Source: a virus (taxonomy: Duplodnaviria > Caudoviricetes). From it: 64,000 nt of DNA. Positions 1-64,000 of the stretch are shown here, piece after piece. How positions within the stretch are numbered: position 1 is the stretch's first letter; each line of letters starts with the position of its first letter. The position numbers were made by a program, and so were the translations under genes. Location of the stretch: IMG/VR virus record IMGVR_UViG_3300028048_000038, positions 345,538 to 409,537 of that record, one strand, 5' to 3'. The notes under the pieces are model-generated. The model did no database searches and was not told where the DNA came from. It was given only the letters and a program-made list of their open reading frames with translations.

Positions 1-188
1 TATCTGCCAACAACGTATGTCTCTGTATTTAAGAACTCAATTGCCTTTCCTTCTTGCTGAATATGTGGACGTGCTGCACTCTTGCACCACCACTCTTGAA
101 TACCCAAGTCGCTTGGAAATCTTAACAACCATCTATTTTTTCTCAATGGTTCATAGTTAAGAGGCATTTTCAAAAGTAAATCACTCAT
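1..188 (-). CDS. Tail tube protein (T4 gp19-like), N-terminal part; runs off the window edge
   Basis: Manual translation MSDLLLKMPLNYEPLRKNRWLLRFPSDLGIQEWWCKSAARP...EFLNTETYVVGR. Same strand as, and downstream of, the sheath gene. Confidence 0.7.
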   Translation of the reverse strand, partial: MSDLLLKMPLNYEPLRKNRWLLRFPSDLGIQEWWCKSAARPHIQQEGKAIEFLNTETYVVGR

Positions 189-330
189 TTTTACAAATAT
201 TTTAATCTAGATTATTTTATTATTCTTACTCTATTTTTATTAATAAATATAAAATACCTAGTTTTTTTCACATATTTTTTGGAATTCTTAATTATTTTCT
301 ATATATTTGCCATTACAATACGTAATATCT

Positions 331-711
331 ATGATGGTAAAACTACTTTTATTGATGATTCTAGCCCACATTGCGGATGATTTCTACCTCCAAGGTAACT
401 TGGCAAAGATGAAACAGAAGGTATGGTGGGAAAAATTATTTGAATATAAGTCATTGTATAAATATGACTATAAAATGGCATTATTAATACATTCAATGTC
501 TTGGTCTATAATGATATTGGTTCCAGCAATGATATTGTTGCCCACAATATCTTCATATATACTATTTAGTATATTTATCTTCAATGCTATAATACATTAT
601 ATAGTCGATAATGAAAAGTGTAATAAACTAAGAATAAACCTTATGGCTGACCAAACAATACACCTTCTACAAGTGATTGTAACATGGGTGTTGTTATGCC
701 AAATGTGGTAA
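331..711 (+). CDS. DUF3307-like membrane protein
   Basis: LAHIADDFYLQ...HYIVD...DQTIH His/Asp pattern with hydrophobic segments. Confidence 0.65.
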   Translation: MMVKLLLLMILAHIADDFYLQGNLAKMKQKVWWEKLFEYKSLYKYDYKMALLIHSMSWSIMILVPAMILLPTISSYILFSIFIFNAIIHYIVDNEKCNKLRINLMADQTIHLLQVIVTWVLLCQMW

Positions 712-777
712 ATATATGTTAAATTGAGTTACAAAGGAATTGCTCATTAACAAAAACATTGACTCTGAATACGGATT

Positions 778-1311
778 ATGAACGAAAAGGAATTAATATC
801 AAAAGGTAAACATCTTGCTTTCCTTCTAAGGCACGATAAGGAAGCGTTTGAGAATGGTCTCATTGACCATAACGGCTGGAGAAGTGTTTCAGAACTCATC
901 AAGAATCAAGGTTATACAAAAGAACTTCTTGATGGAATTGTTGAGACAAATAATAAACAACGTTATGAATATAATGGGGACAAAACCAAGATAAGGGCAA
1001 GGCAAGGTCATTCAATTAATGTTGATGTTGGATTAACTGAAACAATACCGCCAAATACATTGTATCACGGAACTTCAACAAAGGCATTAGAATCGATTTA
1101 CAAGCAAGGAATTCTCAAAGGTGAGAGATTGTACGTCCACTTGTCAAAAGACGAAGAGACAGCCTTAAAAGTGGGTTCTAGGCACGGTACACCATATGTG
1201 CTTGAAATTAATTCTGAACAAATGTATAAGGATGGGATAAAATTCTATCTTTCAAGCAATGGAGTTTGGCTTACAGATTATGTGGATACTAAATACATAA
1301 AAAAAGCGTAG
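778..1311 (+). CDS. kptA: RNA 2'-phosphotransferase (Tpt1/KptA family)
   Basis: LLRH, KQRY, IRARQGHS, LYHGT, YVHLS and NGVWLT motifs. Confidence 0.93.
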   Translation: MNEKELISKGKHLAFLLRHDKEAFENGLIDHNGWRSVSELIKNQGYTKELLDGIVETNNKQRYEYNGDKTKIRARQGHSINVDVGLTETIPPNTLYHGTSTKALESIYKQGILKGERLYVHLSKDEETALKVGSRHGTPYVLEINSEQMYKDGIKFYLSSNGVWLTDYVDTKYIKKA

Positions 1312-1334
1312 GGAATTAAATCTCTACGCTTTTT
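1301..1334. terminator. Bidirectional intrinsic terminator between convergent kptA and sheath genes
   Basis: AAAAAGCGTAGGGA-loop-TCTCTACGCTTTTT. Confidence 0.75.
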
Positions 1335-1348
1335 ATTTATAGTGTTAT

Positions 1349-4300
1349 TTAAATGTCATCAAATGAAACTCCTTCTGGAGTGATGATGAAGTCGATTGTA
1401 ATGTACTCTAATGCATTGTAAGGTTTTATGTAAATCTTACATGGAAGCTCTCTTCTCTCCCTTGACTCGATTGTATCGTTAACTTCAATTCTGTAATCAG
1501 AGATACCTCTATTGCTTCTGATGCTATCCAAGATTGGGGTTACAGTAGAAATGAATGACTGCTTAACAGTTGAATCATTTGGTTCAAAGATAAGACCAAT
1601 ACAAGAGATTGCAATCAACTTTCTCAATCTAAGAAGCAATCTACGAACTGCGATTCTGTTGAGCTGAGACTCGTTAATCTGTAAGTTCTTCTGGCCCCAA
1701 ATCTTAGGACCGTCTTGAGCAAATGTCTTAATTGGGTTGATTCTACCCTCATAAAGAACGTCCTCATCTCCAAGCTTGGTAATGAAGTGTGCTCTCACAC
1801 AATCAACGTTACCTCTTGAAATACCTGCAGGTGCGAACCAAGGATATGCTGTATTATCAGTCTGTGCAAAGTTTCTAACTGCATCCTTTGTTGCTGGAAG
1901 ATAGATGTACTGATTGTTATCTTGGTCAAGATACTTAACCCAAGGATAATATGTACAACTATAGTTAGAATCAATCTCAGAATCCTCAAGATTACCAACT
2001 GCCTCATCTGGAGTGAACATTTCATCAACGTAGTCGCCAGCACCACTTGGTTTATCAGGAGTTGTAACCACATATATTGAATCAGCTCTCTCTTCCTCAA
2101 TCATTTCGATTGCCTCCTCTACAAGAAGCCTATTGTTTACATAGTCTATACCTGGAGTAGCGAATACGTTAATATCTGTTGCCTCTGGGTTAGAGAACTG
2201 TCTGATACCACTAAGGTAAGCATACCAGTCAGAGGTAATACCATTCTGATTCAATTGTAGAAGGTCTGGATTCTTAATTCTATTGAATGCATAACCCTCA
2301 CCACTACCTTGGTTGATGAAGCCTCTGTACTGAGACATCTTGTAGCCATCAGTGTTGGTTCTCTGGTCTCTGTAATCATCCCATCCATCGAATCCTCCAT
2401 AGAAGAATACTGTGAACTTACGAAGATTTACATACTCATAGATTGAACCGAACATATCGTCTTCAGTACCAATGATTGGTGGTTCAGACAATGTAGAAGT
2501 TCTAGAGTTTGTAGAAACGCAATCGAACTTATATCCACTTTCACCATCAACGGTGTATGCTGAGATGCCTCCATTATCAGCATCAAGTCTTGAATCAAGG
2601 TGGAAACCTCTAGTCATGAATTGTGGATTGTCAATATACGCCTTATTACCCTTGAAGGTAAAGTTGTCAATGTCTACACCAACCCAAGAAGAAAGACCGA
2701 AGTATTGTTTTCTATTCTTAATATCTGGGTCGAAGAATCTATTGTACTTTAATGTTGGGAATGCAACACTGTTTCTATCACCGTCAATTGGGAGACCGTT
2801 ATACTGAGGTATAGGATAACCCAAGAAACCAGCAGGCACTGACATCTTAGCTGCTGTGGTCTCATTTACTTCAACTGTGATGTACTTAGACTTAGATTCA
2901 TATACGCCATCGAATGAGCCAATCTTATACGCAATATAGTTACTATCGCCTGGAATCATTGAGCATCTTCCAAATCTCTCAAGTGGCATAATCTGTTCAT
3001 CAGCATCATCCACTCTGCGAACAATGACATCGAACAAGCCATCATCTGGTCTGATGTTCTCAATTGATACCTTAACCTCATAGTTGGCATTGTTACCATC
3101 TGTAATTGTATGGAATCTGAACAACTTGTTAACTTCAACATGGTCAAAGTCACCCTTCAAGTTAGATACAATCCAAGGTGTAGAAGCATATCTGTATGCT
3201 GACTTGTAGTCATTCATGTCAAGCTCAACATATGCAACATCACTAGCATCCTCATTCATTCTGTAATAAAGACCGTCATAGGTGTTGAGAACCAACTTAG
3301 ATGCTTTCCAATTAGTTGTATTATCGTTGTTCTTTGTTCCACCACTGAGAAGATTACCATAGACATTGGTCAATTCAGCGCCACTAGCAATGATTTCCTC
3401 AAATCCCTCAGAATAATAACCATATTGATAAACCCTCTTACCATCAGCATTTGTATATTGCCTTACAGTGTAAATCTGTCCTGCAATAGCATCTTCACTC
3501 TTTATTTGGGTTTTTCCATTAACAACTTCAGTCAATGGCTTATTGGTCTTGTAGTTATAAGGAACAACCTTAATGCCTAATTCATTTGATTCTTTATCAG
3601 CTAAAAATCTCATACCAACATGCTTTCTTCTAAGCGTTGTCTCAGCCATTCTCAAAAGTCCACCAACTGGCTCATGATGACAATAATCAGCAGTATAATA
3701 TACGTTAAACTGCTTCAAACTATCGTCAATCACATTAACTCTATCCTCAATGATTGCTTGGTCAAGAGCAACATCATAAAGAGACTCAACGAATATTGGA
3801 GCATCACCATCATAAGGTTTTGAGCCAAGAACGTTAAGAATGTACTCCTTATCATATGGATTAAGCGTTACTGGATACTCGAAATAACCCTTTGCAATTG
3901 CCTCTTCTCTTTCCTCAGTAGTTCCACTATATCCTTTGTTGATAATATCCCTTACCTCTGGATTCTCTTCCGTATCACTGTATACACCTTTTACGCCAAC
4001 AAGCTTGAATCTGCCGTGATTGTTCTGAGAAATATAGAAATTGGTTGAAGCGGTATCACCACTCATTCCATAACCACTACATTCATTACCATTGCTGTCC
4101 ATTGGGACATAAGGCTTAATCTGAAGAGCATTCATATTATAACCGTTCTTGTCACAAATATTGGTTGCGTCACCGCTATTTGGTTTCTCACCAACAAAGT
4201 ACTTAAGAACATCATATTTTGATTCCTCACAAACACAATCAGTGGTAGAACCAGTCTCATATGGGTTATAAGTACCTCTTGAACGGATTACAGCAACAGC

Positions 4301-4690
4301 AGTAGTGCCACTTGTTTGTGTGTTACCACTTTCATCTTTATATTCTTTTGAAGCTGTAACAATCCAAGCTGGACCTGCATTATAGCCACTAAGACCGAGA
4401 ACACGAACAACCTTAAGCTGCTCTGACTCGCTCAAGTAAGACTTAGCGATATAAGGCAACTCGTATTTAGGATATTGACTTCCTTTGAATTTCTCCGTAC
4501 TTGTTCCACCAAACACCTCTTGGAACTCACGCCAATTAGAAATATCCATTGGCTGAAAAGCTGGACCCTTCAAGGTCTCACCAACAACACCAAGTGTTGT
4601 GATTCCAAGGCTACGAACAGCGTAGTTGATGTCTATCTCACGAGTATAGATACCCGGTGAAACATGTATTCCTCTTGCATTATCTGCCAT
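1349..4690 (-). CDS. Tail sheath protein (T4 gp18-like)
   Basis: VSPGIYTREID N-terminus; PWFAPAG.SRG, INPI, IWGQK, RIAVRRLL, FEPND and IKP..ALEYI.IDF C-terminal motifs. Confidence 0.95.
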   Translation of the reverse strand: MADNARGIHVSPGIYTREIDINYAVRSLGITTLGVVGETLKGPAFQPMDISNWREFQEVFGGTSTEKFKGSQYPKYELPYIAKSYLSESEQLKVVRVLGLSGYNAGPAWIVTASKEYKDESGNTQTSGTTAVAVIRSRGTYNPYETGSTTDCVCEESKYDVLKYFVGEKPNSGDATNICDKNGYNMNALQIKPYVPMDSNGNECSGYGMSGDTASTNFYISQNNHGRFKLVGVKGVYSDTEENPEVRDIINKGYSGTTEEREEAIAKGYFEYPVTLNPYDKEYILNVLGSKPYDGDAPIFVESLYDVALDQAIIEDRVNVIDDSLKQFNVYYTADYCHHEPVGGLLRMAETTLRRKHVGMRFLADKESNELGIKVVPYNYKTNKPLTEVVNGKTQIKSEDAIAGQIYTVRQYTNADGKRVYQYGYYSEGFEEIIASGAELTNVYGNLLSGGTKNNDNTTNWKASKLVLNTYDGLYYRMNEDASDVAYVELDMNDYKSAYRYASTPWIVSNLKGDFDHVEVNKLFRFHTITDGNNANYEVKVSIENIRPDDGLFDVIVRRVDDADEQIMPLERFGRCSMIPGDSNYIAYKIGSFDGVYESKSKYITVEVNETTAAKMSVPAGFLGYPIPQYNGLPIDGDRNSVAFPTLKYNRFFDPDIKNRKQYFGLSSWVGVDIDNFTFKGNKAYIDNPQFMTRGFHLDSRLDADNGGISAYTVDGESGYKFDCVSTNSRTSTLSEPPIIGTEDDMFGSIYEYVNLRKFTVFFYGGFDGWDDYRDQRTNTDGYKMSQYRGFINQGSGEGYAFNRIKNPDLLQLNQNGITSDWYAYLSGIRQFSNPEATDINVFATPGIDYVNNRLLVEEAIEMIEEERADSIYVVTTPDKPSGAGDYVDEMFTPDEAVGNLEDSEIDSNYSCTYYPWVKYLDQDNNQYIYLPATKDAVRNFAQTDNTAYPWFAPAGISRGNVDCVRAHFITKLGDEDVLYEGRINPIKTFAQDGPKIWGQKNLQINESQLNRIAVRRLLLRLRKLIAISCIGLIFEPNDSTVKQSFISTVTPILDSIRSNRGISDYRIEVNDTIESRERRELPCKIYIKPYNALEYITIDFIITPEGVSFDDI

Positions 4691-4832
4691 AATTCTTGAA
4701 ATATTTTAATTTTATTAGTTATTTTCTTTTATATAAATATTTACTCACTTTCATTAATTCATAAGGACATAAAAAAAGCAGTCAAAAAACTTGACTGCTT
4801 GATATTTAATTGTTTTATTTTTTGCCGCACCG

Positions 4833-5144
4833 TTATTGTTTATCTTTATAATCAGATTTCCTAAATCTTGAGTAACCTCTTGTTAATGTAGTTCCACTAG
4901 ATTCACCATTTAACCAAGTAATGAGACTCCACTCAAAGTTTACCATTTTTTCCGTTTCCCATATATTCCACATCCTAATAGTATATTCTTTCCCATCTAT
5001 CGTCAGATAGATTCTATCCAAATCCCAATCATCTATTGTTATTGTTTCAGTCTTGATATTACTTCTTTTTAAAACATTCTCTGTGAATGGAATTAATAAA
5101 ATGTTGTCCTTAAATTCTGAATTGTTAATAAAATTGTACTTCAT
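4833..5144 (-). CDS. Hypothetical protein
   Basis: 103-aa ORF with the late-type motif upstream. Confidence 0.6.
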   Translation of the reverse strand: MKYNFINNSEFKDNILLIPFTENVLKRSNIKTETITIDDWDLDRIYLTIDGKEYTIRMWNIWETEKMVNFEWSLITWLNGESSGTTLTRGYSRFRKSDYKDKQ

Positions 5145-5219
5145 AAAGTATAAAAATTAAAAATAGTTATTAGTAAAAAATCATATAAAACTTATATATA
5201 AATATTAAAAATTTTACTT

Positions 5220-6899
5220 TTATTTTAAAGACTTTCTCCATACATATTTGAATAATCCACAATCCCAAATCCTATCATACCCAAGTTCCTTTGCCATTTC
5301 GAGTTCTGTCATCGTCATTGGAAAACCATATTTTTTACTTAATATTGACTTGCACATTGACATTTTATGTACTCTTTTATATCTATCTATTTTTTCGTTA
5401 TAATATCTATAATCTGGTTTTGTTATGTTTTCCAATTCAAACCCAAGTTTTGTATAAAGATTATTATCACTCCAAGGTGTCCATCTTCTATCAGCAAATG
5501 ATACAACTGCACTTGGTTCATAACCTCTAATAAAATAAGTAAACATTTTGCTTGCAACGCCTTGATATATATAATTGTAATCCGTAGCAAAACGCACAAG
5601 TTCCCAATCTTTATTTTTTACATTTCCATTCTTAAATGCCATTACAGCAACGAGTTTGTCTTCATAAAAGCCTCCAAGATAAACACTACTTTTATAGAAC
5701 CCTTGTATATGATATTTCTCTAAAAATTCTTTTGCATCGTTGCTTAATATTTCACGAACTTGAATTTTACGCCCAGCTATACGTGGTAAATCATAATCTT
5801 TTTTAAGTATATGTTTTAATTTAGTTAAAACTACTTCCTTTTTATTGACATATTCATCTTCAAAAATATGAATTAACCCATAACCTTTTTCATTACATTG
5901 CTCTGTCTTTTCTGAATGATATTTATGATTTTTCTTACCAAAAAATTCTGTATGCCACTTTAATCCGTCAAACTCAATTCCAATCCTAGCATGTGGAATA
6001 AGAATATCAATTTCTCTACCTATTAGAATTTGCCTATTAGCATCATGTTCGACACCAAGACTTGAAATATATTCACTTATTTCCCTTTCATATGAGGAAA
6101 TAAATCTACTTTTAGAAACTACAAGATTTCCAAGTTTCATGTCTCTTTTTGCTTGTTCAAGCATGTCCTTTGACATAATTGTAACATTTGGATATGCTTT
6201 TTTGAACTCAACCATGCCAATATTGTGTACATTTCTAAGATGACTATATGTTATCTTTGGCATTTTCTTACCGCATATTGGACATATGACATAGTTATTA
6301 GGGTTTTCAAGATGTTTTTGTTTTTCTATTTCTTTTGCTTGTTTTTTGAAGTATACATAATCTTCTGGGTGATTTTTTAGATGACTTTCCACACTCATTT
6401 TATGAACTGACGTTAAATGGTGAGTAAATGCCCCACTTAAATTATTTTCATCGTTTGTTCCCCAATCGCAATATGGACATTTTACCTTATATTCAATGTC
6501 TTTCTCCTCTTTTATATAAAACCATTGTTCCCACCAATAGTTTCCAGTTTCCATATAATATTTCCTTCTATCATACAATGATGGTATTTCAACATTATAA
6601 ACATTCTTAATATGTGATGTAAGAAATCCACCATTATTCATATAATCATTATATGCGATACCATTTTGTTTATCAACTGCAATATAATGGAAACCATCAT
6701 GCTTTTTATATTTTTCAATACTATAGTCAGCAATAACAAATGAACTCTTATCTATAGGCTGTTTACCTTTTTTCCTAAGTTCAACGCCATTTTCAGATAA
6801 AATGTTCTTTAATCTTATTTTTCCAATATGATATTTTGCACAAACATCATATATCCCCATTCCACCTTGGTAGTCTTTTATAATTTCTTCGTTATTCAT
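5220..6899 (-). CDS. Hef-like free-standing homing endonuclease (Zn fingers, Vsr/PD-(D/E)xK nuclease, C-terminal acetyltransferase-like domain)
   Basis: CPYC and CPICG fingers; EIDILIP...IGIEFDGLKWH...IHIFEDE; WELVRFA...SFADRRW...IWDCG. AT-rich, has its own promoter, lies next to the capsid gene. Confidence 0.75.
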   Translation of the reverse strand: MNNEEIIKDYQGGMGIYDVCAKYHIGKIRLKNILSENGVELRKKGKQPIDKSSFVIADYSIEKYKKHDGFHYIAVDKQNGIAYNDYMNNGGFLTSHIKNVYNVEIPSLYDRRKYYMETGNYWWEQWFYIKEEKDIEYKVKCPYCDWGTNDENNLSGAFTHHLTSVHKMSVESHLKNHPEDYVYFKKQAKEIEKQKHLENPNNYVICPICGKKMPKITYSHLRNVHNIGMVEFKKAYPNVTIMSKDMLEQAKRDMKLGNLVVSKSRFISSYEREISEYISSLGVEHDANRQILIGREIDILIPHARIGIEFDGLKWHTEFFGKKNHKYHSEKTEQCNEKGYGLIHIFEDEYVNKKEVVLTKLKHILKKDYDLPRIAGRKIQVREILSNDAKEFLEKYHIQGFYKSSVYLGGFYEDKLVAVMAFKNGNVKNKDWELVRFATDYNYIYQGVASKMFTYFIRGYEPSAVVSFADRRWTPWSDNNLYTKLGFELENITKPDYRYYNEKIDRYKRVHKMSMCKSILSKKYGFPMTMTELEMAKELGYDRIWDCGLFKYVWRKSLK

Positions 6900-7075
6900 A
6901 CCTATTATATTTTTATAGCGCAAAGATATATAAAAAAAATTAAAATTCCAAACTTTAATTCACTTTTTTTATATAAATATTAGGTACAAACATAAAAGGA
7001 TTGAGTATGAAATAAAAAAAACTTGAGCAGTTTACACCACTCAAGTTTTTATATAAGTTATTGATTTTCAGTGAT

Positions 7076-9094
7076 TTATCTGAATTCATTAATGCTCCAA
7101 TGAACAAGTCCATCGACTCTCACGTGGCCATAGTACCTATTATTCACCATCTTCTTCGCATAACGTGTCATGATACCCTTTACTGGTGCGAAGTTGAATG
7201 GGTTGTACATAGTAGGAGTCAACTGCATTGGCACATATGGTGCATAAATGTAACCTGTGTCAAGAAGTGACTTACCCTTATGACCGATAATCATTGACCA
7301 GTGTGGAGAATATGGGTCACGGTAAACTTGGTAACGTCCACCAAGAGCACCAATCTTCTCAATACCCATGTTGTATTGGTCGCTTTCTGCACTTGCGTCT
7401 GAAACGTGGAAGTACTCAAGGTTATCGAACAATGCAGAAATCTCTGAAGATACTACAATGAAGTTAGCGCCACCACGAAGTGTAGACTTGTGAATCTGTG
7501 CAGAAATCTGGTTAATCTTAGTCATCAACTCTTGATTCCAATCCTTCTGAGTGTAGTTGGTTGAGAATGCAGCCATACGTCTCCAACCATTAACATCCCA
7601 ACGAGCCTGCCAAGGTGCACCCTTACGCAAGTCACGAAGAATCTCACGGTCAATTTCTGCTGCAATCTGCTCTGAAAGGATAGCTGTCAACTCAGCCTCT
7701 GCGTCAATGTTGTGGAATGCAGAAACGTCTTGTGCAAGCTCTGGAGACCATGTTGCACGAAGTTTTCTCTCCTCAACTGATACAGTTACTGAATCAAGCT
7801 TGAAGCTAACCTCACCGATTTCGGTCTCAAGCTCAAGAGAATCATACTGTGCCCAAGCAATCTTGAAGAGAGCCTTCAAAGCATCCTTAGTTGCTTGTGG
7901 GTCATCTGGAGTGATTGCTGCATCAAGAGCTGCTGCGTCAACACCAACATAACCATCGATTGTACCTGCTTGCTGAACTACTGGTTTAGCGAGGTCAAGT
8001 TCGATATACATCTTACCTTCTGCATCGCAAGCTGCACCGTACTCTACGATACCCTTACCATACTTCTGAGTAACAACTCTGAATGGAACAGACTCGAACT
8101 TACGGAAAGCTGCGGTCTGAACGCTCTCTGAGCCAGGAACGGTTGCTGCTGCAATTTCCTTCTGAGTGATAACCTTAAGAGAAGCAAGGAATCCTTCAGT
8201 GTCCATTTCGTTTCCATCAGGACCAGTCAACTTACTTGCGTTGAATGAAGAGAAACCATCAATCTCAAGGATGACGTTACGGATAGTACCATCGAATCCA
8301 CTCTTGAAGTACTGATTAAGGTTGTCAGCACCGAATGGGCGAACACCACTAGGAGCCAAGAATACTGGAATAGCCTCACCAACCTTAATAGTTACCTTAC
8401 CCTTTGAGTTGTCATACAAGAAGTCGTTGTAGAACAAGTCATACAAACTCTTCTGGAAGTACTGAGTTACCTCAGGACCAACTCTACGGATAGCAGTTGG
8501 GTTAAGACCTGCTGCCTCTGCTGCTGCTTTAGCTGCATCGAAGGTTGCATAAGTAGTCTCATCGCTAAGAACTGGAATATACCATGCATCTTGAAGCTCA
8601 TTGATTGTCTCATCTGGGAGATAGTATCTTGGCTCAACACGACCTTCCTTATTACGGTTTACACGGTCATAGCCCATAAGTCCCTTATGACGACCAGTTG
8701 TACCATCGATGATATCACCTGGTTCTGCTTGTGCATCTGCTGGAACTTCCCACTCTCTCTCTGAAGTAACAGGGAGGATGAAGAACAACTTACCAACAGG
8801 AAGGTTCATAGCTTGAACTGATACGATGTCATTAGCAAGAAGCTTGCTGAACACACGTCTAATAATAGGGAAAACAACGGTCTCAAAAGAACCACTGTTA
8901 TCAGAAGCAGTAGCCTCGTAAATCAAGTGCTTTGCCTCATTCTCATACAATGTAGCAACATTCTCCTTGATACCCTCTGGAAGACCCTCAGTGAAACCGA
9001 GATTGTCCCAACGGTTCTGAATGCTCTCACGTATCTGTTTTTGTGCGTTGTACTCAATATTTCCAACTACACCACTTGATAGAAATTCTTTCAT
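7076..9094 (-). CDS. Major capsid protein (T4 gp23-like) with a large central insertion
   Basis: PIIRRV...DIVSVQAM..PVG, RKLRATWSPELAQD..AFH.IDAEAELT.ILSE.IAAEIDREI, YIYAPY.P, GIMTRY. Confidence 0.96.
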   Translation of the reverse strand: MKEFLSSGVVGNIEYNAQKQIRESIQNRWDNLGFTEGLPEGIKENVATLYENEAKHLIYEATASDNSGSFETVVFPIIRRVFSKLLANDIVSVQAMNLPVGKLFFILPVTSEREWEVPADAQAEPGDIIDGTTGRHKGLMGYDRVNRNKEGRVEPRYYLPDETINELQDAWYIPVLSDETTYATFDAAKAAAEAAGLNPTAIRRVGPEVTQYFQKSLYDLFYNDFLYDNSKGKVTIKVGEAIPVFLAPSGVRPFGADNLNQYFKSGFDGTIRNVILEIDGFSSFNASKLTGPDGNEMDTEGFLASLKVITQKEIAAATVPGSESVQTAAFRKFESVPFRVVTQKYGKGIVEYGAACDAEGKMYIELDLAKPVVQQAGTIDGYVGVDAAALDAAITPDDPQATKDALKALFKIAWAQYDSLELETEIGEVSFKLDSVTVSVEERKLRATWSPELAQDVSAFHNIDAEAELTAILSEQIAAEIDREILRDLRKGAPWQARWDVNGWRRMAAFSTNYTQKDWNQELMTKINQISAQIHKSTLRGGANFIVVSSEISALFDNLEYFHVSDASAESDQYNMGIEKIGALGGRYQVYRDPYSPHWSMIIGHKGKSLLDTGYIYAPYVPMQLTPTMYNPFNFAPVKGIMTRYAKKMVNNRYYGHVRVDGLVHWSINEFR

Positions 9095-9134
9095 ATAGAT
9101 AAATGAAGTTTTATTTTACTTAGTTATTTTTTTT

Positions 9135-9143
9135 TATAAATAT
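9135..9143 (-). promoter_or_regulatory. Representative putative late-promoter motif ATATTTAT(A/T) on the sense strand
   Basis: Same motif in the same orientation upstream of nearly all structural genes (positions listed in findings). Confidence 0.65.
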
Positions 9144-9165
9144 ACACGAAATCAGAAAAGTTCAA

Positions 9166-10644
9166 TTATCTCATCATTCTGTGCATTAAATCAAGAGAAT
9201 CTAACAAGTCTTTTGACTTATAGATAGGTGTCTCGTTGATTTTCTGTGAACCCTCAACTGTAAGACTCTTCTCCTCAGTGATGTTCATTTTGTTGGTTTT
9301 CTGAAGTTCACGGCTAATAGTTTCATAAAGTGCTTTTGATGACTCGATGGTCTTACCTTCATTCTTGAATCTATTAATGATTTCCTTCTTCTCATCTTGA
9401 GAAGTTGTGTTCTCAGAAACCAACTTAATAATCTGTGCAAGATTGTGGTTAGTTACAGATACCTTCTTCAACTGCTCCATAAGGTCAGTCAATGTAGCCT
9501 TAAGCTCTTTGTTTTCTTCAAGAACAGTATTTGCCCTCTTAATGAAGCTCTCATTAGTAGGGTTGCCATCGTATTCACCAGCGGTTGAAACGTGATGTTG
9601 GTTCATTGGAGAATTCTTCTTTGCCTTAATAGGGTTATGAGATTTTGTTCCCATCATTCTACCATGAGCACCCATTCTACCACCGCACTCTGCTGCTGAT
9701 TCCTCAAGGTTTTCCTCTTCTTCAAGTTGCTTGCCCTTTTCAGCGTTGAATGGTTTATCTGCCTTATTTTTCTTACTTGGGTATCCAGACCAAGGCTTTG
9801 AGTCACCCTTTGGTACACCTGCATCCCAATCGTTTACATTTTTGCCTGGCTCTGACATACCTGGATTTGTCATTACATCCTTCTTCTGATAATTGTCAGT
9901 GTAGCCTACGTTTGAATCATACTCTAGTACAAGTTCAAACATTCTCTCTGTTGATTCATTCATATCATCCATGTTATTTTCAAAATCATCTTCTGCACTG
10001 TCATCAGTAATTACTTCATCGTCACTTGGTTCAGATGCAGCAACACCAGCTGCCTCACCCTCATCGTCAAGCTTGATTAGGTACTCAGCTCCAGTCTCAT
10101 TGTCTTGAATATTCACATTTCCATTGTCATCTTTATGTACAAGGATTTGGTCATCATTCTTCATTAATTTGTAAACCTTTACGATTTCCTCGTCTTCCGC
10201 ATTTGTAAAGTCATACTCATCGTCTGATACCTTATATTTATCAAACTCTGCCCATTCATCGCCTCCTTCGCCTTCAACAGCTCCGTCATCAGTTGGTTCA
10301 CCCTCTACAGCAGCATCATCAATAACTGAATCGCCACCTTCAAGTTCTCCACCTTCTACATCACCACCTTCAGCGTCCATACCAGCGTCTGCGTCTGCTT
10401 GACCATCGTCAACCACATCGCTAGATTTTGCATCGTTTGTAATATCAGAACTAGTATCTTCCACTTCACCCTCTTCGTAGTCCTTGTCATCGTCCTCAGA
10501 CAATAACTTGGCATATGTATCACGTACAGTCTCACTCAAGAGAGCTTTAACTGCACTCTCCGTATTTTCCTTCAAAGAATTTGCGAGTGTGTTGTAATCC
10601 AATAAAGATTCTCTAACTACTTTGCTTCTAATATTTTTGCTCAT
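9166..10644 (-). CDS. Prohead core/scaffold protein (gp22-like)
   Basis: Acidic low-complexity region plus coiled coil, many [IL]xE motifs, immediately upstream of the capsid gene. Confidence 0.65.
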   Translation of the reverse strand: MSKNIRSKVVRESLLDYNTLANSLKENTESAVKALLSETVRDTYAKLLSEDDDKDYEEGEVEDTSSDITNDAKSSDVVDDGQADADAGMDAEGGDVEGGELEGGDSVIDDAAVEGEPTDDGAVEGEGGDEWAEFDKYKVSDDEYDFTNAEDEEIVKVYKLMKNDDQILVHKDDNGNVNIQDNETGAEYLIKLDDEGEAAGVAASEPSDDEVITDDSAEDDFENNMDDMNESTERMFELVLEYDSNVGYTDNYQKKDVMTNPGMSEPGKNVNDWDAGVPKGDSKPWSGYPSKKNKADKPFNAEKGKQLEEEENLEESAAECGGRMGAHGRMMGTKSHNPIKAKKNSPMNQHHVSTAGEYDGNPTNESFIKRANTVLEENKELKATLTDLMEQLKKVSVTNHNLAQIIKLVSENTTSQDEKKEIINRFKNEGKTIESSKALYETISRELQKTNKMNITEEKSLTVEGSQKINETPIYKSKDLLDSLDLMHRMMR

Positions 10645-10813
10645 TTAGAAAATAGATTTAATACATTATTTTAATTATAAATATACCAAAAATACCAAAA
10701 AAATTCTATATACCCCTAAAAATAATGGAAATATAGATATTTTACTATTTGGTTTTATTGACTAATATATAAATATTTAGAAAAAGACAAATATTTATTA
10801 ATAAAAAATATTA

Positions 10814-11518
10814 GTGATGAAAAAAGCTGAATTAGAGATAATAAAGGAAGGTAAGACTGGACATGGTATCCTTATCGAGAATGATGGATACATATCATTA
10901 GACTTTGGCAACAATAAACAGTTAAAGGAAGATATTAATAATGGTGGGTGGAATGTACCAAATCCATTTATTGTGGATTGTATTCTGCAAAAATTTGACA
11001 CTAAAAACGCAAATGGTAGAATATACCCAGAACATGTCCTAAAAAGGGAAGTTGAGAAATACCAAAAAATGGTAGCTGAAAAGATGGCTTTAGGGGAACT
11101 TAATCATCCTGCTGAAAGTACAATTGACCTTGGAAGAATTTCCCATAACATTGTTGAAATGCATTGGGAAGGAAAAACTTTGGTTGGTAAGATAGAATTA
11201 AACGTTACTGAAGGCTTTAGAAAATATGGGATAGTATCGACTTGTGGAGACCATGCAGCACAATTGCTTCTAATGGGATTCCGTATAGGGGTATCTTCAA
11301 GGGGTGTTGGTTCGGTTGAACAACGCCTAGGACAATACTATGTTGGTGATGATTTTGAGTTAATAAGTGTCGATATTGTGTCAAGTCCTTCAACTCCTGG
11401 AGCTTATATTGGAAGTCCAGAATATCTACAACAATTCGTTGAAAATAACGAAACAAATAATTCAAAACCTTCTTTAAACGAAAAGATTTTAAAGATTAAA
11501 GAAGTACTTTCCTCGTAA
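10814..11518 (+). CDS. Prohead protease (T4 gp21-like)
   Basis: KNANGRIYP, ALGELNHP, ISHNI, IGVSSRGVGS, DIVSSPSTPGA. Confidence 0.93.
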   Translation: MMKKAELEIIKEGKTGHGILIENDGYISLDFGNNKQLKEDINNGGWNVPNPFIVDCILQKFDTKNANGRIYPEHVLKREVEKYQKMVAEKMALGELNHPAESTIDLGRISHNIVEMHWEGKTLVGKIELNVTEGFRKYGIVSTCGDHAAQLLLMGFRIGVSSRGVGSVEQRLGQYYVGDDFELISVDIVSSPSTPGAYIGSPEYLQQFVENNETNNSKPSLNEKILKIKEVLSS

Positions 11519-11558
11519 AGTACTTGTTTTTTTAATATTTTTTCCATATATTTGCATT

Positions 11559-12572
11559 ATGGGTAAAAAGAAAACAACAAATGAATTTATAAAGGAAGCC
11601 ACATCCAAGCATAATGGAAAATATGACTATTCTTTAGTAGAATATAAAGGAAATAAAACAAATGTTAGCATCATTTGTCCAATTCACGGAGAATTTCAAC
11701 AAACACCAGACAGGCACTTACATAGTGGTGGATGTTTAAAATGCGCAGCAGAAAAAAGAGGGCTTAAACGTAGAATGACATTTGATGAATTCTTAGAAAA
11801 AGCTAAAAAGATACATGGAGAAAAATACTCTTATGTTAAGGAAACATTCTCTAAAGGCGGTGCTGAAACTACAATAATATGTCCTAAACATGGGGAGTTC
11901 CAACAAACACCAGATAGTCATTTACAAGGACATGGTTGTCCAAAATGTAAAAGTGAAAAACTTGCTAAACTAAGAAAAGAAGAATTTGGAGACTTTATAG
12001 AAAAAGCTAAGAAGGTTCATGGTGATAAATATGATTATTCAAAAGTTGAATATATACGTTCAAATAAGAATGTTTATATAACTTGTCCAATACACGGTGT
12101 TTTTCCACAAACGCCAAATAGTCATTTAATGGGCGCAGGTTGCCCTTTTTGTAAAAATAGTCACTTAGAAGAAAAAATAGCTAAAATTCTAGATAAATTA
12201 GGCGTTAATTACGTAAGAGAACAAAGATATGAATGGCTTTTTAACGACAAAAAAATGTCTTTAGACTTTTATCTACCTAAGTACAATATTGCGATAGAAT
12301 GCCAAGGAGACCAACATGTTTTTTATAGAGATACATATTACAATGTCGAAGGTAAATTTGAAAAAAGAGTTGCTCTAGATAAACTTAAAAATAAGTTATG
12401 CAAAGAACATAACATACCAATAATTTACATTTTTAACAAACTTCATTCCTCTAGCAGATTAAATGAACTGTTTGAACACATGTATGACGATGCAATATTT
12501 ATTGAAGACATAAATAACGATAATAACACTTTATTAAAAGCAATAAATGAAAAAAGTAATAAGATTAACTGA
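11559..12572 (+). CDS. Putative homing endonuclease: three Zn-binding repeats (DUF723-like) and a C-terminal PD-(D/E)xK domain
   Basis: Three repeats of HGxKYxY...ICPxHGxFxQTPxxHL.GxGCxxC; LDFYLP.YNIAIECQG.QH. Confidence 0.8.
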   Translation: MGKKKTTNEFIKEATSKHNGKYDYSLVEYKGNKTNVSIICPIHGEFQQTPDRHLHSGGCLKCAAEKRGLKRRMTFDEFLEKAKKIHGEKYSYVKETFSKGGAETTIICPKHGEFQQTPDSHLQGHGCPKCKSEKLAKLRKEEFGDFIEKAKKVHGDKYDYSKVEYIRSNKNVYITCPIHGVFPQTPNSHLMGAGCPFCKNSHLEEKIAKILDKLGVNYVREQRYEWLFNDKKMSLDFYLPKYNIAIECQGDQHVFYRDTYYNVEGKFEKRVALDKLKNKLCKEHNIPIIYIFNKLHSSSRLNELFEHMYDDAIFIEDINNDNNTLLKAINEKSNKIN

Positions 12573-12945
12573 AGGTGACTTACATGGTTTGATAACAGAA
12601 TCAGTTACTAGAATTATAAATGAGATTGGTGTTTATCCAAACGGACAAACTGACCTATTCTTCGACCAAGACCAAGTTGATGAATATCGTTCATCTGCAA
12701 ATGGTAGAGCTATTGAAGCTCTATTAAGGGCTGAAAGGGAATGCGGATGGAGGCATATGAATTCAAAGGATATGGGGCGTTATACAGAGTATATCTGCTA
12801 TCCTATGAGTGATTATACATCAAAAGATAGAAAAACATTCATGGAGAGAATCAAGGCATATGCTCCAATAAAAGACAATATAGAATTCATCTGCTTGAGA
12901 AACCCATACATCAAGAGCTTTACAGTAAGAATTAAGAATATTTAA
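12547..12945 (+). CDS. Hypothetical protein with N-terminal KKVIRLTE-tag (putative head internal protein)
   Basis: MKKVIRLTEGDLHGLITESV..IINE. Confidence 0.6.
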   Translation: MKKVIRLTEGDLHGLITESVTRIINEIGVYPNGQTDLFFDQDQVDEYRSSANGRAIEALLRAERECGWRHMNSKDMGRYTEYICYPMSDYTSKDRKTFMERIKAYAPIKDNIEFICLRNPYIKSFTVRIKNI

Positions 12946-12957
12946 AAATAAAGGAAA

Positions 12958-13203
12958 ATGAATAAAACAATTATAAAACTTACTGAATCTGATTTGCATA
13001 GAATTGTAGAAGATTCTGTTAATCGTGTCGTAAAGGATTATATGCAAAATGATTTTAATAGATATAATGAAGAACTTGAAATATACAACAAAGAACTTCA
13101 GCTTTTCAAAGAAACTGGAAATGTAAGTAGAGAATATCTTGAAGAACTTTTAAGGAATCAAAAAAACATGTTGAATATGCTTATTAGTTGTTGTTATAAA
13201 TAA
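12958..13203 (+). CDS. Hypothetical protein with N-terminal KLTES-tag
   Basis: MNKTIIKLTESDLHRIVEDSV. Confidence 0.6.
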   Translation: MNKTIIKLTESDLHRIVEDSVNRVVKDYMQNDFNRYNEELEIYNKELQLFKETGNVSREYLEELLRNQKNMLNMLISCCYK

Positions 13204-13208
13204 TACAT

Positions 13209-13245
13209 AAAAAAGCGAGGCTAAATTTAGTCTCGCTTTCTTTTT
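13209..13245. terminator. Bidirectional intrinsic terminator
   Basis: AAAAAGCGAGGCTAA-AT-TTAGTCTCGCTTT between convergent genes. Confidence 0.7.
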
Positions 13246-13268
13246 GCCAAAACACCATCCAAAAAAAA

Positions 13269-13598
13269 TTATCCCATTGGTGGAAAATCATCGTAATTGG
13301 CTTCAAGGTCAATTCTATCTTGTGCCCATTCATCCTCATCGCCATTCACAATATCATCTTGGTTAATGTCATTATGAGTTTTGTCAAGAGGTTCACCAGT
13401 TATGCCAAAATCATGGTCATTTGTCATACCGTCAAATGGTGTGGAATGTTCCTCACCCTCGAATGGTTCATAATTATTCAATACATTGTCGTTCTCACGC
13501 CAATCATTTCCCAATATATCTTCCCTCAATATCTTATCAACTGAATTCTTTATGATATTTCTCAATTCTGATTCTGTTAGTCTTATTACCTTTTTCAT
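13269..13598 (-). CDS. Acidic hypothetical protein with N-terminal RLTES-tag
   Basis: MKKVIRLTESELRNIIKNSV..ILRE. Confidence 0.6.
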   Translation of the reverse strand: MKKVIRLTESELRNIIKNSVDKILREDILGNDWRENDNVLNNYEPFEGEEHSTPFDGMTNDHDFGITGEPLDKTHNDINQDDIVNGDEDEWAQDRIDLEANYDDFPPMG

Positions 13599-13633
13599 AA
13601 TATCTAATTTTTATAATAAATATTTCTAAGAGG

Positions 13634-14068
13634 TTATTTCTTCTTATTTATCGTGAAATCATTTTCCTTAAAAGAATATACTAGGTTATTGGCAATTGTA
13701 CTAACCTTTCTCTTAAACAAATCATTTAAGTCTTGTAATTGCTTTTTATTCTTCTCATTTTGACGCAAATAGAAGTCGAATGAGAGGAATTTTTTCTCCC
13801 TTGGGGCAAGTCCATCAATATTGATATCAAAGTCCAATATAAAGCGATTATCGAAGTTTATCCCATCAATTAGGAATGACTTTATATTTCTCTTCATATT
13901 CTTCTCAATGTTGTCAATAACATCGGCATAATTCATTTCCCTTTGGGGTGACACCCAACACTTTCCACTCACGTATACAACTTGTGGGTTATTTCTGTTT
14001 ACCGTGCCATATTTCAAGGAAATATGATTGCACACATCTAACTTATATTCCTTGTTTAGTCGTTTCAT
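13634..14068 (-). CDS. Hypothetical protein in head module
   Basis: 144-aa ORF. Confidence 0.6.
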   Translation of the reverse strand: MKRLNKEYKLDVCNHISLKYGTVNRNNPQVVYVSGKCWVSPQREMNYADVIDNIEKNMKRNIKSFLIDGINFDNRFILDFDINIDGLAPREKKFLSFDFYLRQNEKNKKQLQDLNDLFKRKVSTIANNLVYSFKENDFTINKKK

Positions 14069-14168
14069 TTGCTATATCATTTACATTTAAAATATAGCAA
14101 AAAATTTCATAAAAATCAAGAGGGAAATATAAAAAAAATGCAGCCATTTCTAGCTGCATTTGTTATGA

Positions 14169-16478
14169 TTAATCATCCATCAAAATATCTCTTATTTCAA
14201 GTAACTTTGCAATGTCCTTAACAATGGTTTCCTTATTAAAAGACATTTCATTAATCTGGTCACTTAATCCCTTAAGTTCAACATTTTCTGCATCTTCTTT
14301 CAACATTTCGTTAATCTTATCGATGCATTCATTTTTGAACTTATTGAATAGCTTCTCCTTTCTCTGTTCTGCAATTGGAGTTCTGAAGTCAGTGATTTGT
14401 TGAACAAATGACATTTCAGACTCATTAAGGTTGTTCTTAAGTTTTTCCTCAAACTCACTAATCAATTCGTCTGGAGTCTTACCTTCATTAATTTTATCTG
14501 ACTTATGAGCATCCATCCATTTACAAACGGCATCGTAACTTTCAACAAGAGGAATCATGTTATTTGTGTTTCTCTTTGTTGTAAGGATTACATCACCATT
14601 TTCATAAAGTTTTCTTGATTCTTCATCAACAAACTCAGTTGGTTTCACACCGTTTTCAATCATCACCTTTCTAAGCTTTCTATTTGAAGCTTTAATTGTC
14701 TTAAGGTCGATATTCTCGCACACAATCTTTGCAAGTTTTTCAAGTACAACCTCAGAGGTAACAATCTCTGCATGTTTGCTATTATATTGTTCCTTGATTA
14801 CATTATAGAAATCAAATTCACTCTTCAAGTTCTTATCTTCTCTGATTGTATTGATAACGTCCTTAACTGCCTTTTTGTTCGTCTTGATGAGCGTTGGAAG
14901 TTCATTCTCGAAGATATGGTTCAAGATACCGAAATTGGTCGTATTCATTTCTTCCATGAGTTCTTTCTCATGTTTGCTGTCTTCAATAGCCTCATCGAGC
15001 ATTTCCTTAACATATTCATACGCCTTGTAGTCATCCTTCTGTAATGCCTCAGACATTATGTTAATATAGTTTGAAAACTCTTCTTGATATTTGTTGTTTT
15101 TCATATTTATATTGTTTTCTTTTATTGTTTGTTTAGGTTCTTTTTCTTCTTGATGTATTAATGAATTATATTGTGCAATCGTCATATTGCCCAACTTGGC
15201 TGTTTTAGCTGCCAATGTTGAATTAGGTTCATTATATTTTTTAATCGTATCTAGAATCCATCCATCAACTAGTGGTTTAAAATCCCTTTCCATCTGGTGC
15301 TCATCTCTTGATTCATCGGCAGTGATTCCTTGTTCGATATAATCAACCACATTAATGTTCTTTTGTGATAAGGAATCATTTTCCCAAGTAATTTTATTAT
15401 ACCAATTAGGGACAATATACGTTAAATGTTTCCACTTCTCAACACCGCCCATTAGGTTAAGTAGTTTTTCAAGTGTATTTGAAGATACTCTATACCATGT
15501 TGTGATTACATCAGCATCTAGAAATATACGTCCATTATAAGCTGTTGTTGCGTATATTGAAGAGGCAATATCCTTAACTTCCATGTCTTCAATGTCCTCA
15601 CAATTAATCGCCTTACCAATTATATTTTCTGCAATGCCCATACAGATATCACGATGACAGATATCAGTTTTATATATGAATTCCTTTTTACCATCCAATG
15701 ACGTTTGAAAGAAACCAAATGATATCACATTCTTATCTTTGTAGGATATACTGTTTAGATATACTCCGTCATCATCGTCAAATTCATCAATCGTGTCTGG
15801 GTCTCCTTGAAAATATTCATCAATTCTTTGCCTATTCTCTTGATACAGTGTTGCATTCCTCTGCGCAAGTGATTTCCAACCTTCCTTTTCCTTTTGAGTC
15901 TGCCAAGTCTTTTGGGTATCGTTATAACTTCTTATAATCTCAATAACCCTCTTATCAATGGCAAATGGCTCGTTAATTTCATCAAAACCATCATCACCAT
16001 TACTATTTGACTCTATGTATTCGGCTACTGTTGGATTTTCCTCAAATGCATTCTGAGAGTCTTCCACTACCAATATATAGTTGTATGGGTCTATATTAAG
16101 TTCCTTGACAATCTTTCTAACCATTCTAGAGCTTGGAAGATACCAAAATGCCATGATGCTAGGATACTTATCAGTATCAAATGTCCATATCCTTCCACGA
16201 CAATATGACTTTCCATAACACTGTCTTTCAATCCAAGGAATGTAAGTATCCTTTATATGGCTGATTGCCTTTCCCATTAATTTCTTTGCTGCTTGCGCTG
16301 CAATCATAAGATGAGTTGTTGAACCAGTCATAAATATGTACTCGTTGTCTAATGAAACAGGGAAATATCCGAAAGATATTGCCATTTCATTATCCCACTT
16401 CCAAGTTACTTGATTAGTTATATCGTATACTGTATCTGGAGTGCCTTCAAAATACTCTAGTATCCTTTTACTTTCCAT
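14169..16478 (-). CDS. Multidomain head-module protein: two tandem repeats of an unknown domain plus a C-terminal helical domain
   Basis: EYFEGTPDT...ISFGYF...GRIW repeated as EYFQGDPDT...ISFGFF...GRIF. Confidence 0.65.
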   Translation of the reverse strand: MESKRILEYFEGTPDTVYDITNQVTWKWDNEMAISFGYFPVSLDNEYIFMTGSTTHLMIAAQAAKKLMGKAISHIKDTYIPWIERQCYGKSYCRGRIWTFDTDKYPSIMAFWYLPSSRMVRKIVKELNIDPYNYILVVEDSQNAFEENPTVAEYIESNSNGDDGFDEINEPFAIDKRVIEIIRSYNDTQKTWQTQKEKEGWKSLAQRNATLYQENRQRIDEYFQGDPDTIDEFDDDDGVYLNSISYKDKNVISFGFFQTSLDGKKEFIYKTDICHRDICMGIAENIIGKAINCEDIEDMEVKDIASSIYATTAYNGRIFLDADVITTWYRVSSNTLEKLLNLMGGVEKWKHLTYIVPNWYNKITWENDSLSQKNINVVDYIEQGITADESRDEHQMERDFKPLVDGWILDTIKKYNEPNSTLAAKTAKLGNMTIAQYNSLIHQEEKEPKQTIKENNINMKNNKYQEEFSNYINIMSEALQKDDYKAYEYVKEMLDEAIEDSKHEKELMEEMNTTNFGILNHIFENELPTLIKTNKKAVKDVINTIREDKNLKSEFDFYNVIKEQYNSKHAEIVTSEVVLEKLAKIVCENIDLKTIKASNRKLRKVMIENGVKPTEFVDEESRKLYENGDVILTTKRNTNNMIPLVESYDAVCKWMDAHKSDKINEGKTPDELISEFEEKLKNNLNESEMSFVQQITDFRTPIAEQRKEKLFNKFKNECIDKINEMLKEDAENVELKGLSDQINEMSFNKETIVKDIAKLLEIRDILMDD

Positions 16479-16547
16479 TCAAACATTATTTCATATAAAT
16501 ATCATGTTTAACAGAAAAAGCGTGACAGTTACTGCCACGCCCTTATC

Positions 16548-18593
16548 TTATTTGTCATCAACAAACTTACCAAGTTCATCAATCATCTTATCAAATTCTT
16601 CATTAATCAACAATGAATCCTCATCATAAACATCTGCACGCTTGTACTCAGTTTCTCTATGCTTCTCATTGCGTTCCTTCAAAGTTGAAAGATACTTATT
16701 GAACATTTCATCAAGCTTATTGTTCTTCTGCTCATTTATCAGTGGCTTGTTTGAATATCTAGACTCCATTGGCGCATTTGGGTCACTTCCCATATCGGCT
16801 GTTGGCATTGAACCCTCTTGGGCTGGTGCCGTTCCACTACCATCATCCATTGGTGCTCCCATATCTCCACCCATATCAGGTGCGTCTCCCATTGGAGGAG
16901 GTGGTGCTCCCATTCCACCGCCCATTCCTCCAGAGCCACCATCCATGCCACTTTGGCCGCCTTGCATATCATCCATGTATTCTGCTCCTGGTTCACCATA
17001 GATTCTATCAACGGTATCGAAGATACCAGTCTTCTTGATAATCTGTGTGGTTTTCTCAAGTTCAGCGGCAATACCCTTTTCAAGACGTATCTCTTCAAGG
17101 TTCTCCTTAATCTCCTTTTCAGACCATTTCATAATCTGCTTAAGAGCACGAGTTTGTGACATAACTGGAAGACCATTACCTGGGTCTGATACTGCGTCTC
17201 TAACAGCATCAATCTTCTTCTGCATGTTCTCAATCTCCAATCCTTCAGCTTGTGTTGATGGATTATTCATCGTCAATGAGAAATTGGTCAACTCATCATT
17301 GAAACCTAACAAGAACAAGTGGATTGAAGCCACTTTTGTAAGTTCCATCAAGAATGCTTGCTGTATTCTGTTTACTGTTCTAGTGAAACGAATATCCATA
17401 AGTGCAAGATTCTTACCGTCACCAACACCTTCCTCGAAATTCAAGAATGACTTAGGTATTCTAAGTGAAGTCAACACCTTATTCTGCACAAACTTGATAT
17501 CATCAAGAGCTGTCATGTTCTGACCAGCTGAAAGCGTATCAATTGGAGTTGGTGCATTCTCATCACGTACTGGAATAAATATATCATTGTCAATTCCAAG
17601 AATATTCTTACGAAGGTCAACTTGACCAGTTACTGGGTCAATAATCGGTGTTCTCTTAAACTCATTGGCAATTCTCTCTACATATGCTTCAACATCAGCA
17701 TCATCAATAGCTCCAACGAAAATCTTATACACACGTCTTTCAACTGAACGCTCAAGACGATAGATAAGCATCATATCTTCCATCAATGAAAGCATCCTCC
17801 AATGCCTACGTGCGCCATTAAGGTAACTCACACCATAAGGTAAATACAATGAGTTTGTGAGCAATCTAAAATGAGCAATCTGCCAATCTCTGAATGGTAC
17901 TTGTGAATTATTATCATCCAACCAAATAAACTGAGTTGATAGGTCTGCATCATCCTTTGTTACACCGTTAACAGCGATTGATGAGCCAGCACCATAAGGA
18001 TTTTGAACCCCATTTTCAATTCTCTCCATATTGAATACTGGAAGCTGTTTCCAACCCTTAACACCATTTTTATGGTCAATATCCAATAACATAAATTGAT
18101 TACCATACTTACACATAGCACGGATAATCATCTGACCAGTTAATTGGATGTTAAGTCTATTCACGAACAAATCCTCAAGAATGCTCTTGATTCTATCTGA
18201 CTTGGAATAAACATTAACAACCATTCCCTTGTCATTAACAATCGTACTTTCCTCAGAAACAATATCAAGTGCTGCACTAATCTCTGGAAATGCATCCATC
18301 AAATCACCATCACGATACATTAACTTGACATTGTTCAAACCACTATATGCGGTTACAGCTAGGTTAACATTAGTCTTAACCCATCTATCCTTCAAGTACT
18401 TATCTTGCTGAAGCTCTAGTTTCTTCTGTAAATAGTCATCCCTATCTGTTGTCCTATATATTACATTCTTACCATCACTAGGAGTCAAATCATATGAATT
18501 AATATGTGGCTCTGCTATTGATGTAGATGAAGAAGTCCAACGTCCAGTTATGGCTTTATCTAGGGCTTGAAAAACTGTATTCTTTTTTGCCAT
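16548..18593 (-). CDS. Portal protein (T4 gp20-like)
   Basis: PEISAALDIVSEE, YGVSYL..ARR.WR.L.LMEDMMLIYRL.R..ERRVYKI, DIFIPVR, L.IPKSFL. Confidence 0.95.
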   Translation of the reverse strand: MAKKNTVFQALDKAITGRWTSSSTSIAEPHINSYDLTPSDGKNVIYRTTDRDDYLQKKLELQQDKYLKDRWVKTNVNLAVTAYSGLNNVKLMYRDGDLMDAFPEISAALDIVSEESTIVNDKGMVVNVYSKSDRIKSILEDLFVNRLNIQLTGQMIIRAMCKYGNQFMLLDIDHKNGVKGWKQLPVFNMERIENGVQNPYGAGSSIAVNGVTKDDADLSTQFIWLDDNNSQVPFRDWQIAHFRLLTNSLYLPYGVSYLNGARRHWRMLSLMEDMMLIYRLERSVERRVYKIFVGAIDDADVEAYVERIANEFKRTPIIDPVTGQVDLRKNILGIDNDIFIPVRDENAPTPIDTLSAGQNMTALDDIKFVQNKVLTSLRIPKSFLNFEEGVGDGKNLALMDIRFTRTVNRIQQAFLMELTKVASIHLFLLGFNDELTNFSLTMNNPSTQAEGLEIENMQKKIDAVRDAVSDPGNGLPVMSQTRALKQIMKWSEKEIKENLEEIRLEKGIAAELEKTTQIIKKTGIFDTVDRIYGEPGAEYMDDMQGGQSGMDGGSGGMGGGMGAPPPPMGDAPDMGGDMGAPMDDGSGTAPAQEGSMPTADMGSDPNAPMESRYSNKPLINEQKNNKLDEMFNKYLSTLKERNEKHRETEYKRADVYDEDSLLINEEFDKMIDELGKFVDDK

Positions 18594-18641
18594 TTTTATA
18601 AAAAATAATAAATTTATTTATAAATATAAATATTTGTTACT

Positions 18642-20519
18642 TTACTTAACTCCTCCAAATAGCCACATACAACTTCCACCTATATTACTATATTTCTCAA
18701 TACGTTTCTTTGAACTGTAGAAAGGTAAACCAGTCTTAGGTGCAATAGTCTCTCCACTCTTCATCTTTGGTTTATTCATACTGATTGCACGATTCATCAT
18801 ATACGCATTAAGAATAGCCTTATCCTTATTGGCTGTATTTTGTATCCTATTAACAGTGTACTGCATAACGAACAATCCCATAGCCAATGCTGTAAGAGTA
18901 TCGTCATGAGCACCGTCTTGGTGGTCAATTCTAGCTGTCTCACCCTTGAATATCCAAGTCTCAAGTTCGTTGATTACCCTAGCTGAACGAATCTTGAACT
19001 CATTGTTACGGACAAGACCTGCGAAGTTTGCAAGTACTGGATAACGGTTTCCTTGGAAGTGGAAACCTGGAAGTTTATCCGTATATCCATCATAGTTCTT
19101 TGTTGACCTCTGAACCATATATGTCTTTTGGTTTGAATCCTCATAATACATGTTTTTATAACCCATGTTTATAAGTGTTAATATGGCAGCATCTCCTTGA
19201 CCACCAGTACAGTCAACGACAATGAATGCATCATTATACATTGTTGCATATTGATAACATAATGCTCCAATATCATCACCCAATTTCTTTCCAACATATT
19301 CTCCAACTTGCTCGATAATCGGTAGTCCATTCTCGTCCCTACCATCCATATCAATAATCTCAATGGCTGTTCTATCGGCAGATACGCCTCTTGATGGGTC
19401 ACATGCAAGAATATAACGGTGTCCCTCAATAGGACGTTTCCAAAACCAAGTCTCTTCAACTAATGGGTCATGAAAATCATCAAGTGGCTCTCTTGTGTTA
19501 AGCTTCTCTTGCATTTCAATGAACTCTGGAGCAACAACGTTGTCGGCAGAACCCATGAACGATACATCAAGCTCTTGGGCAATCTTCATTGAGTCATTGT
19601 TGAACTGCTTGCACATTTCATCATACCAAGGCGCTGTAGGTTTCCAACCATTGTGTTCAAGTCTAGCCCATCTTTCCTCATCATACTTCACTCCTCCCTC
19701 ACTGTCGATTATTGGGTCTTGGTCAAACTCCCATTCACCAGTATCTTCATTTTTCTTCTTCCACACAAGATACTTGTTGAATCTTGGGTCTTGATACCAA
19801 CGGAACTGTACTGCCACGAAGTTATTCTCATGGCTTAATGCTTGCCTATATGTGTTATAGTAAAGCTCGTCTCTACCGTTAGGGGTAGATACCATAACAG
19901 TCTTAGAATTAGGGTTAGATGCCATAGTTGCAGCAGCAGTGGTAAACGCAGCCACACCTTCCTCAATAAACGCTGCCTCGTCAAGAATCAAGACGGATAC
20001 AGCAGAGATACCACGAGAAGCATTAGGACCAGATGCACGTGCAATGATTCTACAACCATTGAACAACTTCAGCTCACCTTTTGCATCCTTTAAAAAAATT
20101 GATTTTAGATTTTTTTCTGAATTAGGGTCAACTGAGAAATATTCATTACCCCAATACCATCTAGGAACTTGCTCAAGGAAATCTCTTACCTTTATGATAA
20201 TTTCTTGCGCTTGTTCAAGCTTATTGGCAATACACAAAACAGTCTCAGGTGCCTCTGCTGATGCAAATGCACACTGGGCTGCTGCCCAAGCACTTGATAG
20301 TGTTGTAATACCACACTGTCTTGGCTTAATTGCAACAACGTTTCTGTTTTCCGCAAGAGCCTTGAGGAACGCTCTCTGACGTGGAAAACAGTGGAATTGT
20401 GTTTTCTTACCCTTAGTTGCATTAAAGGTAGAGAAATACTTTTCTATAAATGTAATTCTTGATTTGTCGGCATAGCATTGAGCATAATCGCTTGCCATTT
20501 GTTGTCTATCGTAAATCAT
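18642..20519 (-). CDS. Terminase large subunit (T4 gp17-like)
   Basis: KPRQCGITT (Walker A), LILDEAAF (Walker B), STPNG, RNase-H domain CDPSRG...D...HDD. Confidence 0.93.
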   Translation of the reverse strand: MIYDRQQMASDYAQCYADKSRITFIEKYFSTFNATKGKKTQFHCFPRQRAFLKALAENRNVVAIKPRQCGITTLSSAWAAAQCAFASAEAPETVLCIANKLEQAQEIIIKVRDFLEQVPRWYWGNEYFSVDPNSEKNLKSIFLKDAKGELKLFNGCRIIARASGPNASRGISAVSVLILDEAAFIEEGVAAFTTAAATMASNPNSKTVMVSTPNGRDELYYNTYRQALSHENNFVAVQFRWYQDPRFNKYLVWKKKNEDTGEWEFDQDPIIDSEGGVKYDEERWARLEHNGWKPTAPWYDEMCKQFNNDSMKIAQELDVSFMGSADNVVAPEFIEMQEKLNTREPLDDFHDPLVEETWFWKRPIEGHRYILACDPSRGVSADRTAIEIIDMDGRDENGLPIIEQVGEYVGKKLGDDIGALCYQYATMYNDAFIVVDCTGGQGDAAILTLINMGYKNMYYEDSNQKTYMVQRSTKNYDGYTDKLPGFHFQGNRYPVLANFAGLVRNNEFKIRSARVINELETWIFKGETARIDHQDGAHDDTLTALAMGLFVMQYTVNRIQNTANKDKAILNAYMMNRAISMNKPKMKSGETIAPKTGLPFYSSKKRIEKYSNIGGSCMWLFGGVK

Positions 20520-20617
20520 AGTTGTAACAGTATAAATTTAAATAAATATAACAATGTTTCGAAAAGTTATTCATTTATAAATATTTACAAACAAAAAAAG
20601 AGCAACCACAACTGTGA

Positions 20618-22294
20618 TTACTCTTTTTGTCTTAGCATTGCCATATAGCACATATCATCATGATATACATAGATGTTTGGGTTTTGAGCTAGTTTAGCAT
20701 AAACCTTTGCTATATGTTCCTTATTTATTCTTCTTCCCTCTCCGCTATAGATTGCACCGAACTCATAGATAAGCTTTGTGTATATCTTTGGTGCTAAACC
20801 TAAACGTTGGATTCCTTCATTCAATATAATGTGTATCTGAAGCATTGGTACTCTCTCCTCCTCACTGATTCTAATCTTAACGCTCTGTGCCATAAGGAGA
20901 ATCATCTGTCTTGGCATTATCTCGCCATTGATAGTTACAATCAAGTCCTCAGTGACACCATTAACGTTTCCCTCAAGGAAATCAATGTTATCTACGGTTG
21001 CAGATTGTACCAATTGTTGATAATATTCAATAGGCTTCTGAGGTTCTGCCTCATATTGCCCCATTACATCTGCATCCTCGCCCTCTTCAATTACATCACC
21101 CTCTGATTCATCTGAATCTATCTCATATCCATTTGTCTCAGCTCCAGTGAAATAAGAATCCTTAATCAATGATTTATCAATATTCTTCGCATTTATCCTA
21201 TTGGTAAACTGTTGATAACCATTATCATATTCAGCATTCTTCATTAATTGGTCGATTATCTCATTTCCCCTATTGGTATTTGAAAGGATTTCCTTCACGC
21301 TTGCGCTGAACTCTTCATTTGGCTGCTTAATGAGGCTTGTAAACATGTATGGTATCATATTGGTGTCTTCCACCCTACCAAATATCTTGTTCCATAGCGT
21401 AACACCAAATCTCAAGTCCCAAGGCTCTGCAAGCACAAAATCAGCCTTTTTAACGACAAACATCGCCTTATCCTTATTACTTGGTAGCCCATGTGCTGAA
21501 AACAGCTCAAACAAGCCTTTAATGGTCTCTTGGAGCAACAATGGGAATATAATACCTTGTGCCTTTATTGTGGTTCTCTCACCAACACCACCAAGATGCA
21601 CTTCAACATATGAGCCTTGCATTGGTTTTTCATCACTCATTTCCTCTTTCTTGGTAAAAAGAAGATAATCATTGATTGCGATAATCTTCATATACAATGG
21701 AATGAGGTCTCTATTAATTCTATCAATATCCTCTATATACAAGCCCAATATTTTTGAATAAGTATATGCTGCGCCTTGAATTAATGAATCAATGAAACGT
21801 CTCTTTTCAACAGCCTTATCAAACAACTCAATATCATTCACATCATCGAATGTGTATGTAATCTTATCATCCGATTCTGGTTTCAACCTTATTGCATTTT
21901 TGAACTTTATCTTATCTACAAGCTTGCACTTTAGGTTAAGCATTTCCTCTGGGATTGCAAACAACCTATTAACGGCATTCTCGCAAATCTTCTCAAGTGT
22001 ATCTCTAATTGGAAGCTCCATATCTCTACACATCTTGAGAGCATTGCTTAACTCACTCATAAGATAGTCTTCATCAAGGCTTTCCAAGCCCAATTTCTCT
22101 ATTGCATCACACACTTCACCGAATCTAACCTTTAGCAAAGTATAGTCAAAAGGATAGTCACCACCACTAGGGAACATACTATTGTCTCCCAATGATGTCT
22201 CATGTGCCTTAACGCTTTTGAATAGAAATTGAGGCAAAAGCCTCTTATTCAAAACATTGGCAATTGTATTTTCTTTTAGATATATCTTCTTCAT
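20618..22294 (-). CDS. Hypothetical head-module protein with an appended C-terminal GNAT-like domain
   Basis: Acidic linker followed by HIILNEGIQRLGLAPKIY (GNAT motif A-like). Confidence 0.55.
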   Translation of the reverse strand: MKKIYLKENTIANVLNKRLLPQFLFKSVKAHETSLGDNSMFPSGGDYPFDYTLLKVRFGEVCDAIEKLGLESLDEDYLMSELSNALKMCRDMELPIRDTLEKICENAVNRLFAIPEEMLNLKCKLVDKIKFKNAIRLKPESDDKITYTFDDVNDIELFDKAVEKRRFIDSLIQGAAYTYSKILGLYIEDIDRINRDLIPLYMKIIAINDYLLFTKKEEMSDEKPMQGSYVEVHLGGVGERTTIKAQGIIFPLLLQETIKGLFELFSAHGLPSNKDKAMFVVKKADFVLAEPWDLRFGVTLWNKIFGRVEDTNMIPYMFTSLIKQPNEEFSASVKEILSNTNRGNEIIDQLMKNAEYDNGYQQFTNRINAKNIDKSLIKDSYFTGAETNGYEIDSDESEGDVIEEGEDADVMGQYEAEPQKPIEYYQQLVQSATVDNIDFLEGNVNGVTEDLIVTINGEIMPRQMILLMAQSVKIRISEEERVPMLQIHIILNEGIQRLGLAPKIYTKLIYEFGAIYSGEGRRINKEHIAKVYAKLAQNPNIYVYHDDMCYMAMLRQKE

Positions 22295-22764
22295 TATAAG
22301 GTACTTAGGAAATCACTTAACTCTTTCTTTGAAAATGGAATCGAGTTCTTCCTCATTTCAATAATTCTTGATTCACCTAAACCATTATTATCTACTGAAG
22401 ATTGTGTTTGTGGTTTTGTGAACGTAATTTGTGCATCATCAGCAGATTGGTCTTTAACCATATTCTGTGCTTGAGCAAGCTGTTTTCCAGTTGCATTAAT
22501 TGGAATTTGAAGTTTCAATCCTTCTCCGTTAGTCACATCTGACTGCCCATCAAGTTTACCTGCGTCTGCTGATGCTGACACTACACCTGGGTTTCTATTC
22601 ATCAGTTGTTTTGCCATCATCTGAGCTTGTTGAATACCGTTAGCTGAACCAATATTGGCATCTATGCCATTCATTGCCTCATTGAGTCTTAATTGGCTCT
22701 TTGAATAGATTCTACCCTCACCAAGTGGTTTCAAATTATTATCTTTCTTAACGAATATTTTCAT
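22294..22764 (-). CDS. Hypothetical protein (LNE/LGES motifs)
   Basis: ORF with the late-type motif directly upstream of ATG 22764. Confidence 0.55.
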   Translation of the reverse strand: MKIFVKKDNNLKPLGEGRIYSKSQLRLNEAMNGIDANIGSANGIQQAQMMAKQLMNRNPGVVSASADAGKLDGQSDVTNGEGLKLQIPINATGKQLAQAQNMVKDQSADDAQITFTKPQTQSSVDNNGLGESRIIEMRKNSIPFSKKELSDFLSTL

Positions 22765-22832
22765 ATTACAAATTTTTATATAAATATCTGTACAAAACAA
22801 AAAAGGGACACTCTAAAGTATCCCTTTTTATA

Positions 22833-23279
22833 TTATTTAAAGTATGGAGATTGGAATGGTGTCATTGGTTGATTCCTATATTCTTTTGGCATCTTCTTTT
22901 CGGGTCTCTTTGTACCCTCATGGTCATCCAAAACATCATTTATGACCTCATCAATTACACCCTTGTAGTTGAAGGTTGATTCCATTGGCATTCCACCGTC
23001 TTGAGGCATGGCATCTGAATCATCAGCAATGCTCTTCGCATACTTTACGACTGCTGCCTTATCCTCTGCTGACATGTTATTAACAATGCTGTCTAGTTCA
23101 TTATCTTCCATGTTTCCACCTTCCATTGGAGGTTGTTGGTCATCCATTGGAGGTTCGCCTCCACCCATAGGGTCATTCATCCCCATATCATCAGCACCCA
23201 TTGGTGGCATTGGAGCATTATCTAAATCACCCATGCCATCCACACTACCACCTAGAGGGTTGCTGTTTGGTATTTCCAA
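22833..23279 (-). CDS. Pro/Gly/Met-rich ORF, probably the -1 frameshift extension of the upstream protein
   Basis: First available start is TTG; the frame is open back through the TTTAAAAAAAAAC slippery run. Confidence 0.55.
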   Translation of the reverse strand: MEIPNSNPLGGSVDGMGDLDNAPMPPMGADDMGMNDPMGGGEPPMDDQQPPMEGGNMEDNELDSIVNNMSAEDKAAVVKYAKSIADDSDAMPQDGGMPMESTFNYKGVIDEVINDVLDDHEGTKRPEKKMPKEYRNQPMTPFQSPYFK

Positions 23280-23311
23280 TTTTGTTGGTCTCTCCTCAAA
23301 AGCAATTTCGT

Positions 23312-24994
23312 TTAGTTTATGTTTTTTTTTAAACGATTTAAAGCCTCTGCAATTGCGTTGTCAATTGCTTGTGGGTCGATTTCGAATGGAGCACCATCAC
23401 CAATCTTCTCACCGTAAGGAGTGTCATTCTTAACTGAATCGTCATTCATATCATAGTAACCTGGGAATTCCTTCATATCCTTTGGAGGTAAATCCATAAC
23501 TACTTTCTGATATGCTGGGTGTTTACCAAAATCATCCAACTTGTTCATATTACCACTTGGAACACGACCTGCATCCTTGAATGGGGTCATACCTTCCTCG
23601 TTTACTTTCTGCTTGCCCATAGCTTTTCTATATGCAGCAGTTTCATAAATCTGAACACCGTTGTTTCTTTGTTTGCTTTCCATTGGCATTTCGTCATCGA
23701 TTGGTTCTTCACCACCGAAGTCATCACCTTCACCCTCGTCACCGAAGATATCATCGTCTCCATAAGCGCTAGCGTCTACACTTGGTTCACTAATACCCAA
23801 CTTGTCAGCAATCTGTGAAAGGAGCTCTTCCATTGCACTAAGACGTGATTCAACATCATCCTCATATACATCTTCTCCTTCGTCACCAATTGGCTCTTCA
23901 CCGCCAAGGTCATCACCAAGTTCGTCATCAATTGGTTCGTCTTCAGCGTCTAAATCGTCACCGAGTTCATCACCCATTGGCTCACCTTCACCCTCTTCAG
24001 GAGCTGGAGCACCATCAACATCCTCGCCACCGAAGTCATCGAAAGCCTCGTCAATCTGTTTGCCCTTCTCACCATCGAAAGGTTTGTTGTTATCATCAGA
24101 TGGTCCTTCACCAACGCCTACTTCTGGTTTGTTCTGGTCATCGGTATCATGCATAGAAGTACCATGATTCTCAACAACACCATTCTTCATTTCACCAGTA
24201 TTAGTTACCTTCTTGTCACCATCGTCAATATTACGTGCCTCTGGACCGTCAAAAGGTGCGCTATCACCAATCTCAGTACCATGAGACTTATCCATGTAGT
24301 CATCGTTACCACGATTCCAACCAAGAACCTCTTCCTCATTTACAGTCTCGCACTGACATGGGTTTTTGCCACATTTAGGACAAGTCTTATCCTCAGTCAT
24401 GCTAGTTGGAATCTCTGCGTTTGTATATCCAGCGTTTGCAGAAGCCGCATCACCGCATTCTTCTACACTGCTAGAGATATTGTCCTTCTGTGAATTCTTG
24501 ATGTCCTTATCACAGATGCCATTTGCACACTCTTTCTTACCCTCTGCAATCTTCATTGCATTTTCCATGATTTGACGTGAACGATTGATTTCGTTTCTCA
24601 TCTTATCAGTTGCCTCAACTACAACAGTCTCTTTCTTGTCCAAATCCCAAGAACTGATGTTATAGTCTTGTTTGTTTGCAGCCTCTTTAAGAGACATCAT
24701 CTTCATATCGAAGTTCTTCTGTGCGTCAGCAAAAGAATCATATTGATAATCCTTTCTGTTTCTGAAACCACCAATGTAGTTGAAATCTTCTTTTACAAGA
24801 TTCTGTTTGTTAGAAGCAGACTTGATGTAATATTTAGTACCCTCACGTACAATACCATATACATTACCATCAGCACCAAGCTTCTGGTTCTCTACTGAAC
24901 TGTATGGAGCTTTCTTACTCTCAGTTTGAAGACCATATCCCATCAAAGCCTTCATTCTAGCAATCTGCTCATTTGTATTCATTTTATTATCCAT
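23312..24994 (-). CDS. Acidic scaffold-like/internal head protein
   Basis: EQIARMKALMGY..TES N-terminus; D/E/G-rich; many [IV]xE motifs. Confidence 0.6.
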   Translation of the reverse strand: MDNKMNTNEQIARMKALMGYGLQTESKKAPYSSVENQKLGADGNVYGIVREGTKYYIKSASNKQNLVKEDFNYIGGFRNRKDYQYDSFADAQKNFDMKMMSLKEAANKQDYNISSWDLDKKETVVVEATDKMRNEINRSRQIMENAMKIAEGKKECANGICDKDIKNSQKDNISSSVEECGDAASANAGYTNAEIPTSMTEDKTCPKCGKNPCQCETVNEEEVLGWNRGNDDYMDKSHGTEIGDSAPFDGPEARNIDDGDKKVTNTGEMKNGVVENHGTSMHDTDDQNKPEVGVGEGPSDDNNKPFDGEKGKQIDEAFDDFGGEDVDGAPAPEEGEGEPMGDELGDDLDAEDEPIDDELGDDLGGEEPIGDEGEDVYEDDVESRLSAMEELLSQIADKLGISEPSVDASAYGDDDIFGDEGEGDDFGGEEPIDDEMPMESKQRNNGVQIYETAAYRKAMGKQKVNEEGMTPFKDAGRVPSGNMNKLDDFGKHPAYQKVVMDLPPKDMKEFPGYYDMNDDSVKNDTPYGEKIGDGAPFEIDPQAIDNAIAEALNRLKKNIN

Positions 24995-25063
24995 ATTAAT
25001 ATGTATTAATTTTTTTCAAACTTATTTTTATTATAAATATTTCATATTATCAAAAAATATCAA

Positions 25064-27241
25064 TTATTGGTATTGATACTGAGTTTGTTGTGGCATTGTA
25101 CTAAAATTATCATCTACCGTACCCATTTGATTATCTTTTCCTCTTGTATCGAAATTGACTTGTTTAATATTTGGTGTGAACTTATCCAATGCCCTTATAT
25201 AGAGAACACTCTTAGGTTTCATTTCAATGCTATCCCATTGTATGCAAATGCAGTAGTTATATCCAATCAACTGTGATAACACCTTATCATAATAACATTT
25301 ATACAACTTACCATTTTCCTTTGATTGCATTAACTTACCATAATTAGAAACAAAGTCCTTGAGTGCCTTTCTTTCAGCATCCCAACGTTTCTTATATGGA
25401 TTATGTTCACTGTTTCCATCACCAACCCATTCCTCATTTAATAAGGTAATAGCATTAGAATACTTTCTGATTGATTCTGCAACATTTCCTACCAATTTAA
25501 TAGTTTCACCATCAAAATATCTTACAACATCATTTATCACTCTTCTTGGGTTAGCTCCATCCCATTCAGCATACTCGTATGAATTATCTCCATCACCAAT
25601 CTCTACAGTTACATTACCCTTACTATATTGAATTAACCTTAACATTGGGTTAACTTGTTCCCTAGTAGGTTTCTTGAAGAGATTTATAGAACTCCAAGTG
25701 TTTGAACAATGGATTCTTATTGCACCCATTCTAATGAAGTCTGCCATATTGATGTTTAGACCGCTTTTAGTAGTCATATCGGCATCCCAATTAAGGTTTC
25801 CAATGTCTCTGTGGTCAACACCCCTTCTACCTCTAAGATGAGAGGTATCAGTATTTCCAGTTACCATATGTCTTCCACTGAAGTCAAGCATACTACCATC
25901 TGGAAGTATATAACCACATTCCCTTATATCATTGGTGACACCGAATCTCTCTTTAGCCAACGCAAACACATCAACATTGTTATTACTCTCTACTGATTCA
26001 GTTATTGAATTGTTTCTATCATAAACAGTTGAGAACAATTTGAACAACTTATCAAGATATTGTGTCCTACGTAGAATCTTATAGACGATATTTCCAGCTC
26101 CACTCTCGCCATTGCTCTCAAGGCTTGACTTTCTCATTGCCTTAACCTTCTTCCAAAGATACTGAGCATCGTCACCGATTGTCTCAATCTTATGTGAATC
26201 GTCTGTAGCATTAAGAGCATTATACATGTCATCAATGATTGTCATGATTTCTGCTGCCTTATCCTTGATTGAGAACTTGTCAAGACCAATTGGTTTTATG
26301 CTGCCCATATCTGGTTTCTTAACCCAATCATTTTCCTCAAGGTCGTATATACCACCACTCTGAGGCATTTCACCTAGATTCTGAACATATAATTCAACTG
26401 GGAATCCCAATATCGTCAAGTCGCTATGTTCGTTGTTCCATTCATTCTTCTTGGCATCAAGATAATCACGAACAAATTCTGTCTTCTCATCAATCTCATC
26501 GAAATCAACAATAAGGTGAAGGTCGATGTCAGAATACTTAGACCAATTGAAATTGCAGATTGAGCCAGTTAAGATAATTCCACTTGGTTTAACCCAAGTT
26601 AAATTAACAAATTCCCAAAAATCGTCTGCAATATCCAATAATCTTAGTCTAACTCTAGAATCCAAAGTATTATCATCTACCCATATTGGCGCTAATTCAC
26701 TCTTTTTCTTAAAGGATGAAAGGTCAATATCAGAAGAATCTACCTCAAAATCAAGATTTTCAATTATGTTCTTGATTTGGCTTTCATTGACAATAACACT
26801 TTTATTATTTTTCTTTGATTCATATTTATCCAAATTAACTATGACTGGTTTGTTGTTTTTATCAATCTTCAACCATTTGTAGTACTTATATGCCATACTT
26901 CTTTTTTCAAAATAACGTGGCATAATGTTAATATCAATAAGGTTGATTACTGCCCAGTTGCTCCATTCATTTGGTCTCAGTTTCTTTGCTCTATATATGA
27001 ATTCTTGTGGTATTTTAGAATAATTTACACTTGTTTCTTCTACTGTGTGGCAATAATTACCTCCAATTGGTGGATTATTGCTTTCTTGTCCAAGTTCAAA
27101 TTCATCAACCTCTGCTGAAACTTCTTCAACATTATGGGAAACACCATTATGGCTGACATCATCCATGCCAACCATAATTTCATTTATTCTATCCTTTAAA
27201 GTTAATAATCTATTCTCTCCGAATGTAATAGTTTTTCCCAT
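25064..27241 (-). CDS. Multidomain protein with a Pol-beta-type nucleotidyltransferase domain and a GYILPDG domain
   Basis: ILTGSICNFNWSKYSDIDLHL...VELYVQ (GS...DxD...E); ECGYILPDGSMLDF...DHR. Confidence 0.7.
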   Translation of the reverse strand: MGKTITFGENRLLTLKDRINEIMVGMDDVSHNGVSHNVEEVSAEVDEFELGQESNNPPIGGNYCHTVEETSVNYSKIPQEFIYRAKKLRPNEWSNWAVINLIDINIMPRYFEKRSMAYKYYKWLKIDKNNKPVIVNLDKYESKKNNKSVIVNESQIKNIIENLDFEVDSSDIDLSSFKKKSELAPIWVDDNTLDSRVRLRLLDIADDFWEFVNLTWVKPSGIILTGSICNFNWSKYSDIDLHLIVDFDEIDEKTEFVRDYLDAKKNEWNNEHSDLTILGFPVELYVQNLGEMPQSGGIYDLEENDWVKKPDMGSIKPIGLDKFSIKDKAAEIMTIIDDMYNALNATDDSHKIETIGDDAQYLWKKVKAMRKSSLESNGESGAGNIVYKILRRTQYLDKLFKLFSTVYDRNNSITESVESNNNVDVFALAKERFGVTNDIRECGYILPDGSMLDFSGRHMVTGNTDTSHLRGRRGVDHRDIGNLNWDADMTTKSGLNINMADFIRMGAIRIHCSNTWSSINLFKKPTREQVNPMLRLIQYSKGNVTVEIGDGDNSYEYAEWDGANPRRVINDVVRYFDGETIKLVGNVAESIRKYSNAITLLNEEWVGDGNSEHNPYKKRWDAERKALKDFVSNYGKLMQSKENGKLYKCYYDKVLSQLIGYNYCICIQWDSIEMKPKSVLYIRALDKFTPNIKQVNFDTRGKDNQMGTVDDNFSTMPQQTQYQYQ

Positions 27242-27260
27242 CGAAACATTAAATGTGATA

Positions 27261-27578
27261 TTATCCGTTATCTACAACTTCGCCAGCGCCAGTCTCACGA
27301 CTACAATCGCAAATGCCTTGTCTAAGGTCTGTATACTTAGCACCACTCTCTGAGATAAATGATACAGTTTCAATATACTTGTTATCCTTCTCAGTTGGAA
27401 TTGGAGCATCGTGCCCAATAGGTCCATCGTTATAAGCAAGGGTCTCCATACCACGAGTGGTCATTTTTCCATTTTCACTGAGTGTTTCGTTATAGTTTTC
27501 AACATCAACGTAAAGAAGTGGGTTATCTGTATCATAACCATATCCTTCATACATATAATCCAAAATATTACTGTTCAT
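27261..27578 (-). CDS. Hypothetical protein
   Basis: ORF from MNSNILD with the late-type motif upstream. Confidence 0.55.
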   Translation of the reverse strand: MNSNILDYMYEGYGYDTDNPLLYVDVENYNETLSENGKMTTRGMETLAYNDGPIGHDAPIPTEKDNKYIETVSFISESGAKYTDLRQGICDCSRETGAGEVVDNG

Positions 27579-27648
27579 ATTTTTTCTTTTATTTTTATAA
27601 ATTATTTCTCTATAAATATTTGGTAATAACAAAAAAAAGGTACTGAAA

Positions 27649-28836
27649 TCAATCAGCACCTTCATAATGAAGCACAAAATCAGATAATTTCTCCAAATCA
27701 TCATTTAACACCATCACTGCAATATCTCTATCACGATTATATGGTATATAGCATTTTCTTGGATTTTTAGTGACAACCTCTTTTCCTTTTACCATTTCCA
27801 AGACAAATTCTACTAATTTTTTCCACTTGACGAAAATCACCTTCTTCATCGCTCTAAACGCAATATAATCAGCCTTAACGTAGAATCTATCTTCACGTCC
27901 TTGCTTATCTACCAAACGAACCCAATGGATTGTATCGTCATATCCATCATCAAATCTCCATACTTTGTTTAGTCCCTTAACATCAATGCCGAATTTATTT
28001 CCATCAAGGGTATTCCACCAAAAGTCAATATGGTCTTTATAATCTTCATCCCTAGAAGCCCTTTTAACACTGCCACCCATCTGGCTTGATAGCAATTCCA
28101 TTATAAGCTCTTCATCAGATTTTCCATCTTTAAGACACTTCTCTTTTTGGGCTTTGATATTTGTTGAGATTTTACCTTCATTTGCCGTAACTATTCCATG
28201 ATATTCAGATAAGTCGATATAGATTTGTTTTTTCAATAATATATTAATTGGTCTTTCAGCGTATTTCTCGCTATATCTGAATGATATCCCATTCACAAAT
28301 TCCGATGTCTTCACACATCCCCTTTCCCTGATAGCCTCATCTTGTCTCGCAAGCATGTCTAAAGTCCAACCCTTACTCTCAAGAAAATCAGCAATCTTTT
28401 GCCTAGATACAAGACACCATTCAAATTCTTTAATATTGTCCCTTGTTATCGAATCTGTATTATATCGTCTTTTCTCCTTATTATACTCTATATCTGCTTT
28501 TAATATCCATCCAAAGAGATAGTATTGTGTTGACTTTGAACTATCTAGAAACCATCCACAAACTTTAGTACCCCTTTTGGATATGAATGACAATTCCAAT
28601 GCAAAACTATCAAGGTTTGTATTAGCGTATCTAGCAGCCACCTTCTCATCCACAATAACCCTATCTATTTTCTTGTCATGCAAGCTTAAAATAAGGTCAG
28701 AGCCTCTCATTTGCTCGTCATAGCCATCAGTTCTAGCAAACTCAGTAAAAATCTCCTTATTCGAATATAAATGTTCATCTAGGAATGCTGCAATCTCACG
28801 TTCAACAGCCATATCATATTTTCTATTACTCTCCAT
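27649..28836 (-). CDS. Protein with two tandem PD-(D/E)xK nuclease-like domains
   Basis: GSDLIL...IVDEKVA and DHIDFWW...GIDVKG. Confidence 0.6.
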   Translation of the reverse strand: MESNRKYDMAVEREIAAFLDEHLYSNKEIFTEFARTDGYDEQMRGSDLILSLHDKKIDRVIVDEKVAARYANTNLDSFALELSFISKRGTKVCGWFLDSSKSTQYYLFGWILKADIEYNKEKRRYNTDSITRDNIKEFEWCLVSRQKIADFLESKGWTLDMLARQDEAIRERGCVKTSEFVNGISFRYSEKYAERPINILLKKQIYIDLSEYHGIVTANEGKISTNIKAQKEKCLKDGKSDEELIMELLSSQMGGSVKRASRDEDYKDHIDFWWNTLDGNKFGIDVKGLNKVWRFDDGYDDTIHWVRLVDKQGREDRFYVKADYIAFRAMKKVIFVKWKKLVEFVLEMVKGKEVVTKNPRKCYIPYNRDRDIAVMVLNDDLEKLSDFVLHYEGAD

Positions 28837-30080
28837 TAACCGACTAATAATGGTGCTTTGATTATTGGGTCTGGCTCATAATCAATTATTTTAAAGTCTT
28901 CATATTTGAAATCTTCAATTGTTTTTTGATTTCCTTCTATTATCAATTGTGGTATCTTATCAGAACCTTTTCTAGATAATTGTTCGTTAACAGCATCAAA
29001 ATGTGCCTCATATATATGACAATCTCCAAGTGAAGCTATTAACTCGTCTGGTATCATATTTACTAATTTAGCTATCATGTGAGTTAGAATGGTATACGAA
29101 ACCGTATTAAATGGTTGCCCTAAAAACTCGTCATTACTACGCATGCTATACATGCAACTCAGCCCATACTTGGGAATATCTGCAATATCATAATTACTGC
29201 CATCGTTAGGCATTGATATGTCTGCGCCATCCTTTGTATTCTTGGAATATTCTTTGAGCCAATCGTAATACTTCTTTGGTATTTGGCATTTCATATATCT
29301 TTCGTTGAAAATCTTCATTCTCTCAACATTTGATAATTCCCTTGTATAGAATTGCATCATAACATGGCAAGGAGGTAATGCCATATCTTCAATTTGGTCT
29401 GGATTAAATGCCACACATAACATTCTCCTATCATTTGGATTTGTTTTCAATGTGTCAATAATATTCTTGATTTGGTCTACATGATTACTTCCAAATGCTC
29501 TCCATTGCGTTCCATATACAGGACCTAAGTCACCAAATCTATATCTCGACATGAATGGTCCCTTTATTTCAACCTTCTGTAAGGTTAAGTCCAAGAACTC
29601 CTCCTTTGTAATGTTCTTAAGCCATTCGTCATCGTTTTGTCTAAGTTCATTCTCAATCCAATATTCGAATATTGGTTGTCTACCCATCTCATCATCATTG
29701 GTACATACAAGATATTCTTTTGGAAATATACGCTTAACTTGATAACTGTTATTTGCTGTTTTAATAAATCTACCACATATATTTGTTTTAAACCAACGAT
29801 ATGCATCATCGTCCCATATATGTACACCATTTCTAACAAGGTATTCAATATTCATACTACCATGAGAGTTATATGGTCTTTGTAAGAACCAAAGTAATTC
29901 ATGAATAACCCCTTTGGTAAACACTTTCTTGGTCGTTAAAATTGGAAATCCTTCCTTAAGATTAAATCTCAGTTGTCTCCCAAATACGGACTTAACACGT
30001 CCAGCTCTAGTGTCCTTTTCAACACCATTCTCCATTATATCTCGTAATAAAGATAGATATTGTTCGTCTGCTTTTGTCAT
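28836..30080 (-). CDS. thyA: Thymidylate synthase with insertions
   Basis: FPILTTKKV, ELLWFL, IWD, DLGPVYG.QWR, DRR, ALPPCH, RSND..LG.PFN, DCHIY..H. Confidence 0.92.
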   Translation of the reverse strand: MTKADEQYLSLLRDIMENGVEKDTRAGRVKSVFGRQLRFNLKEGFPILTTKKVFTKGVIHELLWFLQRPYNSHGSMNIEYLVRNGVHIWDDDAYRWFKTNICGRFIKTANNSYQVKRIFPKEYLVCTNDDEMGRQPIFEYWIENELRQNDDEWLKNITKEEFLDLTLQKVEIKGPFMSRYRFGDLGPVYGTQWRAFGSNHVDQIKNIIDTLKTNPNDRRMLCVAFNPDQIEDMALPPCHVMMQFYTRELSNVERMKIFNERYMKCQIPKKYYDWLKEYSKNTKDGADISMPNDGSNYDIADIPKYGLSCMYSMRSNDEFLGQPFNTVSYTILTHMIAKLVNMIPDELIASLGDCHIYEAHFDAVNEQLSRKGSDKIPQLIIEGNQKTIEDFKYEDFKIIDYEPDPIIKAPLLVG

Positions 30081-30221
30081 TTATTCTGAGTATTTAGGTT
30101 GGCAAATCTCTTGTTGTGCAAGTACCATTAGTTTATCAAGTTCCTTCATTTCCCTTTTCATTCTCTTCATAATGCTTCTAGCTTCATGAAGATTTCTCCA
30201 TTCTCTAGTAATATTACGCAT
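30081..30221 (-). CDS. Small hypothetical protein (46 aa, not in ORF track)
   Basis: MRNITREWRNLHEARSIMKRMKREMKELDKLMVLAQQEICQPKYSE exactly fills the gap between its neighbours. Confidence 0.5.
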   Translation of the reverse strand: MRNITREWRNLHEARSIMKRMKREMKELDKLMVLAQQEICQPKYSE

Positions 30222-30687
30222 TGTTTAAACCATTGATATAACTCATTATTGTTGGCTCATTGCCAATGAATTCACCTTGCTTATTAAGTTTATGTTTATA
30301 ACAGTTAGGTGATTCGTCATCGTCTATTTCATTGACCCATTCTTCAAAATTCTTATCAAGTTTTCTAATCACATCAGGCTTCGTCCTCTTTCTAACTTGG
30401 TTTTCAATGAATTCATTTCTCCTTTCAACAGAAGGATAGAATATATCATAATCAACATTATGTTCATTGAACATTTCCCTTACATTCTTTGAAGATGGTA
30501 TGAATACAATGTCGTAGTCATCGACAACAGACATAACCTTATTATAACATTCTTCCAATAAATCTTGATTTGATGAGTCATTAATGCCCATTTCATCAGC
30601 CATATCGAATATCTTAGCTTTCTTGCCGTATATGTTCTTAAGATATTCTCGACCACATCCTATAAAACTACTTATTATTATCCCCAT
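30214..30687 (-). CDS. Hypothetical protein, degenerate P-loop kinase-like
   Basis: IIISSFIGCGRE N-terminus; YPS...RNEF. Confidence 0.45.
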   Translation of the reverse strand: MGIIISSFIGCGREYLKNIYGKKAKIFDMADEMGINDSSNQDLLEECYNKVMSVVDDYDIVFIPSSKNVREMFNEHNVDYDIFYPSVERRNEFIENQVRKRTKPDVIRKLDKNFEEWVNEIDDDESPNCYKHKLNKQGEFIGNEPTIMSYINGLNNA

Positions 30688-30964
30688 CGTTTAAATGCAA
30701 TTTTTCGTCTCTTAATCTTATTAGTTTTCTATCTAGCTCTTTCTCATAATCATCGAAACCAAGAATATATGCCATTTGTTCACACATAATTGTGACATCA
30801 GCCAATTCTGTTAGAAGGTCTTCTGTTGTTGTTCTACCCCTATCGTCTCTTGCAAGGGCTGTAAGAAGCTCTCCAATCTCCTCATAAGCCATGTTCTTTT
30901 GTGCGCCAACACCCCATCTTGTTATGGCAGCATTATAAAGTTTCAAACGTTCACTTTTTTCCAT
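30668..30964 (-). CDS. MazG-like all-alpha NTP pyrophosphohydrolase
   Basis: EEIGEL...ELADV. Confidence 0.75.
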   Translation of the reverse strand: MEKSERLKLYNAAITRWGVGAQKNMAYEEIGELLTALARDDRGRTTTEDLLTELADVTIMCEQMAYILGFDDYEKELDRKLIRLRDEKLHLNDGDNNK

Positions 30965-31151
30965 AATTTACTATAAATCCCAACATTATTGATATAAGAG
31001 CCAACACTAAAGGAATCCAAAATGGCATAAGAACATAAAACCAAGACCAATTAATGACGTTGGTTAGTTTGAAAACCACAAACACGGCTAGTACTGATTC
31101 CATTACAGTTCTAAATTCGTTACTATCCCTTATTCCGTAATTATTTCTCAT
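30951..31151 (-). CDS. Small membrane protein
   Basis: FVVFKL.NVINWSWFYVLMPFWIP. Confidence 0.6.
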   Translation of the reverse strand: MRNNYGIRDSNEFRTVMESVLAVFVVFKLTNVINWSWFYVLMPFWIPLVLALISIMLGFIVNYGKK

Positions 31152-31638
31152 CTTCAAAACCCTTTCCTTCAGTGTATAATTGCTTACCAACTGCCTCAAG
31201 AGCAGCACAAACGGCATCAAATGCCTCTGGGGTCAATTTCACCTCCCTATCACATATGACATTATCCTTATTATCCTTTATGGTAAGTTTGCCACCTTCA
31301 TAGAAGACAAAGATGCCGCCATCCATACGGAATCCCAATTCACCATCCAAGTTTGCAAGGTCAGCATTTTCAAGTTTTTTGTATTCGTATCCCTTTGCTT
31401 TAATATATTCGTTTAAAGCCTTTCCTTGGCTTGGTGCGTCTCTGAATAATAAGAAATCATTGACATCTACATTATTGTATTCATACTGAGTGCCGTTCTT
31501 GAACACAACTCTTAATGTCTTTGGTTTGTTATCATAGTCAACGCATTCACTGTAACGTATGTTCGTGGATTCATACCATGTTCTAGAAACATCGTTACCA
31601 TCTTTGTCCTTTGTGTATAAATCAAATATTTTTGCCAT
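31141..31638 (-). CDS. KTSC-domain protein
   Basis: ESTNI...Y...TLRVVFKNGTQYEY.NV...F..APSQGKALN.YIK. Confidence 0.8.
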   Translation of the reverse strand: MAKIFDLYTKDKDGNDVSRTWYESTNIRYSECVDYDNKPKTLRVVFKNGTQYEYNNVDVNDFLLFRDAPSQGKALNEYIKAKGYEYKKLENADLANLDGELGFRMDGGIFVFYEGGKLTIKDNKDNVICDREVKLTPEAFDAVCAALEAVGKQLYTEGKGFEDEK

Positions 31639-31747
31639 AACTTTAACGTATTTTTGCAAAGATATTAAAAAAATGTTAAAATTCCAAATTATTGCTATTG
31701 AATTTTCATCAAAAAATCATTATTATTTAAATATAAAATTGAGAATT

Positions 31748-34252
31748 ATGAGTAAAAAGAACGAGACTAATTACACAATTGAGTTAAATGGAGTGTTGGA
31801 TTACATGTCAACGGTTTTGTTGAATGAGTTTCCAACAGACGTACTAACACCAGAGTACTTGATACTTTCCATCTTGGATGTAAGAGATTGTCATGCAAAC
31901 CTTATCTTGGACAATTGCTTAATGTCCAACAACCTAGATGAATTGAGAAAGGTTTATGTGGAGGTTATAGACGAACATACCAAACCACAGATGAAAGATG
32001 GTGATGTCAGATTTAATGATGAATTGGTGAGAATAATGGAGTGTGCTAAAACTGAGTCTGAGAAACTTAACAACTCCCAAATCGGTACAGAACACATATT
32101 ATTAGCTGTATTGAACAAGGAGAATAATTTCAAAGAGGAAGCTATATTTGGAAGGTTTATGCTCCAATATGAGTTCATTTATAATAAATGTGATGTGAAT
32201 ACGGCACAAAAAGAAACTAATGTAAAACCAAATAGATTGAAGCCTAAGAAATTAAGTAAAGCCAAGAAAGATATCCCATTGAAAAGTCAAGTTAATATGA
32301 AAACAGTCACAACAGACAATTCATCTGATTCTGCCATTGAACAGTTTACAACTAGTCTTAACAAACTAGCTAGAAATGGTAAAATTGATGATATAATTGG
32401 GAGAAAGGATGAAATTGAGGAAATCATCCAAATTTTATCAAGACGCAAAAAAAACAATGCCGTATTGGTTGGAAAAAGCGGTTGCGGGTGTACAGCCATA
32501 GTCTACGGCATCGCAAAGATGATTGAGGAAAACAAAGTCCCATCAGTTCTTGAAGGAAAGGAAATTGTTATGCTTAATCCAATGGCTCTTGTAAGTGGTA
32601 CACATTTTAGGGGTATGTTCGAGGAACGTATGAAGAACCTAATAGAAGCATTACAATCATCAGAAAGGTATATTCTATTCATTGATGATATTCATACTGT
32701 CCTAAGAAGCACCAATAAGGAAAGAGACGGAGATATTAGTGGAATGATTGGTAACTTGCTATCTGAAGGTACTGTTAAGGTTATTGCAACCACAAATTTC
32801 AAGGAATATAGAAATGCAATTGAATCAAATACACAGATTTCTAGGAAATTCCAAAAGATTGTGATAGAACCAACAACAATTGACGAATCAATTAAAGTGT
32901 TAAACCAAAATAAGAGATATTATGAAGACTATCATAATGTGAGTTACAGCGAAAAAACAATTGAAAAGGCTGTAAAGCTTGCTGAGAGATATATTACGGA
33001 TAGAAGTTTGCCAGACTCAGCATTTGACCTCATTGACTTGGCTGGAGCTAAGACAGCTCTTATTGACAGAGAGCCAATCGAGATTCAAAACACCAAGAAG
33101 AGAATGAGGCAAATCGAAGATGAAAAAAATGAGGCACTCAATAATGGGGATTTTGAAAAGATTGACTCATTAACCATTGAAGAAAATGTTCTTGCATCAG
33201 ACCTTGCGGATTATAAGAGAGACATTAAGAAGCTTAATCTTGCTAAGATTGATATTACAGAAAGCGACATTGCAGATGTGGTGTCTGAGATAACAAAGAT
33301 TCCAGTAAGTAAATTGTCATTGAACGAAAAGGAAAAGATTGCCAATATTGATGACGTGCTGAAGAAAACAATTGTTGGTCAAGACGAGGCGATTGATGAC
33401 ATATGCAGAGTCATCAAGAGAAATAGGGTTGGTCTTAGCGATGGAAAGAAGTGTGCTGGCACTTATTTGCTTCTAGGTCGTTCTGGCACAGGAAAAACTC
33501 TTTTAGCAAAGACAATCGCAAAAGAAATATTCGGAGATGAAAAGGCGCTCATAAGACTTGATATGTCTGAATATTCTGAGAAGAGTTCAGTGGCAAAACT
33601 TCATGGTTCAAGCCCTGGCTATATTGGTTATGATGATGGCGGTGTTCTGACGAATGCAATTAAGAATAAACCATATTCAGTAGTTTTACTTGATGAAATT
33701 GAAAAAGCTGATGAATCAATCTATAATTTATTCTTGCAAGTATTTGACGAAGGAAGACTTACAGAAAGCAATGGAAATGTGGTTGATTGTCATAACTGTA
33801 TATTCATCATGACATCAAATATTGGCACAAGAAAGGCTTCAGAACTTGGAAATGGCGTTGGTTTTGTGTCAGATGAGAACAATAATAAGAAATCAATCAT
33901 TGAGAAGGAACTTAAGAAGAAGTTTACTCCAGAATTCCTAAATAGAATAAATAAAATAGTTTATTTTAATGATTTATCCAATGATAATTTAAAAGATATT
34001 GTTAAACTAGAAATAAATAATTTTAATAATAAATTAAATAATATAGAATATAATATAGTATATACTGATGACGTAGTAGATTATATACATGTAAAGGCAA
34101 TAAAGAAAAAAGAATTTGGTGCAAGACCAATTATAAGGCTTATTCAAGATAACATCGAGGATAAAATCACAGAATTGATGCTTGAACACGACTATGAACC
34201 AAATTATACATTCAGTGCCTCTTGTGAAAATGGAGATATTGTTATTAAATAG
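31748..34252 (+). CDS. clpC: ClpC/ClpA-like AAA+ chaperone with a degenerate first ATPase site
   Basis: Clp-N repeats, IIGR..EI, RRKKNN, LPDSAFDLID; NBD2 GRSGTGKT, LDMSEY, PGYIGY, LLDEIEK, MTSN, VGF loop, PEFLNR, GARP. Confidence 0.88.
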   Translation: MSKKNETNYTIELNGVLDYMSTVLLNEFPTDVLTPEYLILSILDVRDCHANLILDNCLMSNNLDELRKVYVEVIDEHTKPQMKDGDVRFNDELVRIMECAKTESEKLNNSQIGTEHILLAVLNKENNFKEEAIFGRFMLQYEFIYNKCDVNTAQKETNVKPNRLKPKKLSKAKKDIPLKSQVNMKTVTTDNSSDSAIEQFTTSLNKLARNGKIDDIIGRKDEIEEIIQILSRRKKNNAVLVGKSGCGCTAIVYGIAKMIEENKVPSVLEGKEIVMLNPMALVSGTHFRGMFEERMKNLIEALQSSERYILFIDDIHTVLRSTNKERDGDISGMIGNLLSEGTVKVIATTNFKEYRNAIESNTQISRKFQKIVIEPTTIDESIKVLNQNKRYYEDYHNVSYSEKTIEKAVKLAERYITDRSLPDSAFDLIDLAGAKTALIDREPIEIQNTKKRMRQIEDEKNEALNNGDFEKIDSLTIEENVLASDLADYKRDIKKLNLAKIDITESDIADVVSEITKIPVSKLSLNEKEKIANIDDVLKKTIVGQDEAIDDICRVIKRNRVGLSDGKKCAGTYLLLGRSGTGKTLLAKTIAKEIFGDEKALIRLDMSEYSEKSSVAKLHGSSPGYIGYDDGGVLTNAIKNKPYSVVLLDEIEKADESIYNLFLQVFDEGRLTESNGNVVDCHNCIFIMTSNIGTRKASELGNGVGFVSDENNNKKSIIEKELKKKFTPEFLNRINKIVYFNDLSNDNLKDIVKLEINNFNNKLNNIEYNIVYTDDVVDYIHVKAIKKKEFGARPIIRLIQDNIEDKITELMLEHDYEPNYTFSASCENGDIVIK

Positions 34253-34357
34253 GAAACGCTCATAATTTTCAAATATTTTATAGTTAACAATGGGGGAGGT
34301 TGAAACATTAATAAATCTCCCCCTTTTTTGTAAAATAAGCAAAAATATCTTAAAAAA

Positions 34358-34391
34358 TTTGGTTTTCTCAAATATTTTTAGTATCTTTGCA
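34358..34391 (+). promoter_or_regulatory. Representative Bacteroidota-type (-33 TTTG / -7 TAnnTTTG) promoter; about 17 copies in the window
   Basis: -7 boxes at 302, 6921(-), 11547, 31657(-), 34382, 35944, 36353, 36916, 38627, 40245, 41172, 44188, 47129, 49124, 55564, 58075 and 62619; most have TTTG about 20 nt upstream. Confidence 0.85.
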
Positions 34392-34411
34392 TTTGTAAAT
34401 CGTGTGCAGTC

Positions 34412-34984
34412 ATGCGTATAGATTTATGTAACAAGTTGGTTGATAACAATTTAACCAAAGAAGACTTGTTAGAAAGGGTTGAAATAAGGAAGACCTCTAC
34501 AGAAGATTTAGTCCAAATTTGCAAGACTTTGGCTAAAGCATTCGACTTATCATGTGATGCAGAGGCATATGGGCAACTTTGTCAATCCAAGGCATTATTG
34601 GAAGACTCAGTTAAGCTAGTTGATAAGGAAAGTGGGGAAATTTATAGTTTGCTTATGTTCTGTGAGTGCCCAATAAAGTTTGGCTCTCCAATCTCATTCG
34701 TTGAGAAGGAGCTTTCAGAATATTTGGATAGATATGTTCAAGTCAATGGGCATTCATTCATTATTGATGAGAGACTTCGTGGGACAAATCTCGATAAACA
34801 GATGTTGTACTTCAACATCAAGTTCTTGAGAGATAATTATGACTTTATTTGGATGGGTGTCGAGAAAAGTTTACGAACTTTACCATATTGGCATAGACTA
34901 GGATTTGTAGATGTATTTGAGATACCAGAAGCTGTGTTTTGTCTTATACCATTAAGCAAAAAGATGATTAAGGAATATTTATAA
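34412..34984 (+). CDS. GNAT-family acetyltransferase-like protein
   Basis: FIIDERLRGTNL...YWHRLGF. Confidence 0.6.
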   Translation: MRIDLCNKLVDNNLTKEDLLERVEIRKTSTEDLVQICKTLAKAFDLSCDAEAYGQLCQSKALLEDSVKLVDKESGEIYSLLMFCECPIKFGSPISFVEKELSEYLDRYVQVNGHSFIIDERLRGTNLDKQMLYFNIKFLRDNYDFIWMGVEKSLRTLPYWHRLGFVDVFEIPEAVFCLIPLSKKMIKEYL

Positions 34985-35002
34985 TAATAAACAGAATTTA
35001 TT

Positions 35003-35362
35003 ATGAAAAAATTCATATTATCTGAAAATGGTTTAGAGAGACTTAAACAGAATATAATAAAGGAAGCATGTTATGAAGACCATGTGAGTCATGGTTCTAA
35101 GTTCCTTACCGCAAACTATAAGGCAATTCCTTATGACAATGGTAAAGGTAAGATTGTTGGCGTGTTCATGAAATTGGATAATGGACAGCCTACAAAGATG
35201 ACATGTTGGAAACAAGATGTGCTTGATGCACTAGATAAAGAATTTTATAATAGGATAACAAACGATACCGAAAGAAAAGGCTTCATAAGCCAATTGCTAG
35301 ACGATTGGTATAATGGTGGAATTAGTAAATATGGAAGTCTGACAAAGTATAATTTTAACTAA
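35003..35362 (+). CDS. Hypothetical protein with KKFILSE-tag
   Basis: MKKFILSENGLERLKQNIIKE; late-type motif upstream. Confidence 0.55.
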   Translation: MKKFILSENGLERLKQNIIKEACYEDHVSHGSKFLTANYKAIPYDNGKGKIVGVFMKLDNGQPTKMTCWKQDVLDALDKEFYNRITNDTERKGFISQLLDDWYNGGISKYGSLTKYNFN

Positions 35363-35435
35363 GAGGAAAGCGTGACGTAACTCGCTCTCACATATCGTCA
35401 CCATATCGGCATGTAGCATACTACAGCCGAGCCTC
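35363..35435 (+). ncRNA. Candidate structured leader RNA upstream of the transglycosylase gene
   Basis: GC-rich intergenic island with hairpin TCGGCATGTAG-CATA-CTACAGCCGA, AGCG/CGCT stem and TGACG/CGTCA pseudoknot potential. Confidence 0.4.
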
Positions 35436-35449
35436 ACATAAAACTTTTA

Positions 35450-35887
35450 ATGATGAGACTAAAGAAATTATTTTTAATCGTGATGTTAATGCTTCCAATT
35501 AGCGTTAACGCACAACAAGGAAATGACTCATACGATTGGACTAAAGTAATTGATGCCATCGTGAAAGTCGAAAGCAAGGGAAATCCAAAGGCATATAATC
35601 AGAATGGTAATTGTGCAGGAATACTTCAGATTGTGCCTATATTGGTAAAGGAGTGCAACCAAATTCTCAAGGAGAAAAAATCTACTAAACGTTATACCGT
35701 ATCAGATAGATATGACGTTCAAAAATCAAAGGAAATGTTCATCTTGCTGCAAGAACATTTCAATCCAGAACATAGTGTGGAAAAGGCAATTAAATGTTGG
35801 AATTGCGGATTCTATACTAAAAATTGGAAAAACAAAAGTATTGGATACTATAGGAAAGTTATGAAATATTACGATGGAGGCAATTAA
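35450..35887 (+). CDS. Secreted lytic transglycosylase/lysozyme-like protein
   Basis: Signal peptide (SVNA^Q); IDAIVKVESKGNPKA...GILQI. Confidence 0.8.
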   Translation: MMRLKKLFLIVMLMLPISVNAQQGNDSYDWTKVIDAIVKVESKGNPKAYNQNGNCAGILQIVPILVKECNQILKEKKSTKRYTVSDRYDVQKSKEMFILLQEHFNPEHSVEKAIKCWNCGFYTKNWKNKSIGYYRKVMKYYDGGN

Positions 35888-35955
35888 GCCTCCATTTTTT
35901 TATTTTTTAACATTTTAATATTTGTATTTAGAAATATTTTCTATATCTTTGCTTT

Positions 35956-36285
35956 ATGGAAATAAAACAGTTAGAACTATTCTCAGAAAATGATTTTGAG
36001 CCACAAAAGGTTTATTTGTGGAAAATTAAACATTGGGTTATAATCGACAATCTCGATAGAAGCAATTTTGAAGCCACTCGTAATAAGCATTATAAGATGA
36101 TTATTGACACAATAGGTGGGTTTGTATATGATGAGAATAGTATTCAAACCACTCCCATGAGAGGAGATAAAGATGCTAGAACATTGAACATTAGCGAATA
36201 CTTCATGCTAGCTAAAATGCTTAAGGAAAATGGAAAATACCTATATAATAAGAAATTAGGGAAAACCATATTAAAAAATAGGTGA
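35956..36285 (+). CDS. Hypothetical protein
   Basis: ORF behind a host-type promoter. Confidence 0.55.
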   Translation: MEIKQLELFSENDFEPQKVYLWKIKHWVIIDNLDRSNFEATRNKHYKMIIDTIGGFVYDENSIQTTPMRGDKDARTLNISEYFMLAKMLKENGKYLYNKKLGKTILKNR

Positions 36286-36388
36286 TTTCCTAAACCTACT
36301 CAGAAAAGCCCTAAATGTGCCGTAACTGTTTGGAAAATAAAAAATAAACCAATATCTTTGCAATAGTTATATTAAAATTGATTGGCTT

Positions 36389-36856
36389 ATGAAAAAGATT
36401 TTTGGATTTTTAGTAGCTTTAGCAATGTCAATAAGTCTTAGCTCTTGCGTAACAACTGCCGTAGCACAAGATGATGCGTTTGATGATGGAGTAAATACAA
36501 CTGTCATTATTTCATATGGAACGCCATTCCTCAATGATGATGGTTTAATTATGTACTACTATTACAGAGGATGGTATTATTATCCTTATTATATCGGTGA
36601 TAGATATTGTTTCCATAGGTATAGAAGAGTATTACCGCCACAGCACTTCAGCAATTGGTACAGACCTATGCCTAGAGGACATTTCCATCAAAGACCACAC
36701 AGTCATCACCCTAGGCATGTAGCACCGTCAAGACCTATTCATCATGGTGGTGGCATGCATAGACCGCATAATCCAAACATGAACGGTGGTGGACATAGAC
36801 CTATGAACACACCTAGAAGCTCTACAAGAGGTGGTCATCTTGGTGGTAGAAGATAA
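36389..36856 (+). CDS. Lipoprotein with Tyr-rich core and His/Pro/Arg/Gly-rich tail
   Basis: MKK + hydrophobic stretch + LSSC lipobox. Confidence 0.65.
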   Translation: MKKIFGFLVALAMSISLSSCVTTAVAQDDAFDDGVNTTVIISYGTPFLNDDGLIMYYYYRGWYYYPYYIGDRYCFHRYRRVLPPQHFSNWYRPMPRGHFHQRPHSHHPRHVAPSRPIHHGGGMHRPHNPNMNGGGHRPMNTPRSSTRGGHLGGRR

Positions 36857-36980
36857 AATGTTAACGAAATAAAAAAATAGTTGTGATAAAATTTGGAATT
36901 GCCAAATAAAAACTATATCTTTGCAATGTCAGACTTTTAAAATTTGACAGATTACTAAAAATATAATTTTAATTAAAGTT

Positions 36981-37490
36981 ATGGAAAAAATTAATGTATT
37001 TATCGTTGCGTTGCCAACTTTTGAAAGTGTTGTGGAGAAGATTAAGGACGCAATCGAAGAAAAGTTCGAGAAGCCAAAGTGTAAGAAACCTCGTTTCTGT
37101 TGCGATGACTTCGAAGAGGATGAGGAGGATTTGACACCTCCAAGATTTAAAAATCACAGCTTTATGCCACTAGCACCTATCCCACAGTGGGGTATTGGTG
37201 GAAAACCAGCAGATGAGAATCTAAGATTTGGTTACGGTCTTGAAGTAGATGAACCAAGGCGTTCAGACTATGACAACTTCGAGGACTTTGAATACGACCA
37301 TCAGTTGTATGACGAATTTGTCGATGCTGGAGAATCTTGCCGTGAGCGTGGGCTTGATAGACGTAATAACGCACCAATCACAAAGTGTAATGCCATCCGT
37401 AAAAGACTGAACGAAGCACCTCCTATGAACTTACCGTTAATTGGAGAGACAGACTGGTGGAACGAAGATGATTTAGATTGGGATTATTAA
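36981..37490 (+). CDS. Hypothetical acidic protein
   Basis: ORF behind a host-type promoter and followed by a terminator. Confidence 0.6.
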   Translation: MEKINVFIVALPTFESVVEKIKDAIEEKFEKPKCKKPRFCCDDFEEDEEDLTPPRFKNHSFMPLAPIPQWGIGGKPADENLRFGYGLEVDEPRRSDYDNFEDFEYDHQLYDEFVDAGESCRERGLDRRNNAPITKCNAIRKRLNEAPPMNLPLIGETDWWNEDDLDWDY

Positions 37491-37544
37491 TTAGAAAAGG
37501 TGGGTATAAAGATGATACTCACCTTTTTTAGACTTTTAGAGGTT

Positions 37545-38372
37545 ATGAGTAAGAGAGATAGTTTAGGAGATAGAATGAAGAGTTATTACGAGAATAGAGC
37601 TAAGACCTATCTCGTAAGAAGAATGCCAGTTATCATAAGATTGGATGGAAAGGCATTTCATACTTTCACAAGAGGTTTTGCAAAACCTTTTGATAAAAGA
37701 CTAATTAAGACAATGCAAGAAACCACTCTTGAACTTTGTAAAAATATTCAAGGTTGCGTATTTGGTTATACACAGTCAGATGAAATTACACTAGTGTTAG
37801 TTGATTATAACACATTAGATACAGACGCATGGTTTGACTATAGCGTTGAGAAAATGTGTTCAGTATCTGCTGCAATGGCTACATTATATTTCAATAGAAT
37901 ATTTCGCAACAAAATTCATGAGTTTGTTAATAAGCATCACAGTGTATTAACCGATGTAAAAACATATGGTGAAGAACTAGTGGGTTCTGTGAATAAATTA
38001 TTAAAGTCATACAATAGAGCCGTTGAACAAGGTGCGTTATTTGACTCAAGATGCTTCAATATTCCAATTTCAGACGTTTGTAATTGTATCCTTTGGCGTG
38101 AAAAGGATGCTGAAAGAAATAGCATTAATAGTCTAGGACAATCAATGTTTTCTCACAAAGAACTGCAAGGAAAGAGCACTAGCCAAGTTCAAGATATGCT
38201 AATGGAGAAATATGGCATCAATTGGAATAACTTATCAACTGTTGAAAAACGTGGAACTGCCGTTATTAAGAACGATAAGGGAGAATGGTTCATTGATGAT
38301 GAAATGCCTATACTAACTGGAGAAGGACGTAATTACGTTGAATCTAGAATTATATTTGATGATAAGAAATGA
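37545..38372 (+). CDS. tRNA(His) guanylyltransferase Thg1-like protein (3'-5' polymerase)
   Basis: RMK.YE, RLDGKAFHTFT, YTQSDEI, FDSR, WR..DA.RNS. Confidence 0.92.
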   Translation: MSKRDSLGDRMKSYYENRAKTYLVRRMPVIIRLDGKAFHTFTRGFAKPFDKRLIKTMQETTLELCKNIQGCVFGYTQSDEITLVLVDYNTLDTDAWFDYSVEKMCSVSAAMATLYFNRIFRNKIHEFVNKHHSVLTDVKTYGEELVGSVNKLLKSYNRAVEQGALFDSRCFNIPISDVCNCILWREKDAERNSINSLGQSMFSHKELQGKSTSQVQDMLMEKYGINWNNLSTVEKRGTAVIKNDKGEWFIDDEMPILTGEGRNYVESRIIFDDKK

Positions 38373-38578
38373 AATATAAAGAGATAGATGGAATTGTTAA
38401 TGTAATGGACGGTGATACTGTAGTTGCAAGGTATGAAGTGGATAGGCATTGGACTGAGAAAAACGTTTCCATTAAGGATGGGCAAATAAACATAAGGCTA
38501 TACAATAGGATAAAGGGCTTTCTTGATTGCAAGGTGGAATTAAACAATGATTCAATTCAGAAGATACCGTTTTCTTAA
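38369..38578 (+). CDS. Hypothetical protein
   Basis: 69-aa ORF translationally coupled to thg1. Confidence 0.5.
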   Translation: MKYKEIDGIVNVMDGDTVVARYEVDRHWTEKNVSIKDGQINIRLYNRIKGFLDCKVELNNDSIQKIPFS

Positions 38579-38657
38579 ATAAAGTTAAAGATTGGATTGG
38601 TTTTTGGCTAATCCAATTTTTTTTCATATCTTTGCATCAGAAAATACATTAAGAAAA

Positions 38658-39932
38658 ATGAAAGATACTTTTCAGACAATTACAGACGATAATCGCCTAT
38701 TATTTGAATATGTGGCAGGCAGTCATTTATATGGGCTTAATAATGAATCTAGTGACCTAGATACGAAGGGATTGTTTATTGCTCCTAAAGAGGTGTTAAT
38801 GGGTCTTGGCTCAGACTATCAGCCTTTGGTTTCTGATGAAAGGAATGACAACACGTGGTTTGAGATTGGCAATTATTGCAACCTATTATTGAAATCAAAC
38901 CCAACGGTATTGGAGGCATTGTTTGTACCAGAGGATAAGATTATCACACCTCCTTCAGATATTATTATGCCTCTCTTTGAAAATAGAGACCAATTCGTGA
39001 CAAAGCAGTGTTTCAAGCCATTTATATCATATGCCGTAGAACAGATAAGGAAATGTCGTGGACAGAACAAGTTGATTGTAAATCCAGTTACGGAGAGACT
39101 TACACCGTTTGACTTTGCTTATACTTTCTACAAGCAAGGTAGCACCAAGATTAGGAATTGGCTTGATAATCGTGGTCTCAATAAGGATTTCTGTGGTCTT
39201 GTACACATTCCCAATATGCATGACACATATGGTGTATATTACGATTGGGGAGCACATATCCATCATCGTCTTATTAAGTATGAAGACATGGAAATGGCAG
39301 CATTTGGCGCAAATATATTCGGCTATATTTTTCTTTGTTGGTTTGGTTATGGACAAGTTGCTGAAGACATTAAGAAATTCACTAAATTCGTAATGGAGTT
39401 TTTCAACTTGGAAACCAAAAAAGACCTCAAGGATTGGTATGATAAAAACCAAGAGGTAATTCACTATCGTGGTATGTGTCTTGAGAATTCTACAGATATG
39501 CGTGGTTCATCTGTATCAAAAGGTGAGAAACCTATTTGCCATATGGTTTATAATGAAAGCGGCTTCAAAGACCATTGTAAGAAGTACAAGGAATTTCAAG
39601 ATTGGGTCAAGAACCGTAATCCGAAGCGTTATGAATCAAATCTTGGTAAGGGGTACGATGCGAAGAACCTCATGCATACGTTCAGACTTATCCACATGGG
39701 TAAGGAGATTGCAGAGGGTCGTGGAATTATCCTAAACCGTACTGAGGATAGGGATTTCCTAATGGATGTCAGAAATCATAAATACGAATATGACGATTTG
39801 ATTGCAATGGCTGATGCTGACAAGGAAGCACTAGATAAGGCAATGGCTGAGTCTACCATCAGAGAAACAATTAATGTCGATTTCGTTAATGAGTTGCTAA
39901 TTGAGATTAGGAAAAAAGCATATGGCGCATGA
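38658..39932 (+). CDS. RlaP/YcgL-like nucleotidyltransferase
   Basis: AGSHLYGLN...SDLDTKG.F, KSNPTVLE.L, YDAKNLMH..RL. Confidence 0.85.
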   Translation: MKDTFQTITDDNRLLFEYVAGSHLYGLNNESSDLDTKGLFIAPKEVLMGLGSDYQPLVSDERNDNTWFEIGNYCNLLLKSNPTVLEALFVPEDKIITPPSDIIMPLFENRDQFVTKQCFKPFISYAVEQIRKCRGQNKLIVNPVTERLTPFDFAYTFYKQGSTKIRNWLDNRGLNKDFCGLVHIPNMHDTYGVYYDWGAHIHHRLIKYEDMEMAAFGANIFGYIFLCWFGYGQVAEDIKKFTKFVMEFFNLETKKDLKDWYDKNQEVIHYRGMCLENSTDMRGSSVSKGEKPICHMVYNESGFKDHCKKYKEFQDWVKNRNPKRYESNLGKGYDAKNLMHTFRLIHMGKEIAEGRGIILNRTEDRDFLMDVRNHKYEYDDLIAMADADKEALDKAMAESTIRETINVDFVNELLIEIRKKAYGA

Positions 39933-40201
39933 AAGCAAAAAAATTCAAATCCTTCTGTAGAATATGTCTAGGTCTCGAACCTAATGGCTTTGGGGGAGAA
40001 ATGCCAGACGATTGGGAGGTCAACATAGGCACGTGTCTTGGCGAAGAAGACATTCTTGCGTGGGATGATGATGTTAAAGGCAAGACAACAACCCTTTGTG
40101 GCGTTTCAATGGATGGTTATAAGGAAGATGCCTTGAAGCATTTCACCACTGAAGAATTATTGGCTGAATTGGAAAGAAGATGCGATTGTGCCGCAGATTA
40201 G
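39929..40201 (+). CDS. Hypothetical protein
   Basis: 90-aa ORF with ATGA overlap. Confidence 0.5.
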   Translation: MKAKKFKSFCRICLGLEPNGFGGEMPDDWEVNIGTCLGEEDILAWDDDVKGKTTTLCGVSMDGYKEDALKHFTTEELLAELERRCDCAAD

Positions 40202-40281
40202 CGTTAAAAAGTCTTAAAGATTTGGAATTTTCCAAAATTAACTATATCTTTGCATTGTATAACAATTTTAAATAATTAAAA

Positions 40282-41082
40282 ATGGATAAAAATTTCGAAT
40301 TTGCAGCAGAAAATTGGGTTGAACAATATAATGCTGACATTATGGAAAAGGTGATGAATTTGTTGAATGAAAACGATTCTACACCAGAGGAGCTTGCAGA
40401 AACCATCAACGTGGATGTTGAAGAGATTTACGACATTCTTGATGGCAATGGTGAAAACATTGACATTAGAACCTTGGTGAAGGTGTTCCTAGTACTAGGA
40501 TTTGCCATTGAGATTAAGCCAATTGAGCAGACTCCGCTTGGCAGCTATGAGAATGTTAACCCACATGTGATGCGTGAGCCACAGCATGAAGAGGTGCATG
40601 CTACAAGACCTAATCCTTTCATGCGTCCACCTATGGGCATGCCAATGCCTCCACGTGGTTTTGACCCAAGAAACATTCCACCTCATGTTCGTGAGAGGGT
40701 TGAGCGTGATTTGGGCATCGGAGAGGAAAGAGAGCCACAGCCACGTCCATATCGTCCAATGTCAAGGCGTGAAGAGACACCAACTTCTCCTTTTGCATTA
40801 ATGGGACGTGATGAACTTGTTAAGATTATCACTAAGCATCTTTGGGATAGTGAAATTGACGTTGAGAATGCCCCAAAGACAGCACTTGTAAGATTCCTTG
40901 AGGAAAAGGATAAGAGGATGAAAGCAAGCAAACGAATGGAGAATGAGGAAAGGGAAATGAAAGAACTTGAGAATGACCCCAAGGTAGCTGACTTCATCAG
41001 CAAGATGAAAAGCACCTACAAGAAGAATCCTCAGTTCCGTTCATATGTGAAGAACTTCCTTGGTAATCTTGAAGATGAATAG
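40282..41082 (+). CDS. XRE-type HTH protein with a Pro-rich linker
   Basis: TPEELAETINVDVEEIYDILDG...NIDIRTLVKVFLVLG. Confidence 0.65.
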   Translation: MDKNFEFAAENWVEQYNADIMEKVMNLLNENDSTPEELAETINVDVEEIYDILDGNGENIDIRTLVKVFLVLGFAIEIKPIEQTPLGSYENVNPHVMREPQHEEVHATRPNPFMRPPMGMPMPPRGFDPRNIPPHVRERVERDLGIGEEREPQPRPYRPMSRREETPTSPFALMGRDELVKIITKHLWDSEIDVENAPKTALVRFLEEKDKRMKASKRMENEEREMKELENDPKVADFISKMKSTYKKNPQFRSYVKNFLGNLEDE

Positions 41083-41193
41083 AAGAAAAGGGCTACAAAG
41101 AAAAGTGAGGTAGAATAAGGTTTCTACCTCATTTTTTTGTCCATATATTTGCTTTTTTAACATTTTTTGTATATCTTTGCAAAAAGATGTTAA

Positions 41194-42981
41194 ATGGGAA
41201 GAAAAAAGAAAGAAGTAGAAAAAAAAGAATATCCTTGGAGTGATTTTCAAAAGGACATTTTCTCATGGGTTGAGCATGACCAAGGTCATCTTGTAGTTGA
41301 AGCCGTTGCTGGCAGTGGAAAGACCACAACCCTTGTCAAATGTCTTGATTTCATTGATGAAAAGAGCAAGGTGTTGATGAGCGCATTTAATACGGATATT
41401 GTAAACGAGCTGAAGAAGAAAACGAAAGATAGGGAAAATGTTGAAGTAAGGACTCTTCATAGTCTTGGTTTATTATTTATAAAGAGGAATATACCACAAG
41501 TGAGTGCAATTCCAGAACCATTCAAATATGATTCATATATTAAGAATAATATCAGAGAATTATCCTCGATAAATACTTTTACATTAAGGGGAAGGGAATT
41601 CTACAGATATAGTGATAACATCAAAAAGTATGTTGACTTCGGCAGATTTTATCTATGCCAAACTGTCAAGGATTTGGATTTTATAGAGGATAGATATGGG
41701 ATTGATACGATTGCAGATGAGAAGGAGGTTGCCTTGCAAGTCATGGAATGGGGTAAAAATGCCCTAGAAACGATTGATTACGTTGATATGGTATGGTTGC
41801 CCAACGTTCTATTTTTAAAGCCTCTAGGACTCTTATTTGACTTCATATTCATAGATGAGTGTCAAGACATGAATAAGGCAGAGAGAGAGCTTGTATTGAA
41901 GTGCTTTAAGATGGGTACAAGAATGATGAGTGTTGGGGATTCGAGCCAAATGCTCTATGAATTTAGTGGGGCAGACCCAGAATCATTTAATACGCTTAAG
42001 TCCTTACCAAATACAAAATGCCTCCCACTTAGTATATCATATAGATGTGGAAAGAATATCGTTGATTTCGCAAAGAAGATAGTACCAACGATTGAAGCCA
42101 ATGAAAACGCAATAGATGGACAAATTATAAGAAACGTTTCATTGGATGCCGTAAAGGATGGTGACATGATTCTATGTAGGAATAATGCGCCATTGGTACA
42201 GATTTATAATGAGTTCTTAAAACTTGGTAAGAAATCATTTATAAGGGGCAAAGATATTGGCAATAATCTCAAATCGATTGTCAATAGCACCAAACAAGAT
42301 GTATTAAATGCTGATTGCAAGGAGGATGGTGTATTTGTAAGACTTTATGATGATTTATTCGTCTCTAGGAATAAATTGATGGAGAAGTTTGACATTGATG
42401 CTGATACAGCGTTAAATTCGCCTCAGATACAGAATAAGCTTGACATGATTAATGCCCTTGAGATACTTGCTGAAGGTATCAATAAGTCTGAGGAAATAAT
42501 TGAAAAAATTGATGAGATTTTCCCAAAGAGAGATAAAAAGGATGGAATTTCCCTTTCAACCATTCATAAGGCAAAAGGTTTGGAAGCCAATAATGTATTT
42601 ATAGCTTGTGAATCATTAATGCCAAGTAAATCAGCAAAGAAAGATTGGGAAATTAGACAAGAGTATAATCTTATGTATGTGGCTTATACAAGAGCAAAGA
42701 ATACATTGGGATTCATCAATGAAAAGGATTTTGAGAAGTTCGATACATCAAACAGTAATAGTATTGCAGTATTAAGGCGTATTGAACAACAAGTAAACAG
42801 AGTGTTGGGCAAAACAACAAAGGTGATTATCAATGAAGAGACAGCAAAGTCGATAGTTTCCAATGCCAAGAAAATAGATAAGAAGATATTTACAAGCTCA
42901 ACCATAGACTTTAAGGCAACAACTAACAATAAGAGAAAGGTTAATGCTTTCTCAAATTTACTAAAAAATAAGAAAAAATGA
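41194..42981 (+). CDS. UvrD/Rep-like SF1 helicase
   Basis: AVAGSGKTT, TLHSLG, IDECQD, VGD..Q.LY.F.GAD, SYRC, STIHKAKGLE, YVAYTRAK. Confidence 0.92.
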   Translation: MGRKKKEVEKKEYPWSDFQKDIFSWVEHDQGHLVVEAVAGSGKTTTLVKCLDFIDEKSKVLMSAFNTDIVNELKKKTKDRENVEVRTLHSLGLLFIKRNIPQVSAIPEPFKYDSYIKNNIRELSSINTFTLRGREFYRYSDNIKKYVDFGRFYLCQTVKDLDFIEDRYGIDTIADEKEVALQVMEWGKNALETIDYVDMVWLPNVLFLKPLGLLFDFIFIDECQDMNKAERELVLKCFKMGTRMMSVGDSSQMLYEFSGADPESFNTLKSLPNTKCLPLSISYRCGKNIVDFAKKIVPTIEANENAIDGQIIRNVSLDAVKDGDMILCRNNAPLVQIYNEFLKLGKKSFIRGKDIGNNLKSIVNSTKQDVLNADCKEDGVFVRLYDDLFVSRNKLMEKFDIDADTALNSPQIQNKLDMINALEILAEGINKSEEIIEKIDEIFPKRDKKDGISLSTIHKAKGLEANNVFIACESLMPSKSAKKDWEIRQEYNLMYVAYTRAKNTLGFINEKDFEKFDTSNSNSIAVLRRIEQQVNRVLGKTTKVIINEETAKSIVSNAKKIDKKIFTSSTIDFKATTNNKRKVNAFSNLLKNKKK

Positions 42982-43280
42982 ACGAAAACAAAGTAGCAAG
43001 TGTAATAAAATTTTCAGCTTCATGGTGTGTGCCATGCCGTGTTTATGCTGACACATTCAAGAGAGTGTCTGAAATGGATGAATTCAAGGGAATCGAATTC
43101 AAGAGCATTGATATTGAGAATGACGAAGATGGTGAACTTATGGTGGAGAAATACCAAGTCAGGTCAGTCCCAACCACCATTCTTGCAGATGAAAATGGCG
43201 ATGTCATATATAAGCTCATGGGTAATGTGTCATTGAAGGATTTGATTGACTTTATTAATAAGACCTTAGAAGATAGATAA
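42978..43280 (+). CDS. Thioredoxin
   Basis: FSASWCVPC...VRSVPT. Confidence 0.9.
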   Translation: MNENKVASVIKFSASWCVPCRVYADTFKRVSEMDEFKGIEFKSIDIENDEDGELMVEKYQVRSVPTTILADENGDVIYKLMGNVSLKDLIDFINKTLEDR

Positions 43281-43283
43281 TAT

Positions 43284-44144
43284 ATGGTAATTGCATTCTG
43301 CGGTAGGATGAGGAGTGGCAAGACTGAGTTAGCCAAGATATGTGAAAAATATGGTTATGAAAGAATATATTTCGCATTGCCACTAAAACAGTTATGTGCT
43401 GACATATTAAATGTTTCCATTGATGGGCTTAATGATGCCAAGAACAAGAATATAGACATAGGATTATTATTGGATGATGATATTTGTTCAATACTTTCTG
43501 AAGAGACACAAATACCGATAGAACAAGTAAAAGAAACATGTCATGGGAAGACCATGCACAATGTAAGAGAAATGCTTCAGTTTATTGGTACTGACTTGAT
43601 AAGGAAGTATAATACAGATTGGCACGTAAATCGAATACGTGAAATGATTGATAAGGAAAAGAATTATGTTATCGATGATGTAAGATTTCCAAATGAAAAG
43701 GCTTTGGTAGAGGAACTTGGTGGCGATTGTTGGTTTATCACACGCACAACCCTCGATAATGTCTCAAATCATGAATCTGAGACATCTATAACATGGAATG
43801 ATTGCTGGAATAAAATTATTGTAAATGACTCTACATTACCTATTTTACAGTTTAAGTGGGAAACTTTCATGGATAATTACGGAGTGTCTTGCGCCATTAG
43901 GGATAAAGAATTTGATAGAATATTGGAAGATGGTTCTGAGAATGTAATAACACCATTATCCATTCATGATATGATGATGCTATCAAAATCCTTATTCACA
44001 TATGCTAAAAAAGATATAGATAAAGACAAAGTTAGCAAGATATCAATGAATGAGGATAAAACAGTATTCATCACATATACAGATGATACCATAGAAGTAC
44101 TCGATAACGCTTTACAGATAGAGGACATAAAAGTATTGATTTAA
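43284..44144 (+). CDS. Deoxynucleoside monophosphate kinase (T4 gp1-like)
   Basis: GRMRSGKT, FALPLK, REMLQFIGTD..R, IDDVRFPNE, HESE. Confidence 0.85.
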   Translation: MVIAFCGRMRSGKTELAKICEKYGYERIYFALPLKQLCADILNVSIDGLNDAKNKNIDIGLLLDDDICSILSEETQIPIEQVKETCHGKTMHNVREMLQFIGTDLIRKYNTDWHVNRIREMIDKEKNYVIDDVRFPNEKALVEELGGDCWFITRTTLDNVSNHESETSITWNDCWNKIIVNDSTLPILQFKWETFMDNYGVSCAIRDKEFDRILEDGSENVITPLSIHDMMMLSKSLFTYAKKDIDKDKVSKISMNEDKTVFITYTDDTIEVLDNALQIEDIKVLI

Positions 44145-44212
44145 CTTTTTTTAAAGAGTTTAATTTGGTAAATACGATTATTTTCAATATCTTTGCCAAA
44201 ATATAAAATTAT

Positions 44213-44841
44213 ATGAATAATAAAGTAGATTTTAAATATGAAGATGGGTCGGAGGTATTTTTTACCTCCGACACGTAGTTACGCACTTTGGGCATTCAAA
44301 CATCCTTAAGTTTTGTGACCGTCCCTTCAAGGACGTTGAGGAAATGGACTACAAACTTATCGATAATTGGAACAAAAAAGTTCCACCATCTGGACTTGTA
44401 TTCCACCTCGGTGACTTTGCTTGGGGTGGAGGTTATGAAGGATGGAAAAAGATTAGGGAACAGCTAAACGGAGATATCATACTGATTGAAGGGAATCATG
44501 ACCGTAAAAATCTTACAACAACAGCTCGTGAAGAGTTGTTTAAGTATGTTACATGGCAGATGCTGATTGAAATTGAAGGAAGAAAGGTTTTGCTTAACCA
44601 CTTCCCATTCCTTTGTTATGCTGGTGTATATCGTGAACCAAAGAAACTAGTGTATTCCCTTTACGGGCACGTACACAGTGGACCAGATAAGAAAGGACAA
44701 GACATACCAAGGCTTGTACATTGTTTCCCAACACAATATGATGTTGGTGTGGATAATAACAACTACGAACCAATATCATGGTACGAGGTAAACGAGAAAA
44801 TACAAAAACAACTATTGAAGAGCAAGTATAATGTCAAGTAG
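44213..44841 (+). CDS. Calcineurin-like metallophosphoesterase whose frame is broken by an 8-nt gap (44276-44283) inside the DxH motif; 206 aa if the gap is skipped
   Basis: Frame 1 reads MNNKVDFKYEDGSEVFFTSDT-TAG; frame 2 reads T-HFGHSNILKFCDRPF...HLGDF...GNHD...HFP...GHVH...DVGVD. Confidence 0.85.
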
Positions 44842-45187
44842 AAAACAAATATATATTGATACCATTACACGTGAGTTTATTAAATTTGCTAAGATAATTG
44901 GAATATTCCAAAGTATATGTTTTCATTTCAGAAATTATACTAGGTTTGAACTTCCTAATGAAAGAGCAATAACGTATTTTAGGAAGCACTCATTCTATGA
45001 GTATGCAAGACGAGAAGGACGGTACTACCTAACGCTGAATGATAACTTGATTAAGTATGTGTATTTATTTTCAAATAAATGGTTTTATAAAGGTGATAAG
45101 TTTGAAAATGCCAATGAACTTGTTGACTTATTTCTATCTCACTTGAAAGATAAGGGATACTTAAGATACATAAAAATAATACATTAA
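44831..45187 (+). CDS. Hypothetical protein (paralogue of the next gene)
   Basis: EFIKFAKIIG...LFLSHLKDK. Confidence 0.55.
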   Translation: MSSRKQIYIDTITREFIKFAKIIGIFQSICFHFRNYTRFELPNERAITYFRKHSFYEYARREGRYYLTLNDNLIKYVYLFSNKWFYKGDKFENANELVDLFLSHLKDKGYLRYIKIIH

Positions 45188-45223
45188 TAACAATAATTTA
45201 GAACCCCCTAGCATTATGAAAAC

Positions 45224-45622
45224 ATGAGGTGGATAAATAAACCTAGAAAGAAGACTAGAAGGGAGATTGTGCTAGAGTACATTAAGTTTATAAAGATTAT
45301 GGGTTACTACGATTCGTTAACTCATTTCATGTATTCTCTTGCAAGAAGAAAATGTGTGATAGTTTATTCGGACAATGGCTTCAAGAAAAAATATAGCCTA
45401 TCGGATGTCATTTCTCATAATCAAGTTATGATTAACTACTTTGAATATATTCTTTCAACGTGTGGCAGTAGTATCAGACGATGGGTGATTAAAGAACATT
45501 TCATTTGCAGACCATTACAATCAAAGCTGCATGGCTATATGGAAGTGGAAGCCTTAACAAACCTTCTAATGTCTTATTTCAAGGATAAACATATTGACAA
45601 TTGCATAATTGTTGACAATTGA
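45224..45622 (+). CDS. Hypothetical protein (paralogue of the previous gene)
   Basis: EYIKFIKIMG...LLMSYFKDK. Confidence 0.55.
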   Translation: MRWINKPRKKTRREIVLEYIKFIKIMGYYDSLTHFMYSLARRKCVIVYSDNGFKKKYSLSDVISHNQVMINYFEYILSTCGSSIRRWVIKEHFICRPLQSKLHGYMEVEALTNLLMSYFKDKHIDNCIIVDN

Positions 45623-45650
45623 AATATTTATTTTCGGAGGATATATTGAT

Positions 45651-46778
45651 ATGATATTGTGTATTGGAGATTTACATGGTAGAACGTTTTGGAAAAAGGC
45701 TGTCGAAGATAACATAGATAAGGTTGATAAAATCATCTTTATCGGTGATTACTTAGACCCATATCCATTTGAGGGTATCACTAGAAAAGACGCAATAAGG
45801 AACTTCCAAGAGGTGATTGAGTTTAAACGAGGTAGTCCAGAAAAGGTGACACTTTTATTGGGTAATCATAAATTTATTTCATTTAAACTTTAAATTCTCA
45901 CTATGGCGAAAGAAAGTTCAAAAAGTTTAATGAAATACTTTGTGCTCTTGATGAGAAATCATCAAGCGAAAACTAGGCTAATTGCTGGAAACCCCTTAGA
46001 GCCTTAACTACTCTCTTATGGTAGTAATACGCATAAGAAACCTATGGTAATGCGTAGGGTATAGTGAAAATGTTAAGGATTGGGAAATCTACTAAAAGCA
46101 GCGAAGCATCCCACGTGGATGTGTGCTCATCGACTATCGCTGAAATGCGAGTACACTCAAGTGAGTGGAAATGCCTAGCCCCTAACGTGTAATGACGAGG
46201 GTGTTGATATAGTCAATTCTCATAGGAAACCTATGAGCAGTCTTATAAAGACGAACTGAATGTAACGAATTCAGTTGAATACAAAGGATTTGCCTTATAT
46301 CGATAAACGTAACTTTGATTCAAGGTCGAGATATGATTCTAGTAATGCATATCACATTGAGGAAATGTTTCGTTCACATCGTTCACTCTTTCAATTAGCA
46401 CATGAAGAACTTATAAGTGATAAGAGATATCTTTTCACACATGCTGGATTACAGAAAGGTTGGTACGATAACAATAAGAAAATAATTGGTGAACTAACAG
46501 TTGAAAATTTAAATAAACTATTGGATGTACCATACGGGATAAGGTCTTTATGTGAAGCTTCTTGGTTAAGAGGTGGAACAGACCAATACGGCAGCATTGT
46601 ATGGAATGATTTGAGAGACATGCATTCTAGGGTAAATCAAGACATACCTTGGGATTATCAAATATTTGGTCATACGATGCTAGATGATGAGCATCCATTG
46701 ATAACCAAGCAATTCGCTTGTATAGATTGTCAGAAGGCGATAATAATAAACGATGATGGAGGATTTGTTGAATGCTAG
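45651..46778 (+). CDS. Metallophosphoesterase split by a group I intron (exons 45651-45869 and 46287-46778; 236 aa spliced)
   Basis: IGDLHG...IGDYLD...LLGNH | DLPY...FTHAG...QIFGHT; splicing restores GNHD in frame. Confidence 0.88.
45870..46286 (+). mobile_element. ORF-less group I intron, 417 nt, IA-like
   Basis: Exon ends in U and intron ends in G; P1 CATAAA/TTTGTG with a U.G pair; P element AATTGCTGGAAA (45980); P3 CTAGGC/GCCTAG; P7 GACTAT (46132)/ATAGTC (46209); two extra hairpins after P7; P9 CTCATAG-GAAA-CCTATGAG. Confidence 0.9.
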
Positions 46779-46918
46779 GAATTGGCCCAAAGGAATTGCC
46801 AGAGGAACAAGGGAGATATGCGTATGAACTTCTTAAGAAACTTAAGGAAGTGAAGGTACTTGATGATGATGAGGAAAACTTTTATAACTTTTTAAAAAAG
46901 AAATATGAAAAAGAGTAA
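46772..46918 (+). CDS. Small hypothetical protein (48 aa, not in ORF track)
   Basis: MLGIGPKELPEEQGRYAYELLKKLKEV...; overlaps both neighbours. Confidence 0.45.
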   Translation: MLGIGPKELPEEQGRYAYELLKKLKEVKVLDDDEENFYNFLKKKYEKE

Positions 46919-47117
46919 ACCTACAAAGAGCACGGAACAGTATAAGATACTGAGAATGATTAGCCGTGATGAACAAATAGAACGTAATGGAGGCGGTCAA
47001 TTTGTTTCAATGAATCGTGTCTATAAGGACAAAAGTAAGTACAACCGTAATGATAATAAGAAAGAGTTTAGGAACGACCTAAACTCTATTTTTTTGCTTT
47101 TAAATTTGGAATTTTAA
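46905..47117 (+). CDS. Small basic protein, candidate ArfA/BrfA-like ribosome rescue factor
   Basis: RVYKDKSKYNR basic motif, hydrophobic tail, terminator inside the ORF. Confidence 0.45.
   Translation: MKKSKPTKSTEQYKILRMISRDEQIERNGGGQFVSMNRVYKDKSKYNRNDNKKEFRNDLNSIFLLLNLEF
47063..47095 (+). terminator. Intrinsic terminator located before the stop codon of ORF 46905-47117
   Basis: AGAGTTTAGG-AACGA-CCTAAACTCT-A-T7. Confidence 0.8.
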
Positions 47118-47159
47118 CATTTTTTACATATCTTTGCAAAAAATAACAAAACAAAGATA

Positions 47160-47870
47160 ATGGGAAAAATTGTATTAGAGAGCAATATCGTAAATGACAG
47201 TTATACACAATTCTTGTATGACTCATACGATATCCAAAACAGAGAGAAAACCGTAACTGAAGTTCCAATTCCATCAAAAGAAGACATGGAGGCAATGAAT
47301 AAGGATGATTGGAATATCCTTCTAATCTGTGGAAAGAGTGGTAGTGGAAAGTCAACAATCTTGAGAGAGGTATATGGTGATGTAAAACCGATTGAATATG
47401 ACTATGACAAATGTGTAATCAGTCAGTTTCCAAGGCTAAGTGAAGAAGAGGCTTGCGACCTACTATCAAGCATGGGTCTCAGTTCAGTCCCCACGTGGCT
47501 CAGAAAGCCTCAACAACTCTCCAATGGAGAAAGGGCAAGGCTAGATATCGCAAAGGCTATATATGACGCAAATGGAGGCGTTGTACTACTCGATGAGTAT
47601 ACATCTGTGGTCAATAGGTCAGCAGCAAAATCAATGAGTCATGCCTTGCAGAGATATGTAAGACAAAAAGGATTGAAGGTTATTATAGCTAGTTGTCACT
47701 TTGATATTATTGAATGGGCACAGCCTGATTATATATTCAATCTTGAGCATAGAGACGAGAATGGTGAAGTTGAAATGGAGAAGATGGTTTATGAGGAAGG
47801 AAAAGACTATAACGCATACCAATCCCCAAGAGATATAGATGTATTAACTGAAGCTGTAGATGTACCATGA
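47160..47870 (+). CDS. ABC-type ATPase (ATPase half of the COG2401-like ATPase-acetyltransferase)
   Basis: GKSGSGKST, MGLSSVPTWLR, LSNGERAR, LDEYTSVVNR, ASCHFDI.EW.QPD. Confidence 0.85.
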   Translation: MGKIVLESNIVNDSYTQFLYDSYDIQNREKTVTEVPIPSKEDMEAMNKDDWNILLICGKSGSGKSTILREVYGDVKPIEYDYDKCVISQFPRLSEEEACDLLSSMGLSSVPTWLRKPQQLSNGERARLDIAKAIYDANGGVVLLDEYTSVVNRSAAKSMSHALQRYVRQKGLKVIIASCHFDIIEWAQPDYIFNLEHRDENGEVEMEKMVYEEGKDYNAYQSPRDIDVLTEAVDVP

Positions 47871-48112
47871 GATTAGAAACATTACCAAATATACAAGATA
47901 TTGAGGAAATGGTTAAGAAGAGTAGGGAAAATGAAGCACTACACCCTAGACCATTGATAATCGATTATTTTGAGCGTTTATACGAGTACAATGGTGATGA
48001 AAGATACCTACAAATGATTGATACAATCAACCAAGCGTTAGACATTGCCTATGGACGAATCGTTGATGTAACAGCCGTACCAAGAGATACCTTGAATTAT
48101 GAAAGACAATAA
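47867..48112 (+). CDS. Hypothetical protein
   Basis: 81-aa ORF with ATGA overlap. Confidence 0.5.
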   Translation: MRLETLPNIQDIEEMVKKSRENEALHPRPLIIDYFERLYEYNGDERYLQMIDTINQALDIAYGRIVDVTAVPRDTLNYERQ

Positions 48113-48521
48113 CGAACCAAAAGAGCCTTATGAATTATTCGGAATAGAATGTGGCGAGGGTTGGAAAAAACTATACCAGCCAATCGTTGATTATATAGAG
48201 GAATATAATAAGGACAAAGAGGAAGATGATAAGATTGAAATCTACCAAATTAAAGAGAAATTTGGTACGTTATCTTGTTATGTCAGCAAGAAGACCGATG
48301 AACTTAGGAAAATGATTGAAGATGCTGAAACACAATCTTATCACACTTGTGAAGTATGTGGAAAACACATCAATAAACAGATAGTAGAACATCACTGGAT
48401 ATATCCCATGTGTAGAGAATGTTATGATGGGATGAAAGAAAGGCAAGAAAAAGCAATGGAAGAAATTGCAAGGAAAATAAAAGATAAAAGAAATATGAAG
48501 AGTGAAAATAGTAAAGATTAA
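48099..48521 (+). CDS. Phage protein with QIKEKFG motif and Zn ribbon
   Basis: ECGEGW, QIKEKFG.L, TCEVCG...CREC. Confidence 0.65.
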   Translation: MKDNNEPKEPYELFGIECGEGWKKLYQPIVDYIEEYNKDKEEDDKIEIYQIKEKFGTLSCYVSKKTDELRKMIEDAETQSYHTCEVCGKHINKQIVEHHWIYPMCRECYDGMKERQEKAMEEIARKIKDKRNMKSENSKD

Positions 48522-49092
48522 TCATCCAAAAGGAAAAAGACCACCAATACAACTAACTGTAAGACGTTGCGAATCTTCTGTTTTTTGGTCATGTGGATTT
48601 GCAAAAGAACACTATCTAGTTGCTGATATGAATAGGTCTTGCAAATGTTTGTTGTTTGAATGGAATGGAGTTCCAGTGGCATTTGTTGGAATTCTCAATA
48701 GTCCAAGGAAAGGATTGCCGTATAGCTGTTCAATATCAAGGATTGTCGTTCATTCGGATTTTCAAGGTCTCGGCTTAAGTACAACCATTTTTAATTTCGT
48801 TGGTGGCATAGTCAAATCGCTTTCAGATGAAGAGCATGACTACAGATTGTATATCAAGACAGCACATAAGAAATTCGGTGACGCATTAAGTAGAAACCCA
48901 TATGTAAGGGGAACATCATTTGATGGAAAGGGAAGAGATAAGAAATCAACCCAACATGATATTCATAAGTACAAAAACAGACTTGAGAGAGTTAGTTTCT
49001 GCAAAGAGTATATAGGACCTAAAGTTGAAGGCTTCCAATATATGTTGAAACCAATAGGTGAGTTAAGAAAACTTAAAAATGTTAAAAATTGA
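48502..49092 (+). CDS. GNAT/Mom-like acetyltransferase (partner of the ABC ATPase)
   Basis: F..EHYL, PVAF, ISRIVV.SDFQGLGL, KTAH. Confidence 0.75.
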   Translation: MKIVKINHPKGKRPPIQLTVRRCESSVFWSCGFAKEHYLVADMNRSCKCLLFEWNGVPVAFVGILNSPRKGLPYSCSISRIVVHSDFQGLGLSTTIFNFVGGIVKSLSDEEHDYRLYIKTAHKKFGDALSRNPYVRGTSFDGKGRDKKSTQHDIHKYKNRLERVSFCKEYIGPKVEGFQYMLKPIGELRKLKNVKN

Positions 49093-49172
49093 GTTGACAT
49101 TTGTTTGAGTCAATTTTTTTGTATATCTTTGCATCGTTAAACATATATTAACTTTAAAACTTAACAATATAA

Positions 49173-49916
49173 ATGAATGTTTTAATTGGATGCGAAGAAA
49201 GTCAAGCAGTATGCAATGAGTTTAGAAAATTAGGACATAATGCCTATAGTTGTGATTTACAGAAATGTAGTGGTGGACATCCAGAATGGCACTTCAACTG
49301 TGATATATTCAGCGTAATCGACAATCATGGTGGAATAACACAAGATGGAAACTTTGTGAGAGTGGATGGTTGGAACTTATTTATTGTACATCCACCTTGC
49401 ACATATCTAGCCTCATCTGGCTCACGTTGGCTTTATAACAAAGATGGTTCTAGGAATGAAAAAAGATGGATGCAAAGAGAAGAGGCACTTGAGTTCGTAA
49501 TGAAACTTGCAAATGTTGATATTGAAATGATTGCAATAGAAAACCCAATTGGCGCAATAAGCACCAATTGGATGAAACCGACACAAATCATTAATCCTTG
49601 GCAATTCGGTGATTTGGCAAAGAAAGCAACTTGTCTTTGGTTAAAGAACTTAAAACCATTAGTCCCAATAATAGATGAAGAACCAAGTGACCTTGAATAC
49701 ACCTATAATAGTGGCAAAAAACTCCCAAAATGGGTTTCTGATGCAGTAAAACAATCTAAAAAAGAAGCACAACAATGGGTAAGGGAAAACGGCATAGATA
49801 CCTCTACAAGCGAAGGGAAAAGGCTTAGAAAGGAATATGTAGATAACGCTAGAAGAAGATTAAGGTCAAAGACATTTATTGGCATTGCAAGGGCAATGGC
49901 TGAGACATGGGGATAA
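49173..49916 (+). CDS. DNA cytosine-C5 methyltransferase (phage type)
   Basis: VLIGCEESQ.V, SCDL, HPPCTYL, IENP, KATCLW, RSKTF.GIA.AMA. Confidence 0.82.
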   Translation: MNVLIGCEESQAVCNEFRKLGHNAYSCDLQKCSGGHPEWHFNCDIFSVIDNHGGITQDGNFVRVDGWNLFIVHPPCTYLASSGSRWLYNKDGSRNEKRWMQREEALEFVMKLANVDIEMIAIENPIGAISTNWMKPTQIINPWQFGDLAKKATCLWLKNLKPLVPIIDEEPSDLEYTYNSGKKLPKWVSDAVKQSKKEAQQWVRENGIDTSTSEGKRLRKEYVDNARRRLRSKTFIGIARAMAETWG

Positions 49917-49973
49917 AAAAAGTGAGGAATTATGTATTCCCCACTTTTTTTTATTTAATGTTATTAATTAACC

Positions 49974-52900
49974 TTACTCGAAGTTAATTGTCATTACTGA
50001 ATCAGCATCTGTTACAGCCCCTGTACGGTTGATGTCATACAAATAAACTACTTGGTTATGACCACCGAAGTTGTTTGATGTGACCTTCTCACCGTTGTAC
50101 TTACAGTTCTTAACATTAACTGTCCATGTGGCTATTGCGCTAGTATCACCAGTCAATGCAATGTCAGATGCTGATGGTTGGAAAATCATAAGACCAGCCC
50201 AACTCCAATCACTTGCAGGTGCATTCTCATATGTCCACTCAACATTCTCGAAGTTGATTGTAACACTAGTTGCATTGGTGTAGTTAGCCATTCTCAACAA
50301 GTTAGACTTATCAACGTCAAGGTTCAAATTGCAATCCTTAATGTTAATCACCGCACCATTAGCTGGAGTGTAAATATTAACGATATTGTGGTTAAGTGCC
50401 GTATTGTCAGCAGTCAAGTTAGACACATTGTAGGTAGATGTGAAGAATGACGAATCTGCTGTGTTCTGTGTGCCCTCAAATACGTTGTAAGCGGTAGAAC
50501 CAGTCTCAATTGTTACGTTTTTCAAGTCAACTGTGCTAGCAGATATAAGGACTCTACCATTAGATGCACCCTTGTCACCATTGATTGCCATACCATCTAC
50601 AGTAAACTTGTCAGTTGCTTTTGCCTTTATGTCACCATTGTTAGCACTTCCACCTACGATTGTAAGTGTGTTATACTCAGTTCCAGCTGTAAGTGCTTGT
50701 ATAGCCTCAGTTGAAGTAAGAACGAGGTTAGAACCAGCTGCTGCTGCGTCTACAGAACTTGCGTCATCAGCTACAACCACACCTTCCTTGTCCTCAAGGT
50801 TCTCGATTCTAGTGAGAAGCTGTGACATCATGGCATTCACTTGCTCTTGTGTATAGAAATCAGTTGGAATCTCAGCCTTGTCAGCCTTAAGCTCCAATGC
50901 TGCATTCACGTCAGCAGTCTTTGCATAATCCTCAAGAGACTGGTGCTCTGTCAAGAAACCTTGCTCACCAACCCAAGTCTTGGTTGCCATGTCAGAAATC
51001 TCGGTCTTATCAGCCTTCAATGCCTCTGCTGCTTCTGCTCTTGTCTGCTCACCGTTGATGCTTTCTTGGAGAGCTTGCTCAACATTCTCTGCACGAGTTT
51101 CCTCTGCTGCAATTGCATCTGCGTTTGCATCAATACCACCTTGCAATGCTGTCTCCTTACCGTCAACCTCACCCTTGGTGTATACGTCTGCTGAATTAGC
51201 CTTTAATGCAACCTCATCTGACAAGTTATTGATTCTCTCGTCCAATGCAGTCTCAGCACTTGTAGCTCTTGCAATCTCGCCATCGATATTTGCTTGGATG
51301 GTTACATCTGCCTCTGCTCTATCTATTTCCTCTGTTGCGATTGCATTTGAATTTGATGTGATACCACTCTGCAATGCAGCTTCCTTCTCATCGATTTCAG
51401 CCTTTGTATAGTAGTTGTCAGCCTCGAAGATATCACCGACATCAATTGTTGTGGTCTTGCTTCCACCATCAAGATTCCAAGTGATTACAAGAACAGATGT
51501 GTCACCGCTAGCAACAAGCTCAACGTCCTCAATCATTCCATCTACGATGAAATCAGAACAATCGATTTCTGAAAGTGTCTCACCGTTGTCATTCTTGAGA
51601 TAAATCTTTACGTCACCACTTACATATTCAGCACTTGCAACAGCCTCTGCCTTTCTATCAGCAATCTCTTGGTCAATCTTGCCATCAAGTGTCTGCTCTG
51701 CTGCTTCTGCTCTGTTCTTTTCAGTTGTAATAGCCTCAGTCAATGCGCTCTCAACACCATCAATTTTCTCATCAAGGGCAGTCTCAGCGTCTTGTGCTCT
51801 CTGTCCCTCTGCCTCAATAGCAGCTTGGAGTTCTGTCTCAGCAGATGTTGCACGAGAAATCTCATCACCAAGTGCCTCTTGTATCTCAGTTTCAACGCTG
51901 ATTGCTCTCTCTACTTCAGCATCAATCTTCTCATCTAATGCGGTTTCAGCACTGATTGCTCTTGCTTCCTCTTCATTAACATCAGCCTCCCTATCTGCAA
52001 TCTCTTGCTCAATTTTTTCATCAAGAACTGTTTCTGCGCTTGTAGCTCTTGCAGTCTCAGTCTCAATCTTTGCATTGAGTACTTGTTCTGCTGCCTTTGC
52101 TCTTGCCTCTTCCTCATTGACATCTGCGATTCTGTCTTGAATCTCAGTGGTAAGTCTTGTTGAAAGCTCTTGTTCTGCTGACTCAGCACGTGTCTTTTCA
52201 TGTGTCAAAGCATCGTTAAGAGTATCGGCTCTTACATCGAGTGCAGCCTCTGCGTCCTTTGCCCTTTGTGACTCAGTTGCAAGGTTTGCTGTAAGAACTT
52301 GCTCTGCTGCTGTGGCTCTTGCAGTTTCAGCCTCAATTTTATCATCCAATGCTGTCTCAGCATCTTGTGCTCTCTGTCCTTCTGCCTCAATAGCAGCTTG
52401 GAGTTCTGTCTCAGCACTTGTTGCTCTTGCCTCTTCAGCATCAACGTCAGCTTCCCTATCTGCAATCTCTTGGTCAAGCTTTGCTTCAATGCGTGCTTCC
52501 TCTGCTTGGGCACGTTCAGTCTCTGAAACAATCTTTGCGTCTAGAACCTCTTCTGCTGCGATTGCACGGTCTCTCTCGACATCGATTGCATCTTGAACGC
52601 CAGCGAGTTTAACGCCATTCTCTCCAACGGTTAGGAAGTCTTCTGACTCACCGTCAATGAGAACTGATACGATACCTTCATTCACTTGAAGTCCATCAGC
52701 GAATTCATTCTGGTCAATGAGTTCCTCAACGTCAATTGTTATTACATCACCATTGGTGAACTTGATATAGATTTTTCCATCCTCATACCATGCTCTCTCA
52801 ACGATTGTGTCTGATTTCACGAACTCAGAAACATCAATGGTTGCTTTTTCCTCACCATCCTTGTTTGAGAAGTGAATCATGTTGTCATCCTTGTTATAAG

Positions 52901-53018
52901 CCACTTCTGCGAAGAAACTATCCAAGTCGTTCTCAAGGATTATTCCCATTCCTTGATAGTTGTTCTCGTCCCTATAGCCCCAAGGCTCATACATTCTTGT
53001 CTTTTTCTTGTTTGCCAT
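49974..53018 (-). CDS. Long coiled-coil tail-fibre/appendage-like protein with E..RA..AE repeats and a C-terminal beta-rich domain
   Basis: Repeats such as ETARATAAE; C-terminal domain paralogous to 58459-60285. Confidence 0.65.
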   Translation of the reverse strand: MANKKKTRMYEPWGYRDENNYQGMGIILENDLDSFFAEVAYNKDDNMIHFSNKDGEEKATIDVSEFVKSDTIVERAWYEDGKIYIKFTNGDVITIDVEELIDQNEFADGLQVNEGIVSVLIDGESEDFLTVGENGVKLAGVQDAIDVERDRAIAAEEVLDAKIVSETERAQAEEARIEAKLDQEIADREADVDAEEARATSAETELQAAIEAEGQRAQDAETALDDKIEAETARATAAEQVLTANLATESQRAKDAEAALDVRADTLNDALTHEKTRAESAEQELSTRLTTEIQDRIADVNEEEARAKAAEQVLNAKIETETARATSAETVLDEKIEQEIADREADVNEEEARAISAETALDEKIDAEVERAISVETEIQEALGDEISRATSAETELQAAIEAEGQRAQDAETALDEKIDGVESALTEAITTEKNRAEAAEQTLDGKIDQEIADRKAEAVASAEYVSGDVKIYLKNDNGETLSEIDCSDFIVDGMIEDVELVASGDTSVLVITWNLDGGSKTTTIDVGDIFEADNYYTKAEIDEKEAALQSGITSNSNAIATEEIDRAEADVTIQANIDGEIARATSAETALDERINNLSDEVALKANSADVYTKGEVDGKETALQGGIDANADAIAAEETRAENVEQALQESINGEQTRAEAAEALKADKTEISDMATKTWVGEQGFLTEHQSLEDYAKTADVNAALELKADKAEIPTDFYTQEQVNAMMSQLLTRIENLEDKEGVVVADDASSVDAAAAGSNLVLTSTEAIQALTAGTEYNTLTIVGGSANNGDIKAKATDKFTVDGMAINGDKGASNGRVLISASTVDLKNVTIETGSTAYNVFEGTQNTADSSFFTSTYNVSNLTADNTALNHNIVNIYTPANGAVINIKDCNLNLDVDKSNLLRMANYTNATSVTINFENVEWTYENAPASDWSWAGLMIFQPSASDIALTGDTSAIATWTVNVKNCKYNGEKVTSNNFGGHNQVVYLYDINRTGAVTDADSVMTINFE
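51781..52416. repeat. Near-identical 63-nt direct repeats (51781-51843 and 52354-52416) inside the fibre gene
   Basis: gtctcagcRtcttgtgctctctgtccYtctgcctcaatagcagcttggagttctgtctcagca. Confidence 0.85.
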
Positions 53019-53088
53019 AATATATTATGCTTTTTTTAATTATATAATTATTCAATATTCATTATTATCTATAAATATTTCTTATGTT

Positions 53089-53265
53089 TTATTTCTTCAG
53101 TTCCTCAATCAATTTATCTGCATATTCCACCGCAATATCAGCGACTTGTCTCTTGAATACAAATTGGAATATGAACAATAGTATGAAGCTAGAAAGTATG
53201 GAGTTCATAACGCTGATGGCTGCATTTATTCTCACTTCTTCCCAATTAACTGTTGAATTATTCAT
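53089..53265 (-). CDS. Small membrane protein
   Basis: VNWEEVRINAAI.VM...AVEYADKLIEELKK with a hydrophobic middle. Confidence 0.5.
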   Translation of the reverse strand: MNNSTVNWEEVRINAAISVMNSILSSFILLFIFQFVFKRQVADIAVEYADKLIEELKK

Positions 53266-53305
53266 ATAAAACCTTATTTTTTGTATATAAATATTTAAAT
53301 TAAAT

Positions 53306-54055
53306 ATGAAGATAGATTTATACACATTATGCTGGAATGAAATGGATATTCTTCCATTTGTTGTTGATTATTGGAAAAGATTTGTAACTCACGCCTACGT
53401 ATATGACAATGGTTCTACCGATGGAAGTGTTGAGTACTTGAAACAGTTCGATTGGATTACAGTTGAGCACTTTGAAACCGAAGGTATGAATGATGCAGTT
53501 CAACGTGACATTAAGAATAACAATTGGAAGCAGTCAAGGGGTAATGCTGACTGGGTTGTTGTGTGTGATATGGATGAAATTGTGTATTCAAAAGATTTGG
53601 GCAAAGTTCTTGAGGAAGCATCATCTAATGGTTATACCGCAATAGACTGTGACTGGTATTGGTTCTGCGATGATTATCTCCCAGAGTATAAAAATGATGG
53701 GTTATTATTACACCAAAAACTGACAAAGTTTTATAATAATGCTGGTAAGCACTTGATATTTAATCCAAATGAGATAATTGAAATGAATTATAGTGTTGGC
53801 TCTCACACTGCAAAACCAATCGGAAATTACAAACCTTGCAAAAGTGACGAGGTTTGTGTATTCCATACCGATAAGGGATTCGGTATTGAATATAAACTAA
53901 AGAGATATAAAGAAATGGATGACAGATTATCTCAAGTAAACAGGAGAAATAAATGGTGTATTCATTATGGGTTCAGTGAAGAAAAACTAACTAATGATTA
54001 TTTGAATTGCCAAAAAAACTCGTTTAATGTGAATGACAAAGAAGGATTTAATTGA
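53306..54055 (+). CDS. Glycosyltransferase family 2-like
   Basis: CWNE..ILP, YDNGSTDGS, WVVVCDMDE. Confidence 0.85.
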   Translation: MKIDLYTLCWNEMDILPFVVDYWKRFVTHAYVYDNGSTDGSVEYLKQFDWITVEHFETEGMNDAVQRDIKNNNWKQSRGNADWVVVCDMDEIVYSKDLGKVLEEASSNGYTAIDCDWYWFCDDYLPEYKNDGLLLHQKLTKFYNNAGKHLIFNPNEIIEMNYSVGSHTAKPIGNYKPCKSDEVCVFHTDKGFGIEYKLKRYKEMDDRLSQVNRRNKWCIHYGFSEEKLTNDYLNCQKNSFNVNDKEGFN

Positions 54056-55463
54056 TAAAGCTATATATATTCAGTTTCCGTATTCATATACAACTTATAA
54101 AGAATATAAGGTTGATAAGGAAATAAATAAACTTCCATTGCCAGAGAAAGGAATGATGTATGACGGTTGGACGAAAAACAATAACCATTATACTCCGCAG
54201 TATCATAGGAAATATACTATACCATTATTATGTAAAATACTTAATATAAATTTTAATAATGATGATTTTGTTGTTGACGAAAGGCATAGTGGGAATTTTG
54301 ATATATCTTTATTAAAGCCAAAGGAAAAATATGAATATGAAATATATGGCTATACAAGGGGTGAACATTTTGATAATCTATTATTTGAAGATATAACAAG
54401 TAATGATTCGCCAAACAAAGACATCACAGATTATCATAGACTTTATAAGTATTCTCACGAATGTTCAAGGCTTATTAATAAAACCATAAACAGTGACAGA
54501 ATATTATTCATAAGTGGTGATTCTCAACTTATTCCTATTGTACCTTTTTTATCTTCTTTCTTCAAAGAAATATGGTATTTTGATAATAGGGACAATAAGG
54601 CGTTTTCTGATAAATGGGGAAATATAAGATTCACAGATGTTATAATTGAAATGAATTGGACTGAAACTTGGACATATCTAGATAGGAATTTTAAAGAAAT
54701 TGAAAATAATGTTAACATCTTCATAGGTACTCAGAAGACATTTGAGCCAAAGGTTACGAATGAAGTGTATAAAATCATCGTGGGCAATCATGACATTGAG
54801 AATAATTCAAACCTTGAACTAATCCAATGCAAGCATGATTTACCTCTTGATGACAGATTCTATTCTGAGATATACATGCTTGATTATATAGCAAAGAATA
54901 GAGAACTTAAGAAATATGTTGGCTTCTGTCACAATAGAAGGTATTTCAGCTTCCTTGATAAGATTCCAAACATTGATGAGATATTCTCAGAATTCGATTG
55001 TATAACAGCAAAACCAAAACAGTTTAAGAGCAATATAATTGCGCAATATAAGTCATGTCATAACATTGAAGACCTATATATCATTGGAGGTATAATTGCT
55101 GATAAATATCCACAATACGCAAAGATGTGGCATACATTCATCAATGGGAAGATATTCATACCATATAACATGTTCATCATGAAATCAGAAGACTTTATTG
55201 AATATATGAAATTCATAATGGGTGTATTAGATGAATATGTCAAAATAGTTGGAACAGATATTAATAAGAGAATTGAGGACAATAAGGATAAATACCTTAA
55301 ATCGTTCTACCCAAATAATACACAAGAATACCAATATAGAATTGGTGGATATGCCGCAGAACGATTGTCAAATCTATTTATATTAACACACTTTAAGAAG
55401 ATAAAAACATATCCCGTAATTGTAACTGAAAATAAGTATCAAAATGAGAAATCAAATCTATGA
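54033..55463 (+). CDS. Fusion of an SGNH-like domain and a DUF4422 glycosyltransferase-like domain
   Basis: ILFISGDSQ; YSEIY, YVGFCHNRRYF, QY..CH..EDL, YNMFIMK, RIGGY.AERL. Confidence 0.7.
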   Translation: MTKKDLIDKAIYIQFPYSYTTYKEYKVDKEINKLPLPEKGMMYDGWTKNNNHYTPQYHRKYTIPLLCKILNINFNNDDFVVDERHSGNFDISLLKPKEKYEYEIYGYTRGEHFDNLLFEDITSNDSPNKDITDYHRLYKYSHECSRLINKTINSDRILFISGDSQLIPIVPFLSSFFKEIWYFDNRDNKAFSDKWGNIRFTDVIIEMNWTETWTYLDRNFKEIENNVNIFIGTQKTFEPKVTNEVYKIIVGNHDIENNSNLELIQCKHDLPLDDRFYSEIYMLDYIAKNRELKKYVGFCHNRRYFSFLDKIPNIDEIFSEFDCITAKPKQFKSNIIAQYKSCHNIEDLYIIGGIIADKYPQYAKMWHTFINGKIFIPYNMFIMKSEDFIEYMKFIMGVLDEYVKIVGTDINKRIEDNKDKYLKSFYPNNTQEYQYRIGGYAAERLSNLFILTHFKKIKTYPVIVTENKYQNEKSNL

Positions 55464-55590
55464 TTAGGATAGATAATGATGGTTCTGAACTTGCTTATGA
55501 TGGGTTATTTAGTGATTTAATTAAAAAAATAAGAAATAATTTGTTTTTTAAGAATATTTTATATATATTTGCAATAAATTGTAATAAAAT

Positions 55591-56187
55591 ATGGAAATTT
55601 GGAAAGATATAAAAGGATATGAAGGTTTATACCAAGTTTCAAATGAAGGTAGAATTAAATCATTAGCAAGAGAATGGACTACTGGAAACAGAAACTCAAA
55701 ACGATGCCACGATGAGATGATGATAAAGCAATCTTGTGATGATAAGGGTTACAAAATGGTTTGTTTATCTAAAGATGGTAGAAGTATAACTAAAAAAGTT
55801 CATAAACTTGTCGCTCTTGCATTTATTGAAAATCCTAATAATTTACCCCAAGTAAATCATAAAGATGAAAATAAAGAAAACAACTTTGTTTTCATTAATG
55901 AAGATGGGTCTGTTGATTTGGAGAAATCTAATTTGGAATGGTGTACACTAGAATACAACGTCAAATATGGAACAAGAACAGAAAGGACTAGCAAAAAAGT
56001 ATATCAGTATACGTTAGATGGGGAATTGGTTAAAATATGGTCATCAACAGCCGAATGTGGCAGAAATGGGTTTAGCCAAACAAAAGTGTCTGATTGCTGT
56101 AATGGCGGATATTTCAGCCATTCAAGGGGTAAATGGCACACAGTAAATTCACATAGAGGATATAAATGGAGTTATATTGAATTATAG
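55591..56187 (+). CDS. NUMOD4-HNH homing endonuclease
   Basis: EIWKDIKGYEGLYQVSNEGRIKS, VHKLVA.AF, VNHKDENKENN, NLEWCT..YN, C-terminal NUMOD1-like segment. Confidence 0.92.
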   Translation: MEIWKDIKGYEGLYQVSNEGRIKSLAREWTTGNRNSKRCHDEMMIKQSCDDKGYKMVCLSKDGRSITKKVHKLVALAFIENPNNLPQVNHKDENKENNFVFINEDGSVDLEKSNLEWCTLEYNVKYGTRTERTSKKVYQYTLDGELVKIWSSTAECGRNGFSQTKVSDCCNGGYFSHSRGKWHTVNSHRGYKWSYIEL

Positions 56188-56295
56188 AGACTTACCAACC
56201 TATTCCTATTAACTCACTTCAAGAAAATTAAAACTTATTCAGTTATTGTAACTGAAGATAAATATAAAAAAGAAAAAGAGCAATCAAAGGGGTGA
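56188..56295 (+). pseudogene. Displaced duplicate of the 3' end of the DUF4422 gene
   Basis: RLTNLFLLTHFKKIKTYSVIVTEDKYKKEKEQSKG* versus RLSNLFILTHFKKIKTYPVIVTENKYQNEKSNL*. Confidence 0.85.
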
Positions 56296-56464
56296 TTGCT
56301 CTTTATTATATAAGTCTTATGCTATAGTTAGGGAACGATATACTTGTTGACACAATACACTCCTTTTGAATAAAGTGGCACGCACACAACAAACAACGTG
56401 GCATAAGAAAAGGAGTAACTACTGTTACTGTAATTACTCCCTTCTTTATCTATCTACTGTTATC

Positions 56465-57979
56465 TTACTGTTCTACCTTTGTCCAATTATAATAGCCTAA
56501 GTAGTAATAAGCATTCTGCATCCATACATTGTAGCCACTACTACCTTGTGGCACTGTTAATGTACCACCTGTTTTAATTCCTTGGAATGTATCACTATCT
56601 ATGGTAGGAGCTGTCATTGCATTAGACACTATACTTGTAAGACCACTACAATTATAGAAAGCTTGTGTATTAATACTTGTAACACCAGTACCTATTGTAC
56701 AACTTGTAAGACTAGTACAATTAATGAAAGCACCATCCCCAATACTTATAACACTATCTGGTATATCTATACTTGTAAGACTTCCACATGCTTCGAAAGC
56801 GCCATGACTAATACTTATAGTTCCACTTCTAAAGGTAGCACTTGTAATACTTTCACTTGTTGCATGGTAAGCAACATCATTGATGTAGATTATGTTACCA
56901 TAATGATGAGAAGTGTCTGCTGAATAAGTGTTCCACCAAGGAGTATCATCGAAAGTATAAGCACCAATATTTGTAACACTACTTGGTATCTCTATATTTG
57001 TAAGACTTTTACAACTAGTGAAAGCAAGCATTTCAATACTTGTAACACTACTTGGAATATTTATATTTGTAAGACTAATACAGCCCCAGAAAGCACTCAT
57101 TCCAATACTTGTAACACTATCTGGTATATATATACTTGTAAGACTACTACAATCTTGGAAAGCATTACCACCAATACTTGTTGGGTCTTTCAATGTGTAT
57201 TTAACTGTATGTTCTCCTGTTGCATTGAAAGTATATTCACTAACTACACTTGGTTGTTCAACACCATCAATTTCAATAGCACTACTGAATGGTGAATCTG
57301 AGTTTTCACTTATGATTTGTGTTGGATTACTTGTGTCAGTTACATTGAACTTGGCTACAACCCTATATTCCTTAACTGTAAGACTGTAACTTGTATTTGC
57401 TGACAAGTAATTAGCACCTTCACCTATTGTAGCTGTTATGGTAACACTACCAACACCAACACCACTTACAACATTACCATTAACTGTAGCAATGTTCGTA
57501 TCGCTTGAACTGTAGGTAATTATACCATCACCAACACCCAATGATGGAGCAGCCTCAACTGCTACGCTACTTCCACTAGTGACACTGCTTGGGCTGCTTA
57601 TCCAAGACATAGTTCTACTTGCCTTGTTAATGGTAAATGTACCGTTCTTGCTACCACTATACTTACCAATGCCATTAACGGTGAAGGTGTAGTTACCTAC
57701 ATTGATGCCGCCTTCATTATTAGATACGGTGTAGTCAGTTCCATTAATAAGTGTCTCACCACTGAGTGTCACCACGATATTAGTGGCAATCTGTGTCTGA
57801 CCGTTATACGTTGCAGAGTCACAAGTAATGACAGCATCAGTAATAGGTTTTACTGAGTCTGGGTTATACTCCACTGTATTTGTTTCAGTTACAAGTGATA
57901 CATTTGGAAGTGCAGCAGATGGGCTTGCAATGTAAGCCTCATACTGCGCTGTTGTTTCAAATTTTTTTAAATATTTCAT
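56465..57979 (-). CDS. BspA-type leucine-rich-repeat protein with Ig-like domains
   Basis: Repeated AF..C.SLTSI.IP.SVTSIG; YSSSDTNIATV...G.VTITAT (Big_2-like). Confidence 0.88.
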   Translation of the reverse strand: MKYLKKFETTAQYEAYIASPSAALPNVSLVTETNTVEYNPDSVKPITDAVITCDSATYNGQTQIATNIVVTLSGETLINGTDYTVSNNEGGINVGNYTFTVNGIGKYSGSKNGTFTINKASRTMSWISSPSSVTSGSSVAVEAAPSLGVGDGIITYSSSDTNIATVNGNVVSGVGVGSVTITATIGEGANYLSANTSYSLTVKEYRVVAKFNVTDTSNPTQIISENSDSPFSSAIEIDGVEQPSVVSEYTFNATGEHTVKYTLKDPTSIGGNAFQDCSSLTSIYIPDSVTSIGMSAFWGCISLTNINIPSSVTSIEMLAFTSCKSLTNIEIPSSVTNIGAYTFDDTPWWNTYSADTSHHYGNIIYINDVAYHATSESITSATFRSGTISISHGAFEACGSLTSIDIPDSVISIGDGAFINCTSLTSCTIGTGVTSINTQAFYNCSGLTSIVSNAMTAPTIDSDTFQGIKTGGTLTVPQGSSGYNVWMQNAYYYLGYYNWTKVEQ

Positions 57980-58100
57980 AGTTTTCTCAATTTATTTTAA
58001 GTTAGTCAATAATTATTATTGACTCAAATGAAAAAATAACCATGAAATAATTTGTTTTTTTAAAAAAATTTACATATCTTTGCAAAAAGATTCGCAAATT

Positions 58101-58412
58101 ATGGCAACAGTAAGAAATAGCATTCAATATTCATTTTTAAGAAACAAAGAAATATATAAATCACACTCTGAAGCAATCAATAACCTAAGACAACAATTGA
58201 GAAGTAATAACTCATTAACGGATGGCTCTATGATACTTGCAAGATATAGATGCAAGCATGATGTAAGAACGATTGTTGGTGTGATATATTCAGATGGAAT
58301 AAGGAAATCAATGTCAATATTGAAATTAGACAGCATCATCAATGATGCCGATACAAATGATGATAGCTTGCACTATGCAGAGTTATATAAAAAATCCCAA
58401 CTAGCAAATTAA
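58101..58412 (+). CDS. Stand-alone copy of the N-terminal domain of the adjacent fibre proteins
   Basis: FLRN...DG..ILARY...RTIVG shared with the N-termini of 58459-60285 and 60443-62512. Confidence 0.6.
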   Translation: MATVRNSIQYSFLRNKEIYKSHSEAINNLRQQLRSNNSLTDGSMILARYRCKHDVRTIVGVIYSDGIRKSMSILKLDSIINDADTNDDSLHYAELYKKSQLAN

Positions 58413-58458
58413 ATCACTAGTTGGGATTCTTCATTTTTACATATCATTTAACATGCAA

Positions 58459-60285
58459 TTATTCAAAATTGATGGTAAGAGTACCAACTGGGTTGGTTAT
58501 TGTTTTGTTTCCACCAACGTTGTACATGATAAACACTTGGTTATGCTGTTCGAAGTTGTTTGAAGTCACCTTAACACCATTATACTTACAGTTCTTGAAA
58601 TTGAACGTCCAAGTAGACATTGCAGTCAAATTGCCACTCAATCCATCATCACCAGTAGATGGCTGATAGAGTAACAATCCAGCCCAATACCAAGAACTTG
58701 TAGACAAACTGTTCTCATAAGTCCATTCAATATTCTCGAAGTTGACGGTAACACCAGTTGAGTTTGCATAGTTTGCGATTCTTGCGATGTTGCTGTTGTC
58801 AACTGTCAAGTTGAACTTAGAGTCCTTGATTGTAATCACAGCATTGTTTGTTGGCTTATAAATGTTAAATACATTATGAGCAAGTGATGGGTCATCGACT
58901 GTCACATTGCTTGCCGTGAACTTTACAAGGTTTGCATTTGTCTGGTCACCCTCGAACACATTGTATACAGTTGAGCCATCCTTTACATTGATGTTTGAAA
59001 GTTCAACGATAGGTGCTGAATAGTTAATCTTACCGTTTATAGTACCATCCTGGGAACCAGATACATCAAGACCATCCACGATGATTGAGTTTGATGCCAT
59101 CAATTCCACTGTGCTGTCAACACTTGCGTCAGAGATTGAAATGCTCTTAAACACCTTTCCATTGCCCTTTGTAAGTGCCTCTAGGGTCTCCTCACTCTCC
59201 AAGAACAAATCAACGTCATTTGGCTCTGAAATGGCTTGTACGTCACTTGCTGTCTGTGGTACTACCAACTCCGAATCGAAGAAGCCACAATCAAGCATGT
59301 TTGCGAACTTGATACCGTCCTTGTCAACGGTGATTGGGTTCTTGATTCCGCTTGCAGAGAACTTTGAAGCAACAGCCTTAACCTTATTGGATGCAATTGA
59401 GATACCGTCACTACCCTCAAGTCTCTCAGCATCAGCCTTTGCGTCAATTGCTGCTTGTATGCCTTGCACCTTGATACCATCCTCGTCAACAACCAAGAAG
59501 TCCTCACTGTGTGCGTTATACTTGATTGAGATTACGTTATGGTCATTATCAACGGTGATACCATCACCAGCGGTATAGAAGTCAACAAGGTCTTTGGTGT
59601 TAATATAGATTGTGTCAGCGTTTGCAAACTCAATCTTGATTGCTGTATCTGGTCCATCTGGGTCTTCAGTGAACGTGTCACCATCCCATGTACCGTGTAC
59701 GAGCGAACCACCACTTACAACCATGTCCTTTGGAATGTCGATTCTACCAATCTCTTCCTTGTCGCCATCAACACCTTGTGAAAGGATATAGGTCTTGAGA
59801 TAGCCGCTTGTAGGGGTCTCTGCTGTCTCAAGAGAGATTTTAAGCTTGTTCTGAAGTGAAGTTTTAAGTTCACTTAATGCGTCAGCTACCGTATGTTCTG
59901 AAGTGAAACCTTCACCAAGTCTGCCATTAATGTCATTGATTGCTGCTGTAAGGGTTGTACCCTCGATACCATCACCGATGATTGCGTTGATAGCAGCAAC
60001 CTCTTGTTTGAGTTCGGTTACGTCTGCTGTACTACCGTCAATATCAAGGATGGTATAAGATGACTGGCCACCACCAGCATTCTCCATCTCTGCTGCATTA
60101 GCATAGAAACCAACCAATGTACGGATGATGGGGTCTCCACCAAACGCTGGTTCAAGATAACGTGCCAACTTTGCAACACCATCGTTTGTACCCTCTTGAA
60201 TCAAACCTTGGATAGCTTGCTGTTTGTTTGCGTAAACCTTACCATTACGCAATAAACCTAATGAATAAAGATTTTTTACTGCCAT
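58459..60285 (-). CDS. Tail-fibre/appendage-like protein
   Basis: Shared N-terminal domain, IDIPKDMVV module, C-terminal domain paralogous to 49974-53018. Confidence 0.65.
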   Translation of the reverse strand: MAVKNLYSLGLLRNGKVYANKQQAIQGLIQEGTNDGVAKLARYLEPAFGGDPIIRTLVGFYANAAEMENAGGGQSSYTILDIDGSTADVTELKQEVAAINAIIGDGIEGTTLTAAINDINGRLGEGFTSEHTVADALSELKTSLQNKLKISLETAETPTSGYLKTYILSQGVDGDKEEIGRIDIPKDMVVSGGSLVHGTWDGDTFTEDPDGPDTAIKIEFANADTIYINTKDLVDFYTAGDGITVDNDHNVISIKYNAHSEDFLVVDEDGIKVQGIQAAIDAKADAERLEGSDGISIASNKVKAVASKFSASGIKNPITVDKDGIKFANMLDCGFFDSELVVPQTASDVQAISEPNDVDLFLESEETLEALTKGNGKVFKSISISDASVDSTVELMASNSIIVDGLDVSGSQDGTINGKINYSAPIVELSNINVKDGSTVYNVFEGDQTNANLVKFTASNVTVDDPSLAHNVFNIYKPTNNAVITIKDSKFNLTVDNSNIARIANYANSTGVTVNFENIEWTYENSLSTSSWYWAGLLLYQPSTGDDGLSGNLTAMSTWTFNFKNCKYNGVKVTSNNFEQHNQVFIMYNVGGNKTITNPVGTLTINFE

Positions 60286-60442
60286 AATTATTTCAAATAT
60301 TTTGTTTCTTGTAAATTATTATTTCCTATATAATAAATATTTGGTAAAATCCATTTCTATGAAATTGTGAAACATAAAAAAAGGTTAGGGTTTTTCTTAA
60401 CCCCAACCCCTTTTATCATTGTTTTTATATCATCATTTCTGA

Positions 60443-62512
60443 TTAACTATAGTAACCACAATCAATGCTATCGAATGTCAATGTAACTGCACCACCTTCA
60501 GCAGTTGTAACTGTGATTGGTGAACTTTGAGTGCTACTTGCAGGAGCACTTGTAATTGCAAGAGGAGCAACCTTGTTAGTTAATGTAACAGCCTTACCAT
60601 TAACAGATACACCACTGATGTACTCATCCTCAACAACATCAAGTCTTCCATCAAGGTCTGCCAAAGCAGCAGCAGTAACTCTCTCTGCCTCTGTGAATGC
60701 TGATTCAACAACCTTAACAGCATCCTTAACACTTGTGTCTTCTGTGATTGCGGTGAAACCACTTCCATCAGCAGTGAAACCACTCATCTTAATCTTAGAA
60801 GCATCAGTGATGACATCAACCTCTACAGTACCGTCAGCAGTATTAGCAGTTGAGATGTCAATGCTACTATTGGTAGAAGAAATCTCAGTTATTGTCTTTG
60901 CACTAAGCTCTGCAAGGTCATCAGCAGATGCGAGGTCATCTTCACTTACAGTAACTGAAACGAGCTTACCATTTTCCTCTACGATTTCAACACCAACGTG
61001 TCCACTGTTTCCACTGTTACTAACAGTTGAATCAAGGTTAGCAACAGCAGTATCAATTGCATCTTGAACACCAGAGAGTTTGAAACCATCAGCGCCAACT
61101 GTCAAGAATGGCTCAGAAGTTGGGTCAACAACACCATGAGCAACATGGTTAGTCACAGTTACACCACTTGCGAACTCAGCCTCAAGAACGAGTTCTGAAA
61201 TATCAACATATGCAACTTGTGTTGCACCAGAAGCATCTAAGTATGTGTAGATGAGGTTCTGATAATGTTCTTGATTAGGGTCATCTTGGTAAGTAATACT
61301 TACAATATGACTGTCCTTGTAAATCTTAACTGGGTCACCAATTGTCACATTGTCTTCACCAACTAAGTGATATTCCTCCTTAACTTCTTCTGAAAGTCCA
61401 GTTGTTACTTTTACAATCTCAAGAAGTGAACTGATTGTCTTTGTATTAGTTGACGAATCAACATCTGAAATATGGATAGTATTTTCATCGCCAACATACT
61501 GTGTCAATGCAGCAGAAGCAACCTTAAGTTTCTTGCTTGTACCATCTTGAATAATAGTCTCATTATCTATATTAACCTCAAAGTTAACTCCACCATCTTC
61601 ATTGTCAGTAAGAACAATTGTCTGAGCACTTGAAGAAATTGAACCTCTTTCAACTGTAATTTCGCCAAGAGACTCACTTACGCTCTTAACAAAATTCTTT
61701 GCTATAGCATTATCAGTTTTACTTGGAAGTGGTTCACGTGTTACTGAAATAACACCATTAACCTCGTCAACCTTTGATACATAATTGCCAGTTACAGCAG
61801 TGTCGGTGTAATCAAGACCGTCAATTTTGTCATCAAGTTCTGCAAGAGCAGCTTCTACAGTAGTAGCACTGAATTTACCTGCTGCATCGTTGATGCCTAC
61901 ATACTGTGCATCTATTGTGCCAGCAGTTGCTGAAATTTCACCATTACTTTCACTTACAGCAGTGATAGCCTTACCAGATTCTGAAATTGCATTTACAGAT
62001 GGAAGAGCAACTCTAGTCACAGAGATTTTGCCATCAACTTGATTTACCTCTGATACATAACTACCAGTTTCAGCAGTATCTGTGTAATCAAGAGTACCAA
62101 GAAGGTCATATGCATACTTCTTAGCGCCTTCAACAGATGTTGTAGCAGAAGTATCAGTAGCAGAATTACCACTCAATGCAGCAAGCTGTTCTGTAGCTGT
62201 GTTGTCAGATGTAATACCTTCACCAAGTTTTGCATTAATCTCTTGTCTTAATTTCTCAACATCACCACTTGCACCCTCAGTATCGAAGATTGTAATGTCA
62301 TGTTTTTCGCCTGTTACATAAACAAAACCAACGATTGTTTTAATGACAGTTGTACCACTCTCTACTGTTGAATAACGAGCAAGCAAGGCAGTACCATCAG
62401 CCGCATCTCCCTTATGTGCGTTTAAAAGAGAAATAGCAGCATCACGTGTGATGTTAACATCTTGGTTTCTTAAGAACTTAACGTTCTGTACATTGTTGTT
62501 AATTATTGCCAT
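60443..62512 (-). CDS. Tail-fibre/appendage-like protein
   Basis: Repeated YVS.V.E.DG.I.V units, Thr/Ser/Ala-rich, C-terminal IDCGYY. Confidence 0.65.
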   Translation of the reverse strand: MAIINNNVQNVKFLRNQDVNITRDAAISLLNAHKGDAADGTALLARYSTVESGTTVIKTIVGFVYVTGEKHDITIFDTEGASGDVEKLRQEINAKLGEGITSDNTATEQLAALSGNSATDTSATTSVEGAKKYAYDLLGTLDYTDTAETGSYVSEVNQVDGKISVTRVALPSVNAISESGKAITAVSESNGEISATAGTIDAQYVGINDAAGKFSATTVEAALAELDDKIDGLDYTDTAVTGNYVSKVDEVNGVISVTREPLPSKTDNAIAKNFVKSVSESLGEITVERGSISSSAQTIVLTDNEDGGVNFEVNIDNETIIQDGTSKKLKVASAALTQYVGDENTIHISDVDSSTNTKTISSLLEIVKVTTGLSEEVKEEYHLVGEDNVTIGDPVKIYKDSHIVSITYQDDPNQEHYQNLIYTYLDASGATQVAYVDISELVLEAEFASGVTVTNHVAHGVVDPTSEPFLTVGADGFKLSGVQDAIDTAVANLDSTVSNSGNSGHVGVEIVEENGKLVSVTVSEDDLASADDLAELSAKTITEISSTNSSIDISTANTADGTVEVDVITDASKIKMSGFTADGSGFTAITEDTSVKDAVKVVESAFTEAERVTAAALADLDGRLDVVEDEYISGVSVNGKAVTLTNKVAPLAITSAPASSTQSSPITVTTAEGGAVTLTFDSIDCGYYS

Positions 62513-62672
62513 AATTTTTTAAATATTTTATTCTTATTATTATTCGTTATTTTCAATCGTTAATAATAAATATTTCTCTTTTTTATAAAAATTGTTTTTA
62601 ATTTAGAAAAATTTTATGTATCTTTGCATAACAGTTCAAGATTTATTGTTTAACGTTAAAATTAATGGAATC

Positions 62673-63872
62673 ATGACCAATAAGGTTATTTACAAGGTAA
62701 CGTTCTCAAGGAACGGTTATGTCCGCAAGGACGGAACAAGACAAGTCATCATATCTTGTCATCAGAATGGTAGGTCAATTCAGATAAACACCAAGATATT
62801 CGTGCATAAGTCACAGCTCAAGGATGGGTTTGTGCGTGGTCATAGGTTGTCACTTGAATATAATAGGTATCTATACAAGCTTAAAAACGATTTTGAGAGG
62901 CTTGAATTGGACATGGTGCTAAGTGGCAAGCACGTGTCGTTATCTGCGCTCAGAAGGCAAATAAACGAGGGAATACGCAATGATATGCCACTCTCTGAGT
63001 TCGTTGCTTCCGTTAACAAGTCATCCACAACAAGGTCTGAGAAGACAAAGGCAACTTATATCACACTTGTGAATCAGATATACAAGTTCTCGAACAACTG
63101 TTCAATAAACGACATTGACGTTGACTTCATCAACTCATTCATAAGGTGGTGTGGCAATTGTGGATTGCAGCATAACACCATCGTGGGAAGACTTAAATGC
63201 ATAAGGGCGTTAATCAATGAGGCAATAAAGAGGAGGCTTATAAAGCAAGAGGATGACCCATTTAACTTCATCAAAATTCCAATGATGAAGAATAGGGATG
63301 AGTTCTTATCTAGTGAAGAGATTGGAAAGCTTGAGAGGATGAAATTGAAGGGAAAGGAAAGGAAGATATTAAATGCTTTCCTATTCGCTTGTTATACTGG
63401 ATTCCGATTCTCTGACCTCAATTCCATTAAGAATGAGAATATAAAGGTTATAAATGGCAAGAAATGGCTTATAAAGAAACCATTGAAGACATTGGAGACA
63501 TCTGATGTCACCGTTAAAATTCCGATATATATGATATTCGATGGAAAGCCATTGAGGATGATTGATGAATTGTATAACGGCAATGTGGAGAGATTATGCC
63601 ACATTGGTAATAACTCAAGTGCAAATAGGACATTGAAGGAGGTTATGAGGAAGGCGAAGATAAAGGATTGCGATAAGAGAAGGATTACATTCCACTGTGC
63701 AAGGCATACTGCTGCAACATTGCTATTGCAGCAAGGTGTACCAATGACAACGGTGCAGAAGATATTAGGGCATACAAAGCTGACAACAACACAGATATAC
63801 GCAAACGTAAATGAGAAGGTTATTGAAAATGACGTTAAGAAAGTGTTCCAAAAGAAAAAGAAAACAGATTAG
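62673..63872 (+). CDS. Tyrosine recombinase/integrase (Bacteroidota-type, arm-binding + SAM-like + catalytic domains)
   Basis: YTGFRFSD, KT, FHCARHT, LGH, TQIYA catalytic set. Confidence 0.92.
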   Translation: MTNKVIYKVTFSRNGYVRKDGTRQVIISCHQNGRSIQINTKIFVHKSQLKDGFVRGHRLSLEYNRYLYKLKNDFERLELDMVLSGKHVSLSALRRQINEGIRNDMPLSEFVASVNKSSTTRSEKTKATYITLVNQIYKFSNNCSINDIDVDFINSFIRWCGNCGLQHNTIVGRLKCIRALINEAIKRRLIKQEDDPFNFIKIPMMKNRDEFLSSEEIGKLERMKLKGKERKILNAFLFACYTGFRFSDLNSIKNENIKVINGKKWLIKKPLKTLETSDVTVKIPIYMIFDGKPLRMIDELYNGNVERLCHIGNNSSANRTLKEVMRKAKIKDCDKRRITFHCARHTAATLLLQQGVPMTTVQKILGHTKLTTTQIYANVNEKVIENDVKKVFQKKKKTD

Positions 63873-64000
63873 TTCTAGGGGGAGGTAGTGTATCTACATT
63901 AAAGGAAACAGTCATTATAAACTTATCTCAGCAGAATGGAGCTGACGCAGATTTGGTGGGTGCAACAATACAGATATTGAACAATGGCACATCTGAATTA

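Follow-up and report, generated by a model that had tools for sequence, protein, structure and literature searches.

A homopolymeric A-run as a probable programmed recoding site in a head-cluster gene of gut and rumen jumbo phages

The locus and its two reading frames

The window analysed here is the whole stretch of 64,000 nucleotides (positions 345,538 to 409,537 of the record IMGVR_UViG_3300028048_000038), which comes from an uncultured 410-kb phage of gut or rumen origin. On its minus strand, as for the run, the stop, the extension and the hairpin given below, an ATG-initiated ORF of 560 aa (23312-24994, pI 4.3) ends, by direct reading, with CGT TTA AAA AAA AAC ATA AAC TAA. The run of A lies between TTT (23333-23331) and C (23321): it counts nine A (A9, 23330-23322), starts at codon position 3 (ttA AAA AAA AAc) and is the candidate slip site. 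Its context, TTTAAAAAAAAAC (23321-23333), contains the in-phase heptamers T_TTA_AAA, A_AAA_AAA and A_AAA_AAC; the end of the ORF, the overlapping heptamers and their phase are all as the preliminary description of this DNA had given them. The zero-frame stop TAA (23312-23314) is met 3–5 codons past the run, inside the codons CTA AAC (Leu-Asn) of the shifted frame.

Relative to the upstream frame, the downstream one is shifted by -1 (codon starts 2 versus 1 modulo 3). From 23345 its translation runs ...KKKHKLNEIAFEERPTKLEIPNSNPL... and stays open, without any stop, to 22833. This agrees with the earlier reading that the -1 frame opens into the ORF 22833-23279 (148 aa), for which a TTG is the sole listed start, and that the fused product would measure 720 aa. 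The extension comprises 163 codons and the stop (22833-23324), has no canonical start before its first conserved block, and begins with the junction peptide K-H-K-L-N-E (23307-23324), which conforms to a family-wide motif, KKK-x-[LIV]-[NTS]-E. With one extra A read or made at the run, 557 residues of the upstream frame would be joined to these 163 through the junction ...RLKKK-HKLNE..., forming the predicted long product of 720 aa (22833-24994). A terminator-like hairpin of 13 pairs followed by a T-run (22800-22829) immediately follows the stop codon of the extension; the 560-aa ORF has none behind its own stop, and this placement supports the expression of two forms from the locus.

The gene sits within a T4-like head morphogenesis cluster, so that the head-module context proposed earlier is confirmed: the window encodes a gp23-like capsid protein (7076-9094), a gp21-type prohead protease of the Peptidase_S77 family (10814-11518), a gp20-like portal (16548-18593) and TerL (18642-20519). 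The upstream neighbour is a 725-aa protein (phrog_36119); downstream come a 168-aa and a 558-aa protein, then the terminase. The neighbours include a large protein bearing a nucleotidyltransferase.

The 560-aa protein is predicted to consist of a small N-terminal alpha/beta domain, modelled with confidence at residues 30-150 only (AlphaFold, pLDDT 61 overall), then of long acidic disordered regions, and its C-terminal region, ending ...AIAEALNRLKKNIN, is conserved. The extension combines three predicted helices with a low-complexity part rich in PPM/G/D, and its C-terminal tail, P-F-x-S-P, is conserved; the model of the extension (pLDDT 55) displays the three helices, the remainder being disordered. 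Neither part has a family in PHROGs or Pfam. The sequence-profile search of the PDB returned a sole match at chance level (E 0.59), and ESM Atlas unnamed viral clusters only. For the 560-aa protein, Foldseek against viral models retrieved an uncharacterised homologue only, and the best hit of the wide VIA structure search (Z 5.7) does not stand out; the predicted fold is not thereby shown to be new. In a set of 50,697 phage records, neither megablast nor tblastn matched either part; the lineage has no relative among them. The extension was also considered as a paralogue of the upstream protein, which was rejected: only low-complexity and short-motif matches connect them.

The run and its target frame among homologues

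We compared 100 distinct homologous junctions, drawn from many metagenomes (JGI, ENA, NCBI and Logan assemblies). The A-run is present in every one of them, mostly as A9 (51) or A10 (38), and otherwise as A6 (2), A7 (6), A8 (2) or A11 (1). The extension, of about 140-250 aa, is out of frame in 99 of the 100; the change required is -1 in 75 and +1 in 24, and the members that need +1 all carry A10. An in-phase A_AAA_AAN heptamer is found in all 75 members needing -1, this window included, and the lineages with A6, A7 or A8 (10 junctions) hold the bare heptamer only, always in the right phase. The zero-frame tail past the run is short, from 1 to 7 codons, in all the out-of-frame relatives. These junctions strongly support the earlier claim that, through a frame change at the A-run, the gene makes a short product and one extended at its C-terminus. 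The proposed check by conservation had a double outcome: the slippery run is conserved throughout, the frame offset is not. Besides, neither of the two arrangements named earlier as contrary to a frame change was encountered, i.e. a single ORF with A10 (none among close relatives) or an independent ATG-initiated gene devoid of slippery site (not the case in homologues).

The only in-frame member, L043, is the one with A11. It constitutes a natural in-frame counterpart of 654 aa, in which the run is kept together with the synteny with the terminase, and its two other frames both hit stops within a few codons. In one contig beyond the 100, L098, a 30-nt deletion has removed the run. The state defined by run, phase and frame changed at least 28 times on a tree of 90 relatives, of which only one is in frame, and the direction of the required shift switched at least 9 times; in the family tree the length of the run changed at least 22 times.

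The family extends well beyond these junctions: a word-index search gave 1078 relatives of the 560-aa protein, and a profile search 1022 clusters (50% identity). The closest protein clusters all stop right after KK(K/N) (120/120), and a tail of this type ends 108 of the best 150 remote clusters. No fused homologue appeared when the extension served as query among longer proteins, which is weak evidence, nor when its HMM was run against 150 remote representatives; one true fusion, P0267, was recognised by its C-terminal motif.

The arrangement of run and frames exceeds chance. Among the 38 runs of at least nine A in the genome, only this one connects a long ORF with a long frame that has no start. 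AAA accounts for only 48% of the Lys codons of the phage, and in its long ORFs only 3 of the 79 KKK tripeptides are spelled with A9; since the run is nevertheless unbroken in all the junctions, this points to a selection acting on the run at the nucleotide level.

Selection is also perceptible on the proteins. The extension has a median dN/dS of 0.29 (range 0.1-0.4) when set against close relatives, which indicates a purifying, protein-level selection that begins at the run; the 560-aa part is under purifying selection as well. The conservation of the extension starts exactly at the run with the KKK-x-[LIV]-[NTS]-E motif, which overlaps the zero-frame stop. In the extension E6 is nearly invariant and L16 invariant, and in 88 of 92 relatives both stand ahead of any start codon.

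Candidate mechanisms of the frame change

We propose that the A9 run serves for programmed recoding, one gene thereby yielding two proteins, and that RNA polymerase is the most likely agent of the slip, a reading that we hold to be fairly probable. Standard decoding would lead to the stop 3 codons past the run and to the 560-aa form. In a fraction of the messages one A would be gained in the run, or a fraction of the ribosomes would slip back by one base there, and the -1 frame would then be followed for 163 further codons up to the 720-aa form. Bacterial RNA polymerase slips efficiently, without helpers, on runs of nine A or T, the RNA-DNA hybrid being of 9-10 bp, and the dnaX gene of Thermus provides an example (Atkins et al. 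2016, PMC5009743). On a homopolymer as long as this hybrid the nascent RNA would re-align, producing a mix of messages with n-1, n+1 and n+2 A's; such a mix would also account for the relatives whose extension lies in the +1 frame. For the A10 members that need +1, a canonical -1 shift cannot serve, while the loss of one A or the gain of two can.

The run of the window has about the length of the hybrid (nine or more), as have those of 90 of the 100 relatives (A9 to A11). That the run lengths peak at A9 and A10, the length at which slippage is efficient, favours the polymerase, and so do the +1 members and the lack of any conserved or unusually stable RNA structure up- or downstream; the target frame is indeed variable, as slippage would allow. 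RNA polymerase is thus the more likely agent for A9 and A10 runs, a ribosomal -1 shift being plausible in the A6 and A7 lineages. We infer that in the former the slip occurs at transcription, and the two forms are presumably required in a set ratio. Which polymerase would slip is a further matter: five Pfam families used to look for a phage RNA polymerase matched nothing above threshold and gave one weak hit (E 0.015), but the T7-type control gave no signal either and divergent enzymes would be missed, so that this negative is uninformative.

The slip could instead be made by the ribosome, as the preliminary description had put it, by a -1 shift on T_TTA_AAA, A_AAA_AAA or A_AAA_AAC leading to the same two products, with the +1-requiring A10 members served by -2 or +1 sliding; as the general mechanism of the family we regard this as possible but doubtful. 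In its favour are the heptamers in phase in the window and in the 75 members needing -1, and the A6, A7 and A8 members, whose heptamer alone, correctly phased, fits a ribosomal -1 shift better than polymerase slippage. The phage moreover encodes its own tRNA-Lys(UUU), the dnaX gene of E. coli uses A_AAA_AAG (PMC5009743), and ribosomes are documented to slide on iterated AAA codons (Koutmou et al. 2015, PMC4363877). However, 89 of the 100 members (A9/A10) hold two or three A's beyond the need of a heptamer, and 24 require +1 or -2, so that the -1 direction is not conserved among homologues. Folding without pseudoknots disclosed neither a conserved RNA structure nor a hairpin at the typical spacing downstream: the 60-70 nt that follow the run fold at -5 to -20 kcal/mol, with ordinary z-scores (mean per run-length group -1.2 to +0.1). 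Shine-Dalgarno-type stimulators are unlikely if the host belongs to the Bacteroidota. The frame change claimed earlier therefore stands, but the canonical ribosomal -1 event that was to explain it does not fit the family.

Polymerase slippage has also to be weighed against explanations that dispense with recoding, all of which appear improbable. A phase variation at the DNA level, in which populations would mix A9 genomes making only the short form and A10 genomes making only the long one, could draw on the mutability of homopolymers of 9-11, on the many changes of run length along the tree and on the in-frame A11 contig. Such a switch, if meaningful, should leave many consensus assemblies in frame, and the out-of-frame state of 99 of the 100 junctions, over many samples, counts against it; L043 itself, though in frame, still has its A11, with early stops in both other frames. 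We find it slightly harder still to credit that the extension is a separate gene, started at the TTG (23279), at a non-canonical codon or by re-initiation after the TAA, beside an incidental run. The TTG does exist, gene callers do predict the downstream gene in distant relatives and Met codons are available from about codon 25 of the extension. But in 88 of 92 relatives the first conserved block is preceded by no ATG, GTG or TTG, and the TTG of the window is no more than the codon of the invariant Leu16, for which other members have CTA, TTA or CTT. The conservation beginning at the run is likewise at odds with an independent gene, and a separate gene would be expected in frame in one third of the cases, when only the A11 member is so. 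The least credible possibility is an error of sequencing or assembly, with a true A10 and a single ORF of 720 aa, or else a decaying pseudogene. Homopolymers are certainly error-prone in some sequencing chemistries, but the out-of-frame design recurs in 99 distinct junctions from JGI, ENA, NCBI and Logan assemblies, in which run length and frame have changed in a compensated way, and these independent relatives make an assembly error very unlikely; both parts of the gene are under purifying selection.

A possible head-associated role and related recoding systems

The neighbourhood of the gene and the composition of its product suggest a putative head-associated protein, core- or cargo-like, that may have a role in the virion. 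A scaffold or internal head protein had been proposed earlier: the context is in keeping with it, but the identity is not established, since no match to gp22, gp67, gp68, the IPs or Alt was obtained by Pfam, PHROG, PDB-sequence or fold search, and no family, fold or structure match backs the proposal. A tail assembly chaperone pair of the G/GT type was rejected, the gene not lying between the tail tube and tape-measure genes.

The KLNE motif noticed earlier at the junction is conserved, in the form [LIV]-x-E, and may be a cut site for the gp21-type prohead protease of the phage. A K-V-N-E recurs at residues 463-466 of the 560-aa protein, where E466 is invariant in 75 relatives; this site and the [LIV]-[NTS]-E of the junction are both conserved. 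Counted per Glu, however, [LIV]xE is no commoner in this gene than in neighbouring or unrelated ones, so that its enrichment is not borne out. Putting these elements together we can only advance, as speculation, that the family would form an evolutionary series of recoding sites (the bare heptamer in A6 and A7; A9 gaining one A; A10 losing one or gaining two; the in-frame A11, where the slip would make the short form) that flipped dozens of times while both products were always kept, and that the extension would serve as a segment of cargo or core, carried into the prohead in a fixed, sub-stoichiometric amount and cut free at the conserved [LIV]-x-E of the junction by the gp21-type protease.

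Recoding on poly-A is itself already known, and we found no description of it for this gene family; literature searches turned up nothing on frameshifting or slippage for this group of phages, and the Jug-phage paper (PMC12880540) makes no mention of it. The closest parallel is tssM1 of Citrobacter rodentium, where an A11 run gives two length variants whose ratio is required (Gueguen et al. 2014, PMC4256274). In tssM1, as in tssM3 of Yersinia pseudotuberculosis, the poly-A stands just before a premature stop and the frame is restored by additional A's in the message; here too a short product and one with a longer C-terminus would come from one gene, and in tssM both are needed in a given ratio (PMC4256274). 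The tssM case differs by its A11, by its bacterial secretion-system gene and by its experimental demonstration (PMC4256274), whereas the present family, that of a phage gene, has mostly A9 and A10 (A6 to A11), varies in the frame required and is supported by comparison.

The tau and gamma products of dnaX offer another parallel: Thermus thermophilus slips on a 9-base run and E. coli shifts by ribosomal -1 at its heptamer (PMC5009743). Among the homologues of our gene, too, some seem to rely on a long homopolymer and others on a bare A_AAA_AAN heptamer, and in both systems a one-base change can swap the product of standard decoding, the in-frame A11 member mirroring the other 99. By contrast, in the best-known dnaX cases the slip gives the shorter product, when here the longer one is predicted to result in 99 of the 100 junctions; and dnaX is a replication gene, the present one a phage head-cluster gene known from its sequence. 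With gene 10A/10B of T7 and G/GT of lambda (see PMC5009743) it shares its place in a morphogenesis cluster, and would share a major short and a minor extended product and a frame change near the 3' end. Those are ribosomal shifts on defined heptamers with a fixed direction, unlike the 9-10-base homopolymer and variable target frame found here, and the present gene is neither a major capsid nor a tail chaperone gene.

Gene callers split the locus into the 560-aa gene and a small gene that is start-less or wrongly started, in well over a thousand entries, so that a large group of jumbo phages from gut and rumen is annotated without the predicted 720-aa product. Some 100 natural variants of a single recoding site, with run lengths between 6 and 11, one member in frame and the others divided between the two target frames, form a ready data set on the use of polymerase versus ribosomal slippage and on the tuning of the short to long ratio. 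As a minor observation, the peptide KIHTITEKYVIKVP matches the A7 lineage of this gene family (compare L094).

A run of A's joining two frames

The minus-strand ORF 23312-24994 starts with ATG, encodes 560 aa and ends CGT TTA AAA AAA AAC ATA AAC TAA, its stop lying at 23314-23312; the A9 run occupies 23322-23330 of the same strand, the first A being the last base of the Leu codon. One base back, the frame reads at the run ...KKKHKLNEIAFEERPTKLEIPNSNPL... and stays open until the stop at 22833-22835; the ORF list gives it a single start, a TTG at 23279. One added A or a -1 slip would fuse 557 and 163 residues into a 720-residue product. From these elements the preliminary description had proposed a -1 programmed frameshift extending an acidic head protein, and our re-reading bears out everything it had observed: the run, the slippery sequence, the open -1 frame, the TTG-only start and the 720-aa fusion. 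A terminator-like hairpin (13 pairs plus a T-run, 22829-22800, minus strand) stands directly 3' of the extension stop and the 560-aa ORF has no counterpart of it after its own stop, which places both frames on one predicted transcript.

No relatives were found in the public phage collection. Loci were gathered from IMG/VR (41), from the metagenome collection (77) and via remote representatives (6 more), and deduplication by 300 nt around the site left 100 distinct analysable junctions. All 100 carry an A-run at the corresponding position (A6 in 2, A7 in 6, A8 in 2, A9 in 51, A10 in 38, A11 in 1), and in 99 a homologous extension of roughly 140-250 aa is out of frame, requiring a -1 change in 75 and +1 in 24, the latter all A10. 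The zero frame ends 1-7 codons past the run in every case, with TAA in all but one (TGA, locus L042) of the 42 junctions compared. Independent genes would be expected in frame one time in three, so that 99 of 100 out of frame argues against separate genes; the recurrence of compensating changes in JGI, ENA, NCBI and Logan assemblies argues against sequencing errors. These junctions point to a real, conserved programmed recoding site in this gene.

The single in-frame member, L043 (a 29 kb contig of Logan SRR21898928), has an A11 run (L043:2896-2906, ATT AAA AAA AAA AAG) and a natural fusion in one 654-aa ORF, both other frames being closed by stops within few codons. It inverts the usual design: slippage could yield the short form in this lineage, or the contig could hold a one-base assembly or population variant. 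Outside the 100, L098 (QWCL01000012.1, 142.7 kb) has lost the run by a 30-nt deletion around 3140-3170 which, compared with its close relative L113, takes out both the A10 run and the block holding [LIV]-x-E. The extension of L098 is still in the +1 frame and no slip site is obvious; the variant could be defective, or the contig mis-assembled.

For 90 relatives, a tree (FastTree, residues adjoining the run left out, many forks weakly supported) implies no fewer than 28 changes in the state of run length, phase and frame and no fewer than 9 switches of the required direction, with a single appearance of the in-frame state. In the phage, AAA makes up only 48% of Lys codons, and 3 of the 79 KKK tripeptides in long ORFs are spelled A9. 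Its genome contains 38 runs of at least 9 A's on either strand, nearly all intergenic, and only that at 23322-23330 connects a long ORF with a start-less frame that is also long. Such a pattern indicates that selection acts on the nucleotides of the run.

The extension and the protein that carries it

Conceptual fusions align through the junction, where KKK-x-[LIV]-[NTS]-E is conserved and (EER)PTKLEIP or HVLKVP comes next; in the extension alignment Leu16 is invariant and Glu6 almost so, the TTG at 23279 being the codon of this Leu16. Of 92 complete extensions, 88 have no ATG, GTG or TTG ahead of the first conserved block, counting from the run. Compared pairwise with the window, the extensions of close relatives have dN/dS values of 0.1-0.4; the median over 77 pairs is 0.29. 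The [LIV]-x-E motif is kept also where the zero-frame stop lies farther downstream, and thus is not a mere by-product of the embedded TAA. Judging from these alignments, the extension is translated, from the A-run onward.

The family comprises 1022 clusters at 50% identity, and the nearest Atlas clusters have only viral recorded taxa. All 120 closest clusters (422-598 aa) terminate right after KK(K/N), a tail also present in 108 of the best 150 remote clusters, the nine longest (681-795 aa) included; a search of longer proteins with the extension as query found it in none, a result of little weight.

Both parts are acidic (pI 4.3 each). For the 560-aa form, the predicted structure has a confident small alpha/beta domain (residues about 30-110) and a long helix, the remainder being mostly disordered; for the extension, which is rich in P, M, G and D and has a conserved C-terminal tail, three short helices are predicted. 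Pfam, PHROG, PDB and fold searches gave no standout match. The gene cluster, the composition, the S77 protease and the [LIV]-x-E motif together suggest a head-internal, protease-processed protein; per Glu, the motif is not enriched over neighbouring genes. K-V-N-E at residues 463-466 (23597-23608, minus strand) repeats the junction motif and is a candidate for a second site of processing: its Glu466 is invariant in 75 diverse relatives, in a disordered stretch of low conservation.

Polymerase or ribosome

We rather favour slippage of RNA polymerase at the A9 run, by which some transcripts would acquire a changed A count and give the 720-aa form. Runs of A9 or A10, found in 89% of members, exceed by two or three A's what a ribosomal heptamer requires and reach the length, 9 A or T, at which unaided slippage of bacterial RNA polymerase is efficient (PMC5009743, Atkins et al. 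2016); the RNA-DNA hybrid is of 9-10 bp, and slippage, known from Thermus dnaX, can add as many as six bases to a transcript (PMC5009743). The +1 or -2 change needed by a quarter of members, the failure to find a conserved or unusually stable RNA structure flanking the run, and the avoidance of long A-runs elsewhere in the coding DNA of the genome favour the polymerase as well. Excess length, the +1/-2 need and the negative structure search count against a ribosomal frame shift, which would give identical proteins and which we hold as a weaker possibility. It does account for the in-phase A_AAA_AAN heptamer of every -1-requiring member and for the ten A6-A8 members, which have little beyond the heptamer and always the right phase; moreover, iterated AAA codons permit ribosome sliding (PMC4363877), and the phage encodes a tRNA-Lys(UUU). 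That the family mixes both routes, like dnaX in Thermus versus E. coli, is a real possibility.

The tssM1 gene of Citrobacter rodentium has an A11 run, undergoes transcriptional frameshifting and gives two variants of different length, the ratio of which is important (PMC4256274); it shares with the phage gene the poly-A design and the two length forms, which for the phage are predicted from comparison of sequences. The alternative routes of dnaX tau/gamma match the design of the phage family, and T7 10A/10B and lambda G/GT resemble it in the biological setting of C-terminal extensions. The design is already known elsewhere, and here a conserved recoding site, probably acting by polymerase slippage, occurs in another gene family; we found no description of recoding in this phage group in the literature.

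Five Pfam families brought up no clear phage RNA polymerase in the genome, the T7-type control being also silent; on the model of T4, transcription of the gene is likely left to the host enzyme. The sole RNA-polymerase-like signal is a sub-threshold Rpb1_2 match (E 0.015, 13.5 bits) in a 165-aa frame at G000:C1:135858-136136 (minus strand) of the phage's own genome; RpoC-like genes are reported for gut phages of related size in the Jug-phage paper (PMC12880540).

Genomic setting and other sites

The final 64 kb of an IMG/VR virus record, which measures 409,537 bp and has inverted terminal repeats, make up the window. The gene lies in a T4-like morphogenesis cluster with tail sheath (1349-4690), gp23-type major capsid protein (7076-9094), S77 (gp21-type) prohead protease (10814-11518), gp20-type portal (16548-18593) and large terminase (18642-20519). 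Remote relatives' loci keep its position beside a nucleotidyltransferase-bearing large protein, near terminase. Its upstream neighbour here is a 725-aa protein (25064-27241, minus strand, phrog_36119), whose counterpart in L043 (L043:1-1444) has a weak NTP_transf_2 match; the order nucleotidyltransferase-bearing protein, this gene, small genes, terminase is thus kept. L045 has instead an ART-PolyVal-domain protein of >1500 aa upstream.

Elsewhere in the phage genome, tRNA-Lys(UUU) and two tRNA-Lys(CUU) lie at G000:C1:149112-149648. Among 46 phage tRNA genes (aragorn), one with anticodon CUA, reading TAG, is at G000:C1:136577-136653, and late stop-codon recoding through it is possible. Three other A-runs could be further slippage-prone sites: an in-frame A9 within a frame of about 490 aa (G000:C1:266909-266917, minus strand), an A10 within one of about 215 aa (G000:C1:260027-260036, minus strand), and an A9 (G000:C1:269824-269832, plus strand) immediately before the ATGA stop/start overlap of a 479-aa and a 345-aa frame.

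Follow-up and report, generated by a model that had tools for sequence, protein, structure and literature searches.

The locus examined here raises the question of how a phage could make a phosphoesterase from a gene whose first metal-binding motif, DxH, is broken before its His by a stop codon and a change of reading frame. The gene lies in a stretch of 64,000 nucleotides (the window), which is the end part of a complete virus record of 409,537 bp (IMGVR_UViG_3300028048_000038). The genome, which has a terminase and 46 tRNA calls, is described as that of a rumen jumbo phage, and the virus is seen in runs from bovine and goat gut. Where a first-pass annotation had called a host-type promoter, a promoter-like pair is found by pattern match, which we take to be of the Bacteroidetes type. 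This pattern, the best matches of the phage helicase (Bacteroides phages) and the commonest hosts of chromosomal phosphoesterase homologues (Bacteroidales) suggest a Bacteroidales host. The genetic code of the genome is standard; a reassignment of TAG was rejected because reading TAG as sense raises coding density no more than reading TGA as sense does. Outside the window, ARAGORN reports a tRNA with the anticodon CUA (genome C1 136577-136653, minus strand), though TAG is read as stop, and a tRNA-Thr with the AGT anticodon is called at 148088 of the same genome.

The first-pass annotation had proposed that the ribosome hops from one ACG codon to a second one. The elements that it had described lie where it had placed them (ATG 44213, a reading that ends ...VFFTSDT, ACG at 44273 and 44281, TAG at 44276), and skipping 8 nt does yield a protein of 206 aa (Table 1). 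The DxH, GD, GNHD, H and GHxH motifs of the calcineurin-like metallophosphoesterases are all found in this joined reading, as SDTH, GD, GNHD, NH and HGHxH, and the Met at 44344 is internal to it.

Table 1. Features of the interrupted phosphoesterase gene, in positions of the window
Feature	Position	Strand	Remark
68-nt intergenic region after dNMP kinase gene	44145..44212	+	No homing endonuclease; relatives have a LAGLIDADG gene at the same position
Promoter-like pair TTTG-20 nt-TATCTTTG (TAnnTTTG)	44164..44195	+	Pattern match, putative
ORF1, 21 codons, end TAG	44213..44278	+	First core strand and Asp of DxH
Hairpin, 10 bp, 5-nt loop	44248..44272	+	Dual-coding (S-E-V-F-F-T-S-D); last base abuts take-off codon
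Take-off codon ACG (Thr21)	44273..44275	+	
Untranslated gap	44276..44280	+	Begins with stop TAG
Landing codon ACG	44281..44283	+	
ORF2, 185 codons, calcineurin-like phosphoesterase (Aquifex aq_1665-like)	44284..44841	+	Resumes at His22

The two parts correspond to one conserved protein. ORF1 aligns to residues 1-21 of intact 206-aa homologues, and the phosphoesterase matches Pfam PF12850/PF00149, phrog_547 and the structure 1XM7. An intact close relative was modelled with a pLDDT of 94.9, and its best structural match is again 1XM7 (the Aquifex aq_1665 fold); in this model, the first part is what supplies the core strand and Asp20. Across 98 homologues, His22 is invariant and Asp20 nearly so. 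The substitution test proposed for either side of the gap, carried out on 21 alleles of the window's clade whose pairs are not independent, points to purifying selection on both, with pN 0.088 vs. pS 0.341 for the nine codons before the hairpin and pN 0.110 vs. pS 0.755 for the 20 codons from the landing site to the first Met. The pattern reverses in shifted frames. This selection on both sides therefore argues that both parts are translated, in the frames that a hop would join. The product, whose junction peptide is predicted to end ...FFTSDTHFGHSNILK, is a putative calcineurin-like phosphoesterase, and its enzyme activity we infer.

The 8 nt are present in contigs from the probable source run X1 and from two other studies, the latter spanning them without gaps. 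A contig from X3 covers 43914-45416 with 40 substitutions and 0 gaps relative to the window, and one from X5 covers 43900-44472 with 1 substitution and 0 gaps. Assembly error was rejected on the strength of these other studies' contigs and of the 60 alleles described below. The comparison concerns assembled contigs, beneath which minor RNA or DNA variants are possible; at this level, a joint with the 8 nt deleted was not found in any run. The X2 RNA contigs break at the 5′ end of the hairpin (again at contig level only), and a single RNA-library contig keeps the insert, with only 28 letters 5′ of it, and may be DNA. A genome-wide scan for a strong hairpin, a codon, a stop, a matched codon and a long open frame returned 10 candidates, among which, by eye, only the phosphoesterase site joins two parts of one protein; the scan thus gave no convincing second element in this genome.

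The insert is far from a singleton. A first protein search returned three further interrupted genes, which skip 8, 6 and 5 nt. Scanning for patterns, looking up proteins and searching with the endonuclease encoded next door brought the family to 60 distinct alleles, from phage-like contigs of gut and other origin, in which the same DxH motif is broken by 5-14 nt. About two thirds of them were found by a pattern demanding the hairpin and ACN-TA, that is, a Thr codon. Most per-allele measurements refer to 58 of the 60, a curated list that was preferred to a stricter re-count, in which true alleles were missed and two false ones admitted. The distance from take-off to landing is 5 nt in 21 alleles, 6 in six, 7 in three, 8 in 18, 9 in two, 10 in six, 12 in one and 14 in three, leaving 2-11 nt between the codons. 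Rejoining always occurs at D-x-H, and all three frames are used (0, +1 and +2 in 9, 9 and 40 of the 58). A stop directly follows the take-off codon in every allele (TAG 36, TAA 21, TGA 1 among the 58); this was partly built into the search patterns, and it holds also for all 18 alleles found without a stop-containing pattern. Downstream, the frames are whole and the catalytic motifs are kept, down to 38% identity.

The first-pass annotation had named uninterrupted homologues and a singleton insert as signs of a recent mutation. Uninterrupted alleles are indeed the majority, some up to 93% identical to interrupted ones, while the layout of matched codons, stop and gap is conserved across about 60 alleles. 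One candidate allele, P0120, was discarded as not of the interrupted kind, and four N-truncated distant proteins resolved into two interrupted alleles, one intact allele with a late start call and one uninformative case. The element occurs once per genome, at one motif. The hairpin pattern had no match in 185,579 prokaryote genomes, no interrupted allele was found among the best 80 homologues in prokaryote genomes, and no such element was found in cultured phages. In the allele L011, a 14-nt bypass insert is accompanied by an apparent group I intron further into the same gene.

The landing codon encodes the take-off residue in 54 of the 60 alleles, as in the window with its ACG/ACG pair. Residues other than Thr are matched too: Leu is followed by Leu (CTG-stop-CTG) on two different hairpins, one in L244 and the other in L121 and L250, and in L272 (CAT-TAG-CAT) take-off is at a His one codon later, landing is at a His, and the hairpin is extended, so that its end is shifted by 3 nt as well and again abuts the take-off codon. 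No other single observation argues as strongly for a fixed ribosomal geometry as this coupled shift. A permutation test of residue matching gives p 4e-5 on 41 allele types, which are not independent of each other. The six unmatched landings (ATG twice, ATT twice, GCT twice) each differ by one transition, in the first or second codon position, and a G.U pair with the anticodon of tRNA-Thr remains; L026, otherwise near-identical to the window, is one that has ATG. An exact third-base (G-to-G) rule held in 31 types and was abandoned when freshwater-type alleles broke it; in L254, for instance, ACG is followed by ACT. In many gaps, AGGT abuts the landing codon; gaps of 2-5 nt are too short to hold a mini Shine-Dalgarno some 6 nt ahead of landing.

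The 10-bp hairpin of the window is present as first described, with a predicted fold of −17.1 kcal/mol (z −6.6). In 57 of the 58 alleles, 0 nt separate the hairpin end from the take-off codon, and in the remaining one, 1 nt. The covariation anticipated among alleles was found: there are 12 distinct 10-bp versions, in which pairs 4, 7 and 10 change on both sides and 99% of cells remain paired, and stem pair 6 varies between A-U and G-U. The covariation score was reached by 0 of 500 shuffles, although related sequences can inflate such scores. Because about two thirds of the family were found with a hairpin-requiring pattern, we put weight on the 18 found by protein or endonuclease search, all of which have the hairpin. 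Among intact alleles, 1 of 117 reaches −15 kcal/mol at the same position and two come close, and the E/G/D-V residues that the stem imposes occur in 0 of about 107 intact close proteins. A pattern made of the 3′ arm alone also matches genes with paired 5′ arms, some of them 16-18-bp structures in other reading frames, all ending at the Asp codon. In the intact alleles L007, L131 and L152, an AU-richer hairpin of 11-13 bp occupies this position. On the tree, two of them (L007 and L131) fall together with L121, and this suggests precursors, or precise losses, of the gap. A take-off stem-loop enclosing the take-off codon and stop is absent from the window's fold; a 5-bp one is formed by the three 14-nt alleles only. 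The mini-hairpin CGT-AGTT-ACG that had been drawn over the gap does not appear in the predicted folds and is not conserved in other alleles.

On these grounds, we consider it likely that the gene is read by a programmed short ribosomal bypass driven by the hairpin. The ribosome would read 21 codons and pause with UAG in the A site and its peptidyl-tRNA-Thr paired to ACG. A ribosome covers roughly ten bases 5′ of the P site, and because the hairpin ends at the P-site codon, its 3′ arm would lie inside the ribosome, in the mRNA exit path, and the stem could zip up only as the ribosome slides forward. The slide needed to close the stem, about ten bases, would fit skips of 5-14 nt, after which the peptidyl-tRNA would re-pair at the matched landing codon. 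Caveats are the six unmatched landings in 60, the looseness of third-base matching and the few intact alleles that have a hairpin in the same position; moreover, the matching codons could partly stem from an origin by duplication. The phosphoesterase gene looks dispensable or replaceable, so a low efficiency of bypassing might be tolerated. The core of the first-pass reading, a bypass that would rebuild DxH, thus came through the sequence tests proposed with it (contigs, homologues, covariation and substitutions). Its suggested tie to release-factor or tRNA status found no support, and no release-factor gene was found in the genome. The hop, the push by the hairpin and the endonuclease target considered next are what we infer.

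Why such an insert should exist is suggested by its neighbours. A LAGLIDADG gene lies directly upstream of 16 of 45 interrupted vs. 3 of 135 intact alleles (Fisher p 1e-8, uncorrected); corrected for kinship, the link comes down to about 3 vs. 1 independent pairs (p 0.6), which are too few. The encoded protein has two motifs and a C-terminal helix-turn-helix, and the end of its gene often overlaps the phosphoesterase start; no homologue was found in the window's genome. The three intact carriers have Val or Ile for the Thr before SD (FVSD/FISD), a position that is non-Thr in 4 of 114 non-carriers. Endonuclease-bearing intact alleles with FISD or FVSD are L002, L003, L111 and L268, one beyond the three counted, and FVSD is found in 19 of 107 close intact proteins; this recoding is probably a second route to immunity. 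No carrier of the closest endonucleases (L263-L275) has a plain F-T-S-D-x-H allele, and more distant carriers can have one (L319). Three distant LAGLIDADG carriers (L277:1979, L278:1972 and L279:2001) have a 1-nt insert in the same phosphoesterase (TTT-C, after the Phe codon that follows DxH) in a +1 frameshift layout, and in L279 an extended hairpin ends at the shift site. Elsewhere (L300-L317), a related LAGLIDADG gene is followed by one that resembles polynucleotide kinase. In one frame, the P-loop of the latter gives ...CRGLQ-stop-QGSGKST, which may be a further hop (Gln-stop-Gln) in a second target gene. The upstream slot of the phosphoesterase holds other endonuclease-like genes (GIY-YIG; NUMOD3-bearing) in L001, L072, L086 and L039, and these accompany interrupted as well as intact alleles.

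A tree of the C-terminal part alone requires 26 changes of element state, 15 of them forced by strong branches; near-identical proteins occur in both states, and gains and losses are indistinguishable. This patchy spread, as read from the sequences, fits a mobile cassette. Compared with L073, an intact allele, the window shows near identity as far as the 5′ edge of the hairpin and then diverges for about 120 nt, which suggests a replaced patch. In relatives, an endonuclease gene stands next to its presumed, altered target and the alteration is patchy among close kin, as in a homing cassette. We think it likely that the insert arose as protection from the endonuclease: a LAGLIDADG homing cassette would be directed at the conserved DNA that encodes F-T-S-D-x-H, and the insert would be the part by which it protects itself, adding foreign bases to the target and leaving the protein unchanged. 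The window's phage would have kept the bypass allele while lacking the endonuclease. About 800 nt downstream, a second phosphoesterase (45651-46778, plus strand) has an intron at 45870-46286, after the His of GNHD; this is 417 nt long, group I-like, without an ORF and with G as its last base, and its removal restores a whole 236-aa frame. It is mostly absent from the relatives L067-L072 and is also absent from one X5 contig. Beyond it lies an ORF for a basic protein of 70 aa (46905-47117, plus strand) with no Pfam match at E 1.

The main rival, termination followed by reinitiation, so that a 21-aa peptide and a separately started C-terminal part form a split enzyme, appears improbable to us. 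Overlaps such as TA/ACT and TA/GTG resemble stop-start junctions, the window's landing ACG is itself a near-cognate start, an in-frame start codon follows the stop in nine of the 58 alleles (GTG 6, ATG 2, TTG 1), and split phage enzymes are known with MobA and MobE insertions (10.1101/2022.08.31.505936). However, in 49 of the 58 alleles neither ATG nor GTG nor TTG occurs from the stop to the His, 43 lack even a near-cognate start, and the commonest landing triplet is ACT; judging from the model of the intact relative, a core strand and a metal ligand would have to come from the 21-aa peptide, and the Leu/Leu and His/His matching and the fixed position of the hairpin would be left unexplained. 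Still less probable is the inactivation of these alleles by a cassette that knocks the gene out to escape cutting, with the hairpin as a DNA-level signal. Intact alleles being the majority and a second phosphoesterase lying downstream would suit it; against it stand the intact downstream frames and motifs, the strong purifying selection in 20 codons that only a join would let be translated, the G.T pairs at stem position 6, which suit RNA, and the hairpin end that follows the take-off codon in L272.

Removal of the insert from the RNA, for which a cut-and-ligate system of the phage or its host would have to recognise the hairpin, could draw on the conserved RNA structure beside the break and on the introns of these phages, such as that in the neighbouring phosphoesterase. 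Yet 2-11 nt are too short for self-splicing, 17 of the 58 junctions are without any G, splicing needs no matching of codons in frame, and, as weaker evidence, the runs hold no 8-nt joint and the RNA-library contig keeps the insert; we regard this explanation as very unlikely. A group I intron, with its catalytic core, U.G 5′ site and terminal G, does not fit the site itself, where no Rfam match was found and the gap is 2-11 nt. We give equally little credence to an ordinary −1/+1 frameshift, or readthrough by the putative CUA tRNA, with extra residues in DxH. In the window, no stop closes the −1 frame across the hairpin, which has a run of T as its loop, and 40 of the 58 alleles need the −1 frame, but the other 18 need frame 0 or +1; the product would carry 2-5 unconserved residues between D and the invariant His22, TAA and TGA alleles occur, and the genetic code of the genome is standard.

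The bypass reading has a precedent in gene 60 and mobA of T4 (10.1101/2022.08.31.505936; 10.1101/2024.12.09.627546), to which the phosphoesterase bypass with its homing cassette would be the counterpart; in T4, the insert that is bypassed prevents MobA from nicking and persists after MobA is gone (10.1101/2022.08.31.505936). Both have matched codons, a stop in the A site, a frame-independent gap and a 5′ stem-loop. However, gene 60 is a topoisomerase gene with a skip of about 50 nt, against a phosphoesterase with 5-14 nt, and its 5′ stem-loop lies 9 nt from take-off and is not conserved across clades, whereas here the distance is 0 nt and the hairpin conserved. The take-off stem-loop of gene 60 has no conserved equivalent here, nor does its mini Shine-Dalgarno, and in the phosphoesterase alleles some 20-28 codons of nascent peptide show no conserved signal; the ORF1 peptides differ widely between lineages except for FTSD. 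Sequence homology with gene 60 is not expected. The mobA family consists of a MobA-type endonuclease in a topoisomerase II large-subunit gene, so that a LAGLIDADG gene with a phosphoesterase is not a member.

Other relatives in kind are few. In the terminase of the Streptomyces phage phiHau3, two 10-nt inserts are proposed to be bypassed (PMC10732093); these too are short frame-breaking inserts in a phage gene, but their A-site codon is UUA, a rare sense codon, and a regulatory role is proposed for them, whereas the phosphoesterase alleles have a stop codon there, inserts of variable length, a covarying hairpin and a homing endonuclease. In E. coli, synthetic stop hops read 9 nt for one residue, and a 2016 review knew of no natural stop hop (PMC5009743). 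The six 6-nt alleles share this synthetic layout (ACC-TAG-ACT, ACT-TGA-ACT, CTG-stop-CTG, CAT-TAG-CAT) and would be natural candidates, with a stimulator. The same review lists the byps of Magnusiomyces mitochondria (27-55 nt) and an unconfirmed 29-nt hop in an adhesin gene of Prevotella loescheii, which belongs to the likely host group of the window's phage. The byps likewise are mobile inserts skipped in translation that tolerate imperfect matches, but they use unused codons and a relaxed mitochondrial ribosome at many sites, unlike an element at one motif, once per genome. A literature search, beyond whose reach most subscription literature lay, found no report of a phosphoesterase bypass element.

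Few cases of natural programmed bypassing are known, i.e., T4 gene 60 with its topoisomerase homologues, the yeast mitochondrial byps and the Streptomyces phage candidate. To these, the present family would add a minimal design in about 60 natural variants that bring their own controls, with eight skip lengths, three take-off residues, compensated hairpins and intact alleles that are near-identical. The proposal that forward sliding is driven by the pairing of mRNA as it leaves the ribosome (10.1101/2024.12.09.627546) thereby becomes directly testable, and the family offers candidates for the natural in-frame stop hop absent from the 2016 review (PMC5009743). Gene callers truncate such interrupted genes. 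A joint reading of mechanism and origin, for and against which we see the balance as even, is that a portable element of about 35 nt (a hairpin abutting the P-site codon, a stop and a matched codon) may suffice for efficient bypass on Bacteroidetes ribosomes, needing neither a nascent-peptide nor a take-off-hairpin signal, and that one LAGLIDADG family may protect its target, a single motif, by several fixes: recoding of amino acids, stop hops in frame, hops of 5-14 nt and +1 frameshifts over 1 nt. Thus, next to introns and inteins, translational repair would give homing elements a third general means of altering essential motifs.

Follow-up and report, generated by a model that had tools for sequence, protein, structure and literature searches.

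We analysed a window of 64 kb, the last part of a virus record of 409,537 bp that has inverted terminal repeats and a G+C content of 35%; the source of the record is a jumbo phage of the rumen or gut. Within the window lies a reading frame of 70 codons, whose product includes RVYKDKSKYNR and has the C-terminus SIFLLLNLEF, in agreement with the original prediction of a small basic ORF at this place (Table 1). The terminator that had been predicted inside this frame (47063-47095, a 10-bp stem and a run of seven T, about 20 nt before the TAA) was likewise found, and the stop codon starts 27 nt past the stem and 19 nt past the T-run. The arms and the loop of the hairpin read AGAGTTTAGG / AACGA / CCTAAACTCT, and the hairpin region has a folding energy of -15.4 kcal/mol (z = -3.4), a value that was reached by one of 200 shuffles. 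Judging from the sequence, the message would end at about codon 62-64, without a stop codon, and the mature product is likely to consist of codons 1-61 plus one or two residues from the T-run, that is, of about 62-64 aa. The predicted protein of about 62 residues has a pI of 10, and residues 37-57 include eight K+R. The tail IFLLLNLEF, which had been taken for a hydrophobic feature of the protein, lies outside the functional protein: it arises where the frame continues through the T-run and the promoter of the next gene.

Table 1. Features of the small basic gene and its surroundings (positions in the window)
Feature	Position	Strand	Remarks
Promoter of the Bacteroidota type, TTTG-N20-TAnnTTTG	44164..44195	+	probable head of a transcription unit of about 2.9 kb
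ORF of 70 codons, ATG to TAA	46905..47117	+	direct reading of the DNA; TAA at 47115-47117
Conserved coding core, codons 1-61 (M...LNS)	46905..47087	+	protein-level selection, near-invariance among close relatives
Basic motif KDKSKYNRNDNKK, family consensus HKNKKKYDRKRDKK	47025..47063	+	family-wide conservation maximum; Y46 and R48 invariant or nearly so
Terminator hairpin, 10-bp stem and 5-nt loop	47063..47087	+	codons 53-61 (K-E-F-R-N-D-L-N-S)
A + T7 tract	47088..47095	+	expected transcript 3' end, from the behaviour of intrinsic terminators
Read-through tail IFLLLNLEF + TAA	47088..47117	+	unconserved among relatives
Promoter of the Bacteroidota type, TTTG-N20-TATCTTTG, of the next gene	47105..47136	+	inside the ORF tail, starting 10 nt past the T-run

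Strong terminator-like sites number 116 in the 409,537-bp genome, and exactly one of them, the site described here, is crossed by an ORF of at least 45 codons that starts with ATG. Since 1 of 116 terminators is read through in this manner and a promoter lies in the tail, the arrangement of a terminator before the stop is real, selected and exceptional. The hairpin site is probably a true boundary of transcription units. It should be noted that the hairpin is A+T-rich, with four G-C pairs among its 10, and a closely coupled ribosome could suppress termination.

The small basic gene is the last of its unit, which also contains two calcineurin-like phosphoesterases and small ORFs, and no further site of the promoter type was found between the promoter at the probable head of the unit and the basic gene. 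The second phosphoesterase gene (45609..46778) is split by about 380 nt (45894-46274), and its halves are contiguous in relatives, for example in locus L006 (2298..3002). The first 14 nt of the basic gene are shared with an acidic ORF of 48 codons (46772-46918). This acidic ORF is absent from the related phage loci, in which the basic gene and the phosphoesterase overlap directly. The next gene, which encodes a P-loop ATPase, has its ATG at 47160. Promoters of the form TTTG-N18-22-TAnnTTTG occur 21 times in the window versus 3.1 times expected, i.e., a sevenfold enrichment (examples are found at 44164-44195, 47105-47136 and 49100-49131), and many of them have in common the longer form TTTGGAATTTT...ATATCTTTG. 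This enrichment points to the use of the host sigma factor and to a Bacteroidota host; such a host had been predicted, and both the host-type promoters and the homologues in Bacteroidales uphold it.

The phage genome encodes 46 tRNAs, and none of these genes, nor a tmRNA gene, is located within the 64-kb window. Genes for tmRNA, SmpB and release factors were found nowhere in the whole phage genome, and PF01668 had no match in the protein or in the genome. A tRNA with the anticodon CTA, which reads TAG, is encoded outside the window (G000:C1:136577-136653). Recoding of TAG, which this tRNA brought to mind, was rejected, as the stop-to-stop ORF statistics gave no sign of it genome-wide.

Conservation of the coding core and of the terminator

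A word-index search yielded 294 close relatives of 64-106 aa, and a HMMER scan of 1.84 billion representatives yielded 121 clusters, all of them of small proteins. In eight codon-aligned close relatives, the differences at codon positions 1, 2 and 3 were 150, 112 and 611, respectively, and the codon differences comprised 477 synonymous versus 190 non-synonymous ones. For example, two phages differ in the codon for Ser 4 (AGT versus TCA), and Arg codons alternate between CGT and AGA. The gene is real and is under protein-level selection. Conversely, a conserved non-coding RNA that ends in the terminator, with no protein gene at all, is scarcely credible. The conserved block does end exactly at the terminator, and there are Rfam matches, weak and sub-threshold; however, substitutions are concentrated in third positions, six-fold codons are switched synonymously, an in-frame stop is absent from all of the hundreds of relatives, and no Rfam family reached the gathering score in the window, with merely weak chance-level matches in 46700-47200. 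The codon-position pattern refutes the non-coding RNA reading for practical purposes.

Among close phage relatives, the position of the gene directly 3' of the second phosphoesterase is kept, while the downstream genes differ. The small basic protein is 87-90% identical between phages, whereas the adjacent phosphoesterase of the same phages is just 47-54% identical, which implies a tightly constrained partner. Such a strong constraint fits a conserved host target, for instance the ribosome.

The loci in which the layout of the gene was compared came from IMG/VR jumbo-phage contigs (185-401 kb) together with shorter fragments, from Bacteroidales genomes (15 loci), from Bacteroidia MAGs (four contigs) and from metagenomes (two short contigs). 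A hairpin followed by a T-run was found after the conserved Y-x-R motif in 36 of the 42 distinct loci (23 of 23 phage or metagenome loci, three of four MAG loci and 10 of 15 bacterial loci), with protein identities in the loci that keep the layout spanning about 25-97%; conservation of the terminator before the stop had been proposed as a check of the original prediction, and it was strongly borne out, with compensatory changes in the stem and with six loci that lack the arrangement. The hairpin in these 36 loci has 9-16 pairs and begins 10-23 nt past Y-x-R, and 35 of the 36 hairpins end from 14 to over 700 nt ahead of the first in-frame stop; in the remaining one (L042), the stop abuts the T-run. 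In the subfamily of the window, changes on both sides that preserve pairing were observed at eight of 11 stem pairs, and distant subfamilies have an entirely different stem sequence at the same position, e.g., AAGGCAG...CTGCCTT in the bacterial group.

Residues 1-61 are nearly invariant among close relatives, and beyond L-N-S, which is encoded by the 3' arm of the hairpin, both the sequence and the length vary. The tails past the T-run comprise 5-94 codons in phage relatives and have no common sequence, ORFs of the related phage loci range from 66 to 155 codons, and a single cluster at 90% identity includes lengths of 61-116 aa. In the bacterial locus L056, the frame continues for 240 codons, into the next gene, and in L006, a phage locus, the tail reaches over the 3' end of a convergent gene, which ends at the same hairpin. 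The L006 hairpin (3153-3190) is flanked by an A-run and a T-run, the convergent gene of 150 codons occupies 3188-3640 on the minus strand, and this hairpin probably terminates transcription on both strands.

Six bacterial or MAG relatives (L041, L049, L052, L058, L094 and L095) have no terminator before the stop; therefore, the non-stop design is not obligatory for the family. In four of the six, L041, L049, L052 and L058, the stop lies about 12-14 codons past Y-x-R, and the length of the product is approximately that of the predicted non-stop product. These six stop-bearing copies would be expressed from ordinary messages and would escape control by tmRNA. L049, L052, L058 and L094 form a bacterial subgroup with the core ...DYIKAVKKADRE... 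and an ordinary stop some 13-14 codons past Y-x-R, and L041/L047 and L095 are more divergent.

The core of the family begins with a Lys-rich N-terminus, followed by a helix around D-Y-I-K-A...R-E-E-E-L-E, a short G-G-x-W-V segment and then the best-conserved block, H-K-N-K-K-K-Y-D-R-K-R-D-K-K. In a six-frame search, the family was present in 32 of 401 sampled Bacteroidales genomes (about 8%) and in six of 401 genomes of a phylum-wide sample, again mostly Bacteroidales. More than 4,000 proteins were retrieved with a profile built from the bacterial members, the named ones being “hypothetical protein” entries of Bacteroides caccae, B. acidifaciens, B. salyersiae, B. congonensis, Parabacteroides sp. 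and similar organisms. One chromosomal copy is flanked by a thiamine-pyrophosphate enzyme and a formate/nitrite transporter and is thus not in a prophage. In this host-and-phage family, which is chromosomal in part of the Bacteroidales and has been taken up by, or is common to, their jumbo phages, the phage copy forms a single branch; the gene had originally been regarded as a phage-encoded factor, and the idea of a specifically phage device is not supported. Among the genome contigs, an exact peptide-word scan gave no match and a scan with a narrower alignment gave the four Bacteroidia MAG contigs; a megablast search of the region against GenBank phages returned a single irrelevant match of 48 nt. 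Searches of Pfam, NCBIfam and PDB sequences with the window protein and up to 123 relatives identified no known family for the protein or for the family as a whole.

Similarities and differences relative to ArfA, BrfA, SmpB, ArfT and DUF7230

ArfA and BrfA are back-up ribosome-rescue factors. To our knowledge, they are the only established genes that deliberately lack a stop codon for control by trans-translation, and we know of no ArfA or BrfA in Bacteroidota. In BrfA, a rho-independent terminator lies inside the ORF and the active form has about 62 aa (PMC6881298); ArfA is also the product of a non-stop mRNA, and both proteins insert a basic C-terminus into the mRNA entry channel, have a KH motif in common and recruit RF2 (PMC6881298, PMC8012679). 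A structure of BrfA with the ribosome has been deposited (PMC6881298).

The likeness of the window protein to BrfA (YqkK of Bacillus subtilis) is one of design. Both are small basic proteins with a terminator in the ORF before the stop and an active form of about 62 aa, which is a predicted one in the window protein; both may combine an N-terminal helix, an extended or strand segment and a positively charged C-terminal region, and in both the unconserved residues past the terminator would be outside the active protein. They differ in that the KH motif is absent from the window protein, that one occurs in Bacteroidota and the other in Bacillus, and that the present family is also found in jumbo phages. 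The K-H dipeptide itself is replaced by Y-K in the window protein and by H-K in its relatives. No similarity to BrfA was detected at the sequence level: a profile search of all PDB chain sequences with E up to 10 gave one unrelated match with E of 1.9.

The AF2 model of the window protein (pLDDT 87.8) consists of two helices (residues 12-28 and 52-62) joined by an extended segment (29-51), with no strand called, compared to the order of helix, short RF2-pairing strand, helix and basic tail in BrfA. A structural comparison had been suggested as a check for a fold of the ArfA/BrfA type, and the model turned out to have no neighbour: Foldseek against PDB gave nothing meaningful (best E 5.5), and neither did a wide VIA-align search (best Z 2.1). 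When the family alignment was combined with that of a Bacteroidales RF2 (26 sequences, restricted to the part past the frameshift site), complex prediction in a run without controls returned no answer (score 0.00), which speaks neither for nor against binding.

With ArfA (YhdL, PF03889; E. coli and beta/gamma-proteobacteria), the window protein has in common the design of a non-stop mRNA, a similar size and a basic segment K-x-K-x-x-Y-x-R-K, and the hairpin inside the ArfA ORF is either cut by RNase III or acts as a terminator. Unconserved tails vary the length of the ORF in both cases, with ArfA relatives of 69-110 aa, whereas the N-terminal half of ArfA is unrelated to the window protein. 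The sequence likeness to ArfA that had been judged by eye was not substantiated. PF03889 had no match at E up to 10 with the protein, with 32 and 123 relatives or in the six-frame genome, and hhalign against E. coli ArfA and an ArfA alignment aligned 8-10 columns with a probability of 0.2-0.3%, i.e., below 1%. These columns pair K-x-K-K-Y-D-R-K with KGKGSYMRK of ArfA, and the alignment is short and not significant.

A closer match was found in SmpB (PF01668). [quoted passage not shown] The family segment (V/I)HK(S/N)KK(V/K)YDRK matches this hinge, AVAKGKKVYDKRE, including the position of DKR. Against A-V-A-K-G-K-K-V-Y-D-K-R-E, the tail start of SmpB in a carrier genome, the identity is nine of 16 residues (BLASTP E = 0.003, for a single comparison), and hhalign of the family against the SmpB tail gave E = 0.013 with a probability of 3% over 14-16 residues. 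The family is without the globular domain of SmpB, and the tail hinge motif is all that aligns. Thus, of the known proteins compared, the start of the SmpB tail appears closest to the basic motif, which suggests the same binding site; however, the alignment is not significant and is too short to prove homology, it could be compositional, given that the motif is short, basic and of low complexity, and the likeness may be a convergence on the same rRNA surface.

Two other kinds of small proteins were compared. ArfT of Francisella tularensis is a small RF-dependent rescue factor in a lineage without ArfA and ArfB (PMC6299226). The stop-bearing bacterial subgroup of the present family would resemble ArfT in expression, with no internal terminator ahead of the stop. 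We know of no use of a non-stop mRNA by ArfT. DUF7230 (PF23876) and phrog_2701 are tiny basic phage and bacterial proteins, to which an ESM-Atlas lead pointed with a score of 0.90. The likeness of some family members to them is weak and sub-threshold (DUF7230, five of 123 relatives, best E 1e-3; phrog_2701, 14 of 123, best E 2.5e-4), and the window protein matched neither the DUF7230 model, with its cut-off of 27 bits, nor phrog_2701. DUF7230 proteins differ in having about 40 aa and no N-terminal helix; any link is weak and at the level of the motif.

On the evidence of these comparisons, the family appears to agree with ArfA and BrfA in design, size and charge, but not in sequence. It would represent a third family with the gene design of arfA and brfA, unrelated to them in sequence, in a new phylum and its phages.

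Proposed function and alternatives

As the most economical reading, with a probability of roughly 0.55, we propose that the gene is an analogue of ArfA and BrfA in Bacteroidales and jumbo phages, i.e., a peptide that is encoded by a non-stop message, is controlled by tmRNA and acts on ribosomes with an empty mRNA channel, most likely through recruitment of a release factor. By analogy to the known factors, the transcript would end at the hairpin, inside the frame and without a stop codon, and ribosomes that translate this message would stall at its 3' end. As long as tmRNA-SmpB has spare capacity, the product would be tagged and degraded, and saturation or loss of trans-translation would allow the protein to accumulate, following the same feedback logic as in arfA and brfA. 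The mature protein would then combine the helix at residues 12-28, an extended middle and the K/R-rich segment K-x-K-K-x-Y-D/N-R-K that resembles the SmpB tail hinge. Most likely, ribosomes that are stalled on truncated messages would receive this basic end in their empty mRNA entry channel, and a recruited host release factor would subsequently release the peptide. In this scheme, tmRNA control, ribosome binding and release-factor recruitment are all derived by analogy. In phages, the protein would maintain the supply of ribosomes when many mRNAs are broken through infection or host defences.

In a transposon study posted as a preprint in 2025, tmRNA-SmpB was essential in Bacteroides uniformis and Phocaeicola vulgatus but dispensable in Parabacteroides merdae; homologues of arfA or arfB were not found in P. 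merdae, and an unknown rescue mechanism was proposed (10.1101/2025.10.10.681549). The family offers a concrete candidate for this question. More tentatively, and at somewhat less than even odds, we suggest that the family is the alternative rescue factor of Bacteroidales, a third and independently evolved RF-recruiting peptide under tmRNA control, whose patchy presence would explain why trans-translation is dispensable in some gut species (such as P. merdae) and essential in others, and whose jumbo-phage copy would recycle host ribosomes once tmRNA is swamped by infection or by defences that cleave RNA.

Several other functions are compatible with part of these observations. The protein might be controlled through its non-stop message and bind the ribosome with another output, plugging the channel without recruitment of a release factor and thereby blocking or modulating tmRNA-SmpB, or parking and silencing ribosomes. 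The basic motif is closest to the SmpB tail, and a synthetic SmpB-tail peptide is reported to inhibit the binding of tmRNA-SmpB (review PMC8012679). Furthermore, an RF2-binding element like that of ArfA and BrfA and a KH motif were not detected, and the phage has no tmRNA, SmpB or release factor of its own. Nevertheless, we consider this unlikely, because a runaway loop would arise if trans-translation had to fail before its own inhibitor was made, and because chromosomal copies in bacterial housekeeping contexts argue for a beneficial back-up role. Moreover, every natural gene regulated through a non-stop mRNA that we know of encodes a rescue factor.

The terminator could also overlap the 3' end of an ordinary small basic nucleic-acid-binding protein incidentally, as a consequence of compact genomes, with enough read-through or ribosome-coupled anti-termination to yield a stop-bearing message and with a tolerated tail. 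The low number of G-C pairs in the hairpin and the ordinary stops of six relatives are consistent with such an accident. Conversely, the layout persists in 36 of 42 loci over deep divergence, on stems of completely different sequence, one of 116 terminators in the genome is so arranged, and tails enter promoters, convergent genes or the next gene and reach 240 codons. Tails that run into promoters and genes, together with a layout that is conserved and unique in the genome, are unexpected for a functional C-terminus or a needed stop, and an incidental overlap is therefore improbable. A leader peptide or attenuator is very improbable; in this reading, ribosomes that translate the small ORF across the hairpin would control whether transcription continues into the downstream genes. 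Although the ORF overlaps the terminator, so that the stem would be melted by a ribosome located at codons 53-61, conservation at 87-97% over 61 residues is unlike a leader, and the downstream genes are unconserved, the downstream gene being convergent in L006 and provided with its own promoter in the window.

The gene design in common with arfA and brfA makes the small basic gene a strong candidate for the missing rescue factor of Bacteroidales and their phages. The more than 4,000 “hypothetical” members occur in major gut and rumen Bacteroidales and in their phages of 200-400 kb, and we found no paper on such a factor in phages of Bacteroidales hosts. If the analogy is true, the phage gene would be a small autonomous sensor-effector that is active only when the ribosome rescue of the host is overloaded. 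Rescue pathways are discussed as antibiotic targets, and a back-up factor of dominant gut commensals matters for the prediction of effects on the microbiome.

With respect to the release factors of the hosts, two carrier genomes represented by complete chromosomes encode RF1 and RF2 only, with no ArfB-like third protein with an RF-1 domain. A Bacteroidales genome with a stop-bearing member contains a third RF-1-domain frame with two in-frame TGA codons (G380:C1:21538-21870); this frame may belong to a gene of the ArfB or PrfH kind, to a pseudogene or to a gene subject to recoding. In a carrier genome, the gene for RF2 (L061, 1024-2061, minus strand) is open only from a TTG that is about 25 codons short of the usual RF2 N-terminus, consistent with the usual programmed +1 frameshift of prfB.
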